From Octopus vulgaris (taxonomy: Eukaryota), in the NCBI GenBank assembly GCA_951406725.2, contig OX597828.1, forward strand, positions 73,718,001-73,782,000: a stretch of 64,000 nt of DNA. Direction: 5' to 3'. Shown one piece after another: positions 1 through 64,000 of this stretch. Both the position numbers and the translations under genes were made by a program. Every line of letters begins with the position of its first letter. Within the stretch, counting starts at the first letter, position 1. A model generated the notes under the pieces. That model saw only the letters and a list, made by a program, of their open reading frames with translations, did no database searches and was not told the origin of the DNA.

Positions 1-419
1 ACACCCAGTCGTAGAGTGCAAGAGATGCGTGTATAAATTTCGAAGTCACTGTTAGTTTAGGCACTGCACTGACATGCGTATTAGTTTCCCAATTTCGAGG
101 AGTATTTTTATTGTCATTAAAATTAAAATGTGTTTTAAAATATTCCAAAATAAATTCGTTCAATAATGGAATGAGAAAATCTAAGATACAAAATACAGCA
201 CAATTATTCAAATCATGATAGTTTTCTTTTGATTTGACAGAATTTTATACCATTCCATTCTACGTGTGACTGAAATCCATACATTTACATAAATAATAGA
301 ATTGACACATCGCACTCTGTAAGTCTTGCGAGCATTGATCTTAACACCAAATATATTTGACATAAGTCAGGATTTGGTAAACACGTTAATTCAATTGTCA
401 CTGTTCGTACTGCATATGT

Positions 420-458
<39 letters not shown>

Positions 459-877
459 TATGTGTGCGTGCGCATGTGTGTGTGTGTGTGTGTGAGTACA
501 TACATATACTAAAAAGGAAAAATAAGACAATGCATTGATAAAATTATCATGAATAACGAGTCAAAATATTTTCAAGTTTATCAAATTATGCTACCGGTTT
601 CAGTCGTTGAAAACGGCGATTTAGTCATGCTGAAATGCAATGGCAAATAAGTTGATAGTCGTTAAATTAATCATTCACAATATCAATTTGAAAATCAGTG
701 TGATTTTAATCTCCAAATAAAACAATATGTTATGAAGAAAACATATATCTTCATTTCAATAATTTAAGTGAGGCTTAAATTGGTTTGCTAGCCTACCTTC
801 ATACACCTCAGAAGGACATACACAAAGCCCAGCGTAAACCGATGCTATCACGTTCACAAACACACATACACACGCCC

Positions 878-925
<48 letters not shown>

Positions 926-1200
926 TATATGATTATGTGTATGCGTTATATATAAAATACATATGGACGCCTATATATAAATACACACACACACATATAT
1001 ATATAAATTTTTATGCATATTAGAAATATGCATCCCATGAAAATATTTGTATGTGTATATACATATATTTTTACATATATTATATACTTAAATGACTGGT
1101 CGGTTACATACCTATATATATATAGACACACACACAGATACGGAGGCAGAGAGAATCAGAGAGATAGATAGATATAGATATATAGTTAGATAATTACATG

Positions 1201-1242
<42 letters not shown>

Positions 1243-1245
<3 letters not shown>

Positions 1246-1534
1246 TACATAAATATAAGGGGGAATTTTTAAAACCACTATGTGGAAACCCTTATGCTAG
1301 AAGAAGATCCGCTACGGTCTTAACCACTGAGAATTGTTCTCCAGAAAATTTCAGAAAACCATAACGTCTCTACTTCTAGCATAAGGGTTTCCACATAGTG
1401 GTTAAAAAAATCCGCCTCTTATATTTATGTATGAAATACTATTTACTGAATCTCAGTTTTTTTATATGCTTGACCACTGGTGTTAAAATTGATGTTATCA
1501 AATTAATATCCAATTTTTCACCCTCATTTTGATT

Positions 1535-1542
<8 letters not shown>
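1243..1542. repeat. Fold-back insert in (TA)n
   Basis: Arms 1243-1302 and 1373-1434 are inverted, followed by a ~105-nt tail homologous to about 60690-60755. Confidence 0.85.
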
Positions 1543-1569
<27 letters not shown>

Positions 1570-3233
1570 ACTCAGCGCGCGTGCGAGTTTATGTGTGCAA
1601 GTAGCCGCTTGTGTTTTGTGCGTGTGTGAGTAATATCATTAGATTAATGCAAAATAATACTAAAGTACGATTGTCTTCTCCGATCTATTATCAATAAAAA
1701 TAACAGTTGTGGAAATACTCGTTCTTACCTATAATCACGCCGAAGGTGAATCGGTCGTAATGGGGGTGGGTGGGAATGATGTAGAAATGGTTAACAGATT
1801 ATATACAGTATAATAGTCTGTGTTGTCTTGGTAGCCAACTTTTAAAGAAACAAGAAATTTTATTGGCCATATTCTATAAAACAAAGAACACTTATTGACA
1901 TAAGTGTGCACTATAAGTATTCTAAACGTGTGGCGTTATTATTCGTATTATTGGTTTCAAATCCTAGCACAAGACCAAATATGGTTAGTTATATAAATAA
2001 TAGTGATTCTTCTTCGATATAAAACATAACACGTGATCTATCTTGGTAGGTTGTACTGCAAGTTTAATATGAAGCTTAGAGAAGTGTGTGTTATATACAT
2101 ATATTGTGAACGGTGTAAGCAGCAAATTATATTTCTTTCTTTTGTCCACTGTTTACAAGCCATTCCATTTGTATGAATACATTCTATTCTTATATATATA
2201 CTATTTCAATTGTATATATACATATAGATAGATGGGTGTGCGTGTGCGAGAGTGTATGTGCGCGTGTGTGTGTGTGTATGTATGTGTGTGAGCGTACCTG
2301 TGTATGTGTGCTTGCCTGTATACATTCACATGCAGACATATATATGGTTGTGTGTGTGTGTATGTATGTATGTATGTATGTATGTATGTATGTATGTATG
2401 TATGTATGTATACGCATATCTGCAAGAGCAGCCGAAAATATATACACCTATATTTACAGACACATACATGAATATTCTATGCATTCACTCAAATACAAAC
2501 ATGCATATATATATATGTGTGTGTGTGTGTGTGTATTTACGTATACAGCATATACATATATATATGCACATACATATTAAGCAGATATATACATATATAT
2601 ATATACATGACTATATAAGTATATACATATGGACACGCACATAACTAAATAAATATTTATACATGTGTGTGTGTGTGTGCGTGCGTGTGGGTATCTGTAT
2701 ACACACCTATATATTTGATTATCAGAGGGAGAGATAGAAAGAGAGAGAGAGAGAGAGAGTGGAAAAACTGAAAACAGAGAAAGAGAGAGAGAAAGAGAGT
2801 GAGGTGTGGCGATCTGACTGTTTTCCTTTACGTTACATTTTCACAATAAAATTATTTTTCGCAATTTAAATCGTTGCATTTAGATAAATTTAAGACAATA
2901 GCTAAATATTAATATTGTTTAGAAATATTTTTTTCTGTTGATTGAGAATTCTTTGCACATTCTCATTTTCTTTAAAATAAATTGAAATAAATTCATCCTC
3001 CTCCTTTTAGTTTTATAACATTCCTCTCATTTTTATTCTTTTAAACTTGCTCCACATTCTGTTTTAAACTCTTAAATCTCGCATTCTGGCAATCTTTTTC
3101 ATTTGATTTTTCGTCCCTTCTTAATTTATAGCCCACAGTCTTCTTTCCTCTTCTAACGAACCGTTTTATCTTAACTACCCCCCCCCCTCTCTCATTCTCA
3201 TCCCATTTTTCTCGTTTGTTTTTCATTATTCAA

Positions 3234-3494
3234 GCTGACGAGCTGGCAGAAACGTTAACACGCTGGGCGAAATGCTTGGCGGTATTTCGTCTGTCGTTAG
3301 GTTCTGAGTTCAAATTTCACCGAGGTCGACTTTGCCTTTCATCCTTTCGGGGTCGATAAATTAAGTACCAGTTACACACTGGGTTCGATGTAATCGACTT
3401 AATGCCTTTGTCTGTCCTTGTTTGTCCCCTCTGTGCTTAACGCCTTGTGGGTAGTAAAGAAATAGGTATTTCGTCTGCCGTTACGTTCTGAGTT
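3234..3494 (+). mobile_element. SINE family A (tRNA-like head; central gcctttcatcctttcggggtcgataaa resembling the Meta/MESC domain)
   Basis: A-box-like gagctggcagaa and B-box gagttcaaat; many homologous copies in the window. A partial inverted copy lies at 3780-3862. Confidence 0.85.
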
Positions 3495-3556
3495 TATTAT
3501 TATTATTATCATTATTATTATTATTATCATTATTGTTATTGTTGTTGCTGTTGTTG

Positions 3557-3627
<71 letters not shown>

Positions 3628-4863
3628 ATTATTATTGAGGTCACTGACTGGAATCGAACCCCAAGATTCCGAGTTCGATTCTAGGCAGACATGAATAATA
3701 ATAATAATCTGAGTAATCATTCCTAAGGTATTTTCCGATCTTATTATTATTATTATTATTATTATTGAGGTTACTGACAGGAATTTGAACTCAGAACGTA
3801 ACGGCAGACGAAATATCGCTAAGCATTTCGCCCGGCGTGCTAACGATTCTGCCAGCTCGCCACTTTTGGACCTATGCTTCTATCCTTACCGCTACCAGTT
3901 TTACGATCACCATCACCACTAATGCTACTACAACCGATACTGCTGCAGCAAACACAATGGCTATGAGAATATCAGCAAGATACAACGACAACAAGAGGAA
4001 CATCATCACGAATGGCAAAATAACAGAAGAGCAGATACCAAGAGAAATAACGATAACTGCAAAAATAACAGTGACACTAAATAAAAAAAAAGATCGATCC
4101 TGATATGAGTAATGTTAGCAACAACAAAATTAATTTATAGAAATTCATTTACCATAATTGACTTCAATTATTGTCTGCTACAAGTCTGACTTTCGCATTA
4201 ATATACATATGAGTGTCAAGGCGGAGAGATGTTAGAATCGTTAAGACACTGGGGAAAATGTTTAGATGCGTTTCTTCTGTCTTTACATTCCGAGTTCGAA
4301 TCCTGCCGAAGTTGATTTTACCCTTTTCTTTTTAGGATTCTGCATATTTCATACGAAACACAGTGAGATTCAAAGATTAATATTGCTTACCAAATTTAGT
4401 TCTGTACTTTTCAAAGTATTTCTATTGTCAAGATTTTGTTTTTGTATTTGGTTTGCAAATCGTTCATTGAAATCAATTTGTTTCATCTTAGGTGGGTTGT
4501 TACACCAATACTAACCACACGCACTGGTTCAATATCTCTTCTATATTACTAGCAAACGTAACTAAGACACAACACCGACGAGAAAGTCAATGGAAACGAA
4601 AGGACTTTGACAAATAACTGATTGATTGACTGATTGGTTAACCAACTGATTACGCAAGCAATCGATTACTTAGTTAACTAATTAATGAATTAATTTGTAA
4701 TAAAGAAATGAAATTGAATCAGTGCGTCTGTTTATTATTGACGTTTTGTGTCGCACCCCACGATACAACAAAAGACTTGAATGATATTCGTTCATTAAGA
4801 AAATGATAAACAACGGAACAAAAGACATCATCATCATCATCACCATCATCGTCATCGTCATCG

Positions 4864-4900
<37 letters not shown>

Positions 4901-5017
4901 TATTGCATGCACCGATATTTAACTGGCATTTAAAATTCCATTATTACCACTGTCCATGTAATAAAGACAACAGCAACAACAAAGACGACGATGACGACAT
5001 CGACAATGGTTACGATG

Positions 5018-5043
5018 AGTAGTAGTAGTACTACTACTACTAC

Positions 5044-5086
<43 letters not shown>

Positions 5087-5174
5087 GGTGGTGGTGGTGG
5101 TGGTGGTGGTGGTAGTAGTGGTGGTGGTGGTGGTGGTGGTGGTGGTGGTGGTGGTGGTGGTGGTGGTGGTGGTG

Positions 5175-5236
<62 letters not shown>
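5018..5236. repeat. (AGT)n/(GGT)n compound microsatellite
   Basis: Seen directly. Confidence 0.95.
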
Positions 5237-5237
<1 letters not shown>

Positions 5238-7498
5238 AGAGAGAAGAAGTCTGAGGGCAGGGATGGGGAAGAGGGTCGCGCAGCGGTAGCTGAATTCGAT
5301 TCTCCCAGCATCATTGGAAATTTTTATGATTGTAATTGAAAGGCAAAAAAGAATGGTAGAAATGGTAAACTGGGCAGAAGAAGTAACAATTAATAGAATT
5401 CATGTAGCATTATGGAAGTAGTTAGAAAGAAGAAAGAGTTGGAATGTCTTGGAGGAAACGGAATGGCTGGCGAAAGCATGAAAAGGAAAAGAATACAGAA
5501 GTTATGAGAGACTATTGGGAAATGATACTGAAAAGAATATATTATAGTTGAGGAACGGAAGATCCTTCGTCAGTCTCGACGACGAGCACTCAGTCGCGGG
5601 TCCGACTTTATCGTGAGTCTATCGTGTAAGTGGTTGAGTATATCACAGATATGTGAGGCTTTAACTTCATTCTCAGTTTCGATCGCTGTGGTGTGACTGT
5701 AACTTTGAATTACAAGAACAGTACAGAGAGAAAGAGGGAGAAGAATCGAACTCGCTATTGGATGCATGAGGCTGCTATTTTATTTATCGGTCCGGAAAAA
5801 GAAGAAATTCAATGTTAATCTCCAAGTGAATAGTACTAAGCATTCTATCAGAAAGTTTCAAGTAATCTTATCTATTCAACATCTTCAATTGAATAATAAT
5901 GATTGATATGAATGACGAAATATTAGAATTGATTAAACGTGCAGCGAATCATAACATTATCGTTGTGAGTAATTATTACATCATAAGCTTCAGTTACCTT
6001 TTAAGTTAAACTACTCTGTTTAAAGCTTTCGTACAAAAACTTTAAACATGTGTAAATACGCATTCTTATTCTCTTCGTTCAGAGAAAATTTAAAGGAGAT
6101 TGCCCTGACATACCCCTCGGTTATTTGATTGCTCATCACTTTACAAGACCCCCCCTTCGTTATAGGCCCACGAAGAGAAGTTATAACGACTGTTATTTAA
6201 ATGCGGCAAAGGCCTTCTTGGTTTACAATAGCCGTTGTAAGTATACAGTATTTAGAGATAATTTCTTAGACGAGTACAGGAATTCAAGAATAGGTGCGGA
6301 AACAAATAGTTTATTATATCCGCCCCAGACCAGAACTTTTTCTTAACATTCGCTGAAACTGAAGGGCAAATTTGTTCTCGGTGGAATTTAAACAACTGAA
6401 ATCCTTTGGGGCCAAGAGCCAGCATTACTAGAGTCCAGCCATATGATTGCCCTTCTATTATATGGAGTATTGTCGACAGGGAAGTCTTTATGTGCCATCG
6501 GATGACGCAACTGTAAACTCTGTCTTTTAAGAAACAGCGTATATTTAAGCAGAATGTCTCAGAAACACAGCATCTCAAAATCGGTTCTTGCGTCGATTCT
6601 GAACGACTCGAAAAAAGCACAGGTGAAAACCAAGGAAGACAACTATTTTAATAATACAAGTTAATCTCTGTCGATCCGCTTCAATTAAATTATATCATCA
6701 CCGTCACAGTTCAATAATACTTCGCAGCCTGTAACTATGTTCCCCAGTTGACCCAGAACACTTATTGAGGAAACAAACTTACCAGAAGCGAATAATGATA
6801 CACCTTCCAAACCGAACGCGGCTAATTCTTCATTCATCGCATACATCTGATTAATAATTCACGTGTTTGTGCATAAGAAACTCTGCATTACGGGCGTACT
6901 ATTGTAAATATTGACACTATCAGGGAAATGTTCAAATTATGTTGGTCCAATTCTGTTCAACCATCTTACAGAACGGCATGCACCTGTAATTGCTCTAACC
7001 CCACAGCAATTATTTGGGTTTGCTATTTGCTGAACGCTTGGTCCTTTCCGTTAGATTTGAACTTTTGCTCACTCACCTCGGCCATATTCATGATAATATA
7101 TTCCTTCTTCCCTCTTCCATTCAAAAACCACTGTTTTGCTGTCTTTTCTATGACGATTGGCCACTCAGAGGACAAAGTATAAATCGATAATAATCCCTGT
7201 ACTGAAAGAACCCTACACTAAATTCATTGTAGAGATCAATAGATACAGTTATAAATACACAGACACTCGCGCACAAACTCACACACATATACCACATACA
7301 TATACATATAGTTACAAACTATGCTATATAATACGTGCTTAGAACCCGTTGTCATGAGTATCTATGAATAACGTGAGTAATGAGGTATGAGCCTGTTGCA
7401 ATTAAACTAGATGTATCTATTGTGTAGGTTTACAGGGTCTTTTTCACTTATTAAATAGGTAAAAAAAATTTATAAATATCAGTGGAAAATGAAAATCG

Positions 7499-7569
7499 AA
7501 ATCCTTAAATCCTTAAATCCTTAAAAATGTTCTAGCCCGAAGGCCGCGGCCATGCTGGGGCACCACCGC
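7499..7569 (-). mobile_element. Extreme 3' end of a CR1-like LINE with an (AAGGATTT)n tail
   Basis: ggtgccccagcatggccgcggccttcgggcta followed by an 8-bp tandem repeat. A similar stub lies at about 35505-35546. Confidence 0.6.
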
Positions 7570-7769
7570 TGGGTCGATATATATACAAAATGGATAGATA
7601 TTCTCACATTTCTTTCTAATATGTCACTCCTGAGGTATTGGTTAAACTTAGGTTATGGTAGAAGAAAATTGGTAGTACCCAATCCTGGTTTTTATTGGAT
7701 GGCATCCACCAAAGCTGAGGAGCAGCAGTGTGAAACATGGCTGTGAAGCAAACTTTAAAACCATAAAAT

Positions 7770-8135
7770 CACTAATAGTTTCATCCACCAATTGAGTGTC
7801 TTCAATCCAGCATCTGAGATCACATTCCTTAACAGAAACTGGTAATCCGTCGGTTGTGATGACGAGGATTCCAGTCAGGTTCCAACTGATGGAACAGCCC
7901 GCGTGTTGGCTTAAAGTGCAAGTTGTCGAACATTTCATAGACACGCATAATACATTAAACGTACTTCTCAGGGGGGATTCAGCGTGACGCAGAATGTAGT
8001 AAGGTTGGCCCTTTGAATTAATGGTACAACTCATTTTTATTAGCAAAATCAATGTGAAATAAAGCGTCATGTTCAAGTACACAACCTGCTGTCGGGAATC
8101 GAACTCAGGGCGTAATGATCGTGAACCGAATACAT
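7770..8135 (-). mobile_element. Old SINE-like repeat with tRNA-like head
   Basis: B-box-like gagttcgattccc on the minus strand at about 8095-8107; the body is degenerate. Confidence 0.45.
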
Positions 8136-8173
8136 GCCTTCACTGAATCACATATGCAATCGGGAACACAATA

Positions 8174-8406
8174 CCTATTTCTTTACTACCCACAAGGGGC
8201 TAAACACAGAGAGGACAAACAAGGACAGACAGACGGATCAAGTCGATTACATCGACCCCAGTGCGTAACTGGTACTTAATTTATCGACACCCAAAGAATG
8301 AAAGGCAAAGTCGACCTCGACGGAATTTGAACTCAGAACGAAACGGCAGACGAAATACGGCTACGAATTTCGTCCGGCGTGCTAACGTTTCTGCCAGCTC
8401 CGCCTT
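8174..8406 (-). mobile_element. SINE family A, full length with TSD
   Basis: Flanked by direct repeats tcgggaacacaata(cc) at 8160-8175 and 8407-8422. Confidence 0.92.
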
Positions 8407-9342
8407 TCGGGAACACAATACCAATGAAAGAAAACGAACCGACAAAAGAACCGCCGCTGATTCACCTTATCGAATCGAAACAAATCCGCTGAGGTTTTCA
8501 GTCCCCAAATCCTTGATTATCTTATCGATGTAAACACAAATAAATAATCTCAACAGATAAATAAGAAATTAATTAATCAATTAATACGTCGTCAGGAGAT
8601 GAATGAAAGAAAGTTTGAATTATAGTTGTGAAATATCACGAGACAGTTCACAATGTAATCAAAAGAAAATCTTGTAGTGTGATTTCCACACTAATTCGGT
8701 TTAAGTTGGCTTATCTTTCTTTTAACCGCTAATGAAAGACGCAGACAAATTATTAGTCCTCTATCTTATCTATAACTTTAATATATGTCTATCTTTTGTT
8801 GAATGTGGCCATGCACAGCTCCACAATCAGGCTTTAGTCAATCAACCCCCGTATTTCTATCTGCCACTTGTTTCAGTAAAACCAAATGGCATAATGGGAA
8901 ACGTGTTGGAATCACGTCTGTAAGGCCGTGGTTTCAATTCCCATGTTAGACAGTACACAGATAAAACGCTAGACGTTTTATCTATAAAATCAATTCCACT
9001 ATTAGCTAGTGAGGTTAAGGTCAAGATTTCAATTCTCAGCCTAGGCAGTACGTTGTGTTCTCGAGGGAAACATAATTTCACGTTGCCTTAATCCTCTCAG
9101 GTAAGATCAGCACCAACAACAGGTGGAGTTTCATTGTGCTCTCTCGGTCGTCATGGCAACCGTATTAAGTTCCCGCTTATTGAGCCAGTAGACACGTGAG
9201 AAACCGAAGGCATTGAGTCTTATTTTATCGAACCATTCACTTGCTGGACACAAGGTCGTACAATACAAATATATCACCGATTACATTACGGAGTCAGTGA
9301 TGGACACACGTTTTATATATGTAATCACATACACACACAGAT

Positions 9343-9395
<53 letters not shown>

Positions 9396-9499
9396 CATAC
9401 ATACATACATACATACATACATACATACATACTTACATACTTACATATATACGTAGACAGACAGACAGACGACGGACGGACGGATATACAGCTAGATAA

Positions 9500-9575
<76 letters not shown>

Positions 9576-10302
9576 GCAGAAAGACAGACAGACAAACGGA
9601 TATGGATGTACATAAACAAACTCTTTCAGTTATGGATGTACATAAAAAAAATGTTCGGATATGGATGTACATAAGTATAGAAGAAATAAGGACAAACAAA
9701 ACTTTCTATTATTGTTGTGTATTAGGAAGATGTTTAACACAATGTTTAGAGCGTCAGAAAATAATTGCCCCGTGGCACTTGTTTCTCACTACTCACGTTT
9801 TCAGCTCGAAATCCCGCTGGTGTTAGCTCCAGTCTTTCATCAATCCAAGACCGACAAAGTCGAGTACTTATGGTCGATGGCCGCGAATAATCTCACGACC
9901 TTCTCTCGAAATTAATGATTAGCAACTGAATCAGTAAGTGAAAAAACTTGTTATGTTGTACATCAACCATTTCTAAAGACCTAAAACCGATTTCTTTGAA
10001 AATATGGGTTCCAATTTATGTGAAAATTAGAAACAAAACAGGAAGTATTGGAAGTGTAAGCACCATTTTTTGAGACATTCATTGAATTTTGCTGTTTATA
10101 ATTCCTATTTCCTTACCAAATTCCTTCTGTTTAACTAAGGAAACTCACATATTTTCTGAGAACATTCTACAAAAAAAAACAAAAAAACAGGCAAATGATT
10201 TATTTTAAGAAATTTTTTAACATTTATTTTCTCAATTTTCGATTTTATTTTTCTCTACATTCATATATATTTTTTATATATGTGTATGTGTATGTGTGTA
10301 GG

Positions 10303-10395
<93 letters not shown>

Positions 10396-12295
10396 ATGCA
10401 TGCATGTATGTATGTATGCATGTGTGTGTGTGCGTGAGAGTATGTGCATCTGTATGTGTGGGTATGTATTTATGCTTGCATGTTTGCATGTATAGATGTG
10501 AATTTATGGATATATGTACGCATATGTGTATGAATGCATGTCTACAAATGTATATATATATATATTAGCATGCTTGTTTATATATATACATACATAAGCA
10601 AGTGCGTATATATGTGGGTATGTATGTATATATGTGCGTATATATATATATATATATGTATTTTTTGTGTGAGTGTCCGTATGTATGGAGGTAGGTACGT
10701 TCGTATGATAATCTAACATGGATTCAATAATGTTCACTTGTGACATGTAAAATGAGAAACTGTTGTACTTTTAAATTGTATAGATTTATTTAAATTGCAT
10801 TTATTTATTTATTTATTCAATATGAAACAATTTCCTCCTCTCCCTATCACCCATTCGCTCATTTCTCCCGTTGCTCTTCTTTTACCGTCACGCACACACA
10901 AGAACAACAACACTTTTATACACGCAACTACATACAGACACACACACGAACACTAAACGACGTGTATGTAAATACACACAGAACAATATGCACACACATA
11001 CGCACACACACAAACACACACACACACTCACAGCCTCTTTATCTTTTTCTCTTTATCTCTCACTTTCTAACCACATTAACGGACTTATTGGTTCCATCGT
11101 AAATGGAATTTTCCTGAAATTTTCCAGAACTTTTTGCGTGTTCTCGTCTATGAAATATACAAAATAGAAGAGTGAGAAAAAAAAACAGAAAAGACGTGAA
11201 AATAAAACTGGAATAAAATCGTTAAACATATTTGCATAATTTTAAAGTTTTATAATTATTATATGTATTCTTTGAGGAGCGACTGCAGAGAGACATTCTC
11301 GTCGGTTCATTGTGTTGTTGATGTTGTTTTCAACTGATAATTTTGGCTTGTTTATGTTGTTGTTGTTGCTTTTATTTTTGTTGTCAAAAATAAATTATTG
11401 TTGTTGTTATCATTGTCGATGTTGTTGTTTCTTTTCCATTTACTTTCTGTTTGTAGTGGTTAGCAATGCAGTAGAAGTTGAAAACGAATCCGTGTTCTTT
11501 TAAAAGACGAGCCGAACGAAATAGCAGGATCGGCAAAAAATAATACATTTAAATCTATTTGCACACATTTACTTCTATTGAGTTCAAACCTTAGTTTGTC
11601 CAACCTTTGTTTCGCACTCCAAATTTATACATCTTCATTATGGCATTTATAATTATATGAGATGAATGTATGGCATCTGTAAGTTTATTTTAAAAGGCCG
11701 CCATTTACCTAGCACTCTCGTTGGCCGCTGCTGAGGCAAATCTTCGTCTTCCTCTGACATTTATTGTGTTTTTAATATAGCACGTCCAAAAGAGATATTG
11801 TCTCCGTACAAACATCACGTTGACAGCCCTCTTGATGTGTGTATACATTATAAATAGATGGCTATGCGTGTGTGATTATGGGTATCGTTTGCACTATTAA
11901 TGGTGTATATCCTATAAACTTTTGTTGAGTATGGATGTATGGTCAGCTAATCTTTTCTTATTTGGTTTTGCTTTGTGTTGCGTGGTGTAACCCAGTCTTA
12001 TAAGATATCTACATACGTACCTACAAACAGAAACATATTCATACATGCATACATTTATGTTTATATACGCACACATGCATACATGCATACATATATACAT
12101 GCATACATACATGCATATATACTCACCTGACTAAATACATACATGTGGTCTATAATCATAAAGTGTTTTACACAAGTTAAATTTGTTCATTTTTCAATTC
12201 AAGTTTTGTTTTGATGCATATTTCAGATTTGCGGAAACCTGCAGGCAATTAAGCACGTACATTTATCAACATGTATACATTATGTATGTGTATAT

Positions 12296-12332
<37 letters not shown>

Positions 12333-14185
12333 TATATACGTGTTTGAGAAGTGTTCTAACATTTTGCTTTAAGGATAGCAGAGTTGTTACTAGACAAAAC
12401 GCTGTGGAATTATCAATGATTTTGTCCTGTTACTTCCAGACAATACACAAGTTTACAAAGAGCAACATTTGTAAAAGTGACTTTCACAGACAATTCGCCT
12501 TCAACAACATTTCGAAGATGGCCACGAAACAATTATTCACTACGCAGGAGAAAGTGACATTTCTAAATATCAATGAATAGCCGTGCTCGCAATTCGAAAA
12601 ACGGTTCTCAGATGACGCTGATTTTTTTTCTCTTTTTTGTCAATTTTATTATTTGCTACGAATTAAAATACAAACAAAAAAATTACAAAACTATTGTTTC
12701 CTTGCCAGCCTGCTGTTATGTCGGAACACTTTTCACACACGAAAATACACACGGGTGTGTTTCATTACATTGTATGAAAGAGTACATTTCTATTGCGATT
12801 GCTTTGTTCGTGGCTGCGCAGAATGTGACCGAAAGTAGCAGACGCCTATCTAAATCAGCACTCAACCATCGTTTTGGTTTATTTCACATTTTTATTTATT
12901 TTTTAAATCAAATTCAGTAATCTGAGAAATATGTATATTTGTATGTAGGTGTACACACGGTAGACACATCGGTATATATATCTGTGCGTATATCTTTGTG
13001 TGTGTGTGTGCGTGTTTGTGTGTGTAAATCTGTGTATGTGAATCTGTGTGTGTCTGTGTATCTCTGTGTATATGTGTGTGCCTGTGTGTGCTTGTGTGGT
13101 GTGTGTGTGTGTGTCTGTGGTTGTGTGTTTATCGAAATTAGGTTGACATTGCCTATGCAGACGTAATGTTATTTTGGCGGCCATATTATTTTGTCTCTAT
13201 CTTTCTGATAAATAGGCATCAAGACACAACACCACACAGACAAAGCGCAAAAACACATGTAGAGTCATGGCCTTGCCACACGAGATGGCCACGACTAGAA
13301 TACATTTCATCATATGCTATGCTATGTTTACGGCAAATACATAAACAGAAGTACCAGGTTTTAAGAAAATAAGTACTGGGGTCGATAGGTTCGACTAAAA
13401 TTTTTCAAAACAGTACTCCAGCATGACCGTAGTCTACCGACTGTGACAAGTTGGTGTTAAAAGGTAAAAGATATACTATCAAATGCAATGGTGGCAGCGA
13501 AGATTACATTGGACAAAACAAATATTAAGCATGAGATTAATGTTTCATCGAATCAAATATGAGATTTCAGCACTGCACAAATCCCACTCAGTGAACATTT
13601 GGACATATACGCAAAAACATCCCAAATTTCTTGTCTTCCGACGTTAATACCAGATATCAAACAAACAAATTAGATAAGGAAAATTCGTTTATTAAAAAGT
13701 ACAAAACATGCCTGAAATTGCGATTAAAACATCACTTAATATACAATTGGCGTTTTTCACTATGAATGTTATATGCCATATCTACCAGACAAAAATTTCG
13801 ACGTGACATTCTCACACGATTCACACATGATCTTAACACATGAACTTTGCGAAAACTAACTGAAAATTCCTTTCACTCACCAGATAACCATCCGCAACCA
13901 ATTTGCACGTTAAATAGAGCGTTCTGAACCACATTCATTCTATAAAAAGTAAAGGATGTGTACAGCAGTGGCGAGACTAGACAGACATTGCAACACAGCT
14001 GCACTTTCGAAAATCAAATGGGAAACGGGCTAAGTATATACATATGTGCGTGTGCGTCTGTGTGTGTGTGTCTGTCTGTCTATCTGTCTAACTGTCAGTA
14101 TATGTATATATGTATATAGATATATACATACACACACACACAAACATACATACATACATATAGATAGATAGATAGATAGATAGAT

Positions 14186-14335
<150 letters not shown>

Positions 14336-14492
14336 TCTAAGTTTTGAACGAAACATGTGCACACAGCTTGAGTGATGGTTGGAATCACAGGCATGGTATA
14401 AAAGTCTGCATAACAACGTGCGTTATTGGCAAGAAATTACAACTAGCTCATATTTTAATACGGTGCACATTAAATTATGCTTACATATACGA

Positions 14493-14542
<50 letters not shown>

Positions 14543-14585
14543 ACATACATACATAAATAGACACAGACATATATGTATGTGTATG

Positions 14586-14625
<40 letters not shown>

Positions 14626-15601
14626 TACCGAAGTAAACACATAAATGTGAAACGAGGTGGAAAAAAGAGTACTCAAATACCAGTGGTAGAGTGATATGCT
14701 TTAAATAAAGTATATATATATATATATATGGCGTGTGTGCGTGTGTGTGCGGATGTGTGAGTGTGTGTGTGTATGTGTGTGTACATTTAATTATTAATTA
14801 CATGACGTACACAGTTGAACCTGCCTCTGTGTGTGTGGGTGTACGTATGCATTGAGTGTGTCTGTTTATTTGATATATGATTTCGTAAACATTAATAGTG
14901 GTCGATATATGAGCTCAAGTGCTACTCCAAACATATCGATCAATTATTCATCGCTGTGTCAGAACGAAATCTGACAAGATATGTTTTTCTCCGGTCGGCC
15001 TCTCGAAAACCTCTAATCGGTTTTTGAAAGCCTCTTAACACACATTTATACACGCATGTATGCTGACATATACCAATATAAAACGCTCTCTCCCACTCTC
15101 TCCCCCCTCTCTCTCTCTCTCTCTCTCTCTTGTATGTCTCTTCACATCCATTTCTCTGTCGTACAATTCAACAACCAAACAGAACCATCTTTCAGTAAGC
15201 AATTCAATGCTAATTACACAGTCCCAGTTCATTGAATATTAAAAGATGAGCTTCTGTCAGAGATGTCTCTGTTTCCTAGAGAGGTTATAATTCCCGTTTA
15301 ATGATCAGTGAATGTTTTATAGTGTTTTATAGCAGCACAAATTAAAGATTGAAATATGTTGCAGAGAGAAGAAATTCAATAAATTGGAGTGTTCGCTTAT
15401 ATATTCAATTTCAAATTCATTGATATATAATCAAAGTATCTATAAGATATTTGTGAGTTTATTTTCGCTATTGTGTAAGGGACTGATTTTGTGAATTCTC
15501 CCTATATATATAGGGAGAATTTCACAAAACGCAAGCGACGAAGACAGGTGGTGTAGACAACAAACAGATGTATTACTATAACGCTCGGGAAGTGAAAAAG
15601 T

Positions 15602-15637
15602 CTTTAACGTTTCGAGCCTACGCTCTTCCGCAGAAAG
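15602..15637 (-). ncRNA. Degenerate minimal hammerhead in insert ~15513-15645
   Basis: cttt-CTGCGGA-a-gagc(gtag)gctc-GAAA-cg-TT-aaag; core A6 is mutated. Confidence 0.55.
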
Positions 15638-15709
15638 GAACACATGTATATGTCATTGCTGCCGTTACTGCTTACTGCTGCTGCTGCGGCTACTGCGGCT
15701 GCTACTACA

Positions 15710-15746
<37 letters not shown>

Positions 15747-16435
15747 TTGCTGCTTCTACTACTACTACTACTACTACTACTGCTACTACTGCTACAACTA
15801 CAAAAGCTTCGGGCCACCTAAAGAATTGTGAGTGGATCTCGTAGATGGAAACTGAAAGAATCCCATCTTTTATGTATATGCATATGTTTGTACCTGTGTG
15901 TATGTATGTATGTATGCATGCATGCATGTATGTATGTACGTACGTATGTATGTATGTATGTATGTACGTAGTGGATATTATAGTCCTTGTTATAATACGT
16001 CTGAAAAGGCAGAGACCGTCTAGCGGAAACAACTGTCATCATATATCCGCTCCAGGATGAGGAGCGACCACGGTCAGCACACAAACACCAACTTAAACCC
16101 AACGATGGATTAGTCATGAATGGAACGGCCTTGCATTTGATCATTGGTCTGTCAATGAGAACAGCCTTAGGCTATAAGTAGGCGTACGCACTGGGAGGGG
16201 GGAGTACTGGAAAATCACGAGTGTGGGTTTGGCATGGAATGCACAGTTTCTGATACGGATCGATACGAAACGAATGAACGATCTGACGAATAAATATTCG
16301 ATCAGCCTTAAGTTGAACCTGTGCAACGTGATTGCTTATGCCTTTGATCTGTGATCCGCTTTCACCTGTTTTGTGCGGAAGTCAATGTAGATGTTGCGGC
16401 ATTCAGTACGTATTATATGCAAGAGTCGATTGGGA

Positions 16436-16480
16436 GTAGTAATAATAGTAATAATTATAATAATAATAATAATAATAATG

Positions 16481-16521
<41 letters not shown>

Positions 16522-16547
16522 TAATAATAATAATAATTAATGATGAT

Positions 16548-16589
<42 letters not shown>

Positions 16590-16641
16590 TAATAATAATA
16601 ACAGTAATAATTATAATAATTATAATAATAGTAATAAAAAT

Positions 16642-16689
<48 letters not shown>

Positions 16690-16817
16690 TAATAATAATA
16701 ATAATAATTAATAATAATAATAATAATAACAATAATAGTAGCAATAATATTAATAATAATAATAATAATAATTATAATAATAATAATAATAATAATAACA
16801 ATAATATTAGCAATAAT

Positions 16818-16861
<44 letters not shown>

Positions 16862-16908
16862 TAACAATAATAGTAGCAATAATATTAATAATAATAATAA
16901 TAATAATA

Positions 16909-16940
<32 letters not shown>

Positions 16941-17099
16941 AATAATAATAATAACAATAAGAAGGAGGAAGAACATGAAGGGGAGATGAAGGCGATTGAG
17001 GAGGCGGAGTGGGGAGAAAAAGAAGGAAGAGGAGGAGGAGGAGGAGGAGGAGAAGGAGGAGAAGAAGAAGAAGAAGAAGAAGAAGAAGAAGAAGAAGAA
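16436..17099. repeat. (TAA)n/(GAT)n/(GGA)n/(GAA)n compound microsatellite
   Basis: Seen directly. Confidence 0.95.
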
Positions 17100-18251
17100 C
17101 TGACCAATTATTATATTGAAGTAAATAAGGTTGAATATTAATATCCAGCGGGGGACTATATCTTAATTAAACATGACTGTAGTGCAGGGCAGTTAGGGTG
17201 TGGTCGACAAATTTAAGGATGAGAGATTAGTGACAGCACCAATGGATAATTAACGATTTGGTGCGGGCGGAATAAATGTGTGTAATCAAATATGGCGTGT
17301 GTTGTGAAGTGAAGAAGGATTTTAAATGAATAATAATATGGCTGTTTTAGTCGTTGTTGTTTTTAATTATTCATCCCCCCCCGCCACCTGCAACGGTTTA
17401 AACAGAATGAATTTTTTCAGTCCGACTAGGATACAAAATTAAAACTAAATTTGTCAACAACTCAGTTTTCGTAATAATCCTAAGGCATGTTACTGTCTCC
17501 TTCATTGTAAACTGACGAAATACTCAATTTTACTACGCCCCGTCAAGTTTTAAGTGCAGGACTGAACTACTCCATACTATCATACATAATCGATACTTTA
17601 TAAACTATAATTAAAAACATAATATGAGATTTTGATTAATAATGACTTTTTTTTCCTGGCGAATATTAATTTGAAATATAAGGGGAAAAAGCACTACTAA
17701 CTTCTTCCAAAATCGAACCAATTCCTTGTTAAATGTCTGTCAACTGTGCCACCGATTACATTAATGAGGTGCAGTCATCGATAAATAATATTGTTTGTTC
17801 CTTACGACATAATTATTTCTATTTAGCTTTCTTTTAGGATTCACTACCTTAAAATATGGATTAGAAGCAGTGAGCAGTCATGCGTAGAAATATAAACTTG
17901 TTACCAGTTATATAATATGCTTCAGAAAAATTGAAACCCGTAAGACAACCAGTCACTGTATTTTGCCATGGAGAATTCTTCCTGCTGCAAACAAACAGGT
18001 GTAAAGACGCCGAGTCTGTTCGAAGATCCCCCATCGGGAGCGACGATTGCATGCATTTTGAAGTAGTTATCTCCCCCACTGTACCGAACACACAGGGAAG
18101 GGAAACATTAAATACAACCAATCATAAATCGCGAGCAAATTTACCTTGGAAATATGCTTTTCCTAAGTGATTTACGAATCTATATGGACGAAAGCAAATA
18201 TACACATGACGCCTCACATTTGACTAAGAGAAATTTCCAAGATGTGGCTAC

Positions 18252-18304
<53 letters not shown>

Positions 18305-18748
18305 AAGAGTGGGGAGGAAGGGGTATATCTGCACTCGGCTGGTAGTTTTTATCACCTGAATCTACTTCAAACTTTCAAGATATTTAAATTTGATCACAAG
18401 TGAATAGAAAGGATGCTGTGACGAGCATTACATCCGATAGCGTGTGCATCTGATGAAATATACGCACGTATAGTTCTTCAGACATCGACACAATCGATAT
18501 GCCACACAATTGTCCCAATATATCTGGCGTCTGAAAAATCTGTTCATGAACACCCTGGGAAGATTTATTATGTTTAATTCAAAATCCTTAACATTCCAAA
18601 GCAAATATTGAAATACTGTTAAAAGAATTTTAAATATATTAGTATCACTAAAGGCAAAAATCTGAGACAAGTTTAACTAGTAAAAAGAAACGTATGATCT
18701 GCGTATCTGTAGCAACTTAAACACTTCCAAACGCTCATACGTGCATAC

Positions 18749-18865
<117 letters not shown>

Positions 18866-18908
18866 AATGTGTGTGTGTGTGTGTGTGTGTTATACGGGAC
18901 TGTTGCTA

Positions 18909-18955
18909 GCAGTGACTAGGAGGTTTCGGCTACGCAAGCCATCGTCGACAACTGC
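18909..18955 (-). ncRNA. Degenerate hammerhead-like motif
   Basis: gcagt-tgtcGACGA-t-ggct(tgcgt)agcc-GAAA-c(ctccta)g-TC-actgc. Stems I and II are intact, but the start of the core is altered. Confidence 0.4.
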
Positions 18956-19057
18956 ACATAAAAACAAATACTAATAGATAGATAGATAGATAGATAGATT
19001 AATAGATAGAGATACAAATCTAACTACAGATGTTCTTTTATATTCTTCCCTTTGTTT

Positions 19058-19489
19058 TATTTGTATGTCATGTTGACTGCGACCATGCTGGAGCACCGCC
19101 TTCAGTCGAAAATATTGACCCAAGGACTTATTCTTTGTAAGCCTAGTACTTATTCTATCAGTCTCTTAGCCGAACCGCTAAGTTACGGGAACATAAACAC
19201 ACCAACATCGGTTGTCAAGAGATGTTGAGGGACAAACACACATACACACAAATATATATACACACACACATACACACACGTACGCACATACAAACACACA
19301 CTTTAATATATGTGTATATATATATACGACAGGCTTCTTTCAGTTTCCGTCTAATAAATCCATTCAGAAGGCTTTGGTCTGCCCGAGACTATCGTAGAAA
19401 ACACTTGCTCAAGGTGCCACGTAGTAAGACTGAACTCCGAACCATGTGGTTGGTAAGAAAGGTATTTACCACACAGCCACTCCTGTGCC
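19058..19489 (-). mobile_element. SINE family B
   Basis: Reverse-complement homology to 20584-20975. Confidence 0.88.
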
Positions 19490-19580
19490 TATTGATATAT
19501 AAACAGATATGAATAAACATTTATATACGAATATACATAAACATATATAGATAAACGTATAGATAAGCATATATACATGT

Positions 19581-19611
<31 letters not shown>

Positions 19612-19616
19612 CATGA

Positions 19617-19677
<61 letters not shown>

Positions 19678-19851
19678 TAATCCAAACGGGAAAACAGAAA
19701 AAACAACAACACGTGGAACATTACAGTATTATTATTATAGGCGCTAGGAAAATGGAAAAGGAGGGTATACGTATCTTCGTCGGAAACATAGCAGAAAGAA
19801 AGATCCCGATTGCATAGTCTTCACGAGGTCACATACTGAAAAGACGGAAGT

Positions 19852-19894
<43 letters not shown>

Positions 19895-20352
19895 GATATA
19901 TGTATTTATGTAAACATATATTGTATATGCATGATTCTCTGCATATATGCGTGAGTATATGTAGTTGTTTGCTTAGACATACATACATGCACCCAACTAG
20001 ATATAAATGCATATATACACTTGTGAATTTCTGCCCAGATATGTTACTTCCGACGCCTACCTATCTACAACAGTCTACTCGGCTACTCAGGGGCTATTTT
20101 CATCAATATTTCGGTCTGTGTCGGGTAGTCTGGGCTTCAATGACACACTTTGTTTCCTTTGCTTGGCAGAAGAATTATAATATTAAAAATTGATTTACTG
20201 TTGTGTTTTCCTTCGCTGCATAATAATTTTTAGTTAGTATTCTAATTGCTGACGAGTATAAAACATGATAGCACGGCAGAAGACATATATACGCGTTTGT
20301 GTGTGTGTGTGTTTGTGTGTGTGCTCGTGTATATTTGTAGGTATTATGTGTC

Positions 20353-20401
<49 letters not shown>

Positions 20402-20446
20402 GTGTATATATATATATATATATATCATACATATATACATACATAT

Positions 20447-20490
<44 letters not shown>

Positions 20491-20583
20491 GTATATATAT
20501 ACATACATGTATATATATGTGGCTGTATATATGTATATATATATGTGGCTGTATATATGTATATATATACATGTATATATATA

Positions 20584-20975
20584 GGCGCAGGAGTGGCTGT
20601 GTGGTAAGTAGCTTGTTTACCAACCACATGGTTTCTGGGTTCAGTCCCACTGCGTGGCACCTTGTGCAAGTGTCTTCTACTATAGCCTCGGGCCAACCAA
20701 AGCCTTGTGAGTGGATTTGGTAGACGGAAACTGAAATAAGCCCGTCGTATATATGTATATATATATATATATGTATATGCGTGTCTGTGTTTGTCCCCCC
20801 AGCATTGCTTGACAACCGATGCTGGTGTGTTTATGTCCCCGTTACTTAGCGGTTCGGCAAAAGAGACCGATAGAATAAGTACTGGGCTTACAAAAGAATA
20901 AGTCCCGGGGTCGAGTTGCTCGATTAAAAGGCGGTGCTCCAGCATGGCCGCAGTCAAATGACTGAAACAAGGTAA
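20584..20975 (+). mobile_element. SINE family B (tRNA-like head, CORE-like caccttgggcaagtgtctt, internal TA/TG tract, CR1-like tail)
   Basis: Full-length copy with B-box ggttcagtccc; multiple homologues in the window. Confidence 0.9.
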
Positions 20976-21029
20976 AAAAAAAAATATATATATATATAAA
21001 TATATATTATATATATATATATATATATA

Positions 21030-21215
21030 CAATTTATAAATGAGGGCAAAAGGAAAAAATTTCTAATGCCAAATATGCCGAAAAATTGGACATATTGTCC
21101 ATTAACCATATAATTTTTTCACAATACGCACGCTACTTATATGGTTAATGGACAATATGTCCAATTTTTCGGCATATTTGGCATTAGAAATTTTTTCCTT
21201 TGCCCTCATTTATAA

Positions 21216-21219
<4 letters not shown>
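21030..21219. repeat. Near-perfect hairpin insert in (TA)n
   Basis: Arms of about 83 nt (caatttataaatgagggc...ccatataa / ttatatgg...gccctcatttataaattg) with a ~24-nt loop. Confidence 0.92.
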
Positions 21220-21274
<55 letters not shown>

Positions 21275-21283
<9 letters not shown>

Positions 21284-21686
21284 TATATACATATGTGTAC
21301 CTATACATACCTACACATACACACATATACATACAAATACAAACCCATTCCCTAATTTTAATTTTATTATCTTCATTTATTACTTTTGTTATCTTTGACC
21401 GCTGGTCACAAGCATCTTGGCTACGACAGCAAGTCCATTTATCCTTCTACTTGAACACAAGCACTCACTCACGCACACTCATTAGCACGCACACTCACTC
21501 ATTCGTACACTCATACACATACACGCACGCACGCGTTATATTCATACATACATACATCTACATACATTCACATATATACACATACGTACGCGTACCTACA
21601 GATTCATGTCTACACGCTTAGAAGTCTAGTCCATACATATACACCAATAAATATATATACACACATACATATACACCTACATACAA

Positions 21687-21736
<50 letters not shown>

Positions 21737-21879
21737 GTATATATACATACATACATACACCCATACATACATACATATATACACATACACACACCCACAC
21801 ATATACATATACATACATATACGCGCATACATACACATACATATACATACATATACACATACACATATATATATATACA

Positions 21880-21921
<42 letters not shown>

Positions 21922-22445
21922 CATACATGTACATACATACATATACATATATACACACACACATACATACACATATACACATACACACACATACACATAT
22001 ACATGCGTACCCATACACACACACACGCGCGCGCATCCATATATACACATAAGTACACACATGCGTAAAAGTATACATATATCTATACATATGCTTACAC
22101 CTACACACACACACGCGCCGCCTTATGTTCATATACTTACATGCATACTCAAAAAATAAATAATAAAATATATATACGTGCAGTTATTCATATACATACA
22201 TGCATACTCAAAAAATAAATAATAAATATTAAGTATATATACGTGCAGTTACCTATTATACAGACGGATACATACATATAAATTTACACATATATATATA
22301 TATATATATATACATACCTACACATATGTACATATACATACACACATACATAACTCTACGTACATGCATATACATAAACACACGAGCGTACACGTATATG
22401 TACATATACACATACACACACATACATACATACATATACATACAC

Positions 22446-22479
<34 letters not shown>

Positions 22480-22482
22480 ATA

Positions 22483-22535
<53 letters not shown>

Positions 22536-22666
22536 ATGTATATGTATGTATGTATGTGTGTGTATGTGTATGTGTATATGTACATATACGTTTACGCTCG
22601 TGTGTTTATGTATATGTAGGTACGTAGAGTTATGTATGTGTGTATGTATATGTACATACGTATAGG

Positions 22667-22712
<46 letters not shown>

Positions 22713-23075
22713 CATACATGTACATACATACATATACATATATACACACACACATACATACACATATACACATACACACACATACACATATACATGCGTA
22801 CCCATACACACACACACACGCGCGCATCCATATATACACATAAGTACACACATGCGTAAAAGTATACATATATCTATACATATGTTTACATACACACACA
22901 CACACGCGCCTCCTTATGTTCATATACTTACATGCATACTCAAAAATAAATAATAAAATATATATACGTGCAGTTATTCATATACATATATGCATACTCA
23001 AAAAATAAATAATAAATATTAAGTATATATACGTGCAGTTACCTATTATACAGACGGATACATACATATAAATTT

Positions 23076-23116
<41 letters not shown>

Positions 23117-23180
23117 CCTACACATATGTACATATACACATACACATACACACACAAGCATACATACATATACATACACA

Positions 23181-23216
<36 letters not shown>

Positions 23217-23225
23217 CATATATAT

Positions 23226-23271
<46 letters not shown>

Positions 23272-23402
23272 ATGTATATGTATGTATGTATGTGTGTGTA
23301 TGTGTATGTGTATATGTACATATACGTGTACGCTCGTGTGTTTATGTATATGTAGGTACGTAGAGTTATGTATGTGTGTATGTATATGTACATATGTGTA
23401 GG

Positions 23403-23459
<57 letters not shown>

Positions 23460-23823
23460 AAATTTATATGTATGTATCCGTCTGTATAATAGGTTACTGC
23501 ACGTATATATACTTAATATTTATTATTTATTTTTTGAGTATGCATATATGTATATGAATAACTGCACGTATATATATTTTATTATTTATTTTTTGAGTAT
23601 GCATGTAAGTATATGAACATAAGGAGGCGCGTGTGTGTGTGTGTAGGTGTAAGCATATGTATAGATATATGTATACTTTTACGCATGTGTGTACTTATGT
23701 GTATATATGGATGCGCGCGTGTGTGTGTGTATGGGTACGCATGTATATGTGTATGTGTGTGTATGTGTATATGTGTATGTATGTGTGTGTGTATATATGT
23801 ATATGTATGTATGTACATGTATG

Positions 23824-23861
<38 letters not shown>

Positions 23862-23998
23862 TATATATATATATGTGTATGTGTATATGTATGTATATGT
23901 ATGTGTATGTATGCGCGTATATGTATGTATATGTATATGTGTGGGTGTGTGTATGTGTATATATGTATGTATGTATGGGTGTATGTATGTATATATAC

Positions 23999-24034
<36 letters not shown>

Positions 24035-24435
24035 TTGTATGTAGGTGTATATGTATGTGTGTATATATATTTATTGGTGTATATGTATAGACTAGTCTTC
24101 TAAGCGTGTAGACATGAATCTGTAGGTACGCGTACGTATGTGTATATATGTGAATGTATGTAGATGTATGTATGTATGAATATAACGCGTGCGTGCGTGT
24201 ATGTGTATGAGTGTACGAATGAGTGAGTGTGCGTGCTAATGAGTGTGCGTGCGTGAGTGAGTGCTTGTGTTCAAGTAGAAGGATAAATGGACTTGCTGTC
24301 GTAGCCAAGATGCTTGTGACCAACGGTCAAAGATAACAAAAGTAATAAATGAAGATAATAAAATTAAAATTAGGGAATGGGTTTGTATTTGTATGTATAT
24401 GTGTGTATGTGTAGGTATGTATAGGTACACATATG

Positions 24436-24450
<15 letters not shown>
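21275..24450. repeat. 3.2 kb nested palindrome
   Basis: About 21275-22470 is the inverse of about 23250-24450. The centre holds a further inverted and a direct partial copy. Confidence 0.9.
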
Positions 24451-24478
<28 letters not shown>

Positions 24479-24632
24479 GTATATAGGGACTTGTGTGTGC
24501 ATGTGTGTATGTGGATATGTGTGTGTATGTGTGTATGTGTATGTGTGTGTATGTATATAATTTTGTGTGTATATGTATGTGTGGTCGTGTGTGTATATAT
24601 ACGTGTGTGTGTAAATGTATATGCATATATAT

Positions 24633-24670
<38 letters not shown>

Positions 24671-24774
24671 GTGTATGTATATATATATGTATATATATAT
24701 GTGTGTGTGTGTATGTATGTGTGTATGTATATGTGTGTGTGTGTATATATATATACATATGTGTATATGTATAA

Positions 24775-25119
24775 GTGAGAATCTCCTTATTTACTTAAAA
24801 CTCTATTCTTCTTCTATATATTTTTTTATTCTTTTATTTATTCTTTTATCTAATTTACCACTGACTCCTTGACCACTCCCCCAAGTAAGATAATTTTGCG
24901 CTATACCTACCCCCAAAAAGTCCCCCCACCACCCCTTTAAACCTGCCTAAATGTATAAATGCCAATACAATTCTTGTTAACTAGCTTCCTGATGATTTCT
25001 CTTGAATGAAACAGTTCTAGTCCTGTAGAAGCTCCTTCTATATAATAAATTAATTTTACTCTGCTATGTATTGAGTACCTTATTTACTGTGGTTAACCCT
25101 GAATCAACCCGGGACCTAC

Positions 25120-25122
<3 letters not shown>
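24775..25122 (+). mobile_element. pLTR/3' UTR fragment of the 56-57 kb PLE family
   Basis: 24983-25122 is near-identical to the reverse complement of about 57320-57459. Confidence 0.85.
24983..25033 (+). ncRNA. Type I hammerhead ribozyme, same family as 57408-57460
   Basis: agcttc-CTGATGA-tttc(tctt)gaat-GAAA-cag(ttctagtc)ctg-TA-gaagct; differs from the 57.4 kb copy only at the variable N7 position. Confidence 0.88.
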
Positions 25123-25159
<37 letters not shown>

Positions 25160-25229
25160 GTGTATGTATGTAGGAATACATATAGAGTGACAGAGGGAGG
25201 ACAAGGGAGCAAGACAAACTGCCAGTAGA

Positions 25230-25531
<302 letters not shown>

Positions 25532-26300
25532 TGTGCACCTGTCGAGGTGGGAACCAGACGTAGTTGGCCTTAGAAAGGTAAAGAAAAAGGACAATGATAC
25601 CGGAAGGGAGAAAGGGCGAGAGGAAGACAGACTAAGAGATAGATAATGTGGTAGGGTGTCAGGTTGAGAGAAAAAATGTGAGGGAATGAGGGAAGAAATG
25701 GCGGCAGAAGAAGTAGGATTGTGTAAAAGTAACGACTAATTACGGTAACCTCTCAATAAGGTAATTAGTTTTAGAAGTTCTCATAATTAATCTTGGTGAT
25801 AAGAACATTTTCTATAAATTAGCATGTGACGTAATCGTGTATATCGTCAAAGGTTTTAATGAACTTTAGGAAAATAATGGGAAAAAAAATCTGCAAACCT
25901 TTTATAAACCACCGCAATGAAACATCATGGCAAATCTGAATTTTGAATTTAGAAAGTATGATTCTCACACGAAATGTAATTAAAGTTTTTCTCTCTGATA
26001 ATATTTATCTCCCTGATTGAGAAGGAGTACATGTGCAGAAACTGAGTTTCACAATCCTCATGTTAACTAGGTTCAAATTTGACACGTATCTTCGATCGAC
26101 CCCATAGACATTTTTTACGCTTTATCCTTTACTTGTTTCAGTCATTAGACTGCGGCCATGCTAGAGCCAACGCTGGGGCATCACCTCAGAGGATTTTACT
26201 CGAACGAATCGACCCCAGTGCCCGTTTCCCTTTTAAGTCTAAAATTAATTAGTATTATTATCGTTTTATTGTTGTTATTATTATTATTATTTTATTATTG

Positions 26301-26341
<41 letters not shown>

Positions 26342-26715
26342 TTTTTTTTTGTTTTTTTGTCATCGTTAAGAGGACTCCTTCCCAATACGATATATCGATC
26401 TACCAAGATCTCAGCAGCCTCTCATTCTGTTATGCTTGATTACTAAGATGATTGATCGAGTATTTTAATGAAGCTAGAGATCTTCAGTTTGTTTAGTAAT
26501 TGTTTTTTTATTTATTTTTATTTTGTAATGATTGTGTAGCGTTTAAATAATTATTAGGATATTAATGAAGTATCCATCTCTTCAACTTTTCATAGGTTGA
26601 GCAGATTGAACGAAGATGATTTCTAAAAGCATATAGTGGTAGCATACGTAAAGTTAGACGAAGAAATAGATATGACGAATATAATATACTTACGTGGTAA
26701 AATTATAGGAAGAAA

Positions 26716-26873
26716 CAGGGGTGGCTGTGTGGTTAGTAGCTTACTTATCAACCACATGGTTCCGGGTTCAGTCCCACTGCGGGGCACTTTGGGCAAGTGT
26801 CTTCTACTATAGCCTCGGTCCGACCAAAGCATTGTGAGTGGATTTGATAGACAGAAACTGAAAGAAACCCGTC

Positions 26874-26920
<47 letters not shown>

Positions 26921-27152
26921 TGTGTGTATATGTTTGTGTGTCTGTGTTTATCACCCCTCCCCAACATCGCTTGACAACTGATGGTGGTGAGTTTACGTCC
27001 CAGTAACCTAGCAGTTCGGCAAAAGAGACTGATCGAATAAGTACCAGGCTTACAAAGAATAAGTCCTAGGGTCGATTTGCTCGACAAAAAGGCGGTGCTC
27101 CAGCATGGCCATAGTCAAATTACTGAAACAAGTAACTGAGTAAAGAGTAAAG
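26716..27152 (+). mobile_element. SINE family B
   Basis: Homologous to 20584-20975. Confidence 0.9.
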
Positions 27153-27798
27153 AGTACACCGTTACAGTAAGTATAAAGCTTAGGAAAAACGTAAAGTTAA
27201 AGGAAGATTTTTTTAAAAAATAGTTATATGACAGAAATACTAATAAATTATTAAGACAGTAGTTTCCATACAGCCACTGTACGTTTCCACACACACACAT
27301 AACCTTGAAACGTCTCAATACCCAAAGACTATTTACTCTTGAACGACCACTTCCCATATCAGCCACTTCCCAGCGAGAAGCAAATTAAATACTTCCAATC
27401 CATCTTTAAAACAAACAAACAAATAAGTAAACAAACAAATAAAAAATAAACAAATGAATAAAAAGATAAATAAATTAAAAAATAAAGACTGAAAGCAACA
27501 ACTCGTGGAATATCTTCTTGTTCTAAAATTAAGCAAATCTCAGAGAATATTGAAAGAAGACATTACTTCAACTAATCATTTCTTTGTTAAAAATGCATAA
27601 AATGTGACATTTTAGCAGGTTGATGGTTTAATAACCACTTTCACAACAACAACAACAACAACATAAGCAGTAACAACAACAAGAATACCAACAACAACGA
27701 CATCGACGATGGCGATGACGATGATGGCGACGAATGGCGAAACAAAATTGAAAACCATCGTTTACACATTACAGTTGAACAGTCTATTGCTTGGACAC

Positions 27799-27865
<67 letters not shown>

Positions 27866-28115
27866 CTCACGTACACACAACTAAATTATACACCCACATG
27901 TACACATACACCCACATATGTATACCTACATAATTCTCTCGCTCTCTCTCTCTCTCTCTCTGTATATGTGTATATGTATGTATTGTTGTTTATGAATAAT
28001 GAATTTGTATTCTGCCAACGTTTAGACTCACTCCTCAGATTAATGTAAAATTGTTTTTATCATAACTTAACATAAAAGCAAACATTAATATCTGTGTGTG
28101 TGTGTGTGTGTATAC

Positions 28116-28147
<32 letters not shown>

Positions 28148-28203
28148 CGGTAGCTACATATATATATATATATACACACACACATATCTATCGTTACATA
28201 TAT

Positions 28204-28250
<47 letters not shown>

Positions 28251-28586
28251 TATTGGCAGATATATGAATATATATATATATATATATGAAGATAGACACA
28301 CAGAAATATACACATGTGTCTGTGTTTGTGTGAGTGTGTGTGTAGGCAAGAGGTTGTATGAAGTTACAGATATATGCTTACATATCGAGACGCAAAAATT
28401 GTACGGAGTCCGAAACAAAAGTCTCGACTTGGTTTTTAGGCGTTGCCATCGGCAACCAAAACTTGGAGCGATGCTTCGGGCAACGAAATAAGTTTCCAGG
28501 GAACTTCATGAGTATTTTTATTATATTTAATCTATAACAATTTTAAAAAGGAAATTACCAAATTCTATTTTAAGCGAATACTAGTC

Positions 28587-28752
28587 AGCAGGAGTGACAC
28601 TGTGTGATAAGAAGCCTTCTTTATAATCATATAGCTCCGAGTTCGGGCCTGCTGCGTGGCACCTTGGGTAAGTGACTTCCACTATAGCCTCAGGCCGACC
28701 AAACTCCTGAGAGTGAATTTGGTAGACAGAAACTAAAAGAAGCCTGTCGTAT
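28587..28752 (+). mobile_element. SINE family B, 5' half
   Basis: Homologous to the head and CORE-like part. Confidence 0.8.
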
Positions 28753-28780
28753 TTATACGTATATATATACATAAATATAT

Positions 28781-28854
<74 letters not shown>

Positions 28855-28856
28855 GA

Positions 28857-28894
<38 letters not shown>

Positions 28895-28979
28895 AATATA
28901 GCAGCAAAATTTAGGAACGGCCATGTGTGTATTGATTAATTATATACAAATATATATATATATATACAAATATAAATAG

Positions 28980-29033
<54 letters not shown>

Positions 29034-29085
29034 ACAAATATACATATATATATACATTGATTAAACCTCACCAAGTTAAATATGT

Positions 29086-29155
29086 AAACCACCTGAAGAA
29101 TGACTGTAACTCGAAAATTTTAAGAATTGAACAGCCATGAAACGATCCTAGTGTT
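29086..29155 (+). ncRNA. Hammerhead with extended stem II, in insert 29057-29280
   Basis: cac-CTGAAGA-atgactgt...acagccat-GAAA-cgatcc-TA-gtg. Helix III is one substitution from the palindrome ACGATCGT. Confidence 0.7.
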
Positions 29156-29274
29156 ATATTAATTATCTTTTTTAATAAGTTTGATATATATTTAAATAAT
29201 ATAAATTAATTAATCTTATGTATTGGCTTAAGTTTTTCATCGTATGATTTGCCTAATAGTGGTTTTATCTCTAA

Positions 29275-29313
<39 letters not shown>

Positions 29314-29324
29314 AATATATATGT

Positions 29325-29434
<110 letters not shown>

Positions 29435-29637
29435 ACAAATATATATATATATATATATATAGATAAGAAAGTTTGTTTGGTAAAGCACGTGGGTGAATAT
29501 ATAAGAAAATAGTAAAGTGTGAAAAAACGACAGAAGGCTTAAATGTTAAAAAATATATATATTTGTGTCAAAATGTCTGGAGAATATTGGAAACATTTTT
29601 TTCCTTTCCTTAAAATGACATAATTTTAAAATTTTTA

Positions 29638-29677
29638 AAGAAATTACCGGTTTCGCGTGTAGCTTTTCAAATTTCTT
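29638..29677 (-). ncRNA. Hammerhead ribozyme, inverted copy of 31963-32002
   Basis: Exact reverse complement of the 31963-32002 motif. Confidence 0.85.
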
Positions 29678-29848
29678 GTGACGTTATGTTTATATTGCAT
29701 GGAGTTATCGTTGTATTTATTTTCAGGAGATTTCTAAATAAGGGGAGGTAGTGAGTGATTTCTTCCGGTGTAAGGGAGATAATCGCTTAAATTTTTTTTC
29801 CTTTTCCCTTGTTCATTTCTCTGTGTCAGTATGTTCGGATGGTTTTTC

Positions 29849-31510
29849 CCTTTCCCTTGTTAATTTCTCTGTGTCAGTATGTTCGGATGGTTGAGTCTGG
29901 GTTTGTACTTTTCAATGAAGAATGTTTCCTTGTTCAGTCTCATTTGTGTTTATGATCCGAAAGCACATTGGTAAAATGGGAAGATTAAAAATTGTGGCAG
30001 TAGTTGCTTTGCGCATTTCTCAATGTGCTCACTAAAAGGTATCATTCACTAAAAGGTATCATTCTATATTCTGGGAATGCAATCTGTTGCATGAACCCAC
30101 GTAGTCTTGGTGGCAGCCCGAGCATTTAATGACATAAATTATGTTTTCAGAGGCACAAGTAAAGTTAGATTTGATCTTGAATTTCTGTCCCTCTTTAAAG
30201 AAGAATTCTGATCCTTCCTATAGGTTAGGACATGTTGCACAGTTCGATCTACCACATTTTTTTACTTTTGCATCCGTAATTTTAGAAGACAATTTTGCCT
30301 TTGTGAGAATCTTTTTAAGTGATTTAGGCTGTTTGTAGCTTTTAATGATTTGGTGTATGTTTAGAATTTCCTTTAATATTGGGTTTTTATGAAGTATTGG
30401 TAAATTCTGGGTGATGATGGTGAAGGCTTCTTTGTTTCTGGGGTTGTATGTAGATATGTAAGGTAGTATTTTCGGGGAAGGTGTGTTGTTGTGTTGAACT
30501 TTTCTTAAAGTTTCTATGTTGATTTCTGTTGCACGTCTGATCCCATCCTCTATGAGTTGAGCTGGGTAATGTCTGTCAATTAGGTTGTTTTTTAGTTCTT
30601 GCAGTCTAAAGTTCCTGGTATTTTGTTCTGACACTATTGTGCATATCCTTCTTGTAAGGTTGAAGGGGATGTTTGTTTTAGTGTGTCTTGGGTGGCATGA
30701 ATTAAAAAGAAGGTATTGTTTGGCGTCTGTGGCTTTGTAAAAAATGTCTGTTTCTATTTTAAGGTTAATTTTTTTAATTAGTATATCCAAGAACGGGAGC
30801 TCCTTTTGGTTGTATTCCATTGTGAACTGTATATTTGGGTTTATGCTGTTCAATAGGTTTTTAAATTTTAGGAGTTTATCTATGTTTTCATTCCAGAGAA
30901 TGAAACAATCGTCTAGGAATCGTTTCCAATTCTCTTTTATGTATTGAGAGAGGGAGTTTCCAAAGATTGATAGAGATTCCTGGTAAATGATTATTTCCAT
31001 GTATCCCATTGTTAAGTTCGCAATGACTGGTGCTGCCCTTGTACCCATAGCAATTCCGGATTTTTGACGGTAAAATGTATTGTCAAACATGAAGTGGTTA
31101 TTGTGTAGGATGAATTCAATTGATTTAGTAATGAATTCCTTACTGATCCTTTTTGGTATTTCTTCCGGAAATTGGTCTAACCAGAACTGTATTGCCTCCA
31201 GTCCATAATTGTGAGGTATACTGGTATACAAGTTGACTACATCAAATGAAACCAGGATTGTTTCTTCCTTGGTTTTTTTTGGAAGGTGGTTTAACATATC
31301 TAAGTCATCTCTGATATGGCTATCGATATGTTTAAGGAAGGGTTTCAGGAGGATGTCCATAAGTAGACTTAGTCTGTGTGTTTCACAGGTTGGGCCAGCT
31401 ACAATGGGTCGTAGTTTTAGGTCCCCCGAATTAGGTGTGTGTATGTATGTCTTTGGTGATTTTTTAATGGTTTCATTTATAATTTGACTTTTATGAATTT
31501 TTGGCAGACC
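29849..31510 (-). pseudogene. PLE reverse transcriptase, Cys-rich linker and disrupted GIY-YIG endonuclease
   Basis: Motifs GLPKIHK, LRPIVAG, LVSFDVVNLYTSIP, GIAMGTRAAP, WKRFLDDCF and linker CGRSNCATC. After an in-frame TAG (30218-30220) it reads EGSEFFFK...NIIYVIKCSGCHQDYVG, then has a ~40-nt deletion and a 17-nt duplication. Confidence 0.93.
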
Positions 31511-31779
31511 AAGACTACGTGGGTTCCACGGGACTATCACTCAGGCGTAGATGCACGCTGCATCGACAACAGATTGCATTCCCAGAATATAGAATGATAC
31601 CTTTTAGTGAGCACATTGAGAAATGCGCAAAGCAACTACTACCACAATTTTTAATCTTCCCATTTTACCAATGTGCTTTCGGATCATCAACACAAATGAG
31701 ACTGAACAAGGAAACATTCTTCATTGAAAAGTACAAACCCAGACTCAACCATCCGAACATACTGACACAGAGAAATTAA
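31508..31779 (+). pseudogene. C-terminal half of the GIY-YIG endonuclease inside the inverted pLTR copy
   Basis: QDYVGSTGLSLRRRCTLHRQQI...SEHIEKC...RLNKETFFIEKYKPRLN; retains the segment deleted from the minus-strand copy. Confidence 0.9.
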
Positions 31780-31962
31780 CAAGGGAAAGGGAAAAACCAT
31801 CCGAACATACTGACACAGAGAAATGAACAAGGGAAAAGGAAAAAAAATTTTAAGCGATTATCTCCCTTACACCGGAAGAAATCACTCACTACCTCCCCTT
31901 ATTTAGAAATCTCCTGAAAATAAATACAACGATAACTCCATGCAATATAAACATAACGTCAC

Positions 31963-32002
31963 AAGAAATTTGAAAAGCTACACGCGAAACCGGTAATTTC
32001 TT
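31963..32002 (+). ncRNA. Minimal type I hammerhead ribozyme, U3-A8 core variant, in the PLE pLTR
   Basis: aagaaat-TTGAAAA-gc(tacac)gc-GAAA-ccgg-TA-atttctt: 7-bp stem I and palindromic ACCGGT at helix III. Confidence 0.85.
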
Positions 32003-32171
32003 TAAAAATTTTAAAATTATGTCATTTTAAGGAAAGGAAAAAATGTTTCCAATATTCTCCAGACATTTTGACACAAATATATATATTTTTTAACATTTAA
32101 GCCTTCTGTCGTTTTTTCACACTTTACTATTTTCTTATATATATATATATATGTATGTATGTATGTATGCA

Positions 32172-32360
32172 TTTGTGGGTCTCTGTTTGTCTCCCCACCA
32201 TCGCTTAACAAGCGATGTTGGTGTGTTTACGTCCCTGTAAACTAGCGGTTCGGCAACATAAACCGAGCTTACAAAAAATAAGTTTTTGGGAGCGGATTTA
32301 TTCGACTAAAGGCGCAGCTCCAACATGGCCGCAGTCAAGTGGCTGAATCCAGTAAAAGAG
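32172..32360 (+). mobile_element. SINE family B, 3' half
   Basis: Homologous to the 3' part; complements the 5' half at 28587-28752. Confidence 0.8.
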
Positions 32361-32934
32361 TATGCATTTTAACTGCTTGCTTATGTTTTTGTATTCCTAT
32401 ATATGTACGTGCTGTATGTTATGTATATATATGTAGGCATAGACACACCCGCACGGGCACACAGGTATTACATCCGGTCACTTTTAATGCTACTTGCAAC
32501 ATGTATCGCAGTATCCCCTGCTCCATGAACGGATCATCAGTGGCAAAACTAGCGACGTAGGAAGCCGTTGGGATATTTTGCAGGACGAAAATAAAACTTG
32601 CCAAAGGTTAAGTGGCCTCAGTAGATTCAATGACCATTCAACATTTGGGAGTGGAAGACACACTAGTCTTTATTTAGACATCTCTTTAGGGGAAAGAACT
32701 TTCGAAATATCGATCACCACATTGCGAAGTTGTAAATCGCACATTTGGTTGTGTCTTGACTATTTGGCTTTCTAAGTGAGAGCCATAGCGGCATTGTTGT
32801 TAACTAAATCTCAGCATAATCATTGCTTACAGCCGTTGTCATTTACGTCAAGGATCAGATAATGTTTCAGTGATGGCCAAACTAGCTTACAAGTTGACAG
32901 ACACTATTATTTGCTATATCTAAATCTTGCGAGA

Positions 32935-33268
32935 TATGTGAGTGTGCGTATGTGATTGCGTGTATGTGGGTGTGCATGTGTGCGTATGTGATTGTGTGTA
33001 TGTGTGTGTGCATGTGTGCGTGTTTGTTTGCGTGTATGTGAGTGTGCGTATGTGATTGCGTGTATGTGGATGTGCATGTGTGCGTATGTGGTTGCGTGTA
33101 TGTGGGTGTGCATGTGTGAGTGTGTGTTTGCGTGTATGTGTGTGTGCATATGTGCGTGTTTGTTTGCGTGTATGTGTGTGTGCGTGTGTGAGTGTGTGTT
33201 TGCGTGTATGTGTGTGTGCATGTGTGAGTGTGTGTTTGCGTGTATGTCTGTGTGCATGTGTGCATGTA
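32935..33268. repeat. ~36-bp TG-rich minisatellite
   Basis: Repeated gtgtgcatgtgtg...ttgcgtgtatgt. Confidence 0.8.
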
Positions 33269-33311
33269 TAAACTGTAATTAAAGTTTGACTCAGGTCCAT
33301 TAGACTCAAGC

Positions 33312-33414
33312 ATTTGTGGGTTCGTGGGACGACCCCTATCTCCTCAGATATCTTGACAAAATACGTCATCTCGCGATATCTGACGGGATAGGTTCGTTCT
33401 CCGAGCCCACAAAT
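33312..33414 (+). other. Imperfect ~45-bp stem-loop in unique sequence
   Basis: atttgtgggttcg...tcagatatc pairs with gatatctga...cgagcccacaaat. Confidence 0.75.
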
Positions 33415-33599
33415 CCACAAGTGGTATGGAGCTGAGTCACACTGTTATTCAAAATATAGGTAACTCGAACCAAATGTGTTGAGTTTCACACTTTGACTTC
33501 ATATGCGTGAGAGAGAGAGAGAGAGAGAGAGAGATAGTATGTGCATGTGCATGTGTATGTGTGTCTGTGTGTGTCTGTGTGTGTATGTATGTGTGCTGT

Positions 33600-33657
<58 letters not shown>

Positions 33658-34303
33658 CGCATAAATTTTTCGACATTTTAATTTTAAATCTTTGGAATGC
33701 AGCCTCACTGCTGAAGCATCTTTAGACGTTCTGGATGATGTCTGCTACATATTCCATCGCTCTTTTACTTATCGGATCTCTTCGTTGAGAAGCCTAACCT
33801 CAACAGCTTTGGTATTTAGTGGGTCCACACAATGGAAAGGATTATGTTCTATCACGAAATATATGAAACTAGAAGGGACATAACAGCTTTTGTAATATTG
33901 TTATACCTATGATATGACGGTATCTGCTATACTTTCCATTCGCAACCTCAGATAAAATCACCTTCTAAAATACAACTCCATTACTAAATAATTTTTATAT
34001 CATTATAAAACCTACATTAGCTGACATCAGATTTATGATATATATTTTATATTACCTTTGATTTTGCGTGAGTATACAAAGTTAAAATAAACGGTGACTC
34101 AAGAGGCCTGATTCAATTAACAGGTATGACAATATATTGTGTTAGCAAAATGTAATCTAAACCATATGTTATCTATCTACGCTTGCGTGTATATCTATAT
34201 GCGGATGTAAGTATATGTATACACATGTACATGGATATGTGTGTATATTTATGGGTGGTATATACATATATATATAATTATATGCATATATAGCGATAGA
34301 TGA

Positions 34304-34340
<37 letters not shown>

Positions 34341-34353
34341 TATATAGATAGAT

Positions 34354-34516
<163 letters not shown>

Positions 34517-34864
34517 GTGACAGACAAACCGACAGGCAAGCAGAGAGACAGACAGACTGATAGACAAACATGAAAACAGACAGGCAGACAGATAGACAAA
34601 CAGGCAAATAGACAGACAAATAGATACATACATACATTCATACATACATAGGTAGATAGATAGACAGGTAGACAGATTACTAGATTTAATTTAATCCACA
34701 AACTGTTAGTTCTGTATCACAAGATTTCAATATGTAGCCATTGAACCATACATCTGGTTTTCTTAGACTATTTTCTATCCTCTGCTCCCAAATACATTTG
34801 CTGTGTTCGTCCTTCTGACCTTTGATGTTTCTGTATCTATTATTTTCGATCTGCCAAAACATAC

Positions 34865-34977
<113 letters not shown>

Positions 34978-35316
34978 CAAACAGATTAAGCCAAGGCAGA
35001 AAATCCTAAAATAATTTTATCATGAAATACATTTTGTAAAGGTTAGTATACGTTTCAGTCCTTTCGACGTTTTTAACTAAGAGTATAACAAGAACAACAA
35101 TTAAATTGAAGAAAAAATAAAATGTTTTGTAAATATTTCAATAGTCTTCTAAAGGTAGGACATTTACCTTTTTTTTTTTCAGCCTCTCTCTCTCGCTTTT
35201 CCTTTGTGAAGGCTATGCATCTCATTATGTTCAACCGTTTTTTCTTACGCATTTTTCTCTCTCCGTGTTTTTTTCTTTGTTTTCTTCGTTCTCCCTCCAT
35301 TTTTGTCTTCTCAAAA

Positions 35317-35352
35317 TTTTCTGTCGAAGAACGTAGTCTCGTAACGTCAAAG
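35317..35352 (+). ncRNA. Degenerate minimal hammerhead, same family as 15602
   Basis: tttt-CTGTCGA-agaacgtagtctc-GTAA-cg-TC-aaag; the downstream tail resembles that of the 15.5 kb insert. Confidence 0.45.
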
Positions 35353-35454
35353 GCTTTTCCATTTTTTCCCAGTGTTAAAATAATACACCTGTTTATTATT
35401 CCCTCACCTGTTTTTGTCTTTAGTTTTCTGTAAATTTGAAATATTAAATATAAA

Positions 35455-35501
<47 letters not shown>

Positions 35502-35565
35502 ATAAATCTTTAAAATGTTTTAGCCCGAAGGCCGCGGCCATGCTGGATATATATATTAAATATAT

Positions 35566-35605
<40 letters not shown>

Positions 35606-35610
<5 letters not shown>

Positions 35611-36505
35611 ATATTTCGGAATGGTCATATTGCCAGTTTAGCCAATAAAAACACACGCACTATATATTTGGTGTTATTTTGCTTCAGTGATATTTATTTT
35701 TTACATTAATCTTAATCTTATTTCGGCCAAAGTTCTTTCGTCACACTCCTGTGACCGCATCAGTGGTCCTTTGTTTTCTTCTCACTTACTTGTGTCTCTC
35801 CTTACTAACCGTCAGCCATTTTGTATTTCTATTGTATGTCTTCATTTGCGCATGCTTATATCTCTATGTGCGTCTATGTTTATTTAGTGTGTGGGGGGGA
35901 TGCCTGTAATATTTGTATCTTCTGGTTATATACATTCTTGTAATTTGTATTTTGTTTTTGTTGTTGTTGCTTTTGTTCTAATTTTGTTCATGTGTTTACA
36001 TCCACCCATTATTATCATTACATATGCTTGTATGTATGTATAACAACAATATTAGTAATAATAATAATAAATCTAATCGAAAAAAAAAATATATATATAT
36101 ACATATACATATATATATATACATACATATACATATACATATACATACATATATACACACATACATACACATATAGATATTCATTTCTATTTCTTTAATT
36201 ACCTGTGTATTTATTATGTTTGCAGGATCCACTATTGTCATATGTTGTGGTGTGCGCTATTGCTCCATTCTAGTTTTCTATTCAGGCTAGGTTTATTTTC
36301 TATTATATGTGTAGCTTCTGTAATTTGTCTAATTGTTGCATCTGTTCTATGTGTGGACAATATCTTAATCTCTATGTTATTGATTGATCCCCCGTGTTCT
36401 TGTTCGGCGTGTTGGTACAGAATCGATGAGCTTTTACCTTCCTTGAGTTGTCTCCAATGTTCATTCACCCGCTCACCAATGCTTCTTGCAGTTTCCCTAC
36501 GTATG
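35606..36505 (-). mobile_element. 5'-truncated PLE: GIY-YIG C-terminal half plus 3' UTR with hammerhead-like motif
   Basis: YV(G)ETARSIGERVNEHW...SILYQHAEQEH...RQITEATHIIENKPSLNRKLEW at 36238-36503 (one frameshift). Linkage of this remnant to the UTR is inferred. Confidence 0.75.
35725..35769 (-). ncRNA. Hammerhead-like motif (CUGAUGC variant) in a PLE 3' UTR
   Basis: ggacca-CTGATGC-g-gtcac(aggagt)gtgac-GAAA-gaac-TT-tggcc, downstream of a GIY-YIG remnant. Confidence 0.55.
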
Positions 36506-36767
36506 TTACTGTCTTGTTACTGCATCGTCCCTCTATACATCTTATACTATAGACCACATTTCTGGCTTCACATAAAAAATCTTGCACAACAAATATTTAA
36601 ACGTATATATATATATATATATGTATGTATATATTAAATATATATATATATCAAATATTACTAGTTCCTTTAGACGAAATTTTTGCACTGTGTTCCTGCA
36701 ACCAAGAATTCTAATTAGCCGTTAATGTCTTTTATAATCTTTTATCTTTTACTTGTTTCACTCATTA

Positions 36768-36831
<64 letters not shown>

Positions 36832-37255
36832 ATCTCTCTCTCTCTTTCTTTCTCTCTCCCTCTCGCTCTCTCCATTACCAGAAGATCGGAGATTAAATTT
36901 TCACGCTGTCTATGAACTGCCAGTCTCAGTGAATATTATATTTAACTAATAGCGGCCAATCTCCTCTGGGAAATATAGCAATCAGCAAGGACCAACTGCT
37001 CCACGTGACCTAAAACAGCCAATGGTTATCAGATTTCCATAGAAGTTGTGAAAGTTTTGCTGATTTATAATCAGGCATTCGAGTGATCAGGAGAATGCAA
37101 CTGACATTATTTCCAATTTTGGATATCGCAAGTTTGAAAATACCCATCCATCCATCCATCATCCATACATACATACATATATACATACACTCATAGACAG
37201 ATAAGTGCACGCATGCATATATACATATACATATATATATATATATATGTGTATG

Positions 37256-37297
<42 letters not shown>

Positions 37298-37425
37298 CGG
37301 AGAAAAGAATCGTATTGCCACGAAGGAGGAAATATAGAAAAATTTGTTTGAGGGTTTGAAAATAAGGGTGAATCTCGAAACGGGAAGTCATTTTTAAATA
37401 CTGTGATAGGTTTTATTTATTCAAA

Positions 37426-37465
37426 TATCAAACCGGTTTCGACAATTTTTTGCTCATCAACGGTA
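37426..37465 (-). ncRNA. Degenerate hammerhead
   Basis: taccg-TTGATGA-gcaaaaaattgtc-GAAA-ccgg-TT-tgata, next to a TA tract. Confidence 0.45.
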
Positions 37466-37483
37466 AAAATAAGTGGTTCTCTC

Positions 37484-37539
<56 letters not shown>

Positions 37540-37767
37540 GAGTGTGTGTGTAATGTTTATTCAATGCTATTTCATAGCGGTGGTTACCATTAATAGCCGA
37601 CGAGTATGTATCGTAGCTCTTCGCTCCGACAGTTAAAACTCTGAGTACTATAATGACAACCTTTTACTGTTTGTTCTAAATTATAACATATATAAATACT
37701 CCTCTCTTTCTCTAATATCAAGGTCTCATTCTACTTTTGTTACTTTTTATTATACACACACACACAC

Positions 37768-37819
<52 letters not shown>

Positions 37820-37822
<3 letters not shown>

Positions 37823-38000
37823 CCTCATGGGACTAAACACAGAGGGGACAAACAGAGGGATTAAGTCGATTACATCGACTCCAGTGCGTAACTGGTACTT
37901 ATTTAATCGACTCCGAAAGGATGAAAGGCAAAGTCGACCCCGGCAGACGAAGTACCTCTGAGCATCTTGTCGGCGTGCTAACGATTCTGCCAGCTCGCCG
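37820..38000 (-). mobile_element. SINE family A, internally deleted
   Basis: Homologous to the 8174-8406 copy. Confidence 0.85.
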
Positions 38001-38091
38001 TTTTTGTGTACATGCATACATACATACATACATATATATGCGTGTGTGTGTGTGTGTGTGTACACAGACACACACAAACATATATATATAT

Positions 38092-38130
<39 letters not shown>

Positions 38131-39439
38131 AGCCATACGTGTGTGCGTGTGTTGAAATCGCCACGTGTCTTTAAACTTCAACTTTAGTAGATTTGGTGTA
38201 AGACGCTCTGATGGTTTGTTTCTATTAGCGATACATCGTGTCTGATATAATTTTCTGGCCTTCAACTTTTATCTCCTCTGAGATATTCCATCTCACTTGT
38301 ATACAATTTTTACCAGAAAATTATCAATGTGACGTTAACATGTGTGTTTGCCTGTTAGATATAAAGTCTTAGCGTTGACAGTTTCAATGCATATTTCGAT
38401 TGGGTTTTCTGATGTCGTGTCGCTAGAAATTCAATTTCGTCTGGGAGGCATTATTAAGTTATGTTAGATTTCTATTTTTAATTAGTAAGAACATTTCTGT
38501 TTCAACTGCTTGTAGCAATAAGTTGTTGGATGGATATCTACAGGATTCAAATACATATTTGCGATTATCATTTTCATTTTGTTTATCAAAGAAAGCATGC
38601 CTGCAACTTGAAATTTCTAATTAAATTTTTCGTCTCTTTTAATAATATCTCCAAAAATGATTCTGGCTGAGAGCATAGATAGTTTTTACAGACTTACATG
38701 TGAAGGACGTTAAGTGTTCTTACGCGTGAGTAGGATTACAGCAGCAGGCTTGAACATCTTGATACAGTAGCATAGGACAAGAATTATACATATAGAAATT
38801 TTAACTACTGAAATACGAAAATATAAATTTAAATACATTTCAAATGTGAAACAGAAGCGGCTCAATGCGCATGAACAATGTGGAACACACATACACAAGC
38901 TGTGTGTGTTGTTAGTCTGCGGGTCAGCTGCAGTTTTTAGGCGTAAGGGAATATATCCTCAACGCCCCTGGGTGTCACTTGCTTTCAGGTGTTTCTTACA
39001 CAATGCGCATAGAGAGTATATTTTCTTGCGCCCAAAGCCGCAGCCGATCCACACACTAACGACACACCTTGTGTTTGTGCGTTCGATTTTGTTTAAATAC
39101 AATTATTTACATATAAATTCATGCAGTAAATTTTCTACACGTGTCTGGCTTTGACTGGTGGCCATATTATTGCTTCTAAATAAATTGAATGCTAGAAACA
39201 TTCTAATACTCGGAAACGGAAAAATAGGTAAGAAAATATTATATGGTATAAACATCTACATAGATTTAATGTTCATTCGAATGTACAGGGGTTTCTGTAA
39301 GTCTTATAAATTTCTTATTTGACAATCGGTATCTTCCTGGACGAAAAATACTCCTCCAGTACTGTTCTGACATCTTGCGAACTCATGGAAAGCGAACCTC
39401 CACCAACTATTCTGCCTTTATGTCTGTGCACACCTTTTA

Positions 39440-39664
39440 ATACCAATGTATGACAGAAGGTGTGCAAATCCAACGGAGGCGTTAAAAGACATCTTATAAT
39501 CCACAAAAATCAAATCTTATCTGCAGCTTCAAATCGGATATGCAATCTATGTGGATGGCTTTTCAAAACATTGTCTAGTTCAAAAAGCTACATAAGATGC
39601 CGTGATGGTTTAAAGGTGCAGGTAAAGGAGGTGGTCAAACTCTGTATAAGGAGTAGACAAACAC

Positions 39665-39666
<2 letters not shown>
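39440..39666 (+). mobile_element. Degenerate double C2H2-like remnant, possibly the 3' end of an RTE-type LINE
   Basis: NV*QKVCKSNGGVKRHLIIH...CNLCGWLFKTLSSSKSYIR, ending directly in a CA/TA microsatellite. Confidence 0.4.
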
Positions 39667-39726
<60 letters not shown>

Positions 39727-39820
39727 ATCCCAAAATGAACAAAGAGAAAACACAACAACGCGAGGACGTGGAATAAATACAGTGTTATTGGACGCTCAGG
39801 AAAGGAAAGAAAGAAGGAGG

Positions 39821-39855
39821 ATTCGACGTTTCGAGCGGAGCTCTTCGTCAGAAAT
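39821..39855 (-). ncRNA. Minimal hammerhead in insert 39722-39918
   Basis: attt-CTGACGA-a-gagc(tcc)gctc-GAAA-cg-TC-gaat, with palindromic ACGT; insert flanked by (TA)n. Confidence 0.75.
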
Positions 39856-39915
39856 ATAGAAAATGTCCAAAGAAGGGAAGACGGAGAAAGAAAATCGCCA
39901 ACGATACACACGCGG

Positions 39916-39966
<51 letters not shown>

Positions 39967-40631
39967 TAATATTCTTTGCTTTGTATTTTTCTTTTTTTTT
40001 CTCTTCTCACTGCGTTGGAATTCAAAATATTCAGTATCTTTATATACACGCCTTTCAATGCAGCTCTATTTATGTAATATATACATCCACAGATAGTTTC
40101 ACACACATCCACATAGACACAAAGACTTGACCTCTACACAACTACATGTTTATATAAGTTTTAAAAGAATTATTTGCTTTTCTGTTCTCGATTTATATTG
40201 AAGTGTAGTGTTTTAAGATATAAAACTATTTCCTTCTTAAGTGGTAACAAATATATCTTTATAAATCTCTCTTTATGCATTAAGTTATTATTTCTGTATA
40301 TTTTTCAATTAGCTTCTGGTTGATATTTTTCGTGTTTAATATCAAACGTCGGTCTAAGGAATAATTTTACATCGGCAGTTTTGTTTCTTTGTCTTTTTCT
40401 TTTTCTTTTTTGTTATCACTGCGTTGGAATTCAAAATGTTCAATATCTTTATAGAATGTGAAGTAGGTTTTAAGTTTTTACTTTTTAACTGAACGCATCA
40501 CTATCAGAGAAATACATGAATCTCAATGTGTCGACTCGGCCAGCTACAAGTAATAAGCAGAGGCCGGCTCGCGGCCATAAAACAATTGGGCTCTACACAC
40601 GCACACAAACGGACAGACAGACAGACAGACT

Positions 40632-40866
<235 letters not shown>

Positions 40867-40878
40867 TATTGGCCACAC

Positions 40879-41040
40879 AGGGCATCCCTGACGGTCCGAA
40901 CGTGCTATGTCGAAAGGTGTCGATAGATGTCCATTCACGCGAATTACCGAACGGATGCCTCTGTACAAGGCAGCTATCCAACCGCGGAAGACGGAACCGA
41001 AACCAGCTGCTATGAGAACAGCCTCCAAGTATCGGTGATC
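40879..41040 (-). mobile_element. L1/Tx1-like LINE RT internal fragment
   Basis: DHRYLEAVLIAAGFGSVFRGWIAALY...VRVNG-like...STPFDIARSDRQGCP (RT motif RQGCP). Confidence 0.75.
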
Positions 41041-41334
41041 TAAGTATTTTTGTCAGGGAACTGGATACTATTATGTAACACTTTGGGGAAAACTTTTACC
41101 ATAAACTCGAGAAAAAAGCTTCATCGCTGGTTGGTAAATCTTAATTGTCTTCTTCAAGCAATATTGTGGCGTTTATGATTCAACTCGGTGACCATTGACG
41201 TAAGAAATATTATCAATGGAAATATTCTACTTTGGAACTGAAAAATTCTTTTCCAAGTACCACATCATACATTTATACATACATAAATGCATACATACAT
41301 ACATACATATATATATATATATACATATACACAC

Positions 41335-41412
<78 letters not shown>

Positions 41413-41489
41413 ATATAATTTCCATCAACAGGCAATCAAACTGTATTGATATGTATACACTCATACACATACACACACACACATACATA

Positions 41490-41543
<54 letters not shown>

Positions 41544-41554
41544 CATACATATAT

Positions 41555-41585
<31 letters not shown>

Positions 41586-43146
41586 GTTTCCATCAGCAGA
41601 CTATCAAACCGTATTGATTAGACACTTTTGTGTCTTCAGAAATTCGTATTTGATGAAAGAGTGAAACTATTTCTTCAATATTGCCATTACAAACAAGTTA
41701 AGTAAAAAAAAAAAGGAAAAAGGGGAAAAAAAAACAAGTTTATTTCTGCCGTTTCTCTCCATTACTGATAACTGCTCTTAAATATTTTCTGATGAACCAA
41801 AATCTGATATCTCCTGAAAAACACTTAAATGGGTTTATATCAATACATCTTATATCGATACAATTACTTCCTTCCATTATGCATTTCTACAACCTTCATG
41901 AATGCTTTGTCAATGAAACATGGTCTTCTCGCCCACTGAACATGATAATGAATGAGAATTCTTGTGCATGTGGCAGATACGCGTTCTACTTTTAAGATGT
42001 TTATAGAAATCGTAAACTTTTTAACGATTTCTTACAAATCGCTCGCATAAACACACACATTCATACACAACCTTACTATAAGTCTGATATTTATCTTCTT
42101 GTTCCTGGTATATCTGAAGTGCATGCTAAGAGTACGAATTCCTGATATTATAAATAACTTGCTGTACAATTTCTGGAAACATATTGAAAGCAATGAATGG
42201 GAAGAGATTACCACAAATCCAGGAATAACATACAAAGTTTACCAAATACACGCAACACCACATAAGCAAACGGCGTGTAATAAAGTGCACTTTTCAACGA
42301 GGCGTAGAGTACAAATCATTTGTGTTCGGACCAACATCAGACACAATATCAAGCTGTGCAAAAGCAGCGCATATTCCAACAAAAGAATAGAGTATGTTTT
42401 CTAGTTAAATCAATTGTGCATCTGTTACGATAACGCATTGTTCAATCTTATCTGCAGAACCTGACACTGAATCACAAAGATAATTAACAAGCATATCGCT
42501 TTATTTTACGAGTTCTTCTACCACTTCAGATCATGTATTTCTGAGCAGAAATCACCGCCGCCACGTATCCATGTTCTCCCAAAGTTACATGACGGTTTCC
42601 ACCACCACCACTACTACGGATGTGTTTCTAAAGAATTACAGCTGTAATTCTGAAAGATAATGCGATTCAATGAAATATTTCAGAACGTTATTTTCTAAAA
42701 TTCGAACTTTCGAGGGATGGAAGCAAGTCATGTAAGAGATTGTTGGAATATACATACATTAAAATATATATATATATATTAATATATATATATACATACA
42801 TTAATATATATACAGATGTATATACACACATATATAAGTATATACATGTATACATATATATGTGTGTGTGTGTGTGTGTGTGAATATGAATATAGAATGA
42901 AGTGATGCGTATTTAACCATACATGTGTTTATATGTATATATACATACACCCACACATATATAAACACGCATACACCTATGTCTAAAGATGTTTCATATG
43001 CATATTCGAGCGTTTATGTGCACGTGTGTGTAATTTAAAAATGGACTCCTGGCAGAAACGCGCTGATGTTATATTAAGCTCAAAAGCGCCAATTACTTTT
43101 TCTGCGTTTCTCCCTCTCTCTCTCTCTCTCTCTTTCTGCCGCTCTA

Positions 43147-43177
<31 letters not shown>

Positions 43178-44281
43178 TTCTTACCCTCTTTCTCACTCTA
43201 TTTCTGTATCTATCTACCTATCTATCTATTTATCTATCTATGTATCCCACACACACATACATATTTTCATATACATTTATGTACATATGTGTGTGTGTGT
43301 GTGTGCGCGTGCGTGAATGTGTGTGTGTCTATTTTATAGATTTTTGCCCTGATATTTGATTAGAAAACGAAAGTAAATTGAACGCCATTGGCTAAGGACC
43401 CATCAAACTAGCAAAAACATCTCTTCTGTTTATTTAGAAGTAAATTATGTGCGTCCTCTCGATTTTACATGATTGCCTCTTCCAAGCTAATCAAGCAGGG
43501 AATTACTGATGAACAGCCTATTAGAAAACCTCACTTACATTACCCACCGCCGATCCGGAAACAAAAGCACAAAAGAAACCAAATGCGCTACATATCTGTT
43601 AATCTCTCACCTTCAACCTTTTCCCAATCTTTCTTCTTTTCTCCCTGTCTCTTTCTCCCTCCCTTCCATTTCCTATCTCTCTTCTGTCTCTTTCACTTGC
43701 TTTCTCTCTCACTAAATATTTTCTAACCAATTACTGTTCCGTTTTACAGTTTTTGAATTAAGCGATCTTTGTGTTTTGCCATTTGGCTTTTGTCTTCTTT
43801 ATCTGAGATTGTTTTCGAAGTTACATCACATAAAAAAGTTCTCTAATCGCACTTCTATTTTTTTAAACTCCCACACAAAGAACAATTTGAAATGGACGCA
43901 CGGAAAATTTCCTCGGCCGTTTTAACAAAAGCACACGCATGCGCTTGAATAACTGATTAAGTATATGAGGAAGAAATAGAGCATAGAGTATATACGTTGA
44001 GAGATAGAAAATCTGAATGAATATCAATTAGTCTTAAAACATTGTATTTTAGAAGAGAGTAAGGAGACGAAGTGGTATCCTTATTGATAGGGGTATTGCA
44101 TAATTTTCCCTAGTGTGATTTGAACCCGTAGACTAATGATTCCTGGCGAAATGGTAGAATTCCTAGAGTAGCGATCCCCACACTTTTTGGCATCACAGAC
44201 CAGTTTCATCCAAGAGATTATGCACAAAACAAAACAATGAGTTGCATAATATATAATTTAAATTTTTACATTTATAATATA

Positions 44282-44677
44282 CTAGCAGTATCGCCCGGCG
44301 TTGCTCGGGTTGTAAGGGAAATAACTATATAAGCAGTTTTAGAGAGTTATAGCCAAAAAATAGCAAAAAAATGCATTAAAAATTGAAAAGAAATTAAGGT
44401 AAATTTTTTTTTAAATCGTTGACACATCGTAGATATTTTTAGAGAGTTACTTCCCTTATATAAAAGCGAAAAAAATGCATTAAAATGGAAAAATATGATG
44501 GTAAATTTTTTTTTAAATCGTAGACTCATCGTAGACGCGCGCTAATACCCAGAAGGGCTCGATATGAATCACGACTCTAAGATACCCGCTTTTGGTTAAA
44601 CTGCACCGCAAAATGTGGGAGTAGTTACGAATCTAAATCGAAGGGGACAGACACACAACTTCACTCTTATATAAAGA
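44282..44677 (-). mobile_element. Complete non-autonomous Helitron (~396 bp)
   Basis: Minus strand reads A|TCTTTATATAAGAG...cccgagcaacgccggg hairpin...CTAG|T. Inserted between A and T with no TSD; contains an internal ~110-nt duplication. Confidence 0.88.
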
Positions 44678-45499
44678 TGCTTTTTTTTTCAGTCATAGAG
44701 TTAGATTTATGAAGGTCTTCAGTAGAAAATCCTTCGAATTCTGACTCGCTGGTTGATATAATGAAATTCGTATCCATTTTTTGTCAGAATTACAAATTTT
44801 GAAAACACAATAGGAACAAATTTCGAAAAAAATCTCCCATAATTCACGGAATTAAAATTACACTTCGATTTTTGTACAAAACTGTATTTGAAGTGTTTAC
44901 GAAGTATAATACGTGTTTTCACGAATGTACTAAAGAGATTTACTCTGATATTCTCATTTAAATATGAATAGGTAAATTCGGGCGGTTTGGTAACGAAAGG
45001 GTTTATATAAGTGTCGTCTGTTTATACATAAACACTGTTTCATACTTTCAGTTTAGTCTTCCTCAAATCACTCTGTCGCTAATTTACTCTCTTCCAAGAA
45101 CATTTTCACTCACGCTTATCTGTTAGCTTCCCATACATTTTACTCATGTATCTATCAGCGTGATAGACAGAAACAAATATTACATCTAGTTTCACTTTAT
45201 TCGTTGCACACTGTGTGTGTGTGCGTTTGCGTGTGCTGTAAACCAGACTAAGAAAAGCATTTGACATACACACCAGAATGTGAGTTTTCTGTAAATTTTG
45301 CTTAATTGGAGTTTAAATTTTAAAAACTGGACCTGGCATGACCCGATACATTCTACTCTTAAAAATGCTAGGTAAATTGTAATTGAAGAAATCCTATATT
45401 GTAGATTTCTATAACTTACAAAGGGAGGCAGATAAAATCTGCCTTTTATAATAAGAGATGAATATATGGTCGTCGTCGGCGGCGGCGGCGGCGTTTTAT

Positions 45500-46135
45500 A
45501 TTGTGTATGAGGATTTATTTGGTTTCTACTTGTGTCCAGGTTTATGCCTCTGATGACTAATGAGGCCGATTCCTGCATTGTATCGTCCCTGAATTGGTAG
45601 AGGGAAAAATTATGAAGCTTGGATTTTTGTTGGCTATTTTTCTGTTTTGGGAAATTTTATCTGGGATCTGTGCAGAGCCATCCTTTTACGCAGACTGTCT
45701 TTAGTTTGGCTCTTGACACCCAGAGCAGGTTAGTGCGTATATCAGGTTCTCCTAAGCATATGTAATGCTGCTTTTCACAGTGAAATGTTGTCGCTATTTG
45801 GATGAGAATTCTGATCCCTCAATTAAATTGACGCATATTCCACAGTTGGGTCTTCCCCATTTTTCTATTGATGGCTTCTGTGTTGTTGAGCGCATTCGGG
45901 CTTGTACCTCCGAGACTTTTCATAGATTTGTCTCTTGGTTTTTCATGATGGTGTGTGCTTGGAGAATTGAGTTCATTCTGTGGCCCTTTTTTAGCAGGGG
46001 AATGTTTCGAAGGATGGTGTCGAAGGCTTCATTGTTAAGAGGGTTGTGTGTGGAGGTGTATGGTACGGTTTTTGGTTGTAAAGCCTTCTTTAATTTGGGA
46101 TGTCTGAGTTCGTGGATATTGAATTGAAGGGCACA
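45500..46135 (-). mobile_element. Degenerate Neptune-like PLE 3' fragment (thumb, linker, GIY-YIG)
   Basis: Translates to VPYTSTHNPLNNEAFDTILRNIPLL, KWGRPNCGICVNLIEGSEF, ENLIYALTCSGCQE and SLRKRMALHRSQI, colinear with the 30 kb element; contains stops and frameshifts. Confidence 0.85.
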
Positions 46136-46156
46136 TTATCAGACAGACACACAGAC

Positions 46157-46187
<31 letters not shown>

Positions 46188-46678
46188 GAGAGAGAGGAAG
46201 AGAGAGATAATACATACATACATACATACATACATGCATACGTACATACATACATGCATACGTATATTCATACATACATGCATACATTCATACTTACATA
46301 CATGATAAGAAAGGATATGCAATGAGTAGGTGGTCATCAGTAGACTACACGCAATAGTTTAATAGATTGAATATACACTCACGAAACTGTTGAATATTGT
46401 TTTGCTTCAGATACATACATGCACACATACACACACATACGTGTGTGTATGTATGTATGTATGTATATGTATATATACACATATATTATAGATATATATG
46501 CTCCATATACAATATTTATATATCATATTGTATTATATATATATACGTATATATGTACATATATACATATATATGTATGTATATATATATATATACTTAT
46601 ACATATATATATATATACGTCTATGTGAATATATATACATACATATATATATGTATAAAAATATATGTATATATATAT

Positions 46679-46783
<105 letters not shown>

Positions 46784-47607
46784 TATATATGTATATATGT
46801 ACGTGAGGGAAAAAAAGAATTTATGCTTCTGCAGATAATTTGTTGATCAAATATGAAAGAACGATTACTCAGTTTATTGTTTATTGTTTTGTTTTTGTTG
46901 TCGTTTGTTGTTTTTGTAATTGTTTCTTTGTGTTTTCTTCTGTGATTTTATTTCATCAATAAAATTTAATTCTGTTTTAAATACACAATCGAATATAAAC
47001 TGTCCAACATCATAGAAATATGCGTTCGTACTTTTGCATTTAATTTCATTTTACGTATATTGAATATTTCAAGTTTTGAATATTTATAAAAATAATTATT
47101 TATATTTCTCTTCCTTTTCCTTATTCTAATTATTTATTATGATATTTTTTAATTAGGCTTATATTTTATATTATTTAATATTTTTTCTCTCCGTTACAAC
47201 TGTTGTATTCTAAAGCGTTCAATACGAACCTTCACGGATCGATGAAGGCAGACATTTGAAAATCTATTATTTCCCTTTATTTATTTAAATATATTATGCC
47301 TTATTAATGTTTTTTTTTTGCATTGTTTCTGATCGTTCGCCATATTGATTATTTATTTGTAAATATTTTGCAAATTTTCCCTTTGTTGAAGCATCTCCAG
47401 AATATTCAACGTTTAATTTTAAAATTATTGTAAATAAACGAATACAGATTCCCAGAGAGAAGCTTTGGCAATTATTGTCAAAATTAATAACAAATTTACT
47501 AAACATAGAATTGTTCATATACATAGACGGACAGTCAGTCAGACAGACGGATAGACGGATAGATTGGTAGATAGATAGATAGAAAGAGAGAGAGAGGTAA
47601 GTAGATT

Positions 47608-47718
<111 letters not shown>

Positions 47719-47723
47719 GGATG

Positions 47724-47766
<43 letters not shown>

Positions 47767-47767
47767 C

Positions 47768-47849
<82 letters not shown>

Positions 47850-48564
47850 CAGGCAGACAGAAAGTGAGAGAGAGAGATTAATTTTATACTGGGTAGGAGG
47901 AGAGACACAGTCAACTTCAGGAAAGGCAGGCACACTTCATGAAGAAGAAAGCACACAACCTTAAATGGCGGGATAGTCTCGACGGCGGGAGATTCATCTA
48001 CGGCTTCCGGAGCCTGACAACCAAATAAAGTAAATGGATTGAACGTTTGGAGGAAGTTTCCTGATCCGAAAGTAAACGTAACCTAACAACTATCCAAGGC
48101 TATCCACGTGTACATCGTATCTTTCCAACTACCTTTCTACCTATCTGTATATCCATCTATGTTTAACAACTTTCAATCTTTAAATCTTAAAAATTTTTAC
48201 AACTTTAAAAGTCTGAAACCTTAAAACTTTAAAAACTTAAAACTTCATGACTTTGAAGTACTTAACAATTTTCAAGGCTTTTTTGAGATTTTTGAAAAAG
48301 AGATTTTTATGAATTCTTCCAGAATATTCTCTCCGAATGTTTTTTGAAGCTTGTGAAGTTTATTATGTTATGAAATAAAATTCCCTTTTTCATTTTGCCC
48401 CCTTCTCTTGTTTTATTTTTAAATACTTTTAACTTCTCATAACTTAAATTCCTTTCAGCTATTCAGTTACAATATTTCATCCTCATTGTTTACCTTCCTA
48501 ACCTATTCAACTAACGGCGTTTCAATATTATCTTTCTTCCTATACAATACTATATATATATTTC

Positions 48565-48785
48565 ATTATTGCACACAGTGGGAGGGGAGCTAAACACAGA
48601 GGGTACAAACAAAGGGATTAAGTCGATTACATCGACCCCAGTGCGAAAGTGGTGCTTATTAAATTGACCCTGAAAGGATGAAAGACAAAGTTGACCTCGG
48701 CGGAATTTGAACTCAGAACGTAGCGGCAGACGAAATACCGCTAAGCATTTCGCACGCCGTGCTAACGATTCTGCCAGCTCGCCGC
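48565..48785 (-). mobile_element. SINE family A
   Basis: Homologous to the 8174-8406 copy. Confidence 0.88.
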
Positions 48786-48805
48786 GTTTTGCCAATTGAC
48801 CGCCT

Positions 48806-48848
<43 letters not shown>

Positions 48849-48849
48849 G

Positions 48850-49848
48850 TTGCTCTCTAGTTTCAGATCACAGCTGCGGCCATGCTGATGCACCGCCGTT
48901 TTGTGCTACACTGTTATTACGAAGAACCTCGTCTAATATGTGGCACTTGGTGAAGAATGGAATTTGATATAGCTACTCTCATTTGCACCTCTTGCCGTGA
49001 GGTAGGTTCATCTGGGACCCTTGACAGGAAGATGTCCAGCTTTGATTTAAAAACCGCTACATCTACTTTGTGCAAGTTCCTCAGACTCTTTGGGAGAATA
49101 TTAAAAAGCTGTGGGCCCTTGAAACCCAGGCTGTTGCAGAAGCTGGTCCTGAAGCGTGATGGCATTGCTGGTATCTTTGGCACTATGCACTGTCGTCCCG
49201 TTCTAGCATTGGTGTAGCTTACAATGCCAAAATTTGGCACAATTCCTTCCAGGATCTTCCAGACATATATTACTGCATACATCTCCCGTCTTCTCTCCAG
49301 GGAGTAGAGTCTTAGCTGTTTCAACCTTTCCCAGTAGCTGAGCTGTTGCAAAGAGACGATCTTCTTTGTGAATCTTCTCTGGATTGCTTCAAGGTCCGCT
49401 GTTAATTTTACACTGGTGGGTGACCATAGCTGTGAGCAGTAATCAAGGCGGCTGTGGACGAATGTCCGCTAGAGGACCATCATGGTTTCCTTATCTCTGG
49501 TTCTGAATGTTCTTAGGATCCACCCAGCCAGTCGTCTGCACTTTGTCGCCATGCTGGTAATGTGCACTTGGAAAGAGGTATCATCACTCATGTCGATACC
49601 CAGGTCTCTCACAGACTTAGGCTCTGGGATTGAAATTCCCTGTGGACCGGCGTATCCTGTAAGTTTAATATTCAGTTTTGGATGCTGGTAGCGCAGGGCC
49701 TGGAATGTTTCAGCATTAAACTGCATATTATTATCCTCAGCCCATCTGTAGATTGAGTCCAACTCCTGCTGCATGTGTGCAACATCGCTGGGGTTCTGTA
49801 TTTTCTGCGAGACTTTCGTATCGTCTGCATAGCTGGCCGGAGTGGCTA
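48850..49848 (-). mobile_element. CR1-clade LINE, 5'-truncated (RT C-terminus plus 3' UTR)
   Basis: SYADDTKV, WAEDNNMQFN, VRDLGI, FVHSRLDYCSQLWSP, LEAIQRRFTK, LSYWERLKQLRLYSLERRR, FKSKLD. Confidence 0.92.
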
Positions 49849-49896
49849 TACGGGCATATATTTATATATATAGAGAGAGAGAAGGCGGTGAATTGG

Positions 49897-49931
<35 letters not shown>

Positions 49932-50082
49932 CCGCAGCCGTAGCTGTGTGGTAAGAAGCTTACTTCACAAGCACATGGTTCCGGGTTCAGTCCCACTGCT
50001 TAGCACCTTGGTCAAGTATCTTCTGCTATAGTCTTGGGCCTTCTGAGTGTATTTGGCAGGCGGAAGCTGAAAGAAGACCGTC

Positions 50083-50135
<53 letters not shown>

Positions 50136-50220
50136 AACCGATGTTGGCATGTTTACGTCCCCGTACGGCAAAAGTGGCCGATAGAGTAAGTACTAGGCAT
50201 ATAAAGAATAAGTTCTGGGG
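49932..50220 (+). mobile_element. SINE family B, 3'-truncated
   Basis: Homologous to 20584-20975. Confidence 0.82.
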
Positions 50221-50320
50221 GAGATAGATAGATAGATAGATACATACATACATACATACGTACGTACGTACATACATACATACATACATACATACATACA
50301 TACATACATACATACATACA

Positions 50321-50351
<31 letters not shown>

Positions 50352-51677
50352 TAAATTGTTTTCTAATAGGATTGTGAAGCAATCTCAAAGCATAAATCGT
50401 GGAATCGATCCAAAATTGGAACGATGCAACAAGTCGACAGACATATACACAGAGAATGAAATTGGAAACGGAATCACAGCTATTGGATTATTCTTCCTTC
50501 ACTGAACCTGGATTCAATTTTCCGTTTTCTCGCAGATCTGTCTTTTAATAATATTTCTGGCCATTAATGTCAGGCAAGGTAGCGTCTTCACTCTCTAACT
50601 TCATTGAATAAAAAGTGCTGTGATACATACACACATACACGCATACGTACATATATATAGTGTACGCGAGTGTGGGTGTGTGAATATGTGTGTATGAGAA
50701 TGTGTGTGTGCTTGTGTGTGTCCATATGTATGTATTTCTTAATTGTATTGCTATTTTGTATATTTAATTTTTGTTTTTGTTGGATATTTTTCTTTTATTT
50801 ATACGAAAGGAGAAAAGAAGTAATTATCATTTTGCTATTGACAATACTAAAGTTTATTTGTAATATTGTTTCGTCTGATTGTTCCAATTTTAATGGTCCT
50901 TTTTCTCGCTGGGTTCGGAGGCGTGGAAGGCGCGGCGTATTCCTTCAAAACGTCCATTAAAATACATTTTAATTTCTGAAATCAAGCATGTGTGAAAGAA
51001 GATAAAATATCTAATTAAAAATAATGCAGTAACTCGGAAAGTGAAGTCGGACAAGTAACCGTTTTCTCTCTTGGTTTTTTTTGGGTTTTTTTTGCAAAAT
51101 ATCTGGAAAAAAACCGTATCTCAAGAATTGGTCATTTGTTAAAGATTATCTGTGAAATACACACACAGGCACACAGAATCACTCACACACAAACACAACC
51201 ATACACAGACACACACATTCATACATTGAGGTGTCGTTTGGTTTTTGTTATATTTATTTATATTTCCCGTTATTGAATACGGTTGTGTGATCTTAGACGT
51301 TTAAACCTCGAAGAACCGTGTGCAAACAAATTGACTTGACACTCCCTGTTCAACACCGAGGTGCAGTTTGAGTACAGCCGTGTACTTTACTAAATCGGTT
51401 TTCGTGTAATGTATGTATTTTTTTCGGTTTTGTTCTATTGTTTTTGTTTTGTTTTCCTTAAGGAAATGAACGAAATCAAGAAATAATTATTGCCGGACAG
51501 AGGAGACGGAGAATATTCTAGCAATTTATGTTTAATATGCATACACACACATACACATACATACATGCATGCATATATTTGCATACACACATGCATACAT
51601 ATATATACATACATACATACATACATACATACATACATACATACATACATACATGCATACATACATACATACATACA

Positions 51678-52022
51678 TACATATTAATATGCAGAGATAT
51701 ACATACATAGATACATACATATATACATACATATTAATATGCAGAGATATACATACATAGATACATACATACATACATTCATACATACATACATACATAC
51801 ATACATACATACATACATACAAACATATTAATATGCAGAGATATACATACATAGATACATACATATATACATACATATTAATATGCAGAGATATACATAC
51901 ATAGATACATACATATATACATACATATTAATATGCAGAGATATACATACATAGATACATACATATATACATACATATTAATATGCAGAGATATACATAC
52001 ATAGATACATACATATATACAT
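51678..52022. repeat. 50-bp minisatellite, about 6 copies
   Basis: Unit atacatattaatatgcagagatatacatacatagatacatacatatatac. Confidence 0.9.
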
Positions 52023-52297
52023 AAGTACGTACATACCTAGACCGGAAACTCTCTTACCTCCAAAAATCTTCTTGCCTTGTTAGCAACCGACTCGAATTCT
52101 CTGAAAAACTTAAATTAAACATACATACATATACATGCATATATACATACATACACTCATGCATACATACACATACATACACACACATACATGCATATAT
52201 TTGCATACACACATGCATACATATATAAGCATACATATATACATATACATGCATACATTCATAGATATATATGCATCCATACATATATACATATATA

Positions 52298-52620
52298 TGC
52301 GTGGCATCTTCGGCAAGTGTCTTCTGCTATAGCCTCGGGCCGACCAATGCCTTTAGAGTGGATTTGGTAGACGGAAACTGAAAGAAGCCTGTCGTATATA
52401 TGTATATATATGTATGTCCCTCTAGCATTGCTTGACAACCGATGCTGGAGTGTTTACGTCCCCGTCACTTAGCGGTTCGGCAGAAGAGACCGATAGAATA
52501 AGTACTAGGCTTACAAAGAATAAGTCCCGGGGTCGACTTGCTCGACTAAAGGCGGTGCTCCAGCATGGCCGCAGTCAAATGACTGAAACAAGTAAAAGTG
52601 TAAAACAAGAGTAAAAGAGT
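52298..52620 (+). mobile_element. SINE family B, 5'-truncated
   Basis: Homologous to 20584-20975. Confidence 0.88.
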
Positions 52621-53279
52621 ATACATATATATGCATACATACATACACTCATACATACATAGATATACATATATAAGCATACATATATACATATACATGC
52701 ATACATACACTCGTACATACAAATATACATACACATGTACAGCCATTTGTAGGATGCGCTTCGGTTTCTTGTTTGTTTTTTTTTTTGTAACAGACTTAAA
52801 ATGACTTTACATACTGTGATAGTGTTGTTTTAGGCGGTGCTGCTGCATGGCCACAATCCAATGATTGGAACTAGTAAACAGAGCATTCAATTTCCCGCCT
52901 TATTCCTTTCGAAGAATTGACACATTATATATTTACTCATTTTACACAAACAGCGTAATTCTAAGCTCCTCTCTGACGTTAACATTATCTCGACAGGAGA
53001 ACATCTCCTCCGCCCCTAATTCTATATCAGTTTGATTTTGTTTTTTCTTTTAAAAGGTAATTTTCCGTTCCTTTTGATCTTTAAAGTAATTCATTCTCGT
53101 AAAATTTTAACCCGAATGCCTGCGAGCTTCACATAATGAACGCCTTATTTGATAACAGTTTTCACTATTAAGGAAGAGTAAATATAAGCATTGCTAAACT
53201 TTCTGCTCAAGTAAACCGACGCTTCGTGTTTTAAATGTTATATTGTTTCGTTAGTCACTTATATGTAAAAACTACTAAA

Positions 53280-54090
53280 GCGGCGTGCAAGCAGAATCGT
53301 TAGCATTCCAGACTCTTCGTGGCATTTCGTCCGTCTTTAGGTTCTAAGATCAAATTTGGCCGAGGTCGAAATTGCCTTTCATCCATTCGGGGTTGATAAA
53401 AGAAGTACAAGACATGTACAGCTGTCGATGTAGTCGACATACCTCTTCCCCAGATATTACTGGTCTTGTACCAAGACTTGAAATGTTATACGCACCATTG
53501 GGGCGGCGAGCTGGCAGATATGTTAGCGCACCAGGCGAAATGCTTAGCAGTACTTCGTCTGCCGTTACGTTCTGACTTCAAATTCCGCCAAGGTCGACTT
53601 TGCCTTTCATCCTTTCGGGGTCGACAGATTAAGTACCAGTTACGCACTGGGGTCGATGTAATCGACTTAATCCGTTTGTCTGTTCTTGTTTGTCCCCTCT
53701 ATATTTAGCCCTTTCTGGGCAATAAGGAAATAGGAAACGTTAGCACACCGGGCGAAATGCTTAGCAGTATTTCGTCCGTTTTTACGTTCAAATTCCACCG
53801 AGGTTGACTTTGCCTTTCATCCTTTCGGGGTCGATAAATCAAGTACCAGTTGTGTACTGAGGTCGATCTAATCGACGGGTCCCATCCCCATAAATTTCGG
53901 GCCTTGTGCCTAGAGGAGAAAAAAATCGTAGGAACGCTGGGAAAATTGCTTACCTGCTTTTCACTCCTCTCTTCATGCTCCAAGTTCAAATTGTGCCGCG
54001 GTTGACTTTATCTTTCCGGAGACAATCGAAATAAATACCAGTTGAGCCCCGGGATCGATGTAATCAACTTACTCCTTCCCTCCAAATTTC
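53280..54090 (+). mobile_element. Head-to-tail cluster of four SINE family A units
   Basis: Units start near 53280, 53502, 53734 and 53925, with differing divergence. Confidence 0.85.
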
Positions 54091-54849
54091 AAACGATTAT
54101 ATTAAACATTTTCTGTTTATCTAAATATAATTTAGTATATAAACTGAAGTGTTTGCCACCAAGCAGGCTTTTCGAAACATAACGATAGATTTATTTTGCT
54201 TTACTTCTTTCCTTTTTACCATTATTTCTTCATAATAATTTCGTATCCTTATCTTTATTATTGGTTTTATACAAACACAGATATTTTATTATATTTGGTA
54301 TATTTCATTATATTTTGTCATCTTCATTCAATATTTTATATTCCGTTATATCTTATCAACTTTTATTCATTCTTTTGTGAATGTATCTATCACTTTACCT
54401 GCATTGAATACCTATATTGTCATTAGTATCAGCCTCGCATCAATTATTTAAAATAATATCACTTTAAAATGATGTCGGTTAATATTTTATGTTATTTCAC
54501 TTACGACAAGTATTAATCACATAATAACATAAAAATAGTCTTATTTTGACTTTTATATAAGATTTGATTAAAGTCTAACATTGCTTCTCATGACATCTTC
54601 GTCTTCTCATCTTCATTCTAATATGTGATTCTGTAAAAATATTCAACTCTAGATTTTATTAACTCCTGCCATTTTGTCTAGCACAGCGATATAGAATCAC
54701 CATTTTGTGATTGCTTATAGTTGTCGTATATAAATATGAATAATAATCTAGTTATGAGCCAGAATTATACAATTTCATACAATTTTCGATGATAAACTAA
54801 AATTGTTATTTGCTTCAATGTATGAGTTTGTATATTTGCTGTTAAAATA

Positions 54850-54882
<33 letters not shown>

Positions 54883-55156
54883 TTTCATATCATCGATGAG
54901 AGAGAAATCTGAAACTGCAAGAATCTTATCAGATACCAAAACTATTCCTCGAATTTATTCATTTATTTATTTATTCCCGTAGTTCTTGTTTAGAATTTAT
55001 AATAATGCTAACAACAACAGCAATAATAATGGTTTCAAATTGTGCCACAAGGGCAGATAATTTGGTGGAGGAGATAACAGTGTTCAACAGCGACTTATTT
55101 TAATCGACCCCGAAAGGATGAAAGGCAAAATCGAACTCGGCGGAATTTGAACTAAA

Positions 55157-55426
55157 TACAAGTTGGTTCCAAGTCTCACCCAGGGACCTCAAGAAACAAT
55201 AAGTTAGAAGTTCATGTTGTTGTTATACCAACATACATTTGGTTTCGCACAAAGTATTGTTCTAGAGAATGTTTAAGAAAACATAGGAAAATTATAATTT
55301 TGTTTTAAAACTTGAGTTGAGATAGACAGTATTTCACGTAGGGTATGGGCAGTTCTCATGAGCACTTTTGAATTCCTGCCATTTTGAGGTTTCCTGGTAT
55401 CTGAGATAGGTAGTAATCAGCCCATT
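55157..55426 (-). mobile_element. R4/Dong-like LINE 3' end (RLE C-terminus plus UTR) beside a TAA-type tract
   Basis: YLSQIPGNLKMAGIQK/VLMRTAHTLREILS resembles the QKxxLxGTAHILRxxL end of R4-clade ORFs. Confidence 0.65.
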
Positions 55427-55485
55427 TGCATTATTATTATTGTTGTTGTTGTTTTTGTTGTTTTTGTTGTTGTTGTTGTTGATGA

Positions 55486-55899
55486 TGAGCGAGAGAGCAG
55501 CGCATACCATCAAAATGCCATTAGGGTACAAATATACGAAACTCACTATACCCGTCATGACTACCCGTCTGATAGGGGTACACCAGGCACATGCATCCCA
55601 ACCATATGTGCGCCACGTGGTGATTTCATAACACGATAAACGTCACATGACCTTGCAAGTGGGGCCCAGATAGAGTTTTCTTCAGGTCGAATAGCACGTC
55701 CCACTGCCTGCATAAGGGTTGTTTAAGGATTTGATCGAAATACTCATGCTTCCCAAGGTGAATTATGCAAATCCCAAAGACTTCGTCTCAACACATGGCT
55801 ATGATGCTCCTCCACAACTTCTGCTTGTGTTCAGTGCATATCGTCGTCAGTCAGGAACAGACATGCTCAACTGGTTAACGAAATCTGCCGTATTGAGTA

Positions 55900-55900
<1 letters not shown>
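55486..55900. mobile_element. Non-coding interspersed repeat family C, copy 1
   Basis: Aligns with 61984-62466; starts at a TAT/TGT triplet tract. Confidence 0.8.
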
Positions 55901-55963
<63 letters not shown>

Positions 55964-56096
55964 ATGTGTGGGTGCACGTGTATGTGTGTGTATTAGTAAA
56001 TATGAAAACGATTATATTATTAAAAATACCATTGTTGGTGGCTGGAACATAAGCTGTACAGGCAAATTAATAATATATATATACAAGAAATATAAG

Positions 56097-56141
<45 letters not shown>

Positions 56142-56144
<3 letters not shown>

Positions 56145-57275
56145 CTAAGTTTTTAAAGAAGGTGTAAAGATTTTTCCGGAACCCATCCGTGGTCCTGGGG
56201 TTTACTTTGTGGAGGGCGAAAAGGCCGTCATCGCGGTAAAGACCACCGGAGAGGCCTGTGAATAGGGTTTTCAGCCTATGGAGGATGAAAAGGCCCACTA
56301 GGTCACTTATTTCAGCAGAGTCGTTAGCACCCATGCTGACGTCGAAGGGGGTCACAGATTTTTTGTTGATCCAGTGGGATCCGTCATAGAAAAGGAAAGT
56401 CTTACGTGCGTGGAGGATCACATCTTGCTCGGCCTCGGTGATGGTGGAGGACCTCCTGGCGAAGTTAATCGCGTCGATCAGCAAGCTCTCCGATATGGAG
56501 GCGTAGTAATCCTCGATATCCAGTTGTAGGAATCGGGTGTTGCTTTTGTCAGGTAAATCCCGGAACCAGGTTATTGCCTCGGAGGTCCTATTCCAGAGTG
56601 GAAGGGGTGAAGCTTCACGCATTTTTGGTAAAATCCTGTCCAGGATCTTCTTGCTGACGGATCCGATGTCAGACTTGGTTGGGTTAATCAAACGGACCGA
56701 CGGTTTATTATCGAAATGGTCTTTGTGGTCTTTCAGGGTGAAGTGTGGGGACTTCACCCTCAGGTTCGGTTCGGTCATCGATTTTAAGGGAGGTGGCAAT
56801 CTCTTTCCCGGCTAAGTTGGTTTCAGTTAGCGCTGCGTCGTCTACTTTCTTGTACTTAGCTGTGATGGCGTTATCGGCTAGTCTGTTGTAGGTATCCGGA
56901 GTCACCGCGTAAATATTTTTTGTCTTGTCCGAAGGGACATGGAGGTTCTGGGAGCTTTTCATTTTCGAAAGCTTCTCATTCAGTTCCGTTTGGAAAGGTA
57001 GGTTGACTCTCCTGAATTTGATGTTTTTTATCATGAGGAAGAGGTCTTCTTCAAACGGTTCAAGTAGGCTGTTGGTAGGAGGGGCCTTATTTGATTTGAA
57101 GCCGTACTTATCATTATTGGTAGATGCTACATCAGGATGGTCGAAGAAGAACGATCTCCATCGAATTCTTTTTGATGAACTCATCAGTCCGTCTAATGAG
57201 GGCTTTTTGGTACTGTTTCCTTGGTGGGATAGTAATGTTCTTCAGGGAAGTGTCGAGGTCGATTCTTGTCAGCAT
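56142..57275 (-). pseudogene. PLE reverse transcriptase with two frameshifts, 3'-truncated
   Basis: Three overlapping ORF pieces: MLTRIDLDTSLKNI..., RIRWRSFFF...VPSDKTKNIY..., TLKDHK...RLINPTKSDIG...FLQLDIEDYYASIS...FDVSMGANDSAEISDLVG...GLYRDDGL. Confidence 0.9.
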
Positions 57276-57407
57276 TTTTTCTTGGTGATGGTTATAAGGG
57301 CACTCAGGGTGTGCTAGGATATGTAGGTCCCGGGTTGATTCGGGGTTAACCACAGTAAATAAGGTACTCAATACGTAGTAGAGTAAAATTAATTTATTAT
57401 ATAGAAG

Positions 57408-57457
57408 GAGCTTCTACAGGACTAGAACTGTTTCATTCAAGAGAAATCTTCAGGAAG

Positions 57458-57460
<3 letters not shown>
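57408..57460 (-). ncRNA. Type I hammerhead ribozyme
   Basis: gagcttc-CTGAAGA-tttc(tctt)gaat-GAAA-cag(ttctagtc)ctg-TA-gaagctc: 7-bp stem I and a real stem III. Confidence 0.88.
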
Positions 57461-57514
<54 letters not shown>

Positions 57515-57517
57515 ACA

Positions 57518-57559
57518 TTATAGTACCGGTTTCAGTCATTGAGACTTTTTCAACTGTAA
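57518..57559 (-). ncRNA. Minimal hammerhead, U3-A8 variant, in a ~73-nt insert
   Basis: ttacag-TTGAAAA-agtc(tcaat)gact-GAAA-ccgg-TA-ctataa; the insert 57509-57581 lies between two (TA)n tracts. Confidence 0.8.
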
Positions 57560-57577
57560 CAATTAAATAATTAAATT

Positions 57578-57646
<69 letters not shown>

Positions 57647-58227
57647 TATCAAGGGTGCTAGGGCGAAAGCGACCTCTCTCCAACATGCTTGAAGTGCCGA
57701 TACTTTCAAAGAACTACCAAAAACCTTCCAAAACATGTCTGAAAACGGGCTCGTGAGAGAAAATTAAAAGGACCTCACATTAATTATGAATTGGTTTCAA
57801 TTTCTGGATGAAAGCCAAAAATACGCTTTCTTCCTTCATCAACACAATACACGGTGGATGGGGTAATATATACGTGTGTGTGTTTGTATGTGTGTGTGTG
57901 AGTTTGTGTGTTTGTTTGTATGTATGTATGTATGTATATCACACTATTACGGGATCGATCAGACCATCAAACGCCTTGAGACACCAGAGGTTACAGTGTG
58001 CTTATAATTCCGTCTTCTTTGCTCCATTCTTTTCTATCTCGACCCAAATTCCTTAATTAAATCGCATTCTCCTCATCGTGGAGACCTTCCAAGATGCGTG
58101 TTACCTTCTCTTGGGCACCGCTCGGCAACTGTTAACCGTGCGACACATCGGGCACAGCGGAAATTGTGCTTTCGTCATTCACTCCCCCGTTCACTGCGAT
58201 ACAAACACACACACACACATACACACA

Positions 58228-58395
58228 ACAGGAGTGGATGTATGGTAAGTAGCTTGCTTACCAACCACATGATTGCGGGTTCAGTCCCATTCCGTCGCAA
58301 CTTGAGCAAGTGCCTTCTACTACAGCCTCGGACCGACCAAAGCCTTGTGAGTGGATTTGGTAGACGGAAACTGAAAGAAGCTAGTCGTATATATG

Positions 58396-58479
<84 letters not shown>

Positions 58480-58660
58480 TAACATCGATTGACAACCGAT
58501 GCTGGTATGTTTACGTACCCGTAACTTACCAGTTCGGCAAGAGAGACCGATAGAATAACTTCAAGGCTTACAAAGAATAAGTCCTGGGGTCGATTTGCTC
58601 GACTAAAAGGCGGTGCTCCAGCATGGCCGCAGTCAAATGACTGCAACAAGTAAAAGAATG
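58228..58660 (+). mobile_element. SINE family B
   Basis: Homologous to 20584-20975. Confidence 0.9.
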
Positions 58661-58810
58661 AAAATATATAAAGATACGTACATACATATATACACCGTAA
58701 AAGTCTGTAAAACTTCCCCAAAATTTATCATTTAAATATATGTATATGCATGTCGAGATATGCAACTGTATGCATGAGAATACATACATAAAACAAAACA
58801 TACAAATCTG

Positions 58811-58861
<51 letters not shown>

Positions 58862-59635
58862 GCACGCATGCACACATACATACATACAAAAGTTCCCTGT
58901 TGTCGATGTTGAAATTCCAGTGAAGTAGCCTTGGATGTAGGTAAGAATCCGGCTCTTTCTCTATTGGTACAAAATCTTGAAATAAAACCTGAACACCCGC
59001 ATACACACACAAACACACATACATACACACATACATACGTGCAGCATGTCTGTCTGCATGCATGATCTATTGGTTGAATGGTTAACACATCGATATAGGT
59101 AAAATAATGCAATATAAAACACACTTGTGCAATAGTGGTTGTAACATACACACATACACACACACAGATAAATATACATATATAAAGACAGACAGACTGA
59201 CTGACAGACAGCTATGTAATCTGTTTTTTAACAGTTCACTAATAAACATCTTGGAATGAAATTTCTTCAATGAATTGGAAGGAATTTAGAGATGAAGTCT
59301 TTTGGGTGGATGAAGAATCTACAATGATTTAATTGGAATGAAATGGAGATTTTGGTTCCTGCAGGTAAAATGCTCACGATACAACAAACACAATTAACTC
59401 GGCTATAAAGTTACTGCGAACGTCAGTCAACGGGTTGTTCGCAACGGAGTATGTCTTTTCTGTGTGCGTGGGGCTTCAGTTTCAAGTCACTGAGCCTGTA
59501 TTTCGAAACCCCCTATTCCAGTGAGAGACAGAGAGGAAGAGGGGAGAAAAGAGAAGCGAAAAGTAAGGCTTACATTGCCACTACATTGCAATGTGTACGT
59601 ATATGTATACATACGTACGTATACGTAGTATATGT

Positions 59636-59684
<49 letters not shown>

Positions 59685-59746
59685 GTATACATATATACGT
59701 ATACATATATATATATATATATGTATACATATGTATATATGTATGT

Positions 59747-59801
<55 letters not shown>

Positions 59802-59803
<2 letters not shown>

Positions 59804-60126
59804 TATAAATACAGGGTTCAGAAACGATTATGCTTCACCACATACCGAAGTTTAGAAATAGCAGTCAAAAAATCTTAGCTATTCCTTCTATTTTATAGAG
59901 GGTTCCCTTAAAAACCAGATACCAAAGCACTTGAAAACAAACCACGCAGGCAAAAGGGAAAAAAAACGTCGTTTTTTCCCCTTTTGCCTGCGTGGTTTGT
60001 TTTCAAGTGCTTTGGTGTTTCTGGGAACCCCCTTTAAAGTAGAAGGAATAGCTAAGATTTTTTTGACTGCTATTTCTAAACTTCGGTATGTGGTGAAGCA
60101 AATCGTTGCTGAACCCAATTTATAAA
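59802..60126. repeat. ~325-nt fold-back element in (TA)n, with tail to about 60225
   Basis: Inverted arms of about 160 nt centred near 59968. Confidence 0.92.
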
Positions 60127-60219
60127 CTATTACTTAAGCTTACCATGAATTGGTCCTTTTCATGCCGAATTCTACTTGGCTAAATTACTAATTACTTCTT
60201 AATTAATTTCACTCTTTGT

Positions 60220-60307
<88 letters not shown>

Positions 60308-60760
60308 TTCGTTTCCACTAAGTCTTACCATGCTTTTGGCGGGGAATATGAATCACAACTATGTATGCAATCGATTAAACCGCATGGGTATTTGACGCTC
60401 GTGTGGGTCTAATAAATTGTATCGAAGACAAACTGCCGCTGATGATTTATAGATAAATATGTGAGTAAAATTGCATATTATATTAATAATGAAACAATTG
60501 TTCGGTGTTAATCTATTTTTTCATTGTACTTCACTTTCCTTACGTTGAATATAATGTTATTTCTTATTGGAAACAACTTTGGTGGCTATACCAGAAAAAG
60601 GAGCTTTTTTAGCACTAGAGTTAACCACTTAGCGGTAACTCTCTTATATTTAAGTATAAATTTGTATTGTCTCCTGGATTTTTATGTGCTAGGCCACTTG
60701 GTGTTAAAATGATGATATTATTGAATTAATATCTAATTTTCACCCTCATTTATGAGTATA

Positions 60761-60871
<111 letters not shown>

Positions 60872-61286
60872 ACATATATATATATGTAAATATATATATA
60901 TACATATGCACATATATATATATACATATATACATATATATATATAATCATTAGGTTGAGACATGTAGGAAACGAGGAGGTAATGTACCCAACCACCGCT
61001 GTGCATTGCTGCCAGTAACTCTGATATTCACGTAAACATTTTTTACTTCTAAACAGATCACTAATTAACTGATAAACTATAATTATTTAATGAAGTGCCA
61101 TAATTGCAGAAAAAAGTTTTAGTGTAGTAAAAGTGGGTAATGGAATAATTAACGTTAAATAGAGACTTTCTCACCTGGAAGGGGAATCCACATGACACCC
61201 CAACCAGAAATAGATCTACGATGAAGTGTCTTAGGATGATGCATGTCTATTCGTTTTTCATCGTCTCTTAAGAATTTATGCTATAT

Positions 61287-61336
<50 letters not shown>

Positions 61337-61461
61337 GTGTGTGTATGTGAGAGAGAGAGAGAGAATGTTAGTGTATGTGTATGTGTGTGGATGTACACGC
61401 ATACATAAATATAAGCAGGTGAAAAAAGGGGACAAAACTACTCCAGTACCAAATAAAATTG

Positions 61462-61493
<32 letters not shown>

Positions 61494-61574
61494 TACATAT
61501 ATCTATATATATACATATATATATGCACTATTGTAAGTGGTATTGGAGTATATATATATGATATTATATTAAGC

Positions 61575-61695
<121 letters not shown>

Positions 61696-61843
61696 TGTAA
61701 TATTACATTGATGGTGAAACCGATCTTTTACACCAAGAAAATACATATACATGATAACAGTTACAATCAGTCACGATCAGACACCACGAAAACATCTACC
61801 TGCTGCGGCACCAAGGTGGTTATTATTATTACTATTATCATTA

Positions 61844-61925
<82 letters not shown>

Positions 61926-61983
61926 TATTATTTTTCTTATTATTATTATTATTATTATTATTGTTGTTGTTGTTGTTATTGAA

Positions 61984-62466
61984 TGAGAGAGAGGGCAGTG
62001 CATGCCATCAAATTGACACTGGGGTACAGTTATATGAAGCCCAGTATACCCATAATGACTACCCGTCTGATAAGTGTACACCCAGCACATGCATCACAAC
62101 CATATTTGCGCGACATGGTGATCTCATATCGAGATTAACAGTGCCTGACCTTGCAGGTGGGGATAAGTTAGAATTTTCTTCAGGACGAAGAGCGCATTCT
62201 TCTGAAAAGGTCCCTGAATAAGGGTTGTTTCCAGAGGCGAATTATCCAAACTCCGAAGAATTCATTTCAACACATGGCCATGATGCTATGGGACATGCTC
62301 AACTGGTTAAGGTCAAACAACTGACAAGCAAATATGTGGTATTGAGCAGAATATTTGCTGTAGCCCATCTTTTATACCAAGACAAAACAATGTACATGAT
62401 AACACTTCCAATCAGTTAAGATCAGAAGCTATGAGAGCCACTGCCTGGTACTGCATCAGGGCATTT
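61984..62466. mobile_element. Non-coding interspersed repeat family C, copy 2, inside (TAT)n
   Basis: Aligns with 55486-55900; (TAT)n on both sides. Confidence 0.8.
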
Positions 62467-62467
62467 A

Positions 62468-62540
<73 letters not shown>

Positions 62541-64000
62541 CATCATCACCATCATTATTATCATTATTATTTTAAGGTGGTTAGCCGGCAGAATGGTTTC
62601 TGTTGAGCTTAATGTTCTGAGTTCAAATGTCGTAAAGTTATCTTTCCTTTCCATTTTCGTTAGTCCACAGAATATGTAGTAATTGAGTACTGAGAACCGA
62701 TGCCACCACCATCCCACCAAAAAGAAATTAAAGAAAATTTCGGGCATTTGAACCAAATACTTATGTTAGCAATCTTCATATTTCGAATGGAAATGTTTAA
62801 ATATTCATATTAACAACTGCGAATTGTTTCTTTACTGACTAAACATATCGCTCATTTCTTACGAAATGTTCTTAATTAAAATTTAATCAATTTAACTTTC
62901 GGAATTATCTCCCTTTCCCTTTTGGGTTTTAGCTATCGTTAGCACTTATGCGATTATTTTTTCTTATCTCATTACATGTGTCACTTCTGTTAATTAAAAA
63001 ATATTGTTTATAATATAATTAATATTGGTATATTTGTTTTCCTATTTTGTCTTTAAATCTAAGGTTTATTACAGTTTTAGTCGTTAGTAAGTCATTATAA
63101 CCATAGTCTTCTGGGTCCCCACGAGGGCCCCATGGAATTAATATTTCGCTCAAATCCGTATTTGTAATATATTCGATTCTATTCACTCGAATTTATTCTT
63201 CTTCTCTTCGAATGATTTTCTTTCCGTTTTTCTTTTTTTTCTGTTCTGTTGTCTATAGTCTATTAATTTAAATACTGATATAAATTCAAACAATAACCTC
63301 AAGCTACAAAACACTACGTTATTGCACAGTCCTCCCACTGCTTTCCTTAGGCGTTACTGTTTATTGTTTAGCCCTAGGCCAACTCTCGTCAAAACCAATT
63401 CAACCACACCCGTGTACGCTTCATCTACGGCGACTTCGACTAATACAGTCATCTATCTTTATAGCTGAAGAATATTTGGTTGTTATTTCTTGCAGATTAC
63501 CCAACCAGATGAATAGTCTCTTGTTGACTTAGTTTTTAAATATTCTACTATTTAGTTGAAAATAGTGATATGTATTTTTGGTCAGTGAATCAATGCAGTG
63601 TTTTCCACAGGAATTAAATGATGAAACACTTTCATATCCTTCCCAAGATTGCGTTTAGCTTAAGGAACTCTCCAGCACTCAATGTTAAATACAGAATAAC
63701 TCATCAGAGGATTTCTATGCTATCTACAAAAGCCTGGATAACACAGCCACTTAAAGTTAATAATTCTCTTACAGAAATTAATTTTGTCTTAATAAACGAG
63801 ATGAGTACACTGTGATTAGATTTTCTTCAGGATATGGAAAACTGCAAGAATCAGGTTGAGAGCCATTCACATCCTACATTTTCCGATCTGAACATCTATG
63901 CCGGAACGATACTGGAAAAATCAATTAAAGAAAAGCATTTCGGAAAAATATGAAAGTTAATTACAATTCAAAAAATTCCAAAATAAATATTGCTTGATAT

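Follow-up and report, generated by a model that had tools for sequence, protein, structure and literature searches.

A minimal type I hammerhead motif with the published U3-A8 core in a Neptune-type Penelope-like element of Octopus vulgaris

Hammerheads with a U3-A8 pair have been described in several systems. The accessible part of Cervera & De la Pena (2014; PMC4209133) reports U3-A8 in the Cercyon Penelope-like elements of Schistosoma mansoni, with about 1,300 hits, and its supplement gives the core UUGAAAA letter for letter, along with a U3·G8 core in a Penelope hammerhead of Saccoglossus. According to the same source, the minimal Penelope hammerheads of metazoans are slow and cleave poorly even as dimers. 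Natural covariation from C3-G8 to U3-A8 was described in several hammerheads by Perreault et al. (2011; PMC3088659), whose accessible text also presents a 2-bp stem II as common and states that U3-A8 cores had already been shown to be active in vitro. A preliminary description of the locus studied here had read U3-A8 as a compensatory change in an active variant; novelty of the core is not supported, given that, as far as these accessible texts go, it has been in print for Penelope hammerheads since 2014 and for natural hammerheads since 2011.

In PAc, the hammerhead of a Poseidon element from Anolis, single and double mutants served to probe the 3-8 pair (Frangieh et al. 2024; PMC11167929). 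As far as the available sections of that study go, PAc cleaves in vitro, insertion in vitro persisted in ribozyme mutants of this lizard Penelope element, and the RNA-seq data contained no reads with an end at the cut site. Pairing of G17 with C3 is the presumed cause of the impairment by G17 in minimal hammerheads, and this trapping is overcome in tertiary-stabilised hammerheads (PMC3884650, partial text). The function of the hammerheads of Penelope-like elements is presented as an open question in the available parts of both PMC8557442 and PMC11167929. The former also terms the shrimp element MjPLE01 Neptune-like and describes a one-sided tail as typical of Penelope-like insertions.

The window, by which we mean the whole stretch of 64,000 nt that was analysed, carries a Penelope-like insertion with two hammerhead motifs and the following features:

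29462..32137, no strand: whole insertion, a Neptune-type Penelope-like element, 5'-truncated and with a 5' inversion (inverted pLTR arms), within a (TA)n tract
29462..29497, minus strand: 36-nt 'tail', at the left end only
29638..29677, minus strand: hammerhead motif, letter-identical second copy, in the 3' pLTR and in sense to the RT gene
29863..30047, minus strand: C-terminal part of the GIY-YIG endonuclease, beyond a short deletion and duplication
30092..31511, minus strand: part of ORF2 that covers RT, thumb and the CX4CX2C linker; its identity to an open copy is 99.4%, and 30218-30220 is a premature stop
31508..31776, plus strand: inverted copy of the C-terminal part of the endonuclease, where the right arm begins
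31963..32002, plus strand: minimal type I hammerhead motif of the right (inverted) arm

A 440-codon frame at 30218-31540 (minus strand) matched RVT_1 and carries the CX4CX2C linker at its end; a Pfam scan of 20 other long frames among the 78 of the window gave no match. An open reference copy elsewhere in the genome (L037) has 811 codons with DKG (at 183), FLDD and the linker CGRSNCATC (at 674), the last of which is also present in the window frame. Its Pfam matches were RVT_1, above the cut-off, and a weak GIY-YIG (E 0.088) at 712-751, and homologues carry PF00078 and PF01541. Compared with this reference, the window copy is 5'-truncated, its frame stops prematurely past the linker, its endonuclease has suffered a short deletion, and from 31508 on it holds a second, inverted copy of its 3' part; both of its insertion ends abut (TA)n. 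RT followed by a C-terminal GIY-YIG, a CX2-5CxxC linker, DKG, partial tandems, an inverted 5'-truncated copy, a one-sided tail and a (TA)n target were all found, and by these motifs, rather than by a tree with named references, the element is classified as a Neptune-type Penelope-like element.

The motif at 29638-29677 (minus strand) lies in the pLTR, in sense to the ORF and beyond the end of the endonuclease on the ORF strand. The two motif copies of the window sit as inverted, not direct, repeats, and 550 of the 589 aligned columns of the inverted arms are invariant. Since the frame is broken and both arms would pair together in any read-through transcript, the window copy is likely inert. 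Full units elsewhere in the genome form 3,996-nt tandems, in which the hammerhead lies about 210 nt upstream of the ORF1 start of the next unit.

Several further observations concern the coding region and its surroundings. Both arms carry a tandem duplication of 47 nt where the endonuclease frame ends (window 31748-31841), and the window region 22000-23900 holds repeats of about 790 nt, rich in microsatellites, in both direct and inverted orientation. In full-length elements (L032:2844-3015 on the minus strand, L033-L037, L088, L098, L100, L101, L216 and L219), ORF1 overlaps the RT-EN frame. This ORF1 runs for about 450 codons from its ATG and has no Pfam match, while the RT-EN frame has no ATG of its own at the overlap and lies in the -1 frame relative to ORF1. 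The overlap contains the slippery heptamer U UUU UUA, which is kept in family D (79% nucleotide identity) and in family E (54% protein identity); in L127, a change sits directly before it. A programmed -1 frameshift likely joins ORF1 to the RT-EN frame. In PMC8557442 (partial text), the legend of Fig. 1 gives a frameshifted ORF1 as an optional trait of certain Penelope types, and a literature search that mostly covered papers outside subscription returned none on a ribosomal frameshift in Neptune.

The motif of the right arm, with its core numbered by analogy with the canonical hammerhead core (PMC4209133, accessible part, and general knowledge), is composed as follows, all on the plus strand:

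31963-31969: 5' strand of stem I, AAGAAAU
31970..31976: core strand UUGAAAA, read as U3-U4-G5-A6-A7-A8-A9, with U3 at 31970 and A8 at 31975
31977..31985: stem II, GC-UACAC-GC, of 2 bp (G10.1-C11.1 and C-G) with a 5-nt loop
31986-31989: GAAA strand
31989..31994: palindromic stem III, A15.1-CCGG-U16.1, with CCGG at 31990-31993
31994-31995: U16.1 and A17
31995..31996: A17 and A1.1, with the predicted cut between them
31996-32002: 3' strand of stem I, AUUUCUU

This is the layout of a type I hammerhead, with three stems round the core, an open stem I and a palindrome as stem III. U4, G5, A6, A9, G12, A13, A14, the A15.1-U16.1 pair and the G10.1-C11.1 pair are canonical in the window motif and kept across families, and the Watson-Crick pair possible between positions 3 and 8 is U3-A8. 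G10.1 follows directly after A9 with no extra base, and the cleavage triplet GUA conforms to NUH, although its A17 is predicted to pair with U3. The loop of stem II varies from subfamily to subfamily. The sequence agrees with what had been reported for both pLTR copies, which are identical: UUGAAAA in place of CUGANGA, a 7-bp stem I, a 2-bp stem II and GAAA-CCGG-UA.

Standard searches do miss this motif, as the preliminary description had expected. The literal CUGANGA core strand is absent from it, UUGAAAA standing in its place, so that CUGANGA descriptors pass over it. Rfam gave no hammerhead match at 29550-32100 with E up to 10, nor any among the best 150 of 273 matches at 22000-42000 with E up to 5; the matches listed instead were microsatellite-driven miRNA matches and weak chance ones. 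The lack of an Rfam match and a monomer folding energy that is ordinary against shuffles (z -0.37) might be taken to mean that an A/T-rich stretch resembles a relaxed hammerhead pattern by chance. Such an energy is expected for a minimal motif, however, and a hammerhead descriptor requiring a stem I of at least 5 bp matched the window at 2 places and never matched in 200 shuffles. Chance is also countered by the position of the motif in a pLTR, a known place of such motifs, by the covariation of stems between families, and by backward-pattern controls: run backward, the family patterns gave 0 matches and the loose patterns 19-58, whereas the real matches number in the hundreds to thousands. 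We consider that these controls refute the chance explanation and give it almost no credence. Together with the features of the element, the descriptor result bears out the claim that a hammerhead motif lies in the pLTR of a Neptune-type element.

Exact copies of the core 30-mer number 674 in the 2.8-Gb genome, with 1 copy carrying another base at position 3 and 0 at position 8. The mean pairwise difference within the window's subfamily is 2.2% (31 copies picked by position), and it is mostly the youth of this subfamily that accounts for the conservation of U3-A8 within it. With singletons occurring at a rate of 0.004 per A/T site, sites 3 and 8 together should have shown about 5 changes; the observed number is 1. 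Conservation within the subfamily was rejected as a proof of selection: the copies are young, the patterns favour the least changed ones, and inserted copies are unselected. In four contig sets no other letter was found at 31970 or 31975, but these same sets also missed known loop variants, and the result therefore carries no weight.

The comparison between families reaches deeper. In family D, whose protein identity reaches 85-90% (in L093), UUGAAAA is kept and one A-U pair of stem I is replaced by G-C. At 54-57% protein identity, families E and F share the U3-A8 core and have unrelated stems I and II. The unpaired catalytic bases G5, A6, A9, G12, A13 and A14 are fixed in every subfamily and family seen. 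By this comparison, the U3-A8 core is old here, being common to families that are 54-57% identical in protein, and the conservation check proposed in the preliminary description thus had a positive outcome both within the subfamily and beyond it. Its interpretation as a whole stands for the identity of the hammerhead, the conservation of U3-A8 and the failure of standard searches, and not for novelty; the activity of the variant is putative.

Genome-wide counts under a loose pattern extended this picture to all four states of the 3-8 pair. U3-A8 was found in at least 2,623 places (backward control 37), with the window's lineage outside the pattern, C3-G8 in 424 (control 24), U3·G8 in 611 (control 58) and C3·A8 in 168 (control 19). 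The U3-A8 total is about 4,400, the sum of 2,623, the 674 exact copies and about 1,118 copies of the window's lineage, the last counted with position 3 left free. Matched 3-8 pairs dominate genome-wide, among copies that are non-independent, and U3-A8 exceeds C3-G8 about tenfold under this one pattern, which excludes an extra base after A9. Related hammerheads with C3-G8 or U3-A8 were also observed in retrozyme-like tandem repeats of about 359-362 nt (e.g. L038-L044, L052-L055, L071-L074 and L084-L085), and hammerheads resembling those of the repeats recur with U3·G8 and C3·A8. All four states of the 3-8 pair thus seem to have been amplified among these, forming a second natural series. In a 31-bp tandem array (G000:C5:125262556-125262895), many units fit the hammerhead core pattern with C3·A8.

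From 240 sampled loci we obtained a series of subfamilies, which we placed on a tree of the endonuclease end and the pLTR, with the ribozyme excised and the root on family D (52 rows, at most 6 per type, of the 134 that cover the region). The branching order begins with intact motifs with C17, continues with the loss of A1.1 and then divides into two branches. In the first, C17 changed to A and A1.1 was then regained, which produced the window's form, present in 39 of the 44 arms sampled by position. In the second, A8 changed to G, giving U3·G8, and part of this branch also changed C17 to A. A single group of all intact copies was rejected (AU p 1.6e-63; 43 rows, with L023 and L203p left out), and so was a single origin of A17 (AU p 0.003), indicating that the C17-to-A change occurred in parallel in the two branches. 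In an unrooted coding-only tree, the AU test of which included L203p, groups without A1.1 likewise separate the old from the new intact groups; this tree and the pLTR tree disagree weakly (85/86) on which group is sister to the window's subfamily. That the regained A came from the old intact subfamily by recombination was considered and is disfavoured, both by the bases just 3' of the motif, which match the derived lineages, and by the same nesting in the coding-only tree. Our literature searches, which were not aimed at that topic alone, found no paper on such a loss and regain. A search for C3U/G8A, the U3-G8 wobble and C3U rescue, again mostly among papers outside subscription, found none either.

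Across the genome, A1.1 is missing from 906 copies and present in 1,048, and 170 copies carry the uncompensated U3·G8 core. Copies within the U3·G8 subfamilies differ by 1.8% and 2.0%, versus 2.2% within the window's, so that these subfamilies are equally young. When the window's subfamily was compared with the damaged ones, the changes fixed in the RT-EN frame gave dN/dS values of 0.14, 0.13 and 0.08, which indicate purifying selection; the damaged forms were thus carried by working source elements. Changes private to the two U3·G8 groups look neutral (synonymous to non-synonymous 6:21 and 12:45), and one group offered too few copies for counting. In L203, a U3·G8 copy, the A was gained on one arm only, so that the insertion of this A may be an easy slip and not a selected repair. 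Other copies also vary between or around their arms: the two arms of L031 differ at positions 3 and 17, and L119/L120 and further pairs are very short inverted insertions with arms less than 100 nt apart that begin just 5' of the hammerhead.

Folding predictions place these changes at the junction of the motif. The designed monomer fold of the window motif is predicted at +3.1 kcal/mol, and the best homodimer fold is a double hammerhead joined via the palindromic ACCGGU, at -15.5 versus 2 x -4.0 kcal/mol. In these predictions stem III is palindromic and unstable, which favours the dimer, and the motif is predicted to fold only in that form. The predicted fold also lengthens stem I to 8 bp via a U3-A17 pair, which is absent from the earlier drawing of the motif; its probability in the predicted dimer is 0.71 for the window form versus 0.00 for the older C17 form. 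Among natural copies, in which loop II also differs, the predicted dimer energies are -12.1 (A1.1 lost, C17), -13.9 (A17) and -15.5 kcal/mol (A17 and A1.1). Forms without A1.1 lose the geometry of the cleavage site in their predicted dimers; a 6-bp stem I with one extra U is still possible for them, and they may cleave through it.

The U3-A17 pair has the same geometry as the G17-C3 trap (PMC3884650, partial text). Since the latter is overcome in tertiary-stabilised hammerheads, the trap posed by U3-A17 may be mild, and family E also combines U3 with A17, so that the combination is tolerated in at least two families. The window motif likely cleaves weakly at best. A mixed tandem was also observed at L098 (G000:C1:70848300-70856500), where an element of family E (54% protein identity) is followed at once, head to tail, by an element of a U3·G8 subfamily; the two different hammerheads are 96 nt apart and both have the ACCGGU palindrome, and a heterodimer could form.

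Based on these findings, we postulate that the 40 bases are probably a minimal type I hammerhead of a young Neptune-type element, with the published U3-A8 core, a fold predicted only as a dimer and likely weak cleavage, and that efficient cleavage was likely not needed for the spread of the element. The motif itself is an old, selected hammerhead with a U3-A8 core. In the mechanism that we propose, two motifs of one tandem transcript would pair via ACCGGU and exchange their stem I strands to form a double hammerhead. In the predicted active state U3 pairs with A8 and the cut falls 3' of A17, and in the window's subfamily U3 could alternatively pair with A17 and extend stem I. The ancestral role would have been the cutting of tandem read-through transcripts to unit-length RNA, presumably helpful but possible to bypass. 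Efficient cleavage is likely dispensable for spread because 906 copies lack A1.1, 170 carry U3·G8, and dN/dS is 0.08-0.14 on the connecting paths. This is supported by the in vitro insertion of the lizard ribozyme mutants (PMC11167929, partial text) and by the poor cleavage of metazoan minimal hammerheads (PMC4209133, partial text). Collectively, the data suggest that efficient cleavage can be lost without stopping transposition. A point on the other side is that the damaged lineage could have borrowed nothing, or something in trans, from other elements.

Selection on the motif is suggested by the regain of A1.1, by the parallel C17-to-A changes and by how deeply the core is conserved, and such selection is more in keeping with a function that is needed than with one that can be spared. 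A rather unlikely alternative is that the motif is an efficient ribozyme in which U3-A8 fully replaces C3-G8, that its cleavage is needed for processing of the element RNA, and that the odd sister forms are active through tolerated changes. The activity in vitro stated for U3-A8 hammerheads (PMC3088659, partial text), the unchanged core over families of 54-57% protein identity, the restoration of an intact junction in the subfamily with the most exact copies found, and the U3·G8 core of the Saccoglossus Penelope hammerhead (PMC4209133 supplement, as available) are all in keeping with it. Such a ribozyme would nevertheless have to cope with a U3-A17 pairing probability of 0.71 in its predicted dimer, a stem II of 2 bp, the slowness of published minimal Penelope hammerheads (PMC4209133, partial text), and 906 of 1,954 counted copies that lack A1.1 and the predicted cleavage-site geometry with it.

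More improbable still is a non-catalytic, hammerhead-derived element for pairing or protein binding, dimerising via ACCGGU and stem I, in which C17-to-A and the added A were selected for a longer helix. The predicted dimer energy does fall with every step after the loss, and the last step yields an 8-bp helix that occupies U3; in addition, the single Penelope element examined did not depend on cleavage for insertion in vitro, and its RNA-seq data held no reads that stop at the cut site (PMC11167929, partial text). Yet pairing alone does not require the fixed unpaired bases G5, A6, A9, G12, A13 and A14, and the energy differences are small and are predictions.

We tentatively propose, with less than even confidence, that the lineage records the breakage and repair of a ribozyme. 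A1.1 would have been lost and, in one branch, the 3-8 pair broken; both forms would have been transposed by the hundreds with a selected polymerase, and one branch would have rebuilt the junction in two steps, creating the U3-A17 self-trap. If so, the lineage offers a ready-made natural mutant series and a changed cleavage-triplet rule, with A17 disfavoured, for U3-A8 hammerheads. At least six natural, recently mobile alleles of one 40-nt motif are ordered by the tree from intact to damaged to repaired, and cleavage of this allelic series bears on whether elements with a dead ribozyme have ever moved in a real genome. Should the damaged forms fail to cleave, they would be in vivo evidence that the cleavage of Penelope hammerheads is dispensable yet weakly selected. 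The U3-A8 core, already known, carries little weight alone; CUGANGA patterns badly undercount hammerheads in some genomes.

Comparison with the known systems places the motif among them without an exact match to any one. As described in the accessible part of PMC4209133, the Cercyon hammerheads are likewise of type I, located in pLTRs and dependent on a dimer by design, with U3-A8. Their stem II is long (6-8 bp), their stem I is short, and one additional base separates 9 from 10.1. In the window motif, stem I has 7 bp and stem II 2 bp, the additional base is absent, stem III holds a 4-nt palindromic insert and position 17 is A; the motif thereby departs from the consensus of that source, with its extra base and long stem II. 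The Penelope hammerheads with a small palindromic helix III from the shrimp Marsupenaeus japonicus, mosquito and rotifer have a 4-nt palindromic insert as the window motif does, and the shrimp motif shares with it the direct succession of A9 and G10.1 and the A17; these motifs differ in having C3-G8 and a stem II of at least 4 bp (PMC4209133, accessible part). In the available text of Perreault et al. (2011; PMC3088659), U3-A8 is rare and found outside retroelement pLTRs, whereas here it is the majority under the pattern used. The PAc hammerhead also lies in a Penelope pLTR, but it has a C3-G8 core and belongs to the Poseidon clade (PMC11167929, partial text). As for the element, the Neptune clade of Craig et al. 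(2021; PMC8557442, accessible part) likewise shows a C-terminal GIY-YIG, the linker, DKG, an inverted 5'-truncated copy, a one-sided tail, (TA)n and a pLTR hammerhead.
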